Source of the DNA: Phallusia mammillata
Lineage: Eukaryota
Assembly (NCBI GenBank): GCA_965637545.1
Contig: OZ281494.1
Location: 28,644,001-28,708,000 of the forward strand
DNA length: 64,000 nucleotides
Reading direction: 5' to 3'
Shown: positions 1 to 64,000 of the stretch, one piece after another
Position numbering within the stretch: the stretch's first letter is position 1
How the letters are laid out: each line of letters opens with the position of its first letter
Position numbers and translations under genes: made by a program
Notes under the pieces: model-generated
Told to the model about the DNA's origin: nothing
Database searches by the model: none
What the model saw: only the letters and a program-made list of their open reading frames with translations

Positions 1-132
1 AGCCTTTTCGTATCGAACAAGACTTATATTACTTAGGATTAAACATATAAGTATCGTGTTTTCAATTTTAAATATCCCAACAAACGACTCTTTCGTTCTA
101 TTATTGGGCTGACAACACTCAACAACACATAC

Positions 133-713
133 CAAGCAGTCTGGCCATCTGCCCTTTTTCTCTTTCCGTCTGCACTGTAAACAGATGCGACATAACACGA
201 GTGGTTATGCACATTGCACAGTGTTGCAGCTTTGGGTTGTATTGCAACAACTAAAAAAGTCAACTGGATTTGTGCGCATCCGTGGGTTTTCGTGCCGGTT
301 TTGTGCTATTTAGATTCGAGGCATAAAAATGCCACAGCATCAAACACCTTATCGGTTAAGGCAGTTTATATTTATGAACTCCTCAATGAGAAGAATATGC
401 AAACACAGTATTTGGAGTAAAATGACACCTCCGTCGAAACTTATTAGACTTCTATGGACGAAAGAATGGCAATCGGCCGAAATTTGAACCACGTGATATG
501 CCGGTAGGTGCAAAACATAAACTTGGGCTGAAATACGAAATCTGATCTCGTTTTTTTTTGCTAGCTGCAGAAAAGACAAGAACAATTTTGCCTCGTTTTT
601 CAATGAAGAAACACAACGTTTATCACTAGTTTCCAAAAACGAACTATAAAACTGTTTTTTTTTAATCTCACAACACACTTCATACAAAAACAATTGCCGG
701 AATAACTTACCAT
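133..713 (-). CDS. Possible 5' exons of an unidentified minus-strand gene running off the window start
   Basis: ATG|GTAAGT at 713-711, polypyrimidine-AG acceptors near 565 and 251, open exon 250-133 ending in a GTATGT donor. Frame and product could not be resolved. Confidence 0.3.
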
Positions 714-840
714 AAAAAAACTATTGTTTTCTAATTTTGCATTCATTAAAAACAGAAAAAAATGCTTTATAGGTTTAGTACAATCATAGTCTTTACATAC
801 CCTAGTCTGAAAGCGCACATACATTAAAAGTGGGAAGCTA

Positions 841-854
841 CGCCATCTAGCGGT
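841..854 (-). promoter_or_regulatory. CTCF-consensus-like motif in left TIR (reverse orientation)
   Basis: Reverse complement ACCGCTAGATGGCG fits CC[AG]C[CT]AG[AG][GT]GGC[AG]. Binding is untested. Confidence 0.45.
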
Positions 855-1347
855 GGTGTGGCACTTTTGCAGGCTACAATGGAATCGGTAATAAGAAAAG
901 ACGCTATCGATGCGTTCTGTTCGATTTTTTTTACTTGGTCAGCCTTTAACTCATAAAAACGAAGCGAATAAGTTTTATTTTAAACTATATGTGATAAATT
1001 GTGTGTTTCAAACCTTATATGTCGCATAAAACTGAAATATTTGACTAAGCAAGTATATCGACCAGGCCCACCTAAGTCTTTTTTACCTTTCTAAAGGTTC
1101 CAACATTAATTGTAACAAAAACGTTATTTAAATCGTACTCCAATATTAAAAGTTTCTTGCAATGCACAATTTAAGTTGGTTTGCTGTTAACTAACCTAAA
1201 AAATATTGTCCATTATGAAACAATCGGATTGTCTTTATTATCTATAACAATGAACCACATAAACATTTCAAAGCACTTAATAAAAATCGACAGATTGTAA
1301 ACAAAACGAAATTTTTCAACTGGAAATGAAAATGAGTAATAATAGAG

Positions 1348-2330
1348 GCAATTAAGTACTGCCCAATACCAGGCTGTTGCAATTCATCACAAACAAAAAA
1401 TGTGAACTTGTTTAAAATTCCACATGGCCAAAACAAGGGGAGATATGGTGTTGACACAAATGATTGGGCTAAAATTTTTTTAAAGGTTATGTTCTATTAT
1501 CGCGATCCCAGCAACAACAAGTTCAAGGACAGAATAAAGCAAGGCAAAGCATTTATCTGTAGTTTACATTTCAATAAAGATGACATACAATCAACAACAA
1601 AACGAAAATGGATCAAGTTTGGTAGACTACCATCCCAAAATTTACCACAGAAATGCTTCACTAAATCAATTTCTTCCAGAAGAATCATTAAAAAACATGA
1701 GTTACCCCTAAAAATAAACATCAACTATGAATCACTTGAGAATTTAAGAGTCAGCCTTTAGAGCTGGTGCAAAAAATCGATTAGGAATTTAAAAAAGGCA
1801 TAATGAATGATCAATCTATATACTGTTCTTTCTTAAGTGGAACCTGTCAAACAACTGTTTTTATGGGAGTCCCCGGTATCAAATTGTTGTTAATGAAGAT
1901 CTCCAGTTTCTTTGCTTTATTGAAGGCATTCCTCTTCCAACCAACCATGATTTTTATTTAAATACACTCACAGGTCCAAATGCCATCAATATTCAATTTT
2001 TTTTCTAAAGTCCCTTGAAACATATTGCCTGTGTCCCGGGTATAAAGAAGTTTCTAAACCTTCAGAGTGGGTTTCAGTTACCAAGTATAAACAAAGTTTT
2101 GGTCAATTTCCGGAAGTTGTTAACAGGTAAGGTCATCTACAAAAAAATATTTTTACCATTTCCTTCTGTAATACACACATATTTAAACATTTAACTAATA
2201 TTCTGACATAGGTTCATGGCACATGACTTCAATATTGCTGTGAAAAACAAGATGTTTAAATTGTTTAAACCTTGAGCTCAATGAGGCAAGGGCCATGGAA
2301 AGAATGGAAACATTTAAAAAATCAGTTTAG
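1348..2330 (+). pseudogene. Degenerate THAP-domain P-type transposase (N-terminal part only)
   Basis: In frame upstream of ORF 1402: YCPIPGCCNS...LFKIP...W...ICSLHF...GRLPSQNLP (C2CH THAP). Then frameshifted/stopped RYQIVVNEDLQFLCFIEGIPLPTNHDFY, LCPG and CLNC segments. No catalytic domain found. Confidence 0.8.
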
Positions 2331-3086
2331 TCATTAAAAGGAAAACATCGATGTAATGCAGAAAAACTGAAGATTCCACTTATTAAAAAAAATATATAAA
2401 AAAAATTGTTAAAACTGTAAAGGCTAATGAGATTTTTTCTTTTGAAAATGAAAAATTGGCAAGTGTTTCAATGTATAGATATGTACGAATGACAGCATAT
2501 TTCAACTCTCACAGATGTATCAGAGAATATCGGAAAAAAATACAAAAAACTAAGGATTTCAAAAAGCCTTTGAAAACAAAAATACATGGTAGAAGAGTGT
2601 TTTAATGTTGTTTCTTGTCTCTCTGTAAGCCTTGCTTTACAATGTGTGTTTGTACGTAATTTATTATTAAAACATTTAAAATACTTACTGCAATAACTAG
2701 TTATTCTTGTGGAGTTTAAGTGCACAGATAAAAAACAAGTTACTTTTTGACAGTTTAACACAGAAACAAACTTTGTAGTTTCAAATGTGTCTAATATACT
2801 TTAATACAATACCAACCTTTTTTACTGAATGGTCCATTTTGACTCTCACAGATAAGTTACTTTATTCAAAAAGTAAACGGTACATACAACGCGTTGTGTT
2901 TAGCAAACTAAATTGGCAAAATCTCTCAGAAAGATTGCTAGCTACTGGCGAAGGGAGATGTTCTTAGTCAAATGAAGGTGCATTACAATTTTACAGAAAA
3001 AAACTTACCAAATATCTCACTTAAAACCCGCTAACCACGCGTTTTCTCCATACCGATTCCATTGTAGCTTGCAAAAGTGCCACACC

Positions 3087-3100
3087 ACCGCTAGATGGCG
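3087..3100 (+). promoter_or_regulatory. CTCF-consensus-like motif in right TIR (forward orientation)
   Basis: ACCGCTAGATGGCG on the plus strand; mirror copy of 841-854. Confidence 0.45.
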
Positions 3101-3513
3101 TAGCTTCCCACTTTTAATGCTGTTTTTGCCATTGCGCTTTCAGACTAGGGTATGTAAAGACTATGGTACAATGTAATGAGCTGGAACTTCGGCGTTACGT
3201 TTGTATGTTAACCGCCGAAAATCACAGTTTATTCTACAGACAACACAGAGAAAACATAAAGCGAATCCACAATTCGGCAACAACAAACAACTGCAACAAA
3301 CATATTACACTTTATATCGAACAGATCCAAAGTGCTGACGAGAAACGGAAACGTATTGCACGATACATTTGTGTGGAAAGTGCACCAATTATCCATTTTT
3401 AATAAGCCGTAGTACGTATAGTATAGCCTACAGAGATACAATGTTCACACAGAAAGACAACATTTACACAGTATATTGCACTACTAAATAGGTATATCTT
3501 CAGTAACTTCAAG

Positions 3514-6500
3514 TTAGTTCGTGCCCTGGTCGTTTAGCAACTCCGGAAACAGTTCCAAAAGAATAGTGTCCAAGAGCATATAACCCAACTGCGTTGTAAA
3601 GAAGATAAGTAAACTATCGTTTTACTAACTTTTAGTCAATGTTACCATTGGATACTTCAGAAAGGTACAAAGCCTCTAAATTTTCTGATACCTGTTTATT
3701 TAATTTCGGTTGTTGCAGGATATGAAACACTTTGTTGCATCCCATTTCATGTTTTTCCTTTCCAATAATCTTAACAAAGTGACCTACAAGGGAACAGATA
3801 AGATGAAAATTCTGACCACAGGTTTTAAATGGAATCATACGTTGACAGCATTTCTTCTTTGGCTGGTCTTCCCAAGATACAAAGCCATTATTAAGTCTTC
3901 TTTGTAAAAAGAGCACATATAATTTACCTGGTATAAAATCTTTCCAACACTGCAAAGTTTCGTTGCGTCGCTGTGCCTTTTCCTTCTCAGTCCTGTCCAA
4001 CGTAAAAACGTACGATTTAATGACTAGGTTTGCTTATCCTTTGAAAACAAACTTTAAAACTTTTCGTAAATACTGTGAATCGTTCACAAAATGACCTTAT
4101 AATACAGCTCAGTGATTAGTCAGCCAACAAAAGCATTTCAATGAAGTGCCTGGGTTTAGTCAAATCCAACACAAAACGCCGGGCTTGAACTCGGTAAACT
4201 TTCAGACAAACATATCAAGATAGCCAAACCGAAAAGCCGTGGCTATGCAACCAACACAAAATCCACAAACAATTTTGAGGTACATGGTGGATAGAATTGT
4301 AATCATGGACTTTCCACTTTACAAACCCTGAACTTTACCTTGGTGGGTCTTTGTTAAAAAACACAATATCACGAAACAGATGGACCAAGTCAACCACGTG
4401 GTGTTCCTGTCGGTAACAATCGATCTTCTGTTTAAGATAACTGAGAAAAATCGAAGCCAATCAAAAGCCACTACATATTTGGCGCATTCATGACATTCTA
4501 GTATTATCAGTGACATATAATACATACCCGTGTACAAAGGGTTCCAAAGTGTTTTTGAACAAGGTTTTAAAGCATAACATTACACGGTGAATACGCTCTC
4601 CGGCGTCAAAGACCTGAGTTGCTGCAGAAATTTAATACAACGCATTTGTACTGTTGCATTGATACTCATACACGCATGTGATAAAGTTAGGCACCCACCC
4701 ATGTATATGAGATAGTCAGATACGCCTGTAAGATAATCTTTTTCGGTTTTTCTATTGTTTCCAGTTATTGGAAAGGAGTCGGTTTGCCAATCACTTTCCG
4801 GAAAGAGTTCGCTATGGAGCTGCAAGTAATAGCACATTCGTTGGTGCAATGCAGGGGAGTGCATCATCATACGGCCCGCTAGAGATATTTACGGGGCTGT
4901 CTTCGTCAAGTAGCCTATCGTTTTATACTTTTTACTGTTAAATAGTAGGAAGCTGTCATTTCCACTTCATTTTCCGGCATTTTTGACATTGTTTTGCAAG
5001 GTATAGTTTACGTAAAGCTATCTATAGAAATTTGGTTTAAAGTTTTGCCTTCCGGGCCCTGGAAGCATCCCACGGAACCTTGCAATAAACAGTTGCATGT
5101 CCCTGGTTAAATGCAATAAAAATGTGGGAACCGTAACACATACCTTGTGGTCCATCTGTACTCCAGGGTTATCAGTAGTCGGTTCGTATTTTCTGCAAAT
5201 AATTTGTTTTTAAAAACACAAGCTTTGAAAAGTAGCATATTTAGGGAAAGTAGCTTACATTTCATCTGAGAATAAATTGAGTATATCAAAGGCTTTTAAA
5301 CAATCGATGGAATTAACATAATTACAAGGTCTGCATTAATCGATTTTTTTATCCGTTTTGAATTGTGGAGGCAGCACAAACAATCTACACTAATGAGGCA
5401 CATTCAAACTGGCTTAAAGCACAACAAATAGATTTAGCCGCCTTTATCTTACGTTTAAGCTTTTTTACCCTAAAATCGATGACCAGTTTAAACGCAAATT
5501 ATCATTTGACAAACAATGTAACTGCATATAGAGTTTTGACAGACAGCTTGTTAAACTTACAAACAATTTTAACACGTGTATAATGATAAGACCAAAGTGC
5601 TGGTTATTACCCTGGTTTAGGCTTTGGTGATTCGCATGATTGGATGAAAGTTTGTAGAAACGAATCCAGGTGCTGTCCTTTTTCTTTTACAAGCTTAGTC
5701 GGCACACGTCGGAAAAACTTTCCAATTTTCACGTCAGGTAAAAACTTTTTGTCAAATCTGGAGATCGCTTCGGCATTGGACGGCAACAAAAAATCGTAAA
5801 GCAACTCACTGTGTCGTAAGGCTGGCTTTGTTACCAGTTCCTGGAGAATATCGCATTCGTTTCATTAGCACAAATATAACAATGGATATAAAGTTTGTGA
5901 AAAACAGCTTGAATAAAAACAAGGTTGTCAAAGGCCTTCAATCAACCAAAAACATCATTTTGCAAGCGTTTTCACCGTTGTTCCATATCGACATTCAGTT
6001 TTCTTTTTAAAACAGTTAAGATTTTATGTTTCTTGTCATTCCCCAAAACGGACAACTTTTTTTGCTTTTTCATACAATTGTTTGAATTGTTTGAACATTT
6101 TTGAAAACGCTTCGGAAATTTTGAAATATAAGTGGCAAAATACAAATTTAACATGTACTTTGCTAACTTACCTTTAGAAATCGTTCAAACTCGCCCCTTT
6201 TCGAATCAAGGAAGTCAAAATTTGGAGTGAATATCTTTTTGTTTGGCAAAACATTGGGCGTAAGGGATCCGTGGAATTCGGTAAGCTTGCTTTCTAGCAC
6301 GTAAAACTCGGGATAACGACGGAGCACATGCCACTTTTCAGGTTCTTCGTCGTCTACAAAAATATAGAAGAGCTGAATAAAACATGGGTCCAAATATAAA
6401 CTTGTCAAAAGATAGTCTAGGGCAGAATTAAAAATGGAAAAGGCCTTTTGTACATGTTTTTGCCAAAAACAGATAAAGTAGCCTTGTCAAACTGACTGTA

Positions 6501-9500
6501 TGCACCAGTGTTACTAAAAATTATTTTAAAACCAGAGCATTTGTAAAATAACAAACATTTTGCAGGTGTACCAGTGGTAATTATGGAAAAATCAGTGTTT
6601 TCACTGGATCATATCATATATATTACCTTCTTATTTTTGAAAAACCTAGTTACAGCACACATCTGTTAAGGACCACTGACGTACACGAAAACTAACAACT
6701 AACAGAAGCACGGGGGCTTTGTCCATTGTAATTAGGACTTTAATATCAACCTAGTGTTAAATTAACTAGAAACGTTAATCTCTCATACAACTTCTAATAT
6801 CAACTACAATTGCCCTATTAACTTGGTTTCTGAAGGTGGATAGTTGCAAATCAGGGTAACTTTAAAAAAAGTTGTTGTTTTACTTAAATCCGTTTTTTAA
6901 AGCTGCAAAGCTGTACGTGAAAGAAACGTTTAAGAAAGAATGCAGTTGTGAAAATCTGCCTTTAAAAATATGTGTCAAAAGATGTACAACAAAGTACACA
7001 CAAAAATATTTGGGAGCAAATAGTACGTACAAAAATATTTTACTTGGTTAGAAAGTCTCACCTTCTGATAAATTAACACGTTTAACGTCCACCTGGAAGA
7101 AGAAGAATTTCAGATTAGCATCATCGTCTTTCTTCACGTCGATCTTAGGAATTTCAATCCTCCATGCAGAGACATCTCGAGTGATTTGAATTTCCTCCTC
7201 AATGTCGTCATCAAGAAGAAGTTGGGAAGGTTCCTCTAACTATTTTATAATAAATTTCATTTTATTCCGATTTAAGATTAAAACACAGTAAATCTCGGTT
7301 CTAGCGAATTTGGTTAACCAGGATCTTTGCATAATTCGGACAAAAACTTGAGGTACAAATGATTTGTTATGCGGTAAGGATTTAACTAATCAACATCGGA
7401 TAAACCAGATCTTCGCCTAATCCGGACAAGTTTTTTGGTCCAAACAGGCTCAGATTAACTGAGGTTTATATTAAGTCATATAATTTATCAAAAATTTTAG
7501 TTTCTTAATGTTTCACATATTGTAAAGATTTGAAACCACTGATATAAACTACAATCAAAGAAGTATCACTGGTTTAGCCTATTTAAATTGGTTGATTGTT
7601 CCATTGAATACAAGAAGAGGGTACAGAAATAACCTGACAACTTGATAGACAATTTGCTTGCATTGTGAAACGTTACATGTTCTCACTAGATTTTTTTTTC
7701 TTTTCTTACCAAATTTAAATCCATATCAGCGTCAGTTTCATCCATCAAGCCATTATCTGCCATTGGTTTGAAAGCTTCCTTTATCTTTTTACCAATTTGT
7801 TTTACAGATCCACTTCCACCTTCCCCATACCTAGCCATTGCTCCTTGTCTACCAAAAAAAAATTGCAGAATTTTAAACAAATCTTAAATATCTCTTTGCG
7901 AAACATGTGAACAAACACACATACACAATACAATTATCAATGCTGTATATGCAAATTCGTATACCTGCCTATCTTTTTTGTTTTGGAAGGTGCCCTTTTT
8001 CCACATAACATTTGGTAATACTGCAAAAAAAATGTAAATCTATTTTTTGAGATTGTTTCAGTTAATAGTTCACAATATACTTACAATGTCACTCTGATAG
8101 AACAAGGGACAATACAAATGTTCAAGGAGATTGTAGACATGATCGTAAGCTTGAAACAGTGGAGTGCTAGTACGTAATCGGCATACTTCATCCCAGCGTC
8201 CATTAGCAACTGCGAACCATCTTAACTAGTTACAACTATATCATTGTGAAAAAAAATTGAGTGGTATTGTAATTAGTATGCAAACCCCTTAGAAGCAGAG
8301 TTGTAATGTCAAAGTTGATAGAGTCACACATTTTACTGTGACCTTCATCCAATGTTGTTTAAAAACAACAATGAAATGTGCAAGTGCACATCAAGACTTT
8401 GTTTTTAGTTGGAGTCAGAAATTTCTTTCAGAATGGATTCTGAGGAAATTTTTTGACCAACTCAACAACCCAGCATAGAAGTCCACAACAGTAAAAGCCT
8501 TATTTCAATTAGCCAAAAAAACGTTTTAGAATACAAGTTAAAACTGCACTGGCAAAAGTGAAAATACAGCCAATCTTTCCCATGCCTTACTTTCAGCAAG
8601 GTCATCAATAATGGACTGCTGAAAATGAATGAATGTTGGGGAAGTAGGGTCACAGTAGGATTTATAAATGTTACAGGCTTCTTCATGAAGCTTTTTTTGT
8701 TGTTCATCATTCTGTTCAGGTGCTAAGCATCTGCGATTGAAGTCATCTAGAAAAGAAAACATTTCAGTCCACTACTGTTAGTAACAAGGATATTATGATA
8801 CTGTAATCTTTTTCACAAGTTCGGGAAATGTTTATTTCCAGGCTAAAATCAGTTGACAGTGTTATAAAAACAAATTAATTTCGCTAAAAAGCATCTTCAG
8901 TGTCTTTAGAAAGCAATAAACGTGATTAAAATTAGAAAAAGCTAATAGTTCCTTTACACACACACAATCATTCCTCAACTGAAAGCCCAGCAGACTAAAC
9001 AGGCAATGAAAGATAAGAGACACACGAAAACCACCGTAAAAGGCTACGGAAATTTGCTCTCTATAGACTAAACGATCGAAAAATTTTTTTTATAACACTT
9101 TCAACAGATTTTAGCCTGGAAATAAACATTTCCAGAACTTATGATTTCTAAAATGAAAGGTGGAAATCGACAACGGCAATTTACCGGGATCTGTAATCTT
9201 TTTTTTTTAATCAAAAAATCTAAATCATGGGTTCCCAACCTGTGGTACGAAGGTTTTTCAGGTGGAATGCGAGTAGTTTCCGTTTTTTTCACAAAAACTA
9301 GATGCGCTTGGAAATGGCTTCGATGCGCTGTTAGCAAATTTACACCGCACATCAACCAATTGGTGGACAGTAAACAAAAATCTTATTGAATTTAGTTGTG
9401 GTGCTTTAGTGTTCTTTTAGTAGGCCATTATCATTCTTCTGAATAAAATATGATTCGATCAAATTAGTTGTTCTACAAGAAGTGGTACGGGTGGCAGTAG

Positions 9501-12500
9501 AGAGCGTCCAAGTGGTACGAGATCGTAAAAAGGTTGGGAACCCCTGGTTTAAATCAATAAAGCAACTGGCTGTAAATGTTTTAGTAAAGCATTACACTAA
9601 CATTTGTGATATATCTTGGTCATGTAAAATATTACATAGTGGAAGATCCAACTTGACAATGTTCTCTATTAGCAACTTACCAACTGTGAGACAAAACTGC
9701 AAATAGTGGACAGCTCGGATAGTTTTGAGAAATGACATGAACTGGTATAACATGTCTTGTGTAGTCATTATTTTAGGTAAGTCGATATGAAGCAACTGTC
9801 AAAAAAATTTTGTTTGGTTACTGAGTTGGTACCAACCTGCATAATCTACACAAGTCTTATAAACCATCTTTTCACTAAATCAAAACGACTTATAGAATAT
9901 CCCATGATGATACCAGAAAATCGGCTTGAACTGTTTTGCCTATTATATATATATCTAACATAACAACACATTGTTTGCCAATGTTTATTTCTTTAAATGT
10001 TCTAACAGTGTTTTTCTTCAAGAGGCATATGTGTGCCTGATTATCATGGCAAGCTTGCATTATAACACAGCATACAATGTTTTTGTCATGAACTAACCCT
10101 TTTAAACAGAAGCTCCCTAATTTGCAGGAAAAAAAATCAGCAGTATGATGAATTCAGAGTGTAAAAAGTTTTCTAGGTTACAAAGTCACAATCTGTGGGT
10201 CGCTTACCGAAGTCGAGTTTGTGTGATCGGTGGATGCAAACTCTGCAAGAAATGGAACAAGTGGCCCTGGTGGGCAGTCTGCTTCTCTTGGCTAAATTTA
10301 GGAAAGAATCTTTAATGCCACTGGTAACTGAAAAGCTAACTTACATTTACTACATCCTATTTTTTGATAAACAAAATTTGTTTCTTTGTTATGCTTTAAA
10401 TGGAATAACCTATTTTAATCCGCAAATACATGGGCTTACTATTGCTGAAAAACATACAACCAAAAAAGTTATATTGTAACAGATTAGAAAGAACAACTGT
10501 TCAAAGGGGACTTGTAAATACTAATTAAAAGAACTCACAGGACTTTCATCAAAGAATATCAATAGAAGATGGTTGATGCGATCCTGCAAAAAAGGTCTGC
10601 TTTATGCTTTTGTAACAATCAAAGAGAAAGTCTTTAGGCAACTTCTGACAAAAAATTTAGCATTTTATTTTCGCTAGACAAACAATGCCTAAAAAGATAT
10701 TGCAAATGGGTTTTACCGGGTCTTCAATGCTGTCAATTCCATGAAGAATGACATTGGATGCTAAAACTTCACGCAAAAATGCTGTTCCAATTCTGTTAAA
10801 AAATCAATGTCAAAGTGGTTTAGCCAAATGTTTACAATGAATGTTTTTTTTCTGTTGCCTACTTGCTTTTGGTGAAAACCTGGGGCAGTATTATCGGAAA
10901 CAGGCAATCACAAATGCCCCGAATATAGTCAAGCTCATTACGACGACTTTGCAATGCAACATGCTTCTGTTTGCCATAAAACATCAAAATATCATCCTCG
11001 CCAACGCAACCTATGCAGGACAAAATGTTTTTTTCAGCTTAAGCCATACATAAATGTAAAGATGGTAAACTTGCCATACAAAAAAATTAGTTTTTATAAC
11101 CTTTTTTTTAACATAGCCTACCTGATTTTTGAGCCAACAAACAAATATTTAAATGGTAGATTGCTTTTTTGACAAGTTTTTTGATGATTGCTTCAGGCAG
11201 ATCAATCTTAACAAAAACAAATGTTACTTTTCTGTTGCAGTATACAAACATTAAACTTTTATACGAAAACTCTACATAGTATGCGGAGTTGTCTAGTGAT
11301 ACAGATTTCATGGACTGTAATATTGCTGATAAACATATATATATAAAACTGAGACAAGGTGACTGAAGTTTTGGCGGAGAGATTGAGTTTTTTATATCCT
11401 ACTCTAGTTTGTAACCACACAAATGAAATGACAAACAGGTTTACGTTATTGTTGCACAATCACACATTTGGCAAACATGTTTTTCAGGAATATTTTGCCT
11501 TTTTCCTGTTTACCTTATTAATTCTTCGATATAGCACAGCCAGACAGTGTCGGAGGCAACATTTCAATTCATGAATGAAGTCTTCATTCTCACTTAAATC
11601 TCTGCAAAAAAGAGTCTTCACATGAACAAAGAATATTGTCGACAAAATTATACAGAGATGGGAACATTTGAAAAGCACACACAAAAAAGGAAAATTATTT
11701 ATTATGTCAAGAAATCAACTATTTATATGAAAGTTTTCAACCTATTGCAGTTCCACATACGCTATGCCCAGTACTATAAAGTCCATATTTAATACTGTAT
11801 TACATTCATTACTTCCAAAGCTTTTAAAAAAGTTAATGAAAAAGTCATTAATGTTTAAGGGAATCTCAAACAGGACCTAAAATACCACTTGAAAAGAGCA
11901 ATGCAGTTTTACAAAGCTTATTCCAGTTTTCGTAGAATTATCATTTAAAAAACATGAACTTACTTATACCAGTTTCGTATGTGCCTTTCAATGAGGATCT
12001 CCAGAAACTAAAAAAGGAATACATTTTATGAATCAAACACATTTAACATGTAAATGTCTAAACGAAATACACAAACAAAAACATAATCTTTAATCTTTAA
12101 ACTAAAGTGTTTGTGATTTTGTACACAAAAGTACACAAACACCAAATATATCAATTTACAGACCTCTGTTACAGCCTTGTCAACTTTCTCATTGACTTTA
12201 ATATCAATCCATGGCTGTGAAACTTCAAACTGGTCTTCAGGTCTACACAGAAAAATATATGAAAACACATTTACACATTGGAAAAACACTAAAACTTCCT
12301 TCACAATTAAAACACATTATACACTGCAATTTGGGCAATAAGCCTGAATACTGAATCGTACTTTTGTCTCTCACAGTCTTCCTTTCCGCAAACTGTGCAA
12401 GTACTTGGTTTTAGTGCACCGCTTTGAAAAATGCTCTGCAAAAAAGGCATTAAAGGTGTATGTACATGTCACTGATGGTACAAACTTTTTACAAAGTCTT

Positions 12501-13201
12501 ACCATTTGGTTTTGTTTGTAAAAAGATAGTAACAAGTTAGGTATCTCATACCCAGGTCTGAAAACAAGATTGTTTTAAATAGGCAAACACTTGAGACATA
12601 ACTTTATTGCACAAAACCTTTTAACTTACCTCAAGATGATTACACACAGTGCGACCCCAGCGAAGAAGGCCCAAAAGAGGAGCATGAAATGAAATACACT
12701 GTAAACAAATTTTCTGTCTCAGTTTACATTAAATGTGGAAACAAGTGTTCATGCATTTGGTTTGCATGCTGCTACAAACCTAAATACAATCACAAAATGC
12801 ACAAATCACAACAACGCAGCTTAACCATAATTTGTGCCGTTGTATGGCTACACTATATTGGCCATAGCCAATACGGCCGATTTCTTGTCACCAGCTGCAC
12901 TGATGAGACCTTATTGGTCGAAACAGTGTGCACAGTCTGCAGCTAACTATAATTTTCATGTACACAAAACATTGACAGCAGGTTTGCATTTTTATTAACA
13001 TTTACTTATGTTACACAAAAAAGCACAGACAAACAAGGTGACATATTGTAATTCTATAACATTAGGGAATAATATTATAGTCCAACAAACGATTCCAGAA
13101 AACAAACTTTTTCTGGAAATATTTTACCTCATTGTCAACAGTGTTGCAAATACTGCTGCTGCTGCTCCCACGCCGTACGCCTTCATCTTGGTGTGACTCA
13201 T
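3514..13201 (-). CDS. SNX14: Sorting nexin-14 (TM-PXA-RGS-PX-Nexin_C)
   Basis: Phase-compatible GT-AG exons: 13201-13128, 12698-12630, 12557-12503, 12435-12362 (CTVCGKEDC), 12242-12164 (QPWIDIK), 12007-11964, 11601-11514, 11206-11122, 11010-10863 ([15 protein letters not shown]), 10792-10717, 10583-10539, 10291-10208 (LVPFL), 9795-9681 ([11 protein letters not shown]), 8746-8591, 8209-8085, 8020-7965, 7848-7710, 7239-7062, 6353-6172 ([18 protein letters not shown]), 5840-5611 (KEKGQHL...SCESPKPKP), 5192-5144, 4819-4699, 4621-4528, 4440-4339, 3992-3928, 3783-3692 (LQQPKLNKQ), 3588-3514 ([13 protein letters not shown]). Confidence 0.95.
7286..7472 (+). mobile_element. Tc1/mariner-pogo-type MITE (CAGT termini, about 185 bp), degenerate, in an SNX14 intron
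   Basis: CAGTAAATCTCGG...TTAACTGAGGTTTA; homologous in reverse orientation to 22139-22322. Confidence 0.65.
9226..9546. mobile_element. hAT MITE (older copy) in an SNX14 intron
   Basis: TIRs CATGGGTTCCCAACC / GGTTGGGAACCCCTG; degenerate 8-bp TSD ATCTAAAT / GTTTAAAT. Confidence 0.75.
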
Positions 13202-13489
13202 TTTGCCTGATATATCTTAACGATTTACCATAGATTTGGTACACAAAATATGTTTTATCGTTACGAGGTAAACATTGGAGTGTTTTTTCTTCACCTGACA
13301 ACATTTACTCCAGGTTTGTGCTTGCTTATTGACAGCACCACTACAGTTTTCACTTTTTAGTTAACAGTTTCGCCACTGAATGACGCCCTACTTTTGTGTA
13401 AACATAGAAATCAAATAGTTTTTGTTTTTATTTTCACATTGGTGATGTTCGTGTTTTAAGAAATCATCGTTACATTTTCAAAATCCTCT

Positions 13490-13740
13490 CCAAGATGGCC
13501 AAGTGGTTAGCAGTTAGTACAATCGTGTTGAGTTCGCAAGGTTGTTGGTTGTAATCCTGATTGCGCTTCCTTTGCAAAAAAAATTTAACGGTATTGCTCC
13601 AACCAGAGCTCATTTATTGACCAACCCAGTGAACTAATGTAAATGTTTCAATGGACCTGCACCAAAAACGACAGCTCGATGGAGGATTCTTTGTGAGCAA
13701 CGCATTTTGGGCTTGCTTGACCACCGAAGACAGCCTAAAA
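13490..13740 (+). mobile_element. tRNA-derived SINE remnant upstream of SNX14
   Basis: A-box-like TGGCCAAGTGG, degenerate B-box GGTTGTAATCC, followed by a SINE-like body. No TSD identified. Confidence 0.5.
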
Positions 13741-14545
13741 ATATAACAAACGATCTGTCAATTTAGTGCCTATAAATTTAAATCCAGCTTTTAGTCACAC
13801 TTTTGCCATTTAACTTTATGTTATTATTTCTCAGAAACATGCAATAAAACAGGCAATGGAAATTGTCTTCGTATTTCAATAGTTACTAAGAAACTGAACC
13901 AAAGTAAGTGTGCCATAAAGGCGACTGCACGCTGGTGTGATGAACATGAATAGCCTACCCATCAATTTTAATTCTTTCGTATTCTAGCAACTGCAGTTTT
14001 TTACTTCTGGGGCATATTTCAGAGCGGGGAAGAATGTCTCTGTGCAATGATAAACAAATACCTTATGTTTGTGCAGAACATTCGAGAAGAACAAAATGAA
14101 TCGTAAACATTGTACATGGTAGCCTAGTATCATGGCCGCTACACACACCAGAGAGATTAAGCGGCTACATGGTGAACATGTTCACTTCAAGTGAAATACC
14201 AGGTGTAGTAATTGAAGAAAAGGTGAATTGATACAAAAGTTTAAAATTCTCGGAATCTTTGGCAACAACGCAGTATTTCTTTCGTTGATCGTATTTGCAA
14301 TCAGTGTTTTTTTACAGCAGACAACCCAAACCTATTGTTTGGGTTTTCTGTGGGATTCGTTAGGTCGCCCAATTTGAAATAGCCCACACAGCTCACTTAT
14401 CCGGTTGACGAGATGCTAATCAACACTTGGATGACTGGAATACAAACTGGAATCGGTCTGCTTCTGGGAGTATTGGGGAGAATTATTTATAATTCCTACA
14501 AAAGTTTCTGCCTTTTTATGTTTCAGCGTGCTTGTGCATTTATAG

Positions 14546-14964
14546 CAGCGGTTCCCAAACTGGGGCCCGCGGTCCTTTAGGGGTCCGTGAGGCAATTTTG
14601 GGGGGACCGCGAAGCGGTTGAAGTAATTCTATAATCTTATTTGGCGTCAGTTTGTGCCACTAAATAAGTTTAAATCAAAGTAGAATTGAGAATCGACTGT
14701 CTCCATTGCTAAGCAATGGCCTTTATTGAATGACAACTAAAAAAATGCAATTGTTCGCGCACAATCGTAATGTTTTTGTCCTGTTTGTGATGTCACATGC
14801 TGTCTTTGGATGATTATTATGCGCAATTTTGCACAACTAGCTAAAATCCTGCAATAAACTTTCGTTTTTATGAAATACACATTTAGGCTTAAGGACCGCG
14901 AGCCCTTGAAATAATGGCAAGGGGACCGTTTAGAAAAAAATATGAAAAAGTTTGGGAACCACTG
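14546..14964. mobile_element. hAT MITE
   Basis: TIRs CAGCGGTTCCCAAAC / GTTTGGGAACCACTG; perfect 8-bp TSD ATTTATAG. Confidence 0.92.
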
Positions 14965-15004
14965 ATTTATAGGAATTGTGTTATGTAGTCGTTGTGTTGA
15001 AAAA

Positions 15005-15072
15005 TCAAATCTCAAATTGATCAAGACAACAATCAAAGTCAAATCTCAAATTGATCAAGACAACAATCAAAG
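15005..15072. repeat. 34-bp direct tandem duplication
   Basis: TCAAATCTCAAATTGATCAAGACAACAATCAAAG x2. Confidence 0.9.
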
Positions 15073-15250
15073 TATTCGTACTCCCCTGATAGGCCCAAAC
15101 TAATTGTTGTTTAACAATCGAACTCTTCGTTTGGGTCTTTATCTTGGTAGAGCTACTAACACAAGAACTCACACTAGACATGTTTGCTATATTCCGGTTG
15201 GTGTAGCGCGCAAATATTTTAAATGTAGTTTGTGTGAAAAATGCTGACGG

Positions 15251-15358
15251 GAGCAGGAAGTTGGCTGAATGGTCTGGCGCGCCGGACCCACATACAGACA
15301 TAAAAAAACCTTGGTCGGGATTCGTCCCCGAGAGTGTCCTACGTTCGAACCCCGTGAA
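15251..15358 (+). mobile_element. Very short tRNA-like SINE, copy 1
   Basis: A box TGGCTGAATGG, B box GTTCGAACC, A-rich tail, 14-bp TSD AAAAATGCTGACGG (15237-15250 / 15359-15372). Confidence 0.7.
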
Positions 15359-15995
15359 AAAAATGCTGACGGTTTTAGGCCTTTCGGGGTTGACCTGATG
15401 GGTTTTATAATTATGTATATTTAAATAAGTGTGTATTTACGTCATTTATCGTGAAAAATTTCACCCTACTTTTGAAACGCATTTATTGCATGGAAAGTAT
15501 TTGCATGTGGCCGCAAATGTAAAACTTGGTAGGCTACACATAGTAAAGTGATTTGTATTGTGGTGCGTGAAAGTAAGATAGGCTACTTTAATTCTGTTTA
15601 GGCCAGTGGTTCTCAAACTTTTTCGTTAATTTTTTGAAACGGTCGCTTGGCCATTATTTCGAGGGTTCGCGGTCCTTTAGCTGAGATGTGTATTTCAGAA
15701 AAACGAAAGTTGATTGCAGTATTTTAGCTAGTAATGCAAAATTGCGCATAATAATGATCCAAACAGAACTTGTGACATCACAGACAAGACAAAAAGCGTT
15801 ACGATTGTGTGCGAACAATTGCATTTTTGATAGTTGTCATTCAATAAAGGCTATTGTTTATCAATTGAGACAGTCGATTCTCTATTCTAATTTGATTTAA
15901 ACCTATTCAGTGGCACAAACTGACGCTAAATAAGATTATAGAATTACTTCAACCGCTTTCGCGGTCCCCCAAAATTGCCTCACGGACCCCTAAAG

Positions 15996-16983
15996 CAGGG
16001 CTTCCCAAACTTTTTTGATCGCGAGCCCTTTTAATCTCTTTAAATTTTCCGCGACCCTTCACGGATAATATGATAAACAATGCAATACGTTTGATGTATT
16101 TATTGAAACGACTAATTCGAGCGAAAACTGAAAACAACCTACCGGTGCTCGGTCTACTACTTCACACGTCTCAACACCGATACCTTTTACGTGCTTTAGC
16201 CTTTAGTTTCTGTCACATTGTTTTGCAAATAGGCACTTATCACCTTGGACCAAGTTTAGGCCGTTGCAGTGGTTTGCAAACGGGCATTAAACACTGCTTA
16301 GAAATCGTAAATTTATTGCCTATTTTTATTAGAGAAAGTATTTGCGCCACACAATAAACAAGGGGTGGGCAACCTGCGGCCCTTCATTAAAGGTTGTGCG
16401 GCCCGCAGAGACGCTTGGATTTCAAAAGTACTGGCAAACGAGTCCAATTATTACATATTTTTGAGCTGATTAATGCGCCTGGTTTTCTGCGATCTGGCAA
16501 AATGTGGCTAGAATCAAATACGAATTATACTTGTAGTTGAGCATATTTGGTAAGAAACAAAGCAAAATCACTTTTTGTTATGCACATGTGCGGCCGCGAT
16601 CCAATTTTCACATTCATAATTGGCCCTACAGTATAACAAAGGTTGCCCACCCCTGCAATAAACGTTAGTCTATAACTCTATGTGTCATCTTTATGCTGCA
16701 TTAAAATGACTGTGTATTTCAAAACAATTGCAATTGTTGCATTTCAACCGACGTCTGTTCGATCAATGGCGTCACTACAAGCGCGTTTGCGCTTAGCTGG
16801 AAACGTTTCAAAACCGACGTAACTTGAACAAAAATGACATTGTGACGTTATACAAAGGTCAAGGCCGGGGGTGTGCGGCACCCCCGTACTCCACGCCAGT
16901 GTATGGAGTACTTTCTGCAAAGCTGGTACAGCTCTCTGCGACCCCTCAAGTTTGTTAAGCGACCCCCAGTTTGGGAAGCCCTG
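15996..16983. mobile_element. hAT MITE nested in 15604-17020
   Basis: TIRs CAGGGCTTCCCAAAC / GTTTGGGAAGCCCTG; perfect TSD CCCTAAAG. Confidence 0.92.
16360..16655. mobile_element. hAT MITE nested in 15996-16983 (third level)
   Basis: TIRs AAGGGGTGGGCAACC / GGTTGCCCACCCCTG; perfect TSD CAATAAAC. Confidence 0.9.
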
Positions 16984-18480
16984 CCCTAAAGGATCGCGGA
17001 ACCCAGTTTGAGAACCGCTGGTTTAGGCGAATTATGCAATACCGCAACTGTGCTTAGCTGGGAAATCAATACTAACTTACAATAATGTGCAGTTCACTGT
17101 AATGCAAAAAACATAAAGCCGTTGCAACCATGATAAATAAAGCTGGTTTTGACCGAAAATTAGATTTACAAACGTTATTTGTGTAGTTATTAGTGCTTAC
17201 TAAACAAAAAAAATCTATGCCTACATACATGTGTAAGGTATTTGACACATAAGTTACAGAAAAATTTGGCAAAACTAATGAACGAAGCTACTGTAGCGGT
17301 CATGATATTAATGTGCACAAAGTTTATGTTTAACGTTAGCATGTTGTTTGCAATAATGTTGCACAGCATGTAGGGGAAGTGTTTAACCTCTTTATAACTG
17401 GTAAGTGTTGGTATTTCCGTTCTCATGCAAGTCATAAGATGTTTTGAGTCATTTGGTTATTCTAGAATGTTCTGCACAAACATAAGGTGTTCGTTTATCA
17501 TTACGCATACTTCCTCTTGTTTATACTGTCGTTTCCGTTTCAAGTTTAAAGTAGAACACAGCCGCTCGTACTTGAAAAGAGGCATAGCAGCTCGGTTAGA
17601 GGGCGCTATGACATTATAAATCGCACCTTTGCCATAAAATAAATTCTATAACTTAAAGGAAAAAAGGTTTACTGTAAAAACAAGTTATAAATAGCGTGAA
17701 TAGCTTGTTCTATAAATAGCTTGTTTTCGATTTTGTCGCCGGTCTATTCTTAGACTATTTTTAGTCTTCTAGTAGTCTATTTTTGAGTCTTTTATTAGTC
17801 TATTTTCTTCTATTCTTCTCCCTTTGGGGATGTGGAAGCTGATTTAATCGTTCGCCATTGAAACTTTTACTCAAGAATACAAAGAAATAAGAGATACTCT
17901 GTGGGGCTGTTAATCAGTCAGCTGTTATTGAGATGCAAAGATCAGACTCACCAAACAATTTGCAATGAACATTATAGTTTACACTGTAGCCGCCTTTAAC
18001 AAGTCGTCATCGAGGCAGAGGTGGCTACACTACAACACCCAAATACAACCGCTTGAGCTGTTTGTATTCAAAAACGTGAAAAGCACAAATTACATACTGT
18101 TCTGCTATCTTTTAAATAAGAAATCAAAAATGTACAGCAAACGCAGCAACATGCATGGAAACAGAAATGACACACACAAAAGATACAAACAGACATTTTA
18201 CAAACCCCGAAAACTGGCTTTAAAAAGCATGTCACGAAAGTCACGAATTGTTATTTCAAAACTTCAAAAAGTCAAAATTTTTTTGATTAATCAGGCAAAA
18301 AAACAAAATTGATTAATCAGGCAAAAGAATAATTTTAAAGCCGATTAGACTTTTCAACATTTTAACAGACGAAATAATGTTGTGACAAATTTGCATTAGC
18401 AGATAATTACTGTTTTTTTTTATTAGCAGATAATTACTGTACTTAAAAATTGCTGCAGTTTAGCAGCTGCGACTTAAAAA

Positions 18481-21400
18481 TCAATTAAGTTGTTGGTGGG
18501 CGGCACAAGTTGCTACAATGTTGACGTATTTTGTCCCCACTTCGTCGCTAACACCGGGCGGATAAAGGTACACCAGTGTTTTGTATGAAATCGTTTCCGG
18601 AACGCATTGCAAATTATAGAAGTTGGAAGCCGCGCAAGTCTTAATATAAAACATCTGATACAGATTGTCGCCTGCAAAAAAAGACCACACAGTTTCGTGA
18701 GTTGCTTCCATGTGATTCTCAATTATTCAAATAAAAGGTATCTTTTAAAATATCATGCTTCGAACGGCTGCGATAAAATTTATTATGTTTTGAAACACGC
18801 CATAAAATTTGATAAGGCCAGACCAACGCAGAGAAAAAGTCTTCAGCACAAAAAACTCAAGACACCAAGGCTTTTTGCGGCATAATAAAGCTGCACCAAA
18901 GCAGGGGTCGGCAACCTTTTTTGCTCTGTGGACCCTTTTTGAAAGTGAAATTTTATCGCGGACCGGTCTTCAAAAAACAAAAATTATTTAGCAATAAAAA
19001 CGCTCAAATTAGTTTATCATCCCCGGGCTACATGGACAAAATGTTTTATAGCATTTACCCAGAAAATTTGTACAGCCCGGTAACAAACTCCTCGCGGACC
19101 GGCGGTTGCCGACCACTGCACCAAAGCATAGATATCTTATTAAGCACCATCCCACAACGCGAGTGTACATTTCAAGAAAACTAGGTAGCATCATAATTGG
19201 AAAATCATAAAACACACCGAAGACTCACATTGAGCTAATTTTTGACGGTTATAGGGGTATTAGGGTCGGGGTAAGGTATTTTTTTCACGGGGTTAGAACC
19301 CAGGACACTCCTGGGGTCGAATCCCGATCAAGGTTTTTTTATTTCCGTATATGGGTCAGGCGCGCCAGGCCATTCGGCCAAGTTCCTGCCCGGGGTAAGG
19401 TATTAGCATTCAAAATTCGCCCTTTAGCTCTTTGCGTCACCCATCGGAAAATAGCTAAATGTATAGGTCTGCCGTGAGGTATGATGTTACTACGGGTAGT
19501 AAACAGGTAAACTTATCAATACAGGTCCTCACGTTTGCACTTTAATTTATATTTTTTGTCGGCATTTTAATTTATATTTTTTGTTTTTATCTTTGCACAA
19601 ATTTAAAGAAAAATACCGTTTTTACCCTGGCTGCAGGGACCAGAAAATTTTGTTCGGCAAATTTCGATAGTAACTTTTGCACATGCACAGGCGACTGGTG
19701 TAAATGGAAGTTGCTAAACTTTTAAGAGCGGTAAACGAATACCTGCTGACATAAAGGCTTGTATATAGCTTAAAAACGGATCATTTATCACGCATATTTT
19801 CTGGATCTGATGATTTTATCCTGTTTTGTTAAAAAATTAAATTGCTTGAAGGGAGTTTGGTATTCAAAGTATAATATAATTGTTTTGCCAGCTTTTAACC
19901 CAAGTGAGTTTCGTATTAATTTTGACTTATTGGACTGCAAAGAAATTTATTCTTTAAATATTTATGTTTTTTTTATAGTTTTATGTAAACCTTAATAAAC
20001 CCACCTGGATTTTGTATCAACTCGTACGAATCTCCAGTAAACGTACCAACGGCATGAGAGACCTGTGTATAAACCAAGTAATTGGATGCGCAATGGTTTA
20101 TCGTTGCTCGCTTCACCACATTGTGGCTGGTGTCAGAAACTGCCTCTGTTTTGTAAAGTGTATTTTTTTAGTTTTATTCAATATTATATTTCGTCATTTT
20201 GCTATAGTCAATGTTTAAATAAAAGCCCGAAAAACACCCGACAAACAAATCATGCAAATGTATATTTACGTGATGCACTATCACAAGTAACCATACTGCC
20301 ATAATCATATTACGTTTTTTGTTGTAGCAACGCATACAATTTCTTTTATTGTTATATAGCGGTTCCAACTCTATATGCATTTGGGGTGTTACTGTATTAT
20401 GAGCATGAGCACCAAGTGTGGATTGATAAAATGCACATGGCCGCACATGCCGTAGATCTATACGTAGGCCATAAATAGGTTTAATCGAAAAAACACTTTC
20501 GGACCTAATTCCGGATTGAAAATATTGGCCAGCTTCCTAGCTAGCAAGTCTAAAATTAGGGCCAGTTTACAACTCTACAGAAGCCGATAACCTTACCTGC
20601 CATTGATCCATCTCTTGGCGATCTTCCCAACAAACCAAGAAGAGAGTCGTACAAAGAATCAATGGTATCGGTCTCACGCTTGGCTCTGGTGGATGTATCT
20701 GCTGTGTAGTTCACGGGGGTGCTGGAGTTGTAGAAGTCAAACATGAAGAAATATTCATCGGTGATCTTCTTTAGTTTCTTCTTGTCCTGCTTCAACAGCT
20801 TGCAGGAGTGCAGCTTTTTGTATTCTTTTTGTTTGCAAACGTCTTCCGTCAACCGAACAGTAGGGTCAATCTGCGTGCAAATATGATTTAGAAATCAAAT
20901 GCTTTGCACAGAACGTTTCGCTCTGATATTTCGTTAACTTTTTTTACTGCTTGTTACTTAATTGATTTTGTTTGTGTTTTGCGCACCAAGGTTAGGATGA
21001 CTTTTAGGGAAACTAACACCTTTGTTAGCTCGATTTTCTTTTCTTGTTTGCCAGTTAATAATCAACAAAATGGCCGAGTCTTAGATACATTATTTTTCGT
21101 GTGTTTTCGAAGTATACACATTGAACATTGTTTTTTTGTGTGAAAGTTTTTGGTTATATTAATCAGTCCAACATATACGCATTTCTCGACGAAATATTTT
21201 CATCATGTATGCGCGTCAAACTTTGTTACAAACGTCGCATAAAAAGTGAATCGCTGAAACCTATTTAGAATTGCCACCATTTTTTGCAATGCGAACAATC
21301 TGGTTAAGCGCATATCACAATCTGGTTAAACGCATATACAAACGTGCCTATGAAGGTTAACGATAATGTTTTTTAAATTCTAAATTAAACCAACATTCCA

Positions 21401-22722
21401 TGTCGCAAAACGTCTGTGACATTTAACAGCTAGTGCGCACTATTCGCGTTTTCAAGGTATCATTGTGGAACTGAAAGTTTTACGATTTAAGCAAACACTG
21501 AACGTGAAATTAAAGTGTGCTATGCATTGTTAACCTCTGGGGGCATTTTCGACTTAAGTCACCAATTAAATTTGTCAGAAACTATTTTAAAGTGGCACGT
21601 GCACTACACAAGAAAACTGGAGCGCATTTATGCTATCCATTCGCAAACAACTGTTAAACTTGCTTAAATCAAACAATAGCTGGAAGGGCAAAATGTGTAA
21701 ACTAAAAGGCGCCATCACAATTTTCAGAAATAAATTTAACGACTGTTCCAGTTGCCCATTAAAAAAACTGTGTGTGGGGCAAAAGTTTATGTGACCTTCG
21801 TGGAAATATTAAGTTTTATTTACTGCTAAGTTAACTAAAGGGCTTTATATAGGTTCCCGAGTTTGCTAATTTGGATGTGACAGTTGAAAATTAATCTAAA
21901 GTTTGTTCTGACTGTAGTACAAAATCAGCACATTAAACATAGGCGCTTTCTGTCTCTTTACTCACGACAAATTACAAAAAATCAAAATCAAATAAAAGAT
22001 ATTTTTCATACTTTATTGTAGTCTGGTAAGTCAATTGTTGGCTTTGTTGCAAAAACGGTGGTGAAAGACGCGAACAGAAGAAAGATAATAATTGGATTCT
22101 GCAAAAATAGGAAGGTCATAATTCGTATTTTGTAAATAAAGTAAGTTTTGGTTAATCCGGACCCGTTTGGACTAAAAGAATTGTCCGAATTAGGCAAAGA
22201 TCCGGATTAAGTAATGTCGATTAGTTCAAACCTGATCACATTATAAATCATTTGTTCCTCAAGTTTTGTCCGAAGCAGGGAAAGATTCGAATTAACAGAA
22301 TCCGGTTTAAATGGGTTTACTGTACATGTGAAAATAGGGAGTTTTTACAGACACGTTACACATGTTTAAACCATTCTCCATAATGTTTATACACTCATAT
22401 TTAATAACTCATCAGTCATCAATGATTGTTTTCGATCGTTTTTAAATTTTACATTGCATATTCACGCAACAAACATAACTTAGTTTTCAGCCAAATTTAA
22501 TTCACCATAAAACGTTTCACTCACATCGGACAAAATGGACGTAATTTTTTCAGCAATACTGTGGTAAGCCATTGAACCTATTCGTCTACATAATACCGCG
22601 TTAATATACCACACAATTGTCGCCGGCAACCCTAACCAATACAATAATCGGGGAGCAAGAACTAATCACTGGAAGCTCAATTTAAAAGTCTAAGTTAAAC
22701 AAGAAACGACTTCACTTACCAT
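18481..22722 (-). CDS. Secreted prepro-protein (about 279 aa) with a C-terminal neurotrophin/Spaetzle-like cystine-knot-derived domain
   Basis: Phase-compatible exons 22722-22720 (ATG|gtaagt), 22098-22012 (signal NPIIIFLLFASFTTVFA), 20870-20597 (RAKR), 20457-20314, 20145-20005 (VVKR-ATINHCASNYLV...), 18671-18481 (LYQMFYIKTC...CVPETISYKTL...KYVNIVATCAAH..*). The spliced frame is open. Alternative ATG at 22119. Confidence 0.8.
18902..19118. mobile_element. hAT MITE in the last intron of the neurotrophin-like gene
   Basis: TIRs CAGGGGTCGGCAACC / GGTTGCCGACCACTG; perfect TSD CACCAAAG. Confidence 0.92.
19281..19390 (-). mobile_element. Very short tRNA-like SINE, copy 2
   Basis: Reverse-strand homolog of 15251-15358 (TGGCCGAATGG...GGTTCTAACC...GTGAAAA); different 14-bp TSD CGGGGTAAGGTATT (19267-19280 / 19391-19404). 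Confidence 0.7.
22139..22322 (-). mobile_element. Tc1/mariner-pogo-type MITE in intron 1 of the neurotrophin-like gene
   Basis: Ends ...GGGTTTACTG followed by TA; homologous to 7286-7472. Confidence 0.7.
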
Positions 22723-23003
22723 TTTTCAACACTTGAAGTTTCTTGTGCCCTGTGATTTTCGCAGCTCGACTTTAATCCACAGAATGAGCCGTTTCGATCC
22801 CTTTTAAAGCTTCTGGTGCGTGGTTAGCAAATATCAAGTTATGATCTAATACCGACGGTCACAGATCATTTACCAAAGGAAAAAAACGGGGACTCGAGAT
22901 GGTGCGTGAGGCGACCAACGCAAATAGAATTAGGGGGCAGACGTACGTTATCCACTAATACCCTCTCGTAGCAACTGCTACTCCCATATTCCGGATAGCG
23001 TAG

Positions 23004-23010
23004 TTTTATA
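23004..23010 (-). promoter_or_regulatory. Putative TATA box of the neurotrophin-like gene
   Basis: TATAAAA on the minus strand about 285 bp upstream of the ATG exon. Positional inference only. Confidence 0.3.
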
Positions 23011-26000
23011 TTTGCTCTGGACAAAAGGCATTGAATTTAACGACACGAAATCTTGGTTTTGCGACTTCAATAAATGACGAAAGAATTACAACAGCCCATC
23101 AGGCCGTGCGCAAGCGCTGATATTTATTCAGCCAAGCGCGTATTTGCGCCCGCACGAGCACAACACTTGAAATCAATCAAGTTTGAACAAGACCCGCAAT
23201 GCATTTGCTGAGCAACACTGATGTACGCATTCCCACCTGCATATGCGTCACGGGAAACTCTTAGGAATCCCACAGGTTAATCTGGACCACTCAAGTGGCG
23301 ACCTTTGCTACTGTGTCTACGTTAATGCGTGTTTATGTTTGGGGCACGTATCTATAGGGTCTTTGTTGCTGTAATACGTCGACAGCTTTTTCAGGTTTGT
23401 TGTTACTTGGTTTTCAACACCACACCTACCTCAGTCACGCCTATTCGCCAATCGACTGTAAAGTATAGTGATGTAACAAACCGATCCTGATTGGTTGGAG
23501 TTGAAATCGAATATTTGAGAAACGGCGGAAAAGCTTAAGTCCAGTTCAAAACTAGGCCTATTCTCTTTTGTGACCTAACAAAACGACTTTATTGTGACAA
23601 CCTTGTGATTAAACTGGTATTCTCGTCAAAGAAAATTTGGCACTATTAAATTATAGCTGCACAAATAAATTTGCAGACATCGTTGCGGGTAATTTGCAAC
23701 GACAATACAATGAATTCTGCCTCATGGTTTGTCCGATCAAAGACTTACTTAAATTTATAAAGGTTTTGGTCGGAAAGAAAACGGGCATATTCGGCCCAAA
23801 TGTTTGCTTCAAAGGAACCAGTCTACAGATAAATGACATTTTGAAACGCAACTTCAAAATGTAATCTGCTAAGTAAGCATAATACTTTTACGTCTAAGTG
23901 TAAAAAGAAGATGTTGTTTTTAAAATGTCATTTTGGCCGCGTAAAATGTGAATAGTTTCATGGCAATGGCTATTCGTTAAGTAAGGATTACCAAAAATAT
24001 TCGTTAACCAATTTTCTTGAATTATGTATTAATGTGAATGTCATATTGAATGTCTCTCCTTGATCTTTGTTGCTTACACGGCACTGACGGTTTCCGTTAA
24101 AACCATCGAAGGAAAAGGCAGTTTTGGAAGGAGTCTATAGGGACGGGGACTTTACGTGATGAATTCATGTTGGACAAAATGTCAAACTAAATACAAAACT
24201 TTTTATTCTCATATGATACATTTTTGAAAGGATGAAATTAGTAACGTTTTGGGTTATATTACTACTTACACAAAAAAACTCTAAATTGTGTAATTGCATG
24301 TACTGACCTGAGAACCACGTGGCGACAAGTTTATTAAACTCCAGTGTCCGTTTTTGGTTAAACGTTATTTTTAAAGCGCATGAATTTAGCCGTTTTTTAC
24401 GCACGTATTGTCAGCACTGCCGGAATAATTTTCCACATCCTACTCGTGATTGGGGTAGCGAAAAATTTTCCGGAGCAGTCATGCACTGAAATTCAGTTGA
24501 TGATGTCAGCATTTAGAAACTGACATAGGCAATTTTTCTTACCACTCCACGGAGTAATTTATTGCAAACCCCAAAAGCGCTATAAATCTGTCAACACATT
24601 ATCTGTACGCGGGTTTTTGCCGTAGCAGCACTGTAAACGTATTGCTTTATTTGTTTGGACTTCTGTAAGCTTAGAGTGATGGCTCCATTTTAACAAATAG
24701 TGTTAAACAGTTTAAGTACCAAACGGATTTATTTTTAGCTTCATCTGTCGTCAATGGGAGGAACTCAGGGCTTAAACTGTTCGACCACCGAAGCTAAGCT
24801 AATATTTTCCGTAAGAATTGGCGAAATCCCGGTTGTCCGTCAACGCAGTTCCCACCCTTCACCTTTACACAGGCGCGAGGTGTGTTAAACCTGTCAACGT
24901 AAAACGCTACTGGGATTAAACCGGTTGAAACTGTTGCCGGATGACAAACGGTTTGTTTTTTGTTTTTTTTTTGGGGGGGGAGCAAACTCTGCTGTGCGTC
25001 GTTTTTCGAGTCTCTGCATGGACGCTTCAATGATAAATGTGTATTTTCTCCTTTATTTACTCATTTTTAGAATAAGAGTGACGTTGCAATTTTCACTCCT
25101 TGGACACTGTCACACTATTGGTTTGTTTGGGTTTAGGTATAGAGATAAAAATGCATACAGATTTAACAGTGTATTTTTCCTCGAGATCCAGACACGGGTG
25201 CATCTCTTACTTTGTGGTAAACTGAATTTTTACGTTTCTAGCTGTGTTTTGAAATGGAACCTCAGACAAGGCTCTTAATTTTTTATGCTTTGCGATTTCG
25301 AAAAACACCGTATAAACGGCATGTTTGTATCAAAACAATGATTGGAAACAGTTTTACAGCAAAGAGCCCTAATTTAAATAAAAGGTAAATCCCGTTTTCT
25401 GAATCATCCATTTCGTTGACCCGAAAAAAAGTCCGCAAAGTAATTAAAAATTACTTCAAACCGGTATTTGGGGTCTGACTCGACACACCCACGCGCAACT
25501 GCGACCAAGAATTCCAAAACGTCCAGTTGCGTCTAAGAATCAACGCACGAAAACGTGTTAGGCCAGTCCTGTCAACCGTCCGAGAATTGGTCCCTTGACC
25601 GTGCGACAAAATGTAACAGCTACTTTTAGGTTGGTAAAAGTTCAAACGGGTTAGGCACGTTGTGTATGCTGGTTCCGGTTCACCAGTTTGACGCTGAACT
25701 AGGCGAGTGCGTAGAAACCCGCAGGTTCAAATGCCGAAATGACATTTTGGGATTGTATTTCATAATGGAAATGGCGGTGAAAGGTCAAAAGTTTATTAAA
25801 ATGTTAATGTATTTAAACTACACCTGGTCTATTTTGCAAAACTTTTAGGCCCGATACATTACAGTAAAAACTGACGCAAAATATTGCTAGTGCGGCTTTT
25901 ATTGTTATAGTTTAAATAATATATATTTGAGTGGACATATGGTTCACCGTTTTGTTTCCTGTGAGTACTTTGGGCACCACTTCATCAAACGGCTGATCTG

Positions 26001-29000
26001 TGAGGTAATCTTGCGCGAAGCAGTTCAATACAGCGTCTATCAGAACTCATCTGGGAAGCAAAGGAGCAAGATTCGTTTATTGGCGCACAAAGAAAACACA
26101 GCTTGCTTCACACAAAATGCGTCGCGTGGCACCGAATGCAAGAAAGAATGCCTTACAACACAAACTCGAATTCATTTTATCACAGTCAAACGCGCAGACG
26201 CCGATTTTGGAACAAAGCTAGTTTTATGAACTTAAACTAATTATTTCAGCTGTACCGCCAGCCGTAAACTTCTATTTCACAATGGAATTGTAAAGTCACA
26301 TACCCCACTACTTACACAAAAGCGCTCAAAGTTAAAGGACGTGTATTGTCGTTGTACCAACAACTTTGGCTTTAGCGTTGCCTATTAGAAGTCCTTTCAT
26401 GTCACAAGAGCAAATAACCAACGCCTATTGCAAGGGCAACGACTTGTTAATTTTATTGCCGTTGAACTTCACTATACAATTGCCATAATGCTCTAAGTGC
26501 CAAGCTGCTGAAATGACAATGTGCGAGGCAACCAGGCAGCGTAAGTAAGACATATACACAGTAGGTACCAATGAAAGTCCCTCATTTTAATGAAGCTAAT
26601 GAAACATATGCACAGTAAACTTTTAATCAGTGATTTTGCAGGTAAATCAATGTTCTTTGGTTTATGCGCGAGATTTTGGTGTAAAACTTGCAGTTGCATA
26701 TAGAGTTGGAATATTGCTTTAACTTTTTGTTTTTGATAGAGAATTTGCCTTTACAAATTACTGCACCTCACTGATGGCCAATCGGCAGCTTTACTGTAAA
26801 CTTTTCATCGAATTATCTTCAAAATATTTAGTTCGGTGTCAAATCACAGTATTTTTCAATGGAAAAGTTTTCAAAAAAGGGAACGTGTTATTCAATCCAT
26901 CTTTGCCTAGTTTAGTGCTGGAACGTCTAAAATTTGAAATCAAAAACACAAGTCGAGATTAAATCCAACGAAAACCATATTTTAAACATGGTAACGTTTC
27001 AAAAGCGCCACTTAACGGTTTTTATATTTTTGGTATCTGGTCGCGTCTGCAAACAACAGCTGGAGATTCATATACATCGTCCCTTCGCGACGCAAGAACA
27101 GGTGAACGCATTTTGTGTTCATGTCTGGCGACGACTCGGGGTAAAGTACGTGAGGCGAGCAGCAAAGTATGACCTGTAGCCTTTTTCGAGTTCAACGCCG
27201 TGCTAGAAACAACAAAACGGTTCTTTGAAGATTAAAAAGTGTGTCATACCTTAATGCAGTGGTTTTCTATGTGGTAGCCTATAGGGTCCAATGGGTACAG
27301 CGAAAAGCGTTTGGCTTCACTGTATACTGGTTCCAGTTCACCAGTTTGACGCTGAACTAGGCGAGTGCGTAGAAACCCGCAGGTTCAAATGCCGAAATGA
27401 CATTTTGGGATTGTATTTCATAATGGAAATGGCGGTGAAAGGTCAAAAGATTATTAAAATGTTAATGTATTTAAACTGCACCTGGTCTATTTTGCAAAAC
27501 TTTTAGGCCCGATACATTACAGTAAAAACTGACGCAAAATATTGCTAGTGCGGCTTTTATTGTTATAGTTTAAATAATATATATTTGAGTGGACATATGT
27601 TTCACCGTTTTGTTTCCTGTGAGTACTTTGAGCACCACTTCATCAAACGGCTGATCTGTGAGGTATTCTTGCGCGAAGCAAACTCGCAGTTCAATACAGC
27701 GTCTATCAGAACTTATCTGGGAAGCAAAGGGGCAAGATTCGTTTATTGGCGCACAAAGAAAACACAGCTTGCTTCACACAAAATGCGTCGCGTGGCATCG
27801 AATGCAAGAAAGAATGCCTTACAACACAAACTCGAATTCATTTTATCACAGTCAAACGCGCAGACGCCGATTTTGGAACAAAGTTAGTTTTATGAACTTA
27901 AACTAATTATTTCAGCTATACCGCCAGCCGTAAACTTCTATTTCACAATGGAATTGTAAAGTCACATACCCCACTACTTACACAAAAGCGCTCAATGTTA
28001 AAGGACGTGTATTGTCGTTGTACCAACAACTTTGGCTTTAGCGTTGCCTATTAGAAGTCCTTTCATGTCACAAGAGCAAATAACCAACGCCTATTGCAAG
28101 GGCAACGACTTGTTAATTTTATTGCCGTTGAACTTCACTATACAATTGCCATAATGTTCTAAGTGCCAAGCTGCTGAAATGACAATGTGCGAGGCAACCA
28201 GGCAGCGTAAGTAAGACATATACACAGTAGGTACCAATGAAAGTCCCTCATTTTAATGAAGCTAATGAAACATATGCACAGTAAACTTTTAATCAGTGAT
28301 TTTGCAGGTAAATCAATGTTCTTTGGTTTATACGCGAGATTTTGGTGTAAAACTTGCAGTTGCATATAGAGTTGGAATATTGCTTTAACTTTTTGTTTTT
28401 GATAGAGAATTTGCCTTTACAAATTACTGGACCTCACTGATGGCCAATCGGCAGCTTTACTGTAAACTTTTCATCGAATTATCTTCAAAATATTTAGTTC
28501 GGTGTCAAATCACAGTATTTTTCAATGGAAAAGTTTTCAAAAAAGGGAACGTGTTATTCAATCCATCTTTGCCTAGTTTAGTGCTGGAACGTCTAAAATT
28601 TGAAATCAAAAACACAAGTCGAGATTAAATCCAACGAAAACCATATTTTAAACATGGAAACGTTTCAAAAGCGCCACCTAACGGTTTTTATATTTTTGGT
28701 ATCTGGTCGCGTCTGCAAACAACAGCTGGAGATTCATATACATCGTCCCTTCGCGACGCAAGAACAGTTGAACGCATTTTGTGTTCATGTCTGGCGACGA
28801 CTCGGGGTAAAGTACGTGAGGCGAGCAGCAAAGTATGACCTGTAGCCTTTTTCGAGTTCAACGCCGTGCTAGAAACAACAAAACGGTTCTTTGAAGATTA
28901 AAAAGTGTGTCATACCTTAATGCAGTGGTTTTCTATGTGGTAGCCTAGGGTCCAATGGGTACAGCGAAAAGCGTTTGGCTTCACTGTATACTGGTTCCAG

Positions 29001-30189
29001 TTCACCAGTTTGACGCTGAACTAGGCAAGTGCGTAGAAACCCGCAGGTTCAAATGCCGAAATGACATTTTGGGATTGTATTTCATAATGGAAATGGCGGT
29101 GAAAGGTCAAAAGATTATTAAAATGTTAATGTATTTAAACTGCACCTGGTCTATTTTGCAAAACTTTTAGGCCCGATACATTACAGTAAAAACTGACGCA
29201 AAATATTGCTAGTGCGGCTTTTATTGTTATAGTTTAAATAATATATATTTAAGTGGACATATGTTTCACCGTTTTGTTTCCTGTGAGTACTTTGGGCACC
29301 ACTTCATCAAACGGCTGATCTGTGAGGTAATCTTGCGCGAAGCAAACTCGCAGTTCAATACAGCGTCTATCAGAACTTATCTGGGAAGCAAACCCAATCA
29401 GAATTTTTGTCCGAATTATACCCGATCATGTTTGAACTCTATTGGGTTTTCTCCGATTATCGTTGACAAATCATCTCAACGATAATAAGTGCATAATCTA
29501 TGCATGTATTTTCTACGATCGTCATATATGATCAAGTTTTTTAATTGCAAAGTTAATAAACACATGATCTCACCATATAATTCTATGATCACCCATCTGA
29601 CGTAAGTTTGCAATTTTGACCAGAGTAGGCTACATTTTTAAATTGCTACCCCCGTTTTTTTTATCCCCTTGCAATAAACATCAGAAGGATTTGCACTAAA
29701 CGAAGTATAAATCAGATATAAAGTAATAATCAAGAATTACTTCGATTAAAGATCCTATTGACCCATAAAATAAAAGTTTGGATTATGATATTAGATTGTA
29801 CATTTTTGACCATGTGGCAACTGGTGAGCCAATCTTGTAAATTACTTGTTTAGCGCGTTTTTGCGTCACGTGACTTGTTTTAGCCAATAAGTGCCTTTAA
29901 TCGTTATCTCGGTCACGCTTGACAAACGCGTTCTGAAAGAAAAGTTAAGGCGGGCGACAGGATGCCGACCAAGAAAGGTAAGACTTGTTTGTTTGGACAT
30001 TAAATATTGCTATTTTAATAAAAAAAGTGTTGTTGCCAGTCATGTTTTATAAACCTTTCCTTTTGCTTAACATGCAGTGTTGTCAGTGTTATGTGTGTTG
30101 TAGGTTTATGCCACAGCTTGCAAACCTTAAACAAACTGCTTTGTGTGTGTATATAGCTCTATGCATGTAAAATGCCTGGAACTTTTTTT

Positions 30190-31161
30190 AAGCCGTACAG
30201 TGACTTATCACAAAAGCAGAAATCGCTTTGTCGAAAAAATGCACGGCAGTTGGGTGAGACTACATGCAGCGATAACAGTTTGGGACTAGGTCACAAACTG
30301 TAAGTTTATATATTCCTAATTCAAATTTGCCTGTGTCTGCACTAATTATACCTTCAAATAATGAAATCGAAAATTCAGCAGCTGGGAAAAATCATGCACA
30401 AGATGTAGAACAAAGGCCATTGACAGTAACTGAATTAATAACTGATTGGGCTTTATTACAAGTTAATGTACCTAAAGCTGTAGTCACAGCACTTTTAAAA
30501 TCACTGCAACACGTCCATGGTAACCTTCCTTGCAGCTATAAAACTTTAATTATCAGGATGGATTCATGTCTTACAATGTGCACAGTTAAATCCACATGCC
30601 AGATGATTGTTATCTCTTTGGTTCTTTAGAGCTAATAAATTGTTTTCCTTTTGAGAGCTATTTGGGTATTTTAAAACAATGTGTACATTCTGGTTACAAG
30701 CCTTTTGAGCAAGTGGGGACACATGCCTACAACCAAAATGAAAATATTGTAATATCAATCAACAAAGAAGTTTTATCTTTGCCTCCTGGTTGTGTTTTTA
30801 AATGCAATGTAAATGGCTTATCATTGCCTGGGTTTGAAAGAACCGATGTACGGCATTATAAAGGAGCAAGGTTGCTTAATGGTTGTACTATTTCTGTTTC
30901 AAATGTTGCAGATTCCACGATGGATCTGTTATTGCTGAAGTAAATGATATTTTTACATTCAATTCAGACAAGTATTTTGTGGTAAAAAATTACTTAAAAA
31001 TGAAACAACTGTTTGAAACACCTGTTTCATCTTTTACTGTTGGCATTTTTGTTGTTTGTGACTTGGAAAGTGATTATTGTCTTGTGCCATTTGTATTTTT
31101 GCTTGCAATTGTCAACAATATTCTCTAATTCACCAATATGGTGTATATATATCTTCCTGTA
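30190..31161 (+). pseudogene. Internally deleted EnSpm-type transposase
   Basis: N-terminal LITDWALLQVNVPKAVVTALLKSL...LPCSYKTL fused directly to C-terminal FMSYNVHS*IHMPDDCYLFGSLELINCFPFESYLGILKQCVHSGYKPFEQV. Catalytic core absent; stop codon and frameshifts present. Confidence 0.8.
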
Positions 31162-31273
31162 AATATTTTTAATTTTTGCTTTAAATAACACTTTTAACTA
31201 TTACATTGAACAACATCCTTTGTGTGGCCTTGAGGTGTACGTGTTCGCTACATAATTTGTTCATGTTTATTAG

Positions 31274-32538
31274 ATTCCTATGATCAATGCTTAAAAAAGG
31301 CTTACACTGCTGAGGAGCTTAGTGACTCCTCCGAAGATGATGGCAGCACCAGTACAGAAATACCTACACTACAGTGGGAGAATGCTATTGCTCCAAAAAG
31401 GTATGTTTAGTGGGTAGAATACAAACAATGTTTAAAGTACATTGCAAATTTAACGCTTGTTTTTCAGGATATTTTTATCTCCTCAACATCCAGCACCAAG
31501 AAAAAAGGCAAAGATAGATGACCTAACTAATCTGAGCAACATTTGTTCGGAGTTGAACATTATCAGAACGGATGTTGCTAATGTTTTGAATGCTGTAAAA
31601 TCCATCAAAGTCATGATTGAAGATACTCTTGCCTATATCAAAAGTTTAAAACAAGTAGAACACCAAAAGGAAACTACATGGACAGCATTTCAACCAGCTT
31701 CATCAGAAGAGGAACTGAGTCGAATTCTGAATAACTTTCAAGTAAAGATGGTGTTTTATTTTCAAAATGTTTTTAAACATAATGTTCCAGTAGAATTTAT
31801 AATGTTTTCAAGTAGAATTTATTGGTCAGTGTTATTTGTTAAGTACTTCTTATATTTACAGGATTTTCAAAATATAGGAAGAAAAATTGATCACGAAATG
31901 CTGCGTTCAACTGTGAGAGCATTTATGAGGTGCTTCATGACAAGGCCCTTGGCTATGACCTACTCATGGTCTGGACTTGGTAGTCAAAGAAAAGCAACTA
32001 AGAAACCATTTAGTGGTTCTCAATTGGATGATGTCCTTCGAAGTAAGTTATATTTCATTACACTCAACTCAACACCTGTGGCATTGCAGGTGATTCCTAG
32101 TAAGGTTATGAAAAAGGTTTTGGGGTAATGACCAATATTTGTATATCTGTTAATCACTGATGCCTAATCTATTTGCAATGGAGAAATAAAATAAGTATAT
32201 CAAAATTTATAGCTGGTAAAGGATTTTTTCAGTTTATCATGTACCCATGAGGTCCACAAACCACAGTTTGGCATTTCTTGGTTTAAAGCGCCCAACAGTG
32301 TTGCAACTTTATTGACATTTTTCCTTGTTTAGAGTGTCTGCAATTCACAAGCCATAAATCAGCAAGCGGTCAAGAGGTTGTCAATGACATCAAGACAGTA
32401 TTGTCTGGTGCTGCTGACTGGGATGGCGGCAGAAATTTAAGAAAAGGCCAAAAGGCCAACAAAACATGTGAAGGTGCAGATGTTTCATCTGATGATACCA
32501 TAAAATACGTTTCATCAGAAGATACAGATTCTGATTGA
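31274..32538 (+). CDS. Accessory (DUF4806-like, TnpA-like) gene of the EnSpm element
   Basis: Open phase-compatible exons 31274-31400, 31468-31741, 31862-32042 (TVRAFMRCFMTRPLAMTYSWSG...KKPFS), 32333-32538 (AADWDGGR...*). 5' exon uncertain. Confidence 0.7.
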
Positions 32539-35500
32539 GTGCACAATGCACTTGTTAGTTGCAGACCTATTTCGTTATAATACCTTCGTTATCTTGCACA
32601 TGTACTTTTTAGGCCTTTGCAAAAGTCGTGATTTTTGTTGTTTCATTTGACTGGTATAATGTGAAATAAACGTTTATAGACAATATTACAAGTCTTGATT
32701 ATGTGTGGATTATGACAGATATGCGGGTATTACCAATGGGCATCATGCTTTTTACAAGCATGATGACAAACATGATTCATCCAAGAAAATCTATCTATGG
32801 CCGATGTTACATTTGCGTGCACAATCGGGGATAATAACAATGGGCAATATAGGACATGTCTAGCGTATTATCATACATGAAATCGTGATAACTTTGCTTT
32901 GATCGGACATAATTTTTCTGATTGGGAAGGGGCAAGATTCGTTTATTGGCGCACAAAGAAAACACAGCTTGCTTCACACAAAATGCGTCGCGTGGCATCG
33001 AATGCAAGAAAGAATATGCCTTACAACACACACTCGAATTCATTTTATCACAGTCAAACGCGCAGACGCCGATTTTGGAACAAAGTTAGTTTTATGAACT
33101 TAAACTAATTATTTCAGCTATACCGCCAGCCGTAAACTTCTATTTCACAATGGAATTGTAAAGTCACATACCCCACTACTTACACAAAAGCGCTCAATGT
33201 TAAAGGACGTGTATTGTCTTTGTACCAACAACTTTGGCTTTAGCGTTGCCTTTTATAAGTCCTTTCATGTCACAAGAGCAAATAACCAACACCTATTGCA
33301 AGGGCAACGACTTGTTAATTTTATTGCCGTTGAACTTCACTATACAATTGCCATAATGTTCTAAGTGCCAAGCTGCTGAAATGACAATATGCGAGGCAAC
33401 CAGGCAGCGTAAGTAAGACATATACACAGTAGGTACCAATGAAAGTCCCTCATTTTAATGAAGCTAATGAAACATATACACAGTAAACTTTTAATCAGTG
33501 ATTTTGCAGGTAAATCAATGTTCTTTGGTTTATGCGCGAGATTTTTGGTGCAAAACTTACAGTTGCATATAGAGTTGGAATATTGCTTTAACTTTTTGTT
33601 TTTGATAGAGAATTTGCCTTTACAAATTACTGGACCTCACTGATGGCCAATCGGCAGCTTTACTGTAAACTTTTCATCGAATTATCTTCAAAATATTTAG
33701 TTCGGTGTCAAATCACAGTATTTTTCAATGGAAAAGTTTTCAAAAAAGGGAACGTGTTATTCAATCCATCTTTGCCTAGTTTAGTGCTGGAACGTCTAAA
33801 ATTTGAAATCAAAAACACAAGTCGAGATTAAATCCAACGAAAACCATATTTTAAACATGGTAACGTTTCAAACGCGCCACCTAACGGTTTTTTTATTTTT
33901 GGTATCTGGTCGCGTCTGCAAACAACAGCTGGAGATTCATATACATCGTCTCTTCGCGACGCAAGAACAGGTGAACGCATTTTGTGTTCATGTCTGGCGA
34001 CGACTCGGGGTAAAGTACGTGAGGCGAGCAGCAAAGTATGACCTGTAGCCTTTTTCGAGTTCAACGCCGTGCTAGAAACAACAAAACGGTTCTTTGAAGA
34101 TTAAAAAGTGTGTCATACCTTAATGCAGTGGTTTTCTATGTGGTAGCCTAGGGTCCAATGGGTACAGCGAAAAGCGTTTGGCTTCACTGTATACTGGTTC
34201 CGGTTCACCAGTTTGACGCTGAACTAGGCGAGTGCGTAGAAACCCGCAGGTTCAAATGCCGAAATGACATTTTGGGATTGTATTTCATAATGGAAATGGC
34301 GGTGAAAGGTCAAAAGATTATTAAAATGTTAATGTATTTAAACTGCACCTGGTCTATTTTGCAAAACTTTTAGGCCCGATACATTACAGTAAAAACTGAC
34401 GCAAAATAATGCTAGTGCGGCTTTTATTGTTATAGTTTAAATAATATATATTTGAGTGGACATATGTTTCACCGTTTTGTTTCCTGTGAGTACTTTGAGC
34501 ACCACTTCATCAAACGGCTGATCTGTGAGGTAATCTTGCGCGAAGCAAACTCGCAGTTCAATACAGCGTCTATCAGAACTTATCTGGGAAGCAAAGGGGC
34601 AAGATTCGTTTATTGGTGCACAAAGAAAACACAGCTTGCTTCACACAAAATGCGTCGCGTGGCATCGAATGCAAGAAAGAATGCCTTACAACACAAACTC
34701 GAATTCATTTTATCACAGTCAAACGCGCAGACGCCGATTTTGGAACAAAGCTAGTTTTATGAACTTAAACTAATTATTTCAGCTATACCGCCAGCCGTAA
34801 ACTTCTATTTCACAATGGAATTGTAAAGTCATATACCCCACTACTTACACAAAAGCGCTCAATGTTAAAGGACGTGTATTGTCGTTGTACCAACAACTTT
34901 GGCTTTAGCGTTGCCTTTTATAAGTCCTTTCATGTCACAAGAGCAAATAACCAACGCCTATTGCAAGGGCAACGACTTGTTAATTTTATTGCCGTTGAAC
35001 TTCACTATACAATTGCCATAATGCTCTAAGTGCCAAGCTGCTGAAATCACAATATGCGAGGCAACTAGGCAGCGTAAGTAAGACATATACACAGTAGGTA
35101 CCAATGAAAGTCCCTCATTTTAATGAAGCTAATGAAACATATGCACAGTAAACTTTTAATCAGTGATTTTGCAGGTAAATCAATGTTCTTTGGTTTATGC
35201 GCGAGATTTTTGGTGCAAAACTTGCAGTTGCATATAGAGTTGGAATATTGCTTTAACTTTTTGTTTTTGATAGAGAATTTGCCTTTACAAATTACTGCAC
35301 CTCACTGATGGCCAATCGGCAGCTTTACTGTAAACTTTTCATCGAATTATCTTCAAAATATTTAGTTCGGTGTCAAATCACAGTATTTTTCAATGGAAAA
35401 GTTTTCAAAAAGGGAACGTGTTATTCAATCCATCTTTGCCTAGTTTAGTGCTGGAACGTCTAAAATTTGAAATCAAAAACACAAGTCGAGATTAAATCCA

Positions 35501-36799
35501 ACGAAAACCATATTTTAAACATGGTAACGTTTCAAAAGCGCCACCTAACGGTGTTTATATTTTTGGTATCTGGTCGCGTCTGCAAACAACAGCTGGAGAT
35601 TCATATACATCGTCCCTTCGCGTTGCGAGATCAGGAGAACGCATTTTGTGTTCATGTCTGGCGACGACACGGGGTGAAGTACGTGAGGCGAGCAGCAAAG
35701 TATGACCTGTGGCCTTTTTCGAGGTCAACGCCGTGCTAGAAACAACAAAACGGTTCTTTAAAGATTAAAAAGTATGTCATACCTTAATGCAGTGGTTTTT
35801 TATGTGGTAGCCTAGGGTCCAATGGGTACAGCGAAAAGCGTTTGGCTTCACCGTATAGACGCAACATCACAAATTTTTAATTTAAATTACAGTTTTAAAG
35901 ATTTAAATCAGTGATTTGAAACCGGCCCGGGGTACTAAACTTAAGGGCACAGACGACACATAGTGTAAAAAAATTGCAAAACGTTGTTGAATGTTTTATT
36001 TAAAGCAATACAGCTAGCTTGTTTTGCTTTGAAATAAAATATTAAAGCCCGGTACAATTTGTTTATATCCAGGATCTAAGGCCTTAACATATGATGTAAA
36101 TATACTTCGTACCTCAAGGAAACAATTGGTTTTGTTTATCATAATGTATTAGTTTTAATCAACGCCATGGCAGATAAAGTTAGTTAACAGCGTGAAACAT
36201 AGTCGAAAAATTAATTGGGGGTCTTTGTAATTAAGTAACATCATACAAAATTGCAACAAGATATCCAGAGTTAAATTGTAAGTTAAAGTCTCCTCATTGA
36301 ACTTTTTTATAATTTTTCATAAACGGAGTGACATTTTCGTAAAATATAATTAAGTTATTAAGATGAATTAAACAAACAATTTGATAACATTTGGTTAACA
36401 ATAGCTTGCGTAGTTGAGAAAAAAATATTTTCGTGAAAAATTGTTAAGCAGTGGATTAGTGTTCCGAAGCATGGAAATAAACAAGCGTACGTAATTTTTT
36501 TTTAATTAAGCATAGTTAACTTGTTAAAAAAATGCGCAGGGTCAAATAAAAAATAATTCAGTTTATTAAAAAAATCAGTAGTAAAAAGGTATTCAAAAAG
36601 GTGATCAAACAACATTCAGAACTCATTTTTGGCATTTCATTGCTTTTTACCATATTGTTTGTCGTAGAATGCTTTCAAAGACACGTTTGCTCCATTAACA
36701 AAGCGACACGTTTGACAAGCAGAATGGTTATTGCAATAAATGAAACAGTGACCCAAGAAATTAAATACTTTGTGGACAGGCGTGCATTGCATTGTGGGA

Positions 36800-39700
36800 C
36801 TAAATTACGGCCAATCGCAGCCACGCACGCGGCGCGCATGCACTAGACTTACTGTTTCCGGTTCTACTTCCACGACAATCGACTAACAGTCGCCTATAAA
36901 CAAGGGGAGCAATAAAACAAAACACACCAGCAGCATGCTGCCAAAGAACTTAAAGCCAAGGAAGCTTAAACTCTAAACCGCACAGTGGCACAAGAGAGCT
37001 TACCGGACATCGTTGCTGTGCAGGAGGCCGCTACATCTTAAGTTTTCCCTTACATCCGGCATGAGAGCCACCATAATAATAGGTTGAAAACAGGGGTGCA
37101 GATATTGCGACATGAGCATAAACATCTTTGCCTGCACGCCAAAATACAAGAACGCCGAATATATAATTTCTGTAATTGGGTAAAAACTGTAGTGTGGGTG
37201 GAGTCATATAAAAGTGGGGCTGTCTTTAATTAACAGAGATATTATTCCAGAAAATTTCCTTATGCTACAATGATTTTGCGTTAGGGTCATTGTGATAGAT
37301 GTGCATATATTATTACTGCAATAGAACAAAAAAGAATGGATCAAAAAAACATAAGTTTATGTAGCCACCCCAGAAAGTTTATTTGGATGTAAGTTACTGT
37401 TGACTGCCAATGACTTGCGTCATTTAAGGATAGCTTAACAACTGTAAAATACTTCAAAATCTCAAGTTTTCAAAAAAAAAAGTTCTATTCCAGTTGGTTT
37501 TTGATGTATTCAGGTTACGCATCGACATATCTAGTTAACAGGCTTCAAAAGCAATTTAGAATTATATCGCCTGAATGGGCACAAATCCAATCCTCCCAAA
37601 CATGCATTAGATTATAGACAGTCTTTAAATTTATTCTTACCCTTGGATCAATAGCGATTTGGTTGAGTCGAAACAGAACCCCTACAAAGTAGTACGGACC
37701 CCAGCAAATAAGGAATGATAAAGTTATGAGTGCAGTGACGACTTGCCACATCTTCCTGGCGCGGTCGAGACTCTGACGAGCCAAACTTTTGCGGTTCGTT
37801 TTCGGTCGAAACCCGGCCGACTGCTTTTCCGTGACTGTGAGGCATTAAAAGTTTTTTTGTCAGTTTACTGTAAAGACATATTTTTTCGCACTTGGTTGAT
37901 GTTGGGGTTTATGAATGCAGTGGTTCGCAACCTGTGTGATGTGATGCTATACAACAAGTTGTTTTCAAAAACGGAAAATTTGCCAATGAAATACCAGACA
38001 GGCAATTACAACGCCAACACTTCTCTAAAATAACTGATTTATTCTTAAAAATTTCCGTTTTCAAAAATAATTTCAAAAACTACTCACTTTAAATTTCAAA
38101 AATGATTCTCTTTATATTTATTTTTTTAAATCGAACAAATTTCATCGTTCGAATTAACAAATAAAAAAAATAAAGCATTAATAAAAACGACAGCAAAAAT
38201 TGTCTTTCTTACCTTTGGCACGTTTTGCCATTTTCGCGATTGCCGCCATAATGATGACATAACACACAATGATTGCTAGCATTGGGATAAAGAACGAGAT
38301 CGCCATTGTATAATAGAAGAACACAGTGAGTCCCAGCCTTCCCACTACGTGCATATCTACACACTGGACGATATAGAATTCCTCGCAGTCGCATTTGAAT
38401 ATTCGATGACTATCTTTCACCGAAAAAATGATGCCCTGTTATAAACAAAGCTGGTAAAAAAAATCTGCTGTGATTAGGCATATTGTAAGAAAAATATTTC
38501 GGTTAGTTTCCGGTTAGTTTCATAAAATCCCAAGAGGGACTTCATCGAATGCTGAAACATATATGTAGAAATTCTAACATGCAGCTGTTCAAGTGTTAAA
38601 GTCAGATTTCCAAAACGTTTCATAAGTTCAAAGAAAATTCTTTTGAATTATGTAACCCAAATCTGAATAACACGATAGTTTATTTTTAGTTACAAACATT
38701 ACATAACATTATCTCGTAGATTCATCTGTAAACAAACCATCTGTTCAATCGTAACCATTATAATTCGCTTATTCGGTAAACAAACAACCAAACGTTTGGA
38801 ATAGATTTGATCTATATCGACAGTCATCAATTTTCGTTACCGCTGGAATGGCATTTGCCGTGCTAAAAGTCCAAGCCACAAGCAACAAGACCTTGATGCG
38901 TTTTGTCTGCTGATTGGGTGAACACGGACTAAGCAAGCCAAGAGCCTTATCCACGCCCATAACCTACAGAAAAAGAGGTGCATTAGAGGACAAGAGCACT
39001 TCCTCTAAGGTGAGAAGGGCGTGGCCCACAGCTAAGTAAAGATTGATGTACGTTTATATGTGGTGGTACTTCTGGTGTGATCGAAATGAGATAAGTTTTG
39101 AAAAATATTTCTAAAAAGGGTAGGGCGAGCCACATTAAAAATTGGTGGAATTTTGTGGTCTGGGTAAACTTTTTACTAAGCTTTATAGTTGCAGTCCATA
39201 GAATAGTTGCAGTTACTATAGGCTTAAAAAACTACACCGAATTAACTTTTACAACGGATAAACCTACTACAACGGCAGCTAACGAAACGCGACAAGATCT
39301 GATAGTTGGTAATTTGAGAACTTGATGCAATGCAAAACTGTATGAAATACTGACCACAATAACTGCTGACGATATATACATGCCGAACTGTTTAAACATG
39401 TTGGTGATACGACACATGGCATCACCTCCATACCATTCCATTGTGTAGTTCCAAACCGCGTCTAAATACAAATTAAATGGCAAAATATTAGGGTTCTGAA
39501 AGTACTTCGCAAAGCTAAGTGTTTGGGCAGAGAAATTAAACAGCTTGGACCAAAAGTTTTTCTAATAGCATTTTGTTCTAGTAACTATAATAATGACAAA
39601 ATGCAGGAATGTAATTATATAAAATACCTACACGCCCCAGCAATGTTTTTGTGGCGAAACGGAATTATTGCCAACGAGTAGCTTTCGTTATTGTTTATAT

Positions 39701-41913
39701 TCACCAGAACCAAATTTAGAAAACACGATACGAGGCAACCATCTATTGTCTTAAAATATCATGATTTAAAAGTTCATCTTTATGTAGAACATGCTAACCC
39801 AGTCACTTATCTATGCAAAGTACATCAACCTACCCATTGGTAAGATTAAAAAGGTAAAACAAAGGTTCGCGAGGCAGAGATGGAAAATGATGAGCTGGGT
39901 GTGAGACATCTGGTTGCTCCGTCGCCACACAGTCACACACGCCAGGACAGTAAAGTTACCGGCGCACGAAAGAAGAAATATCATGAAGGTTCCAACGACC
40001 CGGATTAATTGACCAGTGTCAAAGATTAGTCGGTTGTCCTTCATAAATTTCTGCGATAAAATGATGTGTTTGATTTTTGGGTGTAAAGAATGTGTCATCT
40101 TCTTTAATAAAACTTGATTTTAATCGATTTAATTTAAAAGTTTTGAAATAATCCTATTGATTCGCTAATATAAAATAGTATTGGGTTTTAAAGTCAAATT
40201 CAGAATTATTTATAATTAGAATTAGTTTGCAAAATCCAACCAAAGTTGCATTATGAAGCAAAGTAGTAAATGGTATAAAACACAAAAATGCGTTTTAGGG
40301 AGAAATGAGTTAAAGATCTAAAGCTCTGTAAATAATGTATATGTTGTTGGGTAGCAAATCATGTGTTTAATCGAAAAAAACACCGTCAGAACATTTTTTT
40401 TATTCTATACACAGTTGAAGAAACGAATTTAGCATTATTGCAAAAGTACTCTTTCTGTTTCGAAATACGACACGTAATCTGGGCGCACTGTACGAGATGA
40501 GAAAAGTCCAGCTGGGGAATATATTGCTGGCCCGATGAATTGACTTTTCATGTGCAACGAATGATGTGACAGAAATCAAGACTGATGAGGCCCGTAGCCA
40601 TTCCTTCAAACCTGTGACATCCGTGCAAGAACGGATCGATGGAAATCGTTGTAAATCGCGGGCTTTTATTGATTTGTGTTTAGATTCAAGGAGATAAACA
40701 CGTCCGTCGTTCTCGGCAGATTGCTCAGGTTGTCACCCTTCGCTGCCGTGTGAGGGCAGTAGAAAGGCGTTGGTTTCAAGAACATTTTGTGTAGTTCTTG
40801 AAACTTAGCAATTATCCGGGAAGAGCTCTAATTTTTGGTAACAAAGTCTGAATTAGGTCCAAAAGTTAAATTTGCGGCACAAGTGTTTCGAGTGTAAGGT
40901 CAGGGCCAAATTAAGCCCGTGTTTTTTTCAATCTTAAGCCCAAAACACTTACAATTCTAATACAACTAATTACAAATTTTAGGAAATTATCAACAGTCGA
41001 TATTTAGCAAATCGATCTCAACGTTAAACGTTTACAGTGGAGCAACTGATCTTACGTCCTTATAGTGGCATTTTATCACGCTTTCGAAGAATTTCAGTGG
41101 GACGAGAAATGCGTACTTACTTTTTTATGCGTGTATTGACCAAAGGAGGGTAAATACGAACGTCGCTGGACAAACCTGTTTACGACAACCGTAAATCTGT
41201 CAGATAAGACAACAGTACAACACATAACAATGTTTTCAGCTTGGGAAATGTAATCGGCTAAAGAAATTTAAACGCATCGATTCTGGATTATAATCCGATT
41301 CCGAATCATTACTCCACAGGTTTATTACCAAGGTGAACAAACTGCTCAAATATGTTGTAATTCCCAATACACATCGAATAAATGTACAGTGCATTAAACA
41401 AAGTCTTTTGACCTTGCAGAAAACAAAACGTGTGTTAGTTGTATAACCTAAAACATTTCGGTGGCAATTAGTTGGGATGTGTCAAGTGCTGTACCAGGAT
41501 GGTACAATTTAGTTGTGTGGACTTCTCAGTAGATTAAAGTCTCAAACTTACTCAAAAAGTATTCACAACCAACTAACACGTTATTAAGAGTAAATATAGC
41601 TCCAGATCGTCCAGTTAGGCCACCAAAACTGACCGTCAATAACTATTATTTCTTTTTAAACATCAGAAATAAGCATAAGTAAAAAAAAAACAGTTGTTAT
41701 TGAGATCTTTGCAGTGCTAAAAGGTCTCGGGCCGTAAGTGGATCCAAATCCTTGGCTTTTCGATAAACCTACCGCGTACGAAAGGTTACAGTCGATAACT
41801 CCATCGATGTATACAGGGTCGAATCGTTCCTGGCAAGCAGTTGAGTTCACAAGGTCGCTTGCGTTTGTCGTAAAATTGAAGATATCCGTCGTTGGACTCG
41901 CCGTAAAATTCAT
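36800..41913 (-). CDS. GnRH-receptor-like class A GPCR with atypical signalling motifs
   Basis: Exons 41913-41773, 40050-39834 (TM1 CAGN, TM2 HLCLAN), 39461-39355 (DAVWNYTMEWYGGDAMCR...KQFGMY), 38963-38841 (VDKA), 38435-38213 (QCV, TM5 FFIP), 37834-37641 (CWGPYY), 37131-37004 (YLHPCFQPIIM), 36893 onward. C-terminal end uncertain: stop at 36800 if no further splicing. Confidence 0.9.
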
Positions 41914-42448
41914 TATTGCACTGAAATAGACAAATGTGTGAGGTGAGTAAAATAAAATACAATGTCTTAGTTTTTTATAACTTGGATAGACTTTCCTAAA
42001 AAGTCATTATCGTCTTGTTTGAACATCCGAATATCGCACTTAACCATGCCCGAAAAATGTGCTCTGATGTAGCGTTATTTCTTATGAATATATTGTCGGT
42101 GAAAGCCTCAAACCAAGTTACTCAGTTTCGTTGTTTTAGGTGTGATAACTGATATTGTAAGTGATTTGTCTATAACATTGGTATGAAATCGCGTCACACA
42201 TGAAAGGCAATGCAGCTACAACTCTTTAAAGCAGCATTTAGTACTTACCGACTTTCTAGAATGTTTCTTATGTTCAGCAACTCAGGTATTTCAGAAACCT
42301 ATACAATTTAGGGGCCTGAAAATAAGAAACACGTGTTGGTAAGTTTCCCCGCTGAAATTAATTACAACTCTGCTTACAGTTTGGCTCGAAAACAACTTGT
42401 ACAGTGGAAGTAAACAGTAACTCATGCCAAATAACGTATTTGCGTATC

Positions 42449-42547
42449 AATCATTTAAGAAAACTGAAACACGTTTGAAGAAAATCATTTAAGAAAACTG
42501 AAACACGTTTGAAGAAAATCATTTAAGAAAACTGAAACACGTTTGAA
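42449..42547. repeat. 34-bp minisatellite, about 2.9 copies
   Basis: AATCATTTAAGAAAACTGAAACACGTTTGAAGAA repeated. Confidence 0.9.
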
Positions 42548-45500
42548 AGTTGTTCATCAGACTTGAAATAGACAAACAATACTGTTGCCTCCCACCTTAT
42601 GAAAACAAGACAATACACACTCAAGACAGACGGATCAATATTTTGGGTTCTTTAAAGCAATAATAATGGTATTTTAAAGCTCTTGGACGTCTAACTTGGT
42701 TATAGGAAGCGACGGTCTAATGTTCCGACATATGGCGCCTTCTATGCTACGTGAAAACGAAAAAGGTTGGTTGCACAGCGAAATATTAAAATGGCTTTTA
42801 CCTTGCAAATGTTGGTTATTTTCATGCCTAGTTTTATCAAATAACCACAATCTTGCGGAACTAAATACGCGCACCACAGAGTAATTACGGAGCTTCTACC
42901 TGCGCAAGATTGGTATCTTAATGCGCCATGCAATTTGTCAACAGCTGCTGTACAAAGATTACGCTGAGACTGACACCATTCATAAATAATAATTGTTCTT
43001 CAATAGCGTACATTGGACTTAAAACATTATTCAAACGTTCCATAGATATAACACACGATAAAAATGACTTTTTTTAAAAGGGAACACTTGCAATTTATGC
43101 ACTCACTAATTTAACTGCTTGCTGAGAAAATCCTCAGTACCGGAGCGGAAATGATATTGCGTCAAAACAACAAGTAACAATACACGAGCTCTGGCATAAG
43201 CCAATTACTGCGTTCATGAGAACGGCAACACGATACCTTGCCGTCACAGTCAGTGGTGTAACACCACACCGCTGGTGTTTATGTGAACATGTTTTTTGGA
43301 TTACAATTGCGTTGAGCAGGAAACCTTCTTTTATCAGTCAGCTTTGACACTGATGGTTCCCTACGTTTGTTTTACATTTACGTCATGGCTCAATCCAAAA
43401 TTTTTCAGGCAGCACTACAAAAAAGTATTTTTTTCAGTGATTTCCAACTTGTACATCATAACCTTACGCAAAAAACTTGTGCGAAAACCCCAGACACCAC
43501 TTAAAGCCACAAGCCACAGTACATATAGAAGACAAGATTTTCTATTATTCAATACGATAAATAAGAATGCTTGTAACAAACAATGCTAAACCGCGGTTCT
43601 ATGCTTGAGAAGACGAAAAAGTAATTTTCTGGAAGGCAGTAAAAGTGGTTGTATTTTTCAGCATTTAACAAAACGACGCATCCGGAAGTTTCGGCGCCCC
43701 ATTCGAAAACATTTGTTTAAATACACAGCCGCAAAAATGTCACCTTAGTTAGAAGTATAATTTACTGCGTCCCTATTAAGCATTATTGATGTTCGCTATC
43801 AGAAAGCTCACACAAACAAACCCTACAAGAATAATTCATTTGCATGGGTATTTATTCCCATATACACATATTCACTTCGAAGACTTTATACTACCTTCAT
43901 AACATCTTAAATGAACGTGGCGTTCTACCAAGTGCAGCTAAGTGAGGTTGGGCTGTCAGCTGAAGGTCAAATACAGACACCTCCTGTCTACTGCGTATGA
44001 CAGCTGGAGCATTGCCAATTTGTCCGTTAACATTAAAGCTTATGGATGCATAGTTTAATGCGCATTAAGGATATACGTCAGATTTAAGTCGTGTATTTTA
44101 TGTATAATTCAATACCTTTTCCTGTCTGAAACCAAGTGGCTGATCAATACTGACATTAACAGCTATAACACTGTATTATTTTCGGACATAAAACACAAAA
44201 TAATCAATAACTTCAGCGCTGCTTCAGTATCCTCACTAAAGTGAACGAAAAACGATGACTTAAAATGGAAGATTATAATGCCCACACTACTGGAACTATT
44301 CAAGGCACTGAATCGTATTTTACGAGTAATTTTTCAAGCTTTTATTCCAAACTCCTTGCACTGCACACTGGTTAGTGCATTATCTCCAGTCACTATAGCA
44401 CACACCACTAGACATAGACATGCTGGCCTAATCCAATTATCCTAGTTCTTTTTTTCGAAATTGAATGCTATTAACGACAAGCGTTGGGTTAGGTAGCTTG
44501 ACGTATGCTGCCACGAATAAACACTTCGACCTTATACAACATTTGTCAGTTACGAAACGCTCAATCACGGAAATATTTCAGTTGTCGTTGCTGCAGGTAG
44601 AACGAAAAAGCGTTGGGTAATTAAATGTCCAGGTAATTTTCATTACCCAACGCTTCAACAAAGCATTGATGAATTATTGATAGTCAATTATGCGTGAAAC
44701 AAAATACAGAAGTCAAAGCTTATCGTCCAATATCGGTGGTTAATTTGACGAAAACTGAAATCGTTTTTCGTTTTTGACGAAAAACACACACTTACTTAAG
44801 CATGTCATCTATACTTCTATAGTAGTTAATTTAACACAAAATGAATGTTTTGATTTAAATTACTGTGCTACGGTGTTCGAAAAATCCCAAATCGCCCTAC
44901 AATGGTTAGTTATACTTGCCAGTAATGGGTATGTAAAACTTGCTAAAACTTGTCGATAGATTTCTTTTTTTTTAAATAACGAACTTAGCAGTTACAAAAC
45001 TGTGCCATAAAACACTTATCCTAAAGCGTAGGATGGAAATAGTGTCACAGCAATCATTGTTTTTGTGTTTAGAGAAATTGTGGGTTTACAATCTTGCCCC
45101 GGCAGATGTGGAAGCTTTTGTTAAATGCGACAAGTATAATGGCAAATCATACACCCGTTCCGAACGAATATTTCCCTATGGATGAATTATATTTTAATGA
45201 GGAGATTGACTTAGACTTGCCGTTCACCCAGCCGACTTAGTATGATCTGGCTGACCTCTTCAACGACGAGCTTACATCGATCTGTCTACGAATCAATATG
45301 AAAGGTATCCAGTAATCAGTAAAGGAAAGTGTCGCTTAACTGCACGATCCCAAACATATGCACTTGTATTTGAAAAAACAAACAAACAAAAAGTTCAACG
45401 AACATTTTTATCATACTTGTACCAATAGCGTTTTGTTAACCCTGCAACATAAGACCCAACCTAAATCTTGCGTGCGAGGAACGCTAATCCCTGTCTTTGA

Positions 45501-48068
45501 GAAAAACGACAATTTCAAAAAAACAAACAAGACATTCTGTAATTTTTTAAACGTAAAGATTAAAATCAATAAACCCCAACCTAGTTCCCTAACTTGCCCT
45601 ATGTGTGTATAATTCCGCTTGCAACTGCTGATTTACCAGAAGCAAAACACGCAGACCGCTAATTTGCTATTAAACTCATGTCTGCAGCGGTTTCTGCTTC
45701 GTCGTCACTGTGAAGTTGCTTGCAGTCAAAAGTGCAAGCCCTGACACATTGACCTGAAGGAGATGGAACACGGCTTATATCGATGAATAATGTCCAGCGG
45801 GATAGTGAAAAACAATGTCAAAATCGAAACTTTTCCCCTGGCTAATGGTAACAGAAGTGAAATCAGCACTGTCGGGATCCATTAGGAATGTTACAATTCA
45901 TGTTTCTACATGACAAACGATATTAACTGGATGCATGTAGGGTTAAGCAAGACCAAAACAGTAATTCAAATAATAAAGTTATACTTTGTTGCATACCTTC
46001 ATACAATATTTTACATTTAGTACCGTATTAAAGGCAGATGTTCACGGTTACAAACGCTTGCCAAAACTGTAATGTTTGTTGCCAAGTTCAAGTAAATGCG
46101 TCTGAAACGTTTTTGACATAAAACATTGAAGGCCGGATTTCTAAATACCAAGTCACAAGAGTAAAATCTCCCAACTGGTACGATCAACGCTACAAACTGG
46201 TTTCGGGGTAGTTAACCACTGAAGCATTGATGTACGTGCAGGTTAACCCAAGTAAGTCCCAAGGGGAGCAATCAAAATCTATATCACTGTGCAGTATGCG
46301 TTTAACAGAGTACTGTCTTCAACGGTAGCATTTGTTGACGTCGAAAGCAATATGCTATCAAAGATACCCTGGTACCCAACAAAAGTCACAACGCTATACG
46401 AGAACAAATATGTATTGTTCGTCAAAACCTCCAGACCCATTGTGTGTTTCAACCCATTGACGAATGAGGATACAATCTTGCAACATAGAGCTACAGTTAA
46501 TACCCGTAAAAAAACTGGTAAAATAAGTTGATACAAGATTTTAAGTGGCACAAAGGTATTTAGTCCTGTCCTAAATTAGGCTTAAGAGACTAAGCACAAA
46601 TATACATTACAAAAACTACAACACTCTGCACAGTTAATCACAAGCAATGCTATAAAACATTTGCGACTGATACATAATAAAACAACCTGTTCCAAACATT
46701 ATAAAGCACGTTTGCTGACGCAGGAATACTGGCCTCAACCACCTCTAAATGACATAGCTATCTCAGACACACAACCGATGATATGTAAGCATTTGATATG
46801 TAGCCCCACCAACCAAGTTCTTTGACCCAGCTTCCCAGACGACAACACCAGCATTGTTTTATAGCTTCGACAAATCGGAATTCATCACATTTTGCGAGTC
46901 AACATGAGTATCAGTAGCAGGATGGTGCACAAAACCTAACGTCGGTGTGGAATTAAGGCGACGCGTTGGCGCCTCAAGTATCAAAGCGCTAATGAGGAAG
47001 GTCGTTAGCGATGGATTGTCCAATCGTTTTTGTCAAAGCAAATTGAGTTACAGGGTGACATCCAAACTGCGACAATTAAGGCTGAACTAAAGCTGTTCCT
47101 TTTTACTTCAACAAACAATGCTACGGTGCAGAGATTGCAATCTGATTGTATGTATTGGTCTCAAGTGAAAATATGATGCCAACATGTAACGAAACTTTTA
47201 CAGCTTTTAAGTTTTAACAAAAGACACCCAAAGCATTTTAGAAAAAAATGATAACTGTATAATCAGGCACAAATACCGCGCTGTTAGTGATGTTTCACTA
47301 CATCTTTAATAATGACCTTATTAAGGTGCAACGGGGTATGGGTTAGTTTGTGAGATCATATCCCATAGTTATCGACGAGTGCCACCGATATCTCATGCAT
47401 TACCTTGTAAGGATTCTCCCAAAAGCACATTTCCATGTGCAACACAGCCTCTCATCAACAAACCTTTAGTTGTCGTATCGTTTTTCAGAAATTACGCTAT
47501 AACTATTGGTTAAAACAGCTGTTATTCCATTCAAAAATGAAGCAAGCGAAAGCCTGCGCCCACAAACTCCTAAACTACTTATGGTGTGCATGTTTTAAAC
47601 CAGTAGCTCTTAATTCATCTTAGATATGAAACAATGTTTAATTGACGAACTATTTTTCATCAACAAGAAAAATGGTCTGGTCTGAATCACTGTTTAGTTC
47701 CTATGCTCAGTGGAAAAGGGGTTGAAAAAAAATCGGAAGAGAAGCGCAAAAGCCGAGCAGATAAAGGATTCAATCGTGATTACTGCGCGCGGTTAGGGTT
47801 CGCGGTTATCGATCAGACATAATGACAATGTTAAGCCTTAAAAATCTACACACAACACTTGAAAACGCTGGTGGGATTACTTGGATTACGTTTGCATAGG
47901 TGCCTAAAATAAACAGGACCATATGGGATTGGTTAGCTGAAAAATTAAGACCCGATTCAGAAGCCAAAAATTAAGATTGCGGCAACGATAGAACACCAAA
48001 GCTTAAAAAAGACACATTGTCTAAAATATAGTGAGTAAAAATCATCGCTACTGATTAGTAGTTAAAAC

Positions 48069-48435
48069 TAGTGATGCACTAAACCCGCTTAAAAAGGTAA
48101 GAGTAAAAACGAAGTATTTAGCCAAGGCAGAATAATTTCGACAATATCAGGCCGAACCCGAAATCCTCCTTTTAAAGGATGTTTTCAACTGAACATAGCG
48201 TTTTTGATGCAGGTGAACTCATTTATGACACTTTTAACAACCTTAACAATGCGTTAGCAGAACAAAACATCAAGTATTTTGCGGATAGCGCTGCCCGTGT
48301 TTTCTAGATGAAATAATTTGATAATGTATAACGTTTAAATCACATTGCAAGTTTGTACACAATTTTTTACGAAAACAGTTCGGAATCGGCCAAATTTAAG
48401 TTCAGGCTTCGGCCAACCGAAACTTCGGTGCATCA
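48069..48435. mobile_element. hAT-type MITE with TAGTGATG ends (right end damaged)
   Basis: TAGTGATGCAC ... CGGTGCATCA; related to 54736-55213 and 60565-60968. Confidence 0.6.
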
Positions 48436-51400
48436 AAAATTAAAATGTTGAACCTGGAATGTCAAATAATCACGACAATAAAATGTTGAAACAACTTAAT
48501 AGACAGACACAACATTACATTACAATAGAAGACCAAGATGCAATGATATCTTAAAACGAAACTAAAACGTTAAATAATTTGAAGTTTTTCCAAGGAGAAA
48601 TCACTCGTACGAATCTTAGGCCTGGGATTACTGGGAGTTGAAACACGAAATCGTTCCATAACAAAACTTGTTTGGCAAAGCAGTAAACTTTGACGGGGCG
48701 CGAGCACTTGCTTACAGCAGCCCGAATATGTTTGTACCCGACAGAAATACACAAGGACTAGAGCCTTCGCGAAAAAAACGTCTAACCTGGGCAAAATGTA
48801 TGACCACGTTAAGCAAAGCAGTTGGATTCTATTAGAACGATTCATTGCAATTGGAGATATATTTAGTTATTAATGATTTGATTTCAATCAACTTGATTTG
48901 ATCAATGTGCTTTAAGTTAACTAAAACGGCTGACACGTGCACACACCCCACTTAGTTAGATCGCAAGAAAAGTTTATTTATGATTGAATGTCTCTGTAAC
49001 GCGCGACTTTATAGAATTTTTTAAAGCACTAAAATGGTGCACTTAACTAACCTGCCCATAAAACCAACGGAGAATGGAAACACAAAAGGCTACGAGGTCT
49101 TTAAACCCCCAAAATCGTTAAAATTTAAACTGGAAATTACGATTATGAAACGTAATTGAGACACAGGTAACATCACACAGTTACGCTTACAAAACTATTT
49201 TATATTTACGCAACTATGTCGACGTAGAAGAGTTACAGAAAATTTGCTAAACCCTAAAACGTACTGTTTGCCTGCCTCCACTCGTCTGTTCGACTCCAGG
49301 ACTGAACTCGTCTAGTTATTTGCCAACGCGATCGCGAAGAAGGCATTTTCCTTCGTCACGTAGCGGCCATGCCTCCAACACATCTAAACATTCTGCGCTA
49401 AAGTTAAAACCTCGACAAACTTTTAACTTTTCCATGACGTTTGGGCTAAAGCACTGAAAATGGAATATAATTTGCATGCCCCCAACTGTCAAGATGATTC
49501 GCTACGGCGTTAAGCTGAAAACCGTACGAAATTGGATGGAATAATCGCTTGAGGCACGTGAAAAGCATGATTTATCTGTAACATAGTCTCGCTTTTCTGG
49601 AAGCGCTCAACATCCAATACCGCTTGTGGGTCGACGTGCATAATTGAACAGAAACATATTGATCGAGTTTTGACATACTTTGTGATAAGACGCGATTTAT
49701 ATACAATGAGAAAATAAACTGTTGCGTTTAATTACAAAAATCATTGAACTACATCTTTGGTCGATAAACAGCAGTACAGACACAACGGTAAAAACTGTAA
49801 GTTTATAAACCATAACAATTAAACTTTAAGGATTTCTGCTAGTTTTAATTGATGGGGCGGTGAAGTACAGTCCATGTATTTATGGAAATAATTAAGATGA
49901 CAAAGTGGGCCAACTTCACATGTAGTAAAAAAAGCAAAATTGCTGATTGCAAACTCCTTACAATTACTCCTTACCATGATTTCGTTGTCCATGTGAAGGC
50001 GCATTTTGTACAAAAAACACACAAACTTTTTATCGTTGTTTTGCTACATGTTCATTTTTTTAATATGTAGTTGGCCTAAAACAACATGCCCAAAACAATC
50101 AAAATCCGTTTACAACTTACGCAGTTATTTATCTTGCCTTCAAAAATTAACAACAGTCGGACCGAAGGTGTAAATTTCCAAGAAGACAATTGGACGTTTT
50201 CTGGAACAAATAGGCCTACATATTTTTGTAAAAAAACACAAACTATCCAAATAGGAAATATGGTAAGCCATTGCAAATGGCAAGCCTAACCATTGCATAA
50301 GCAAAGCAACAAATTGTCATCAAACAAACCTACACGTGGTTTGACAACATGAAAACAGAAGGAAATAGCCTACGCCAATCTGAAGATTGTTGATCAAAGC
50401 AAAAACAAAAGAATTATTTTGTAGTTAGACTACAAATCTGTTGGATAAAGTTGTTTGGCAATGATGTACAAGCAAAACAAAATTTATTCAAAAAAACACG
50501 CACCTTCCACAAAAAATATTTTGGGCACATGCGTTGTACGTCACTCTAGCTGTTAACCATACAGCAATGATGTTAAAAGGCTTATATAGAAGATAAAAGG
50601 CTTATATTTTCACTTTTTAGTGTATTTTATGTCTTTAGGATGTGTTGTAAATTTACGATGAAAATTATGGCAATAAAAATAACGTTTTTTCAAAAAAAAA
50701 AAAAATATTGAGTTCGATCTATTTTAATATCGAGTGACAAACCACCATGACGCTGTCGAGATACCATCACCTCCTTGATTTCGTTTGGCGACGAAGCGTC
50801 TGCTTATTTTAGGTCGAATGTTTATTTCTACGTGACAAACAGCAGCTAAACAGCCACGTATAAAACGTTACATTTCGTCTCTAAAAAATCTTTGTAAAGT
50901 AAGTGCCGCAAAATTGTAAAGAGGCGCTTATAAAATGCCTTCGATAGGTATATATATTGATGATTTGAAACCTATTTCTTATGGAATTGGATTTACTAAA
51001 AACGTAAGATGAAGCTGTGTATATAACGTTTCATGACAGACAAATTCAATTTAGAGGGATCGATCAGTTTCTCAAATTTCAATTAACAGCTTATAGCGTT
51101 TACCCGACATTTTTCTTCACATGATCCAACAACCACCAAGCTTAAAAGTGCACAAAGTGTGCAAGCTAAGCTGAATTATGCATAAGAAAGGGTAACCACA
51201 TGAAGTGTAAAGAAAAATTGGTTATGACAAACTGTTAGGTCGCGTTAGAAAATCGATGCGTTTTCTTGTAGCCTTAATATTGAATATTTGTCTAGACCGG
51301 ACTACCTTGTGTTATGTTAATAAATGGATAAAACGGCGATGTGTTTGCACTGTAGTTGCGGACAGATGGTAACCACGATTGGGTGTTAAAAGACTGATAA

Positions 51401-51666
51401 ATAGTCGATACGTAATGATTAATGTGGTGTTTTTCCGAGCTGAATGGTTCATTTATGAATAACAACAAAACTGGTTTAGATATCTTTTTTGTTACCAATT
51501 TATATTTTTCAGATTGCTTCTAGTGTTTCACCCGATGGCAAACTGTTTCTATAGGAGGTCCGTTATTGCAAAAAAGAGAGTTTTGTAAAGAAATTGGAAG
51601 TAGGGATCCACACACATATACTCGAAAGTCAGTATTCATGCAGCTATCACGTCACCCAAAATTAAG

Positions 51667-51722
51667 CCGCTGTACGGGTATAATTAGCTGTATACGGGAT
51701 ATTTAGCTGTACGGGTATAATT
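51667..51722. repeat. Short imperfect repeat of about 20 bp, x3
   Basis: GCTGTACGGGTATAATT and variants. Confidence 0.6.
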
Positions 51723-54700
51723 CCCTGGCACAAAAAACAACAACAAATCGATTGACGGCTTAAACGCGATATGCGTCTGATCAAAGAATTGACCGATACT
51801 GTAAAATTAAACCAACACACACGTCAGAAAAGCAATTATGCCCAAATGCAATCCGTACACAATGTAACCTTGTTACGACAGTTACGTCCTTTGAAAGCAT
51901 GGGTAAATCCGTTTACAGCAAAAACGGTTTCGAATGAGAAAACGGTAGCGACATGGTTACTTAGCGCTGGGCCTCAACGAAGGACCCTACCGGAATATCC
52001 AATCAGGCGTCCACTAAATGTCAGCCAAGCCGATACTAATACATTTAAGGCAATTCGATTTGGCCGCACCTGGTACAAGGAATGTAAGCCGATGTCGCTG
52101 GAGATGCAATGTAATGTCATTTGCGACGTTAACGGACAACACGCAGATTGACTATACACAGCATTGGCACGCGTCTTGTTTTCAAATCTTGCAAAAACAC
52201 AACGTACGTATAAGCTGCTGCTAGATTATGTAAATTCTGCAAAAACATCCACGCCGTCTGGGATTAGAAGACGAGCGTTGAAAATATTTTTTGAAACTTG
52301 ATGACCTGAGTCTGTAATGTCACGGTTGCGTCATGCACTGGTAATTGAGTTGTTGTTTGGAGAAACGCGGTTCAGTGGTTTATGTTGTCATTTGCCGCAA
52401 ACTAACATGGACCGAGGTCATTGTGTAATCTGCGATTTTGTGTTAAAGCTTACAAGTTGAATGGCGGAACAGTCATCAACCTTTAAGGGGATTTATCAAC
52501 AAACAATTTAAAATTGTCTGTAATTTTTACGCCAAACCTGCTATAGTAGCTATACGAACAGTTTTGAACTGTTTTGTAACGGCGGGTGTACAACCTATGA
52601 CAGTCAAGTAGACAAATTTGTTCAACTGTGTACATGGACATTAAAATGTCAATACTGGTTGGTCATTGATTTAAACTCTTTCCTAACAGATTCTAATGGA
52701 TTTTCGGGCTCTGGAAATGTACATTACAATTTTTTATATTTTATTTTATAGTTCACTAAACAACTGGCATTACAAACGTAAGTTTATAGTCGGTGGGGTC
52801 ATTAATAGGTAGTTTTCGACAAATCGTTCAGTCAAATCTATGTATACGATTAGAAACCAATCAGGACCATCAGACACCAGTATAAGATGTTACATGTGTT
52901 ATATTACACTGGTGGCATGGGGAACAGCGTATTTCGTCCGGAAAAAGGTTGTGCAACACCGAACTAAAAGAATGGTCAAACTTATTAGGAGCCGCATTCA
53001 AAAAGTTTTTACAACAATAATCTTTAAAAATGTTTGAATCATTACATTTTCACTTTTTAAACACGTTGCCCAATCACTTGCAAAACCAGAAATACACAAA
53101 GTTAGGTGAATGCAAGGCTTTAGGAACATTTACGTTTGCCTGCATATCAACCGATAACAATCTATACCGACGTTCTGGAAAAACTGCGCAACGATCTGTT
53201 TCCACGAAAATTAAAATGTAAATACAATTTTGATAAAATATAATGAGTTCGAAATACCGTTAATGGCTTTCTCGAAAGTATGTGTTCAGTGGTCCGACGA
53301 AAGATGTATCCATTTAACGATACATGATAAAAGTCGCCGAAAATTATTTAGATTCAGTTTAATACCGGTGGGAAATAGAAAAGGTCAGATAAGAAAATTG
53401 CTTCATTTTCAGCTTAACGTCCTTCCGAGCATGAAAAATTGACGAATAACACAGAAGCCCTTTAATGCTGCAGAGTAGCTGTGTAGTTATTAAATAATTC
53501 AAGTGACCAAGGCGCCGTTCCGCCGATTTTAATCAATGGCCATTGGCTCATCTGGAAAATGCGTGTTTGGCGAAGGACATTTCGCGTAAAAAAATAACGG
53601 GAATTGATCGATTATCATGCCCACAAAATGGCCTTAACCAACGTTAATGCAACGTCTCGCGTTTGGCTATGAAAATCTACCGCAGGTCGATGCAGTTTTT
53701 GGCACGAAAACTTTTAACCGTAACCTTTTGGGGTTATCATTAACGCCTGATGCATTCAATTTTCGACGCCCCTGTCATGTTCACGGAACCTGTTTTACAT
53801 TAGAACAGAAATAGTTGGTTTCGAGGGATAGTAAAAAACCTTTTCATTCCTCGAGGGACTTGAAGATAACAAGTCTGATGAGCGTAAACCTATTAACAAG
53901 GCCATTAAACGCGGAGTATACAAACATGCCATAAGATATGAGTTCCGACCTGTACTAATCAATGCAAATATCTTGCGTGATTGGATGTAATTAATATCAG
54001 GGTAATACACGCTTATAGCTTTGTTGTAGCAGTTCGTGTTAAGGTCACGAACATGCAAGGACAAAAATATTTTCTGTGTCAACAGCAAATACTTGTATGC
54101 TTGTTGTAAAAAACAACACAGAATCATTACTGTCTGTTTGTGAAACATTTTTGCACACAAAGAAAATTGATCGTTGCTCAGCAACAAAAGGAGCGTGGTG
54201 TGGCGGCAATTTTGTAAAATGAATTTGTCTGTCTGGCACTCTGGCTATGATCACCGTAAGTAAATTAAATACGAATAAATTTGACAAAAAATCAATGAGA
54301 GCCCAGTAAACAAGATAGATCATAACATGTTTTGATGTTACCTACTATAAAATACGGTGAAAACATTGTGTAAAAATGGAAAGCGCAAATGTTGATATGA
54401 TATTGAAAAAACATGTAGCTTTACAAATGCATGTTTTGCTTGTCGTAAATGACGTTTAAAAAAATGATTGTTCTAGCAGCACTAATAAGCATTACATTTT
54501 CGTCAAAGTGCAGGTAGAAGAAAAATTTGGTTACTGGTTGCTCTGACGTCAAGTCAAAACGTAATATAGGTTTGCCTGTAAATCAGAACATTTAGGTACA
54601 AACCGCAAGTGTTTTAGGTTTTCAGTTTTCCTGTATTTCAATTTTTGAGCATTGTAAACACATAATGTCAAGTGCAACAAAGAATATCATTTTAAGGTAT

Positions 54701-54735
54701 GTTTAAGAGGTACATTACCTCCAAGCAGTTTAAAC

Positions 54736-55213
54736 TAGAGATGTACCGAATATTCGGTTTGCCGAATTTATTCGGCCGAATCGGCCACTTTTGCAAAGAT
54801 TCGGTTTCGGCCGAATTATTTGTTGCGATTCGGCCGAAACCGAATCTTTTACGAACACCCATTTAAAGCGTTAAACGTGTCATTTCTGCTTAGTACCAAC
54901 GGAAATCACGTCTATCATTATATTTTTTAACATACCGACACTTTTCCCACTGCAGACAAAAAAAAATCAGTATTCATTGTCGGATTGGCAATCATGCTTG
55001 CGGCGAACCCCACATAACGAAAATAAGGACGAAACACAACCATTCTGTACTAATTGTCTGGTAGATAAACTTCTGTTTTCATGTCAAACGTGTAGATTAC
55101 GACTTTGCGTGACGTCATAAATGATTCGGTTGATTCGGCCGAATTTATTCGGCAAAACCGCCGAATATTCGGTTTCGGCCGAATCGAAATTTTGCCGATT
55201 CGGTACATCACTA
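54736..55213. mobile_element. hAT-type MITE with TAG(A/T)GATG ends
   Basis: TAGAGATGTACCGAA / TTCGGTACATCACTA; multiple TTCGGCCGAA subterminal palindromes; TSD GTTTAAAC / GTATAAAC (7/8). Confidence 0.85.
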
Positions 55214-56290
55214 GTATAAACCAAAAAATCAAACTTTTGTCCGACATAATAAGAAAACAACATTAACTAAACCTGTAAAAACAGCCTTCATCGGTCTGCC
55301 GTGGCTTATCACCATGACGCTTACACCTCTCCCTCCTTGGGACGTTCCATGATCATGAATTGCAACATAATTCTTCCATATTTGTCTTGAGTTTATTTCG
55401 CTTGTTTATTTTACAGTACTGCAATGGAAACAACTATTTGCTGAAACATTTGACAACAATGATAGCATTTGGTGCGTTAGCTTAAAATGTGTCACCCGGA
55501 ATATCATGATAATGTTGAACAGATTGATAGCAAATGTATCCAAGACAGTTTTCAATTTTATTTACCCCTTTAACACACCTGTAGGTTTTAAATTTAAAGC
55601 ACAACCTGAAGGTGGTATACTTTAAGCAAAAAAACTGACATACCGTGGGACACAAAAAGCATGGCACCAGATTTAGAGTGTGAGATAGTATTAATTCCTC
55701 CCTTCAATGTTTTTTCTGGTTCAACCCTGCATGTTGTCAAAGCAAGCCAACATGCAATAAAGCAAGAGTATTATCATACGAGGTTTTCTGTAAGAAATAA
55801 CAAACAAATATATTGAAACACTAGTTTCATATGACAACTAGAATTGGCAGCTGAATGTCAAACAAGATTAAAACACAGGAAAATGTAAACTTCAGCCTAA
55901 CATGGTCAACATGGTAGCAAAAGGGTGATTAAACACAATTGTAAATGTTACTTTTAGATTGTGACAGTATGCCTCACTGACTTGTGACACTTTTACTGCA
56001 ACTTGTTGACATTAAAGTGTGTAGTTTACTTAGTTTGTACTTACCAAAAGTTTGGTCACCACAGTTAGGCTTTTAATTTACACATAATATTTGGGTCAAC
56101 ACAAGAACTAAATTTTAAAGCTATCAATTCCCCACAAAAAGCTAAAATAATCACCATTACAATTACAAAAAGCACTATCAGAAAAGTTGGACTTTTACCA
56201 TCACACACACACAACCTTAGTGTTCCCACCTAAACAAACAATTAAACAAAATACAACAGCATTACACTGGCAACAGTCTATGAACTAGAC

Positions 56291-56578
56291 CAGTGGTTCT
56301 CAACCTGGGAAACACCCACTAAAAATCAGTGAGTCATTTTGTTTTATAATGTGCAGAATTGAGAGTGTGCTATCCATATTGAGGTTTGTCAGCATCACAG
56401 TTTGTTGTTACTCTTTTCGATTTGATTAAAGCCAAAACTAATACCGAATTTCAACACAAGTTTGCCATTTACATTTTTCGCAGGAAGCCACAGATCTTAC
56501 ATTGTTATTTAAAGGGGGCCACAAGGCCTAAAATATACTTTTATGGGGGCATGGTCCTTAAAAGGTTGAGAGCCACTG
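56291..56578. mobile_element. hAT MITE
   Basis: CAGTGGTTCTCAACC / GGTTGAGAGCCACTG; TSD AACTAGAC / AACTAAAC (7/8). Confidence 0.85.
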
Positions 56579-57528
56579 AACTAAACAATGAAATTAGCAT
56601 GATTGAAAACTAATCCCTATAAGTTTTGTTTTGTATGAAGTATGACTAAGACAGCAAAGCATTGCAAATAATACACATTTAGTTATTAGGCAGCTTTAGG
56701 TTTACTAGGCAGTTGAATTACAAAGTATTTTTTCACATTCTTGTAAAATGAGGGTAAACTATGGAAGTAGTAAACACATTGCTGATTTAAATTGTCAAAT
56801 TGTTATATTGCAATGATTTTAAACCCTTGTTATCGATTAAACAAATAGTACTTGTAGAATAACAGTCACTGGTTCCGAATTCCAAAGGACATGACATGGA
56901 TTTTCGTTCTGGTTGGCGCCATCTTATGAAAGGTGTGACTACTGTACTAGTGCAAAACAGTTTATGCTACTTGTGGTCAAAGAAGCCAAAAAAGTTAAAG
57001 AACACCCATACCATGCGGTTTACTCATAGCAACACATTACAGTTACCTGCAATGTTTATCAACTTCTTAGTAAATGTGATCTTTTGTCTCGATTTCCAGA
57101 CGGGTTTCCCGCTGCTCGAATACGCAATTGGCAGACAATTTAACCACGTGACTTGATCGGCTAATCGCGTCCGCACCGGCGTGACCAGTGAACCATGTAA
57201 ACAGTTTTTAATATTTATTTAATGAATTTAATGCTATTGTATAACTATTCTGGGCACCAAGGATTTATAAACACCTTACATATATGTTTCTATTTTTATG
57301 TAACAACAAGAAATATACGAAACAAACACAGGGTAGTTGTGCCCAAAAATTATCACAATGTTAGTTAAGCGTGACTGTGCATTAGAGCGTGATTGTTTGT
57401 AAACTTTGCAAACGCGGAAGCTAAATTCTTTTTAAAACTTTTGCACTAATTGCACCTTTCTTTGTTTAATAGGAAAGCTTATTCATTTTTTACTTGATGA
57501 GCAAATTGATGCTTAGAATTCAAAAGTA

Positions 57529-58401
57529 ATGAGGGTTACGGGCTCACCAAACTTATTTTCTACATGTGAAGATACATATTACCGGCGCCTGATTTCAAAA
57601 GAAAACATAATTGCAGGTGCATGCGGAATGATCACATTTCCAGCGACATTGGGCATTTTTCAACACGTGCTTTGGAAGCCTTTGAAAGTTGCAGCACACA
57701 GTAAACTTTCACCAGTTTGTGGCCTTTTGTCCGTTGGAACAAGTGCTCTTTTATCTTGCTTTATGGTTTCCACTGTTCATGATGCATTTCTTGGTGTTTT
57801 TCCTATGGTAAGCTTGACAAATCAGGATGCAGTTACATTCACATTATTGTCACTAACTCAGTATTACATGTTCTCAAAAAGTTTTTCAAGAACTCTTCCA
57901 AGTCATGTTTTAAAACCAGGAGCATTCGCAAACAAGTTTATTGAGCTTGTAGACTATGATGTAAAGGTAACAAAATCTCAGAAATGCCAAATTCAGTACA
58001 TTGGTAGATCGCATGGCTGCCATACATGCGGTAAAATTTATTCACCATTTTATAGTGTGTACAAGATTACTTTGGCAAAATTAAATCCTGAAATGTTTAA
58101 AACAAGAGCTCTGTATTATGCTGATCATTCCCCACCCATGGCACTAGCCTATGCAAAGGGTAAAGGCAAAGCCAAAGGAGTACTTTATCCTCAATGCCAA
58201 TCATGCTCTAACCTTCAGTCTTCATGTGTTCGCACTGTACTTAAATCTACTTTAATAAAACTGCCAGCCCAAGGATTTGTCACACACTTTTTTCGTTTTA
58301 AACTTTGGAAAATATGGCTACCATGGCCACTGATCGTGTCTTCTGATTCCATTCTTCAATTGGGTGCAGATTGTGTGCAATTTGTCATTGACAGGTTATA
58401 G
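57529..58401 (+). CDS. Intronless 290-aa protein: N-terminal hydrophobic helices plus C-terminal Zn-binding His-Me finger (HNH-like) nuclease domain
   Basis: Longest ORF in the ORF track. GC164HTC167G ... AD199H200SPP ... LYPQC223QSC226SNLQ; hydrophobic segments about 27-48, 61-83, 101-115; AATAAA near 58550. Confidence 0.8.
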   Translation: MRVTGSPNLFSTCEDTYYRRLISKENIIAGACGMITFPATLGIFQHVLWKPLKVAAHSKLSPVCGLLSVGTSALLSCFMVSTVHDAFLGVFPMVSLTNQDAVTFTLLSLTQYYMFSKSFSRTLPSHVLKPGAFANKFIELVDYDVKVTKSQKCQIQYIGRSHGCHTCGKIYSPFYSVYKITLAKLNPEMFKTRALYYADHSPPMALAYAKGKGKAKGVLYPQCQSCSNLQSSCVRTVLKSTLIKLPAQGFVTHFFRFKLWKIWLPWPLIVSSDSILQLGADCVQFVIDRL

Positions 58402-58703
58402 AACATTGTCTTTGTTTTATGTGTATGATATTTTATGAATCATGGTAGTGCCTAGTGGGACATATTTCACTGTGCAAATTTATGCATTCCTTTTTTCAAT
58501 CTTTCTTTATGTTCTTTGCAAAGTATAAGAAATATTTATTCAGTGACGAAATAAATATATAACACCTCAATACATTAATTTTTGAAGATAGGATGTGTTC
58601 ACAGTGTTGCAATTGCAAACAAAGTGTATAAAGAATGCAGGTAAAATCTTACATAAGGATGTAGAAATTATATAATGATCAATTGACAAAATGGATAACA
58701 CCA

Positions 58704-61700
58704 CTAAATTGATGCAGGGGTTTGTGCACGGTCAGTTTCGGTGTTACTTGATGTTCCATAAATCAACTCAGATATTTTTGGGCCAGTGCTTTGGATGAAC
58801 TGACTGTAACAAAGTGGTGAACAGGCTTGGAATATGAATGGCATCCGCTTTATGCCCCAGATTTCACTGCATGGACGAATGATTCTTAGTCCAGGTCCAT
58901 ACATCTCCTGACCACAGCAATCACAATATGTGAAACTGGAAGAAGAAAAAAACATTTTTTTATGTTGTGATGTCAGAAATTGTTGACCATAGTAATGTTT
59001 AGACAAGAACTGATTTTTAAACCAACAATAACACTGTTAGAACTCATGGAAAATGTACTGGATTTGTATGAAAATGGAACTACAGTTTAAGTACTCCATT
59101 ATGGTCAAATTTCCTTAACTCCAAAAAGGTAGCTAGATTCGTAGGACAAGCAAAGAGTTTGTTTAGATATTTATTGTCGACTTGCTGAAAAGGAAAATTG
59201 GCCTCTTAAAGTTGTGTGTTAAAACACCTACTTTTGCAGGGTAACAATGACTTTTTCAGGAAATTGTCCATAGTTTTCAGGCACATCTTGAATGTAGTTA
59301 CGTTGAAGTGACAAGCAACACAGATCAGATAGGCGTTGTGGGTCATTCTTGGAATTTTCTCTCCAAAACAGGGGACTCATAAAGTTGTTTCGAAATCTCA
59401 TTCGAAACAGGTTTAATCGCAGAAGACCACATGGTAAACCTGGTAGTTCATTTCCCTCAACATTAAGAAACCTGTGTAAGATGAAGATTGCTTTACATAT
59501 CCCTACCAACATGTTCAACCATTTATATAAACTTTCAATACATTCCCGTTTTGTGCAAAAAAAAATGTGAAAAAAAAACTTGCCTTAAATTTTCCAACTT
59601 TTGAATTTCATTTGGTAAAAATGTCAACTTATTGTAAGACAAATCTAAAAACTCCAAACTCTTCAATGAAAACAACGATATTGGTAAAGCAGATAAACAA
59701 CAGAAGGAGAGGATCAAGGTTCTTAGTCTGTGAAGTCTGGACAAACAAAAAACAATTTCTTTAGTCACTCAAATTAGTTTAAATGCAAAAAGTAGTAGAT
59801 ACCTTTGTAACAAGAACAAACGTTTCAACTTGGACATTCGTTTAAAATATTCATAATTTTAATATTTTTCAAAAAAGATTGATAAATACAAAGTTAACTG
59901 GTCAGAATTAAAACTTTGCTAATAGAATGCATGGAATGTTTAAACTGTATTTCTTGTCTTTAGCTCTGAAAATTAATGACGCAATGTAATTTATTACTAT
60001 ATATCTGTCAACAAAAACACAACGATTAAAAATATTGTACCAACAGTACCTGCTTATGTCAGCTGGAATGTCACGTAGTGGATTGTCTCGTAACTTTAAA
60101 ACATGCAGATCTCTACAGAACAAGATCTCTTGTGGAAAATCCGAAAATTCATTGAAAGACAAATTGAGATAAACCAAAGAGTGTGCGAGGGGATGCAAGT
60201 CTGGGAGACTGGATATAAAGTGAGCCTGTAACACAGAGCATTGTGCATAAATTGTAAAACTACCAGTTGAATTCTTTAAAAAAACAAATTCATGAAGTGT
60301 AGTAGTTATAAATACTGTTTCAATTAAAATAATGTGGTAAAAACCAGGGCTTGAAGTTAGTAAAAATTTTAAAGGCCTTCTGATTGTCAATAGGAAAAGA
60401 AAATGTTCCCTCTCAAACATGCTTGATTTACTGTTATTTTTTGACATGCTGATGGGCATAAAAGTTCATAACATTGGTCTATATTAATAGTGGTAAATAA
60501 AACTGAACAAAAATCATAAATGACTTGTGATTTTTTTAAATTTCTCCCCAGCCCTGGTAAAAACTAGTGATGCACCGAAGTTTTGGTTGGCCAAAACATT
60601 TTGACCGAATAATCTGTTTTCCGATGTTTCAGTTTCGGCCCGAACTTTTTAAAAAATCAGGCCAAAACCAAACTTTTTGATTGCATGGAATTATTACCTA
60701 AATTTTTATTTTCGCCAATGCGAAACATCATAAACTAACTATTTGTTGTATATATAAAATACGAGCCACGCTGTCTGCAAAATTTTACAAGTTTAGTAAA
60801 GCTTCTGCATTGTAAATGTGATTTTGGTTTGTCATAATTGAGTTCACTTGCATCAACAACACAAGGTTCAGCTGAAATCATCTATAAGAACATGATTTTA
60901 GATTTGGCCTCAAGGCCGAATATTCGGTTTCGGCCTGAACCTTTTTAGGCAGGTTCGGTGCATCACTATTAAATGCCACAGACAGTTTAATACTAGTTAA
61001 AATGTAAAATCATACCCACCTTCAAACTTAGAACAAATCCACCTTCCATAAGGCAAATTAGTATTGCTAGTTCTGCTGGAGTTATAATGGAATCTGAGGG
61101 CTCATCTTCGAATGGTGACCCAGAGCGTTTTGCTCCTTGGAAAATTTTCTCTGTTGCTTTTGTGAAAATGCACATTTGTGACTTTACCCCAATTCCTTCA
61201 GAGTCTGAGCATAATTATATATTTTTAAACTGATGTTAAGTTTTGGTATTGTGTAATATCTATTACCTCCCATTTCATGTATTTCATCTAATACGTCTTC
61301 TAGTTGGTCACTGGTTCCAAGACGACTTGGAGAAGTCAAACCGAGCTCCTCCAAACGTTCTTGTATCACTTTCTTCATTTCTAAAACAATATTTTTGTCT
61401 TATTTCACCTACATCCATTATGTCTCAAATAGGCACCCTTTAATAAGTTTTTCAAAAATTGTTTTAGTCTTGTGATATTATTACCTAGGAGCACCTGTCT
61501 CCTTGGGACACGCTTTTGTTTGGGTTCAATTTCAGATTGTTCAGCTAGGTCAACTTTTGAAACTGAAACTGGTCCATCAGAATCTTTTGCTTTGCTTACT
61601 TGCAATAATCTACAAAAGTACAAAACTGTTTCCAACTGATTGATAAAGTATTTTTTGCTAAACTTACTTTGTTAGTTTTACATAGTTTGCTTTGGAGAGT

Positions 61701-62995
61701 ATAGCTTTTCTAATCATGGGTCGTGGTGCAATAGCTTGGTGATTATGCTGCAAAAAATCATCTAGTCTAAAAATGAGGAAAAAAACATTGTAATGTTTTG
61801 ATTTAATCTAAATAAAAAGCAGAATATTTTTTTGCCTGAAATCTGGTTCTTGGTAATACAAAGAATCATCTGGGAGAATATATTCACGCAAAACTTCTGA
61901 TGGACGTTTTGGTTCTCGCACAGGAAAGGGATCAGGCCCTCTTGGTTTGTAAGGCACAATTAAGTTTTTCTTTATTGGCACAGGATCAACTATAATCAAA
62001 TAAGGGCAAATTTGAATGCATCAGTGAAATTGGTTGCTGTTTTTACACAGGTAATGATTAATTTTAATTCCCTGGTCCATTATGAAACTTTCGGCAAAAA
62101 ACAAACACATTTATTGTTTTACCACTGCTGTAAAATCTATCTCAAATATGTATATGCTGTTTGTTTACATATCGTAACATGGTGTTTTTATATTCTATTC
62201 AATATAAAGAATACCAGTAGGGCCAATAAATTAGTGGGTTGGCTGGAAAAACAACACTCAGTTAACAAATCGCAAATACAACGCCAAATGACCTGACTTT
62301 GTATAGAAGCTATCTGACATTTTTTTTAATACATTTAGTGTTAGGAAATGTTTGTCTTGTCTTATTGTTAAAAACTTAACTGTGCAAGAAAAATGCAAAC
62401 TTATTTTTTTTCCAAAGTAAGTAATATGAAAGCCATTTAATTGTTCACTCAATATATTTACTGAAATCATCAGAGTTCATTGGGTAGGTAATCATCTGCT
62501 TGGCTTGATATTTGGGTTGATGATTAGATTTTGCAACTGGTAGGAAGTCTGACTGCATAGTAGGAACTGGTGATTGCATTCCATCTTGCAGTTGCGAGCT
62601 TGGAATCATTTGCAGCTCAGGTGAAGCATCTAACATGAAAATGTATTCGTTAGATGACAAAATGAAATTGTGTACATGGGCAGCAAATTGTCTACAGATA
62701 TACATGTTTCCTGTTACCTGAATTTTGTAAATAAGCATTTTATTCCCAGATAGAAATAGCTTTATACCAAAAAAACAACGTTTTCATCTGAATACATAAA
62801 GTATCTTTAGGCAAAAAATAAAGTATTGTAAAAATTGATCCGAAAGGATTGGTGATACTTGATTTCGAAACATACAAATTTTACATAAAACTTACGCAGC
62901 CTTGAGGAACAATTACTTGCGATGGGGGGCAAAAGTGGTCTGTTTGAAGGTTTGGGTGGTCGCGGGCGTCGAAGTAATACACCTTTAGAAGACAT
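58704..62995 (-). CDS. LRRC63: Leucine-rich repeat-containing protein 63-like
   Basis: N-terminus LLRRPRPPK; ELAILICLMEGGFVLSLK|AHFISSLPDLHPLAHSLVYLNLSFN...LKLRDNPLRDIP; LDLSYNKLTFLPNEIQKL; C-terminal CDCCGQEMYGPGLRIIRPC...CSPLCY. About 10 exons, not all mapped precisely. Confidence 0.85.
60565..60968. mobile_element. hAT-type MITE (TAGTGATG ends) in an LRRC63 intron
   Basis: TAGTGATGCACCGAA / TTCGGTGCATCACTA; TSD not conserved. Confidence 0.75.
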
Positions 62996-63489
62996 CGTTT
63001 GCCTGGTTTTGAATCAACAACACGGCCAAATTCTACATTCCAACAAACGATCTTAATCAAGTCAAAACATAATCGATTCTCATATTTCACATAATTGACC
63101 GATTTGGCTTCATTAGCTCCGTGGTTGCTAAAGATCTTGTTTTCTGGTATCCGCTACGCCTCTTGGTGTCGCAATAAAATTTTAGTTTCAATTTTTTATT
63201 GGTAACAAGGTATTATTTTTGTTAAAAAGTTCTATGTAAAGTATAATGTTTACATTTTGAAGCATTATTAGCTTTCAATGGCTAAGATGTAAGCTTCAAC
63301 TCAACTCGTCATGTACGGTAAATGTTAAAAAAACGTTTGCAGTCATGCATGCAAAAAGCAGTCATGCATGCATTTGTTACGTTGTTGACAGCAGTTGTGT
63401 TGGCAAAAAGAATGAAACGCTTGATTTTCTACACTTTTTTACGGTAATTCTACTCGTTTTTGTGGTAAATTTCTGTATAAGCGTTAACA
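62996..63489. promoter_or_regulatory. Probable bidirectional promoter between LRRC63 and PMS1
   Basis: Divergent ATGs 494 bp apart. Confidence 0.55.
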
Positions 63490-64000
63490 ATGAACAAACT
63501 TGGCAATGAAACAGTCAGGTTAATATCAAGCACACAAGTTATTACAAGTGTAAGCAGTGCTGTAAAGGAAGTAGTGGAAAATTGTTTAGATGCTGGCGCT
63601 ACAAACGTCGACGTTAAGTTGGAAGATTTTGGGTTGGAAAAGATTGAAGTACGTGATAATGGTTGTGGCATAAAGGTTTGTGATGTACCTTATGCTGGTC
63701 AAAGACATTACACATCCAAGATACAGACACATGATGATCTGCAATTGCTTACGACTTACGGATTTAGAGGGGAAGCCTTAGGTTCACTTTGCGAACTTGG
63801 TGATGTTACAATTTGCACCAGAACTAAAGATGAACTGCATAGTACACTGTACACACTTAGTTCAAGTGGAATAATAACAGGCACCAAACCATCTCATGCA
63901 CCTGTTGGTACTACAGTCATAGTTAAACACCTTTTCAAAAACTTGCCAGTGAGAAAACAGTTTTATAATTCAACCAAAAAGAAAAAGGAGCAACTCAAAC
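63490..64000 (+). CDS. PMS1: PMS1 (MutL family) N-terminal GHKL ATPase domain, truncated by the window end
   Basis: [38 protein letters not shown]...IEVRDNGCG...[13 protein letters not shown]...GTTV...[12 protein letters not shown]; open to 64000. Confidence 0.92.

Follow-up and report, generated by a model that had tools for sequence, protein, structure and literature searches.

The longest open reading frame (ORF) of the 64-kb window analysed here, a stretch of 64,000 nucleotides from the genome of the tunicate Phallusia mammillata, lies at positions 57529-58401 of the forward strand, and it raises a question of identity as well as of origin: how does an intron-free animal gene come to encode a protein resembling the tip of a bacterial toxin, and what might such a protein do in an animal cell? 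The original prediction, made from the sequence alone, had proposed a membrane-tethered nuclease of the HNH (β-β-α-metal) fold, possibly of bacterial derivation.

The coding sequence (57529..58401, +) starts with an ATG and runs through a single exon for 290 amino acids and a stop codon. It is single-copy in the P. mammillata genome (C1:28701529-28702398), sits 28.7 Mb into a 36.4-Mb scaffold and has a GC content of 0.37, like its flanks. In four public RNA runs from four studies, transcript contigs cover 57413-58407, 57446-58520, 57471-58683 and 57473-58709, none of them with a joint, and together they outline an unspliced transcript of approximate extent 57413..58709 (+) comprising 5′ untranslated region, coding sequence and 3′ untranslated region; the contigs of these four runs give no cover of the upstream flank at 57157-57340. 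The same runs show CT..AC joints in the neighbouring minus-strand gene and hence hold spliced RNA, so that the joint-free contigs over the nuclease gene indicate that its mRNA is about 1.1-1.3 kb long and unspliced. A candidate polyadenylation signal, AATAAA, can be read off the sequence at 58550..58555 (+), and the ends of transcript contigs fall around it, one at 58520 and others at 58683-58709. The ORF, for which the original prediction had named expression as a point to be checked, is an expressed, single-copy, single-exon host gene; it is free-standing, is transcribed alone and is not part of a secreted carrier with repeats.

Tail-to-tail with the nuclease gene lies a multi-exon leucine-rich repeat (LRR) gene (58743..62995, −), delineated by tblastn, spliced contigs and an LRR_4 match. 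Twelve collinear tblastn matches, 40-78% identical, link it to pieces of a Ciona LRR gene. The Ciona orthologue of the nuclease gene, LOC144743288, is itself a single exon followed by this convergent LRR gene, whose exons match those of the window gene at 58743-62995 in order. The nuclease gene and this LRR gene have thus been neighbours from the common ancestor of Phallusia and Ciona onwards. The orthologue in amphioxus is likewise single-exon. Because both orthologues are single-exon and the Ciona gene is syntenic, the absence of introns is no sign of recent transfer: the gene is indeed intronless, as first described, and the transcripts carry no joint, but the pointer to recent acquisition that might be read into this falls away.

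These observations bear directly on whether the gene could have entered the assembly as bacterial contamination, or P. mammillata itself by recent horizontal transfer. An intron-free gene among intron-rich neighbours, encoding a protein that matches bacterial toxin tips, is what such an origin would look like. The locus lies deep within a large scaffold, however, its base composition fits that of its flanks, its neighbour is the orthologue of the LRR gene found next to the Ciona copy, other tunicates, amphioxus and echinoderms have orthologues of the nuclease gene itself, and in a phylogenetic tree the nearest relatives are tunicate proteins and not bacterial ones. We regard either origin as extremely improbable: synteny and phyletic spread refute both, and the single copy within this scaffold, its expression, the shared neighbourhood in Ciona and the single-exon orthologues together rule them out.

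All of the motifs first noticed in the protein are confirmed by the DNA and by the alignment of tunicate sequences: PGAFA at residues 130-134, GCHTCG at 163-168, DHSPP at 199-203, LYPQ at 219-222 and CQSC at 223-226, followed by S227 and Q230. Read against the DNA, C164 is encoded by TGC at 58018-58020, and D199-H200 by GAT CAT at 58123-58128. The hydrophobic N-terminal helices and the Trp-rich tail that had been described are there too. Helix 1 (residues 26-49; 57604..57675, +) is a run of 24 uncharged residues, modelled as a helix at 24-49, and helix 2 (residues 60-84; 57706..57780, +) a run of 25, modelled at 61-88; both are candidate transmembrane segments. Helix 3 (residues 98-116 by hydropathy and in the model alike; 57820..57876, +) is weaker, hydrophobic to amphipathic. 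At the other end of the protein, the tunicate alignment delimits a Trp-rich C-terminal tail (residues 253-290; 58285..58398, +), in which H253, R256, F257, K258, W263, P265, W266 and P267 are invariant in four tunicate sequences.

Between them, model, structural matches, sequence profile and hidden Markov model (HMM) place an NGO1392-like HNH/EndoVII nuclease domain at residues 123-240 (57895..58248, +). Its first CxxC (C164 and C167; 58018..58029, +) is invariant, aligns with the first CxxC of the HNH structure 4h9d and would supply two zinc ligands. An insert of about 28 residues follows (169-196; 58033..58116, +), with a modelled helix at 173-185; it is present in tunicate proteins and missing from most non-tunicate members in the trimmed family alignment. 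D199-H200 (58123..58128, +), at the end of β-strand 1, is invariant and corresponds to the DH of 4h9d, which makes it the candidate pair of metal ligand and general base. The second CxxC (C223 and C226), S227 and Q230 lie on an α-helix (58195..58218, +), and conservation marks Q230 as a putative second metal ligand. The Gln that precedes FYPQC in the family is Gly217 in tunicate proteins.

The motifs of this ORF are not a product of chance, since a profile built from four tunicate sequences and searched against 1.84 billion cluster representatives matched 689 of them at E≤1e-3 and 176 at E≤1e-10. Across 149 aligned members, G163, C164, C167, G168, D199, H200, P202, C223 and C226 are invariant, which answers the question of whether the DH and Cys residues are conserved, and P124, S125, G131, G159, H165, P203, P221 and Q230 are shared by at least 90% of them; as its consensus, the family has GCHxCG ... 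ADHxPP ... QxFYPQCxxCSxxQG. Tunicate homologues are 44-69% identical to the P. mammillata protein, the closest named relative being a Ciona intestinalis protein without characterization (44%). Named members come from Ciona, Clavelina, amphioxus, two sea urchins, a sea cucumber, two choanoflagellates, Babesia ovis and a labyrinthulid, and the ESM Atlas contains further clusters, from cnidarians and diatoms, that agree in length and shape (TM-scores 0.62-0.72). No vertebrate sequence was found among the named matches sampled, where the named animal members are all non-vertebrate.

Searched with the P. mammillata protein, Pfam, NCBIfam and PDB sequences returned no family match, no PHROGs or PADLOC model matched it, and no Pfam HNH model (PF01844 and its clan relatives) scored above its gathering threshold. 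When 141 domain sequences were compared with Pfam, they gave one HNH_5 match (E=2.6e-4) and five weak matches to NinG. A FYVE domain was also considered and set aside, the match being weak and put down to common Cys spacing.

AlphaFold2 with the family alignment yields a confident model of the whole protein (pLDDT 92.5, pTM 0.87) and of the domain by itself (residues 118-262, pLDDT 94.7). In order, the model consists of four long helices, a strand at 197-201 that ends in the DH, a strand at 217-222 and a helix at 224-239 that begins at the second CxxC, an arrangement that in the model corresponds to a β-β-α finger. Foldseek found no match in the PDB at E≤0.001 for either the whole or the domain model. 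A VIA search with the whole model gave mostly generic helical matches, and only the match in row 18, the ZRANB3 HNH (Z 5.0), fell on the domain, which was therefore folded and searched alone. When the domain model was aligned exhaustively with 48,161 PDB representatives, only 42 chains reached Z≥2, and the top 16 of them are all HNH domains (Z 2.8-4.7): Gme HNH (4h9d, Z 4.7), ZRANB3 HNH (5mkw, Z 4.5), GVE2 HNH (5h0o, Z 4.1), T4 endonuclease VII (1e7d, Z 3.8), McrA (6ghc, Z 3.7) and Cap5 (7rwk, Z 3.6), as well as the HNH domains of Cas9, IscB, TagI and Cascade (Z 2.8-3.3). None of these Z scores exceeds 4.7, which is low, so that it is the specificity of the match list, and not any single match, that carries the fold call. 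The family sequence profile also matches 4h9d (E=0.022), with both CxxC pairs and the DH in register; the full-length family profile found no match in the PDB.

The predicted models show residues ~123-240 folding as a β-β-α finger, in agreement with the HNH fold and four-Cys site originally proposed. With the zinc-bound HNH structures (4h9d, 5h0o, 5mkw and 1e7d) the protein shares this finger, the two CxxC pairs and the DH that ends strand 1. It differs from them in having DHxPP instead of DHxxP, in matching no Pfam HNH model over threshold, and in an additional helix (149-162) and an N-terminal PGAFA segment ahead of the finger. A further difference concerns the active site. In HNH enzymes such as T4 endonuclease VII, the position directly after the second CxxC is a metal-binding Asn; S227 aligns to the Asn at this position in 4h9d, so that Ser and Gln replace Asn/His after the second CxxC. 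The canonical His...Asn...His/Asn triad is accordingly incomplete: H200 is present, the middle Asn is absent (Gln in the family, here Gly217), and the last His/Asn place is taken by S227, and Q230 follows after one turn of the helix.

This combination of residues has been described before. Zhang, Iyer and Aravind defined an NGO1392-like (Tox-SuFu-Nuc) clade of HNH/EndoVII nucleases by the signature 'CxxC, DH, CXXC, Q' (Table 2, PMC3482391), with RHS repeats as carriers, TcdB/TcaC among the export routes and Imm-SuFu, Imm13, Imm21, Imm33 and Imm38 as immunity proteins (PMC3482391). In eukaryotes, the clade was reported in 2011-2012 from apicomplexa, choanoflagellida, metazoa, stramenopiles and viridiplantae (PMC3482391; PMC3113570). 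On the basis of signature, partners and phyletic range, the ORF very probably encodes a tunicate protein that belongs to this clade's eukaryotic branch, and we place high confidence in the assignment of family and fold. The family examined here agrees with the clade in signature, fold, RHS and TcdB/TcaC carriers, Imm21/Imm33 partners and eukaryotic range, whereas the P. mammillata protein departs from it in having no carrier, no immunity gene, a 28-residue insert and Gly217 for Gln. The original prediction of an uncharacterized kind of nuclease does not hold in this respect, as the domain family and its animal members, metazoan ones included, have been known since 2011-2012 from computer analysis (PMC3113570, PMC3482391).

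The clade literature has offered two views of the eukaryotic proteins. In 2011 they were considered too conserved to be toxins and perhaps recruited to DNA repair (PMC3113570), and in 2012 the clade was proposed to have arisen in bacterial toxin systems and then to have passed to eukaryotes (PMC3482391). A full-text literature search on the clade names gave no match besides PMC3482391; no bench study of any eukaryotic member was found in the literature searched, nor any activity assay of bacterial members in the clade papers (PMC3113570, PMC3482391).

The likeness to Rhs-type toxin tips had been put forward in the original prediction, and it is now borne out by a scan of bacteria and archaea that took one genome from each of 185,579 species. 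The scan used a back-translated pattern (C-H-x-C-G, gap, D-H-x-P-P, gap, P-x-C-x-x-C), for which well under one match is estimated by chance; it began on a TGC Cys codon, and copies with TGT at that position were left out. It returned 119 bacterial loci, about 98 of them of the nuclease family; several of these lie in complete isolate genomes (for example, Sorangium, Streptomyces and Promicromonospora) and others in draft isolate genomes (for example, Paenibacillus and Hyphomonas), and there is no Neisseria locus among the 119. Some 18 of the matches encode small HNH proteins of an ordinary kind (DHLVP type) and were excluded. Where the locus is family-like, the domain lies close to the end of the ORF (median of 57 amino acids to the stop codon), with ORFs from about 100 to more than 2,200 amino acids, and the long carriers contain RHS_repeat, RHS, DUF6531, SpvB and TcdB_toxin_midN domains.

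With an HMM made from eukaryote-type sequences only, most of these tips reach about 75-95 bits (E about 1e-16 to 1e-22 at Z=1.8e9); part of this score is built in, as the scan pattern fixed about 14 residues beforehand. The segment PGxxA...SIPA...ERxxIN, upstream of and outside the scan pattern, aligns in the bacterial tips too. Directly downstream of the tips lie genes for Imm21 (E 1e-33 to 1e-34), Imm33-like proteins (E 1e-24 to 1e-28) or DUF7003, and a further downstream type is a family of about 125 amino acids without a model. The P. mammillata gene is accompanied by no such partner, in keeping with the original remark that none was evident: directly downstream there is no cognate immunity gene, the convergent LRR gene being there instead, and DUF7003 and Imm21 have no match in the tunicate genome, although this absence is weak evidence because the control genomes gave no signal either.

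Two of the bacterial tips are related to the eukaryotic protein over much more than the nuclease. On L009 and L035, a full-length eukaryotic HMM reaches 160-169 bits across profile positions 26-240 of 295. In L009, from an 82-kb contig of a Chloroflexota metagenome-assembled genome (MAG), the match falls on an RHS-repeat ORF of at least 2,197 amino acids, at residues 1982-2191; in L035, from a Gammaproteobacteria MAG, the tip comes after the DPSGH end of the Rhs core; and a DUF7003 gene follows each. The pre-nuclease stretches of L009 and L035 score 42.5 and 38.1 bits, respectively, with an HMM of the N-terminal region only (query residues 20-117), which gives no match to reversed or shuffled controls. 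A W- and P-rich tail closes both proteins, comparable to that of the P. mammillata protein. Since the N-terminal profile matches the region ahead of the nuclease in these toxins, the hydrophobic helices are not a eukaryotic addition. As a whole module, the helices, the nuclease domain and the Trp-rich tail have their homologue in the tips of bacterial Rhs polymorphic toxins; for the N-terminal helices, we did not find this correspondence stated in PMC3113570 or PMC3482391.

We also considered whether the N-terminal helices might represent a fused immunity protein, and rejected this: the genes downstream of the bacterial tips encode soluble Imm21, Imm33-like or DUF7003 proteins or the ~125-residue family, and the N-terminal profile instead matches the toxins' own pre-nuclease region. 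Differences from the bacterial proteins remain, in that the tips of L009 and L035 form the last ~215 residues of Rhs proteins whereas the P. mammillata protein is free-standing, and their helices are rich in Gly and Ala whereas those of P. mammillata are rich in Leu, Phe and Cys.

A tree of the family, based on 125 columns, unrooted and mostly unresolved, contains a mainly bacterial group (SH-aLRT 94) and a second group (SH-aLRT 88) that holds all named eukaryotes together with L035 and two other bacterial rows, and L007 and L009 lie near the split between the two. On the profile evidence, the eukaryotic protein appears to be the whole toxin tip of one bacterial subtype, domesticated. The gene would descend from an ancient bacteria-to-eukaryote transfer of a complete tip and would now serve as a cellular nuclease; for this direction, the support comes from architecture together with the published argument. 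Precedents exist in the CIDE/DFF40 nuclease and the teneurin Tox-GHH domain, both bacterial polymorphic-toxin HNH domains that became fixed in animals (PMC3482391), although they belong to other HNH clades and architectures than the P. mammillata gene; the role of the CIDE nuclease in apoptosis is known, and the teneurin domain is inactive.

How the protein might work can be sketched from its site. The four invariant cysteines would hold a structural zinc, as in the HNH enzymes T4 endonuclease VII, Gme and GVE2, H200 would activate the attacking water as general base, and D199 and Q230 would hold the catalytic divalent metal, in the manner of D148, H149 and Q175 of KpnI. The protein would then cut DNA, and possibly RNA, non-specifically, while the uncharged helices at 26-49 and 60-84 would insert it in a membrane and so limit where the nuclease acts. 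KpnI is an active HNH enzyme whose site combines Asp-His with a Gln metal ligand and which also holds zinc, as proposed here (PMC3834813); it is, however, a sequence-specific restriction enzyme, and the likeness is mechanistic only.

Both halves of this sketch, cutting and membrane insertion, have a competitor. The HNH fold and zinc site could have been kept while cutting was lost, leaving a zinc-dependent module that binds nucleic acid or protein, like teneurin Tox-GHH. Such a loss has a parallel, because eukaryotic Tox-GHH domains have lost their catalytic histidines (PMC3482391), and toxin domains can therefore turn inactive after transfer; in the present protein, S227 stands where the alignment with 4h9d places the metal-binding Asn/His of canonical HNH enzymes, and the tunicate Gly217 replaces the family Gln before FYPQC. 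Yet D199 and H200 do not vary among the 149 sequences, bacterial and eukaryotic alike, at least 90% of which also have Q230, and KpnI is active with a D-H...Q site (PMC3834813). The Ser and Gln, moreover, are no mark of decay, since bacterial tips paired with immunity genes have the same two residues. We consider an inactive module unlikely, and judge that the P. mammillata protein is probably an active nuclease.

The membrane question is more evenly balanced. Over 19-residue windows, the family means of Kyte-Doolittle hydropathy are 1.50 for helix 1 (2% charged residues), 1.45 for helix 2 and 1.22 for helix 3 (10% charged), and 77% of members reach 1.6 or more in one window or several. With helices 1 and 2 uncharged across the family, these values make membrane insertion plausible. 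The same helices could instead form a soluble bundle packed on the nuclease, as a lid or as a leftover of toxin entry, with no anchoring function. The model is one compact body with the helices packed against the domain (pTM 0.87), peak hydropathy is borderline (about 1.5-1.6), 23% of members lack a 19-residue window of 1.6 or more, and the corresponding region of L009 and L035, being Gly/Ala-rich, is not strongly hydrophobic. Against a soluble bundle stand the near absence of charge in both stretches across the family (2%), the 77% of members that do reach 1.6, and the length of the helices, 24-28 residues. A soluble bundle is a serious possibility that we nevertheless hold to be the less probable one, and we lean slightly towards a membrane-anchored protein.

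In bacteria, the toxin helices may carry the nuclease across the target membrane. For eukaryotes, a speculative and rather improbable proposal is that the complete Rhs tip is used as a membrane-inserted DNase that is kept off its substrate and freed or exposed in programmed cell death, in defence or in the clearance of organelle or foreign DNA. If true, this would be a second, independent case beside the CIDE/DFF40 nuclease. Across animals, choanoflagellates, apicomplexans, stramenopiles and green algae, the family keeps a toxin-grade nuclease site, yet it is without a Pfam model. As Ciona is readily accessible to reporter electroporation and CRISPR, it offers a practical route to the role of a domesticated toxin nuclease in an animal cell. 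Finally, the hydrophobic region was, on the profile evidence, inherited together with the nuclease, which poses a new question for this family: what role do the pre-nuclease helices of a toxin play inside the cell that produces it?

Upstream of the single-exon nuclease gene, a single transcript contig links window positions 55644-55787 and 57047-57138 across a CT..AC intron, which identifies these two pieces as exons of a minus-strand gene and places the end of the nearer one about 275 bp upstream of the start of the nuclease gene transcript. This short distance suggests that the two genes share a divergent promoter. In Ciona, the minus-strand neighbour upstream of the nuclease orthologue carries RRM_1 and eIF2A-type propeller domains, and no match to this neighbour was found within the 64-kb window.

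At the other end, transcript contigs of the nuclease gene, which extend to 58709, overlap those of the convergent leucine-rich repeat (LRR) gene, which start at 58590, by up to about 120 bases (58590-58709). The 3′ untranslated regions of the two genes may overlap on opposite strands, the contigs themselves carrying no strand information. Elsewhere in the window, at 56309-56477 and 60557-60968, high-depth contigs match only in short pieces with abrupt ends and unrelated sequence on either side, a pattern that suggests dispersed repeats and not exons.

A Cpn60_TCP1 chaperonin gene spans the amphioxus orthologue (L122, 4001-4801), which is likewise encoded by a single exon and has the same orientation; the orthologue therefore probably sits within one of the chaperonin gene's introns. 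Among the protein relatives, some (P0099, P0110, P0136 and P0145) contain the CxxC...DHxPP...CxxC domain twice; P0110 comes from a Pseudomonadota metagenome-assembled genome.

Genes for candidate immunity proteins accompany the bacterial Rhs-type toxins of the nuclease's clade. DUF7003 (PF22535) is found in ORFs downstream of the toxins at loci L007, L009, L035 and L071; the copies at L009 and L071 were scanned and gave E-values of 2e-29 and 4e-47. Sequence similarity also places it behind both toxin tips whose match to the eukaryotic protein extends along the full length of that protein (L009 and L035). Its placement directly after these toxins suggests that DUF7003 is an immunity protein. 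At many other loci, including L005, L006, L014, L025, L041, L063 and L084, the toxin gene is directly followed by one for a protein of about 120-135 residues that matches no Pfam model. A PPNAI-FVFDP-type motif close to the N-terminus and a later VDG-D/E-T are common to many of the copies, and this protein looks like an as yet unmodelled immunity family for the toxin clade to which the nuclease belongs.
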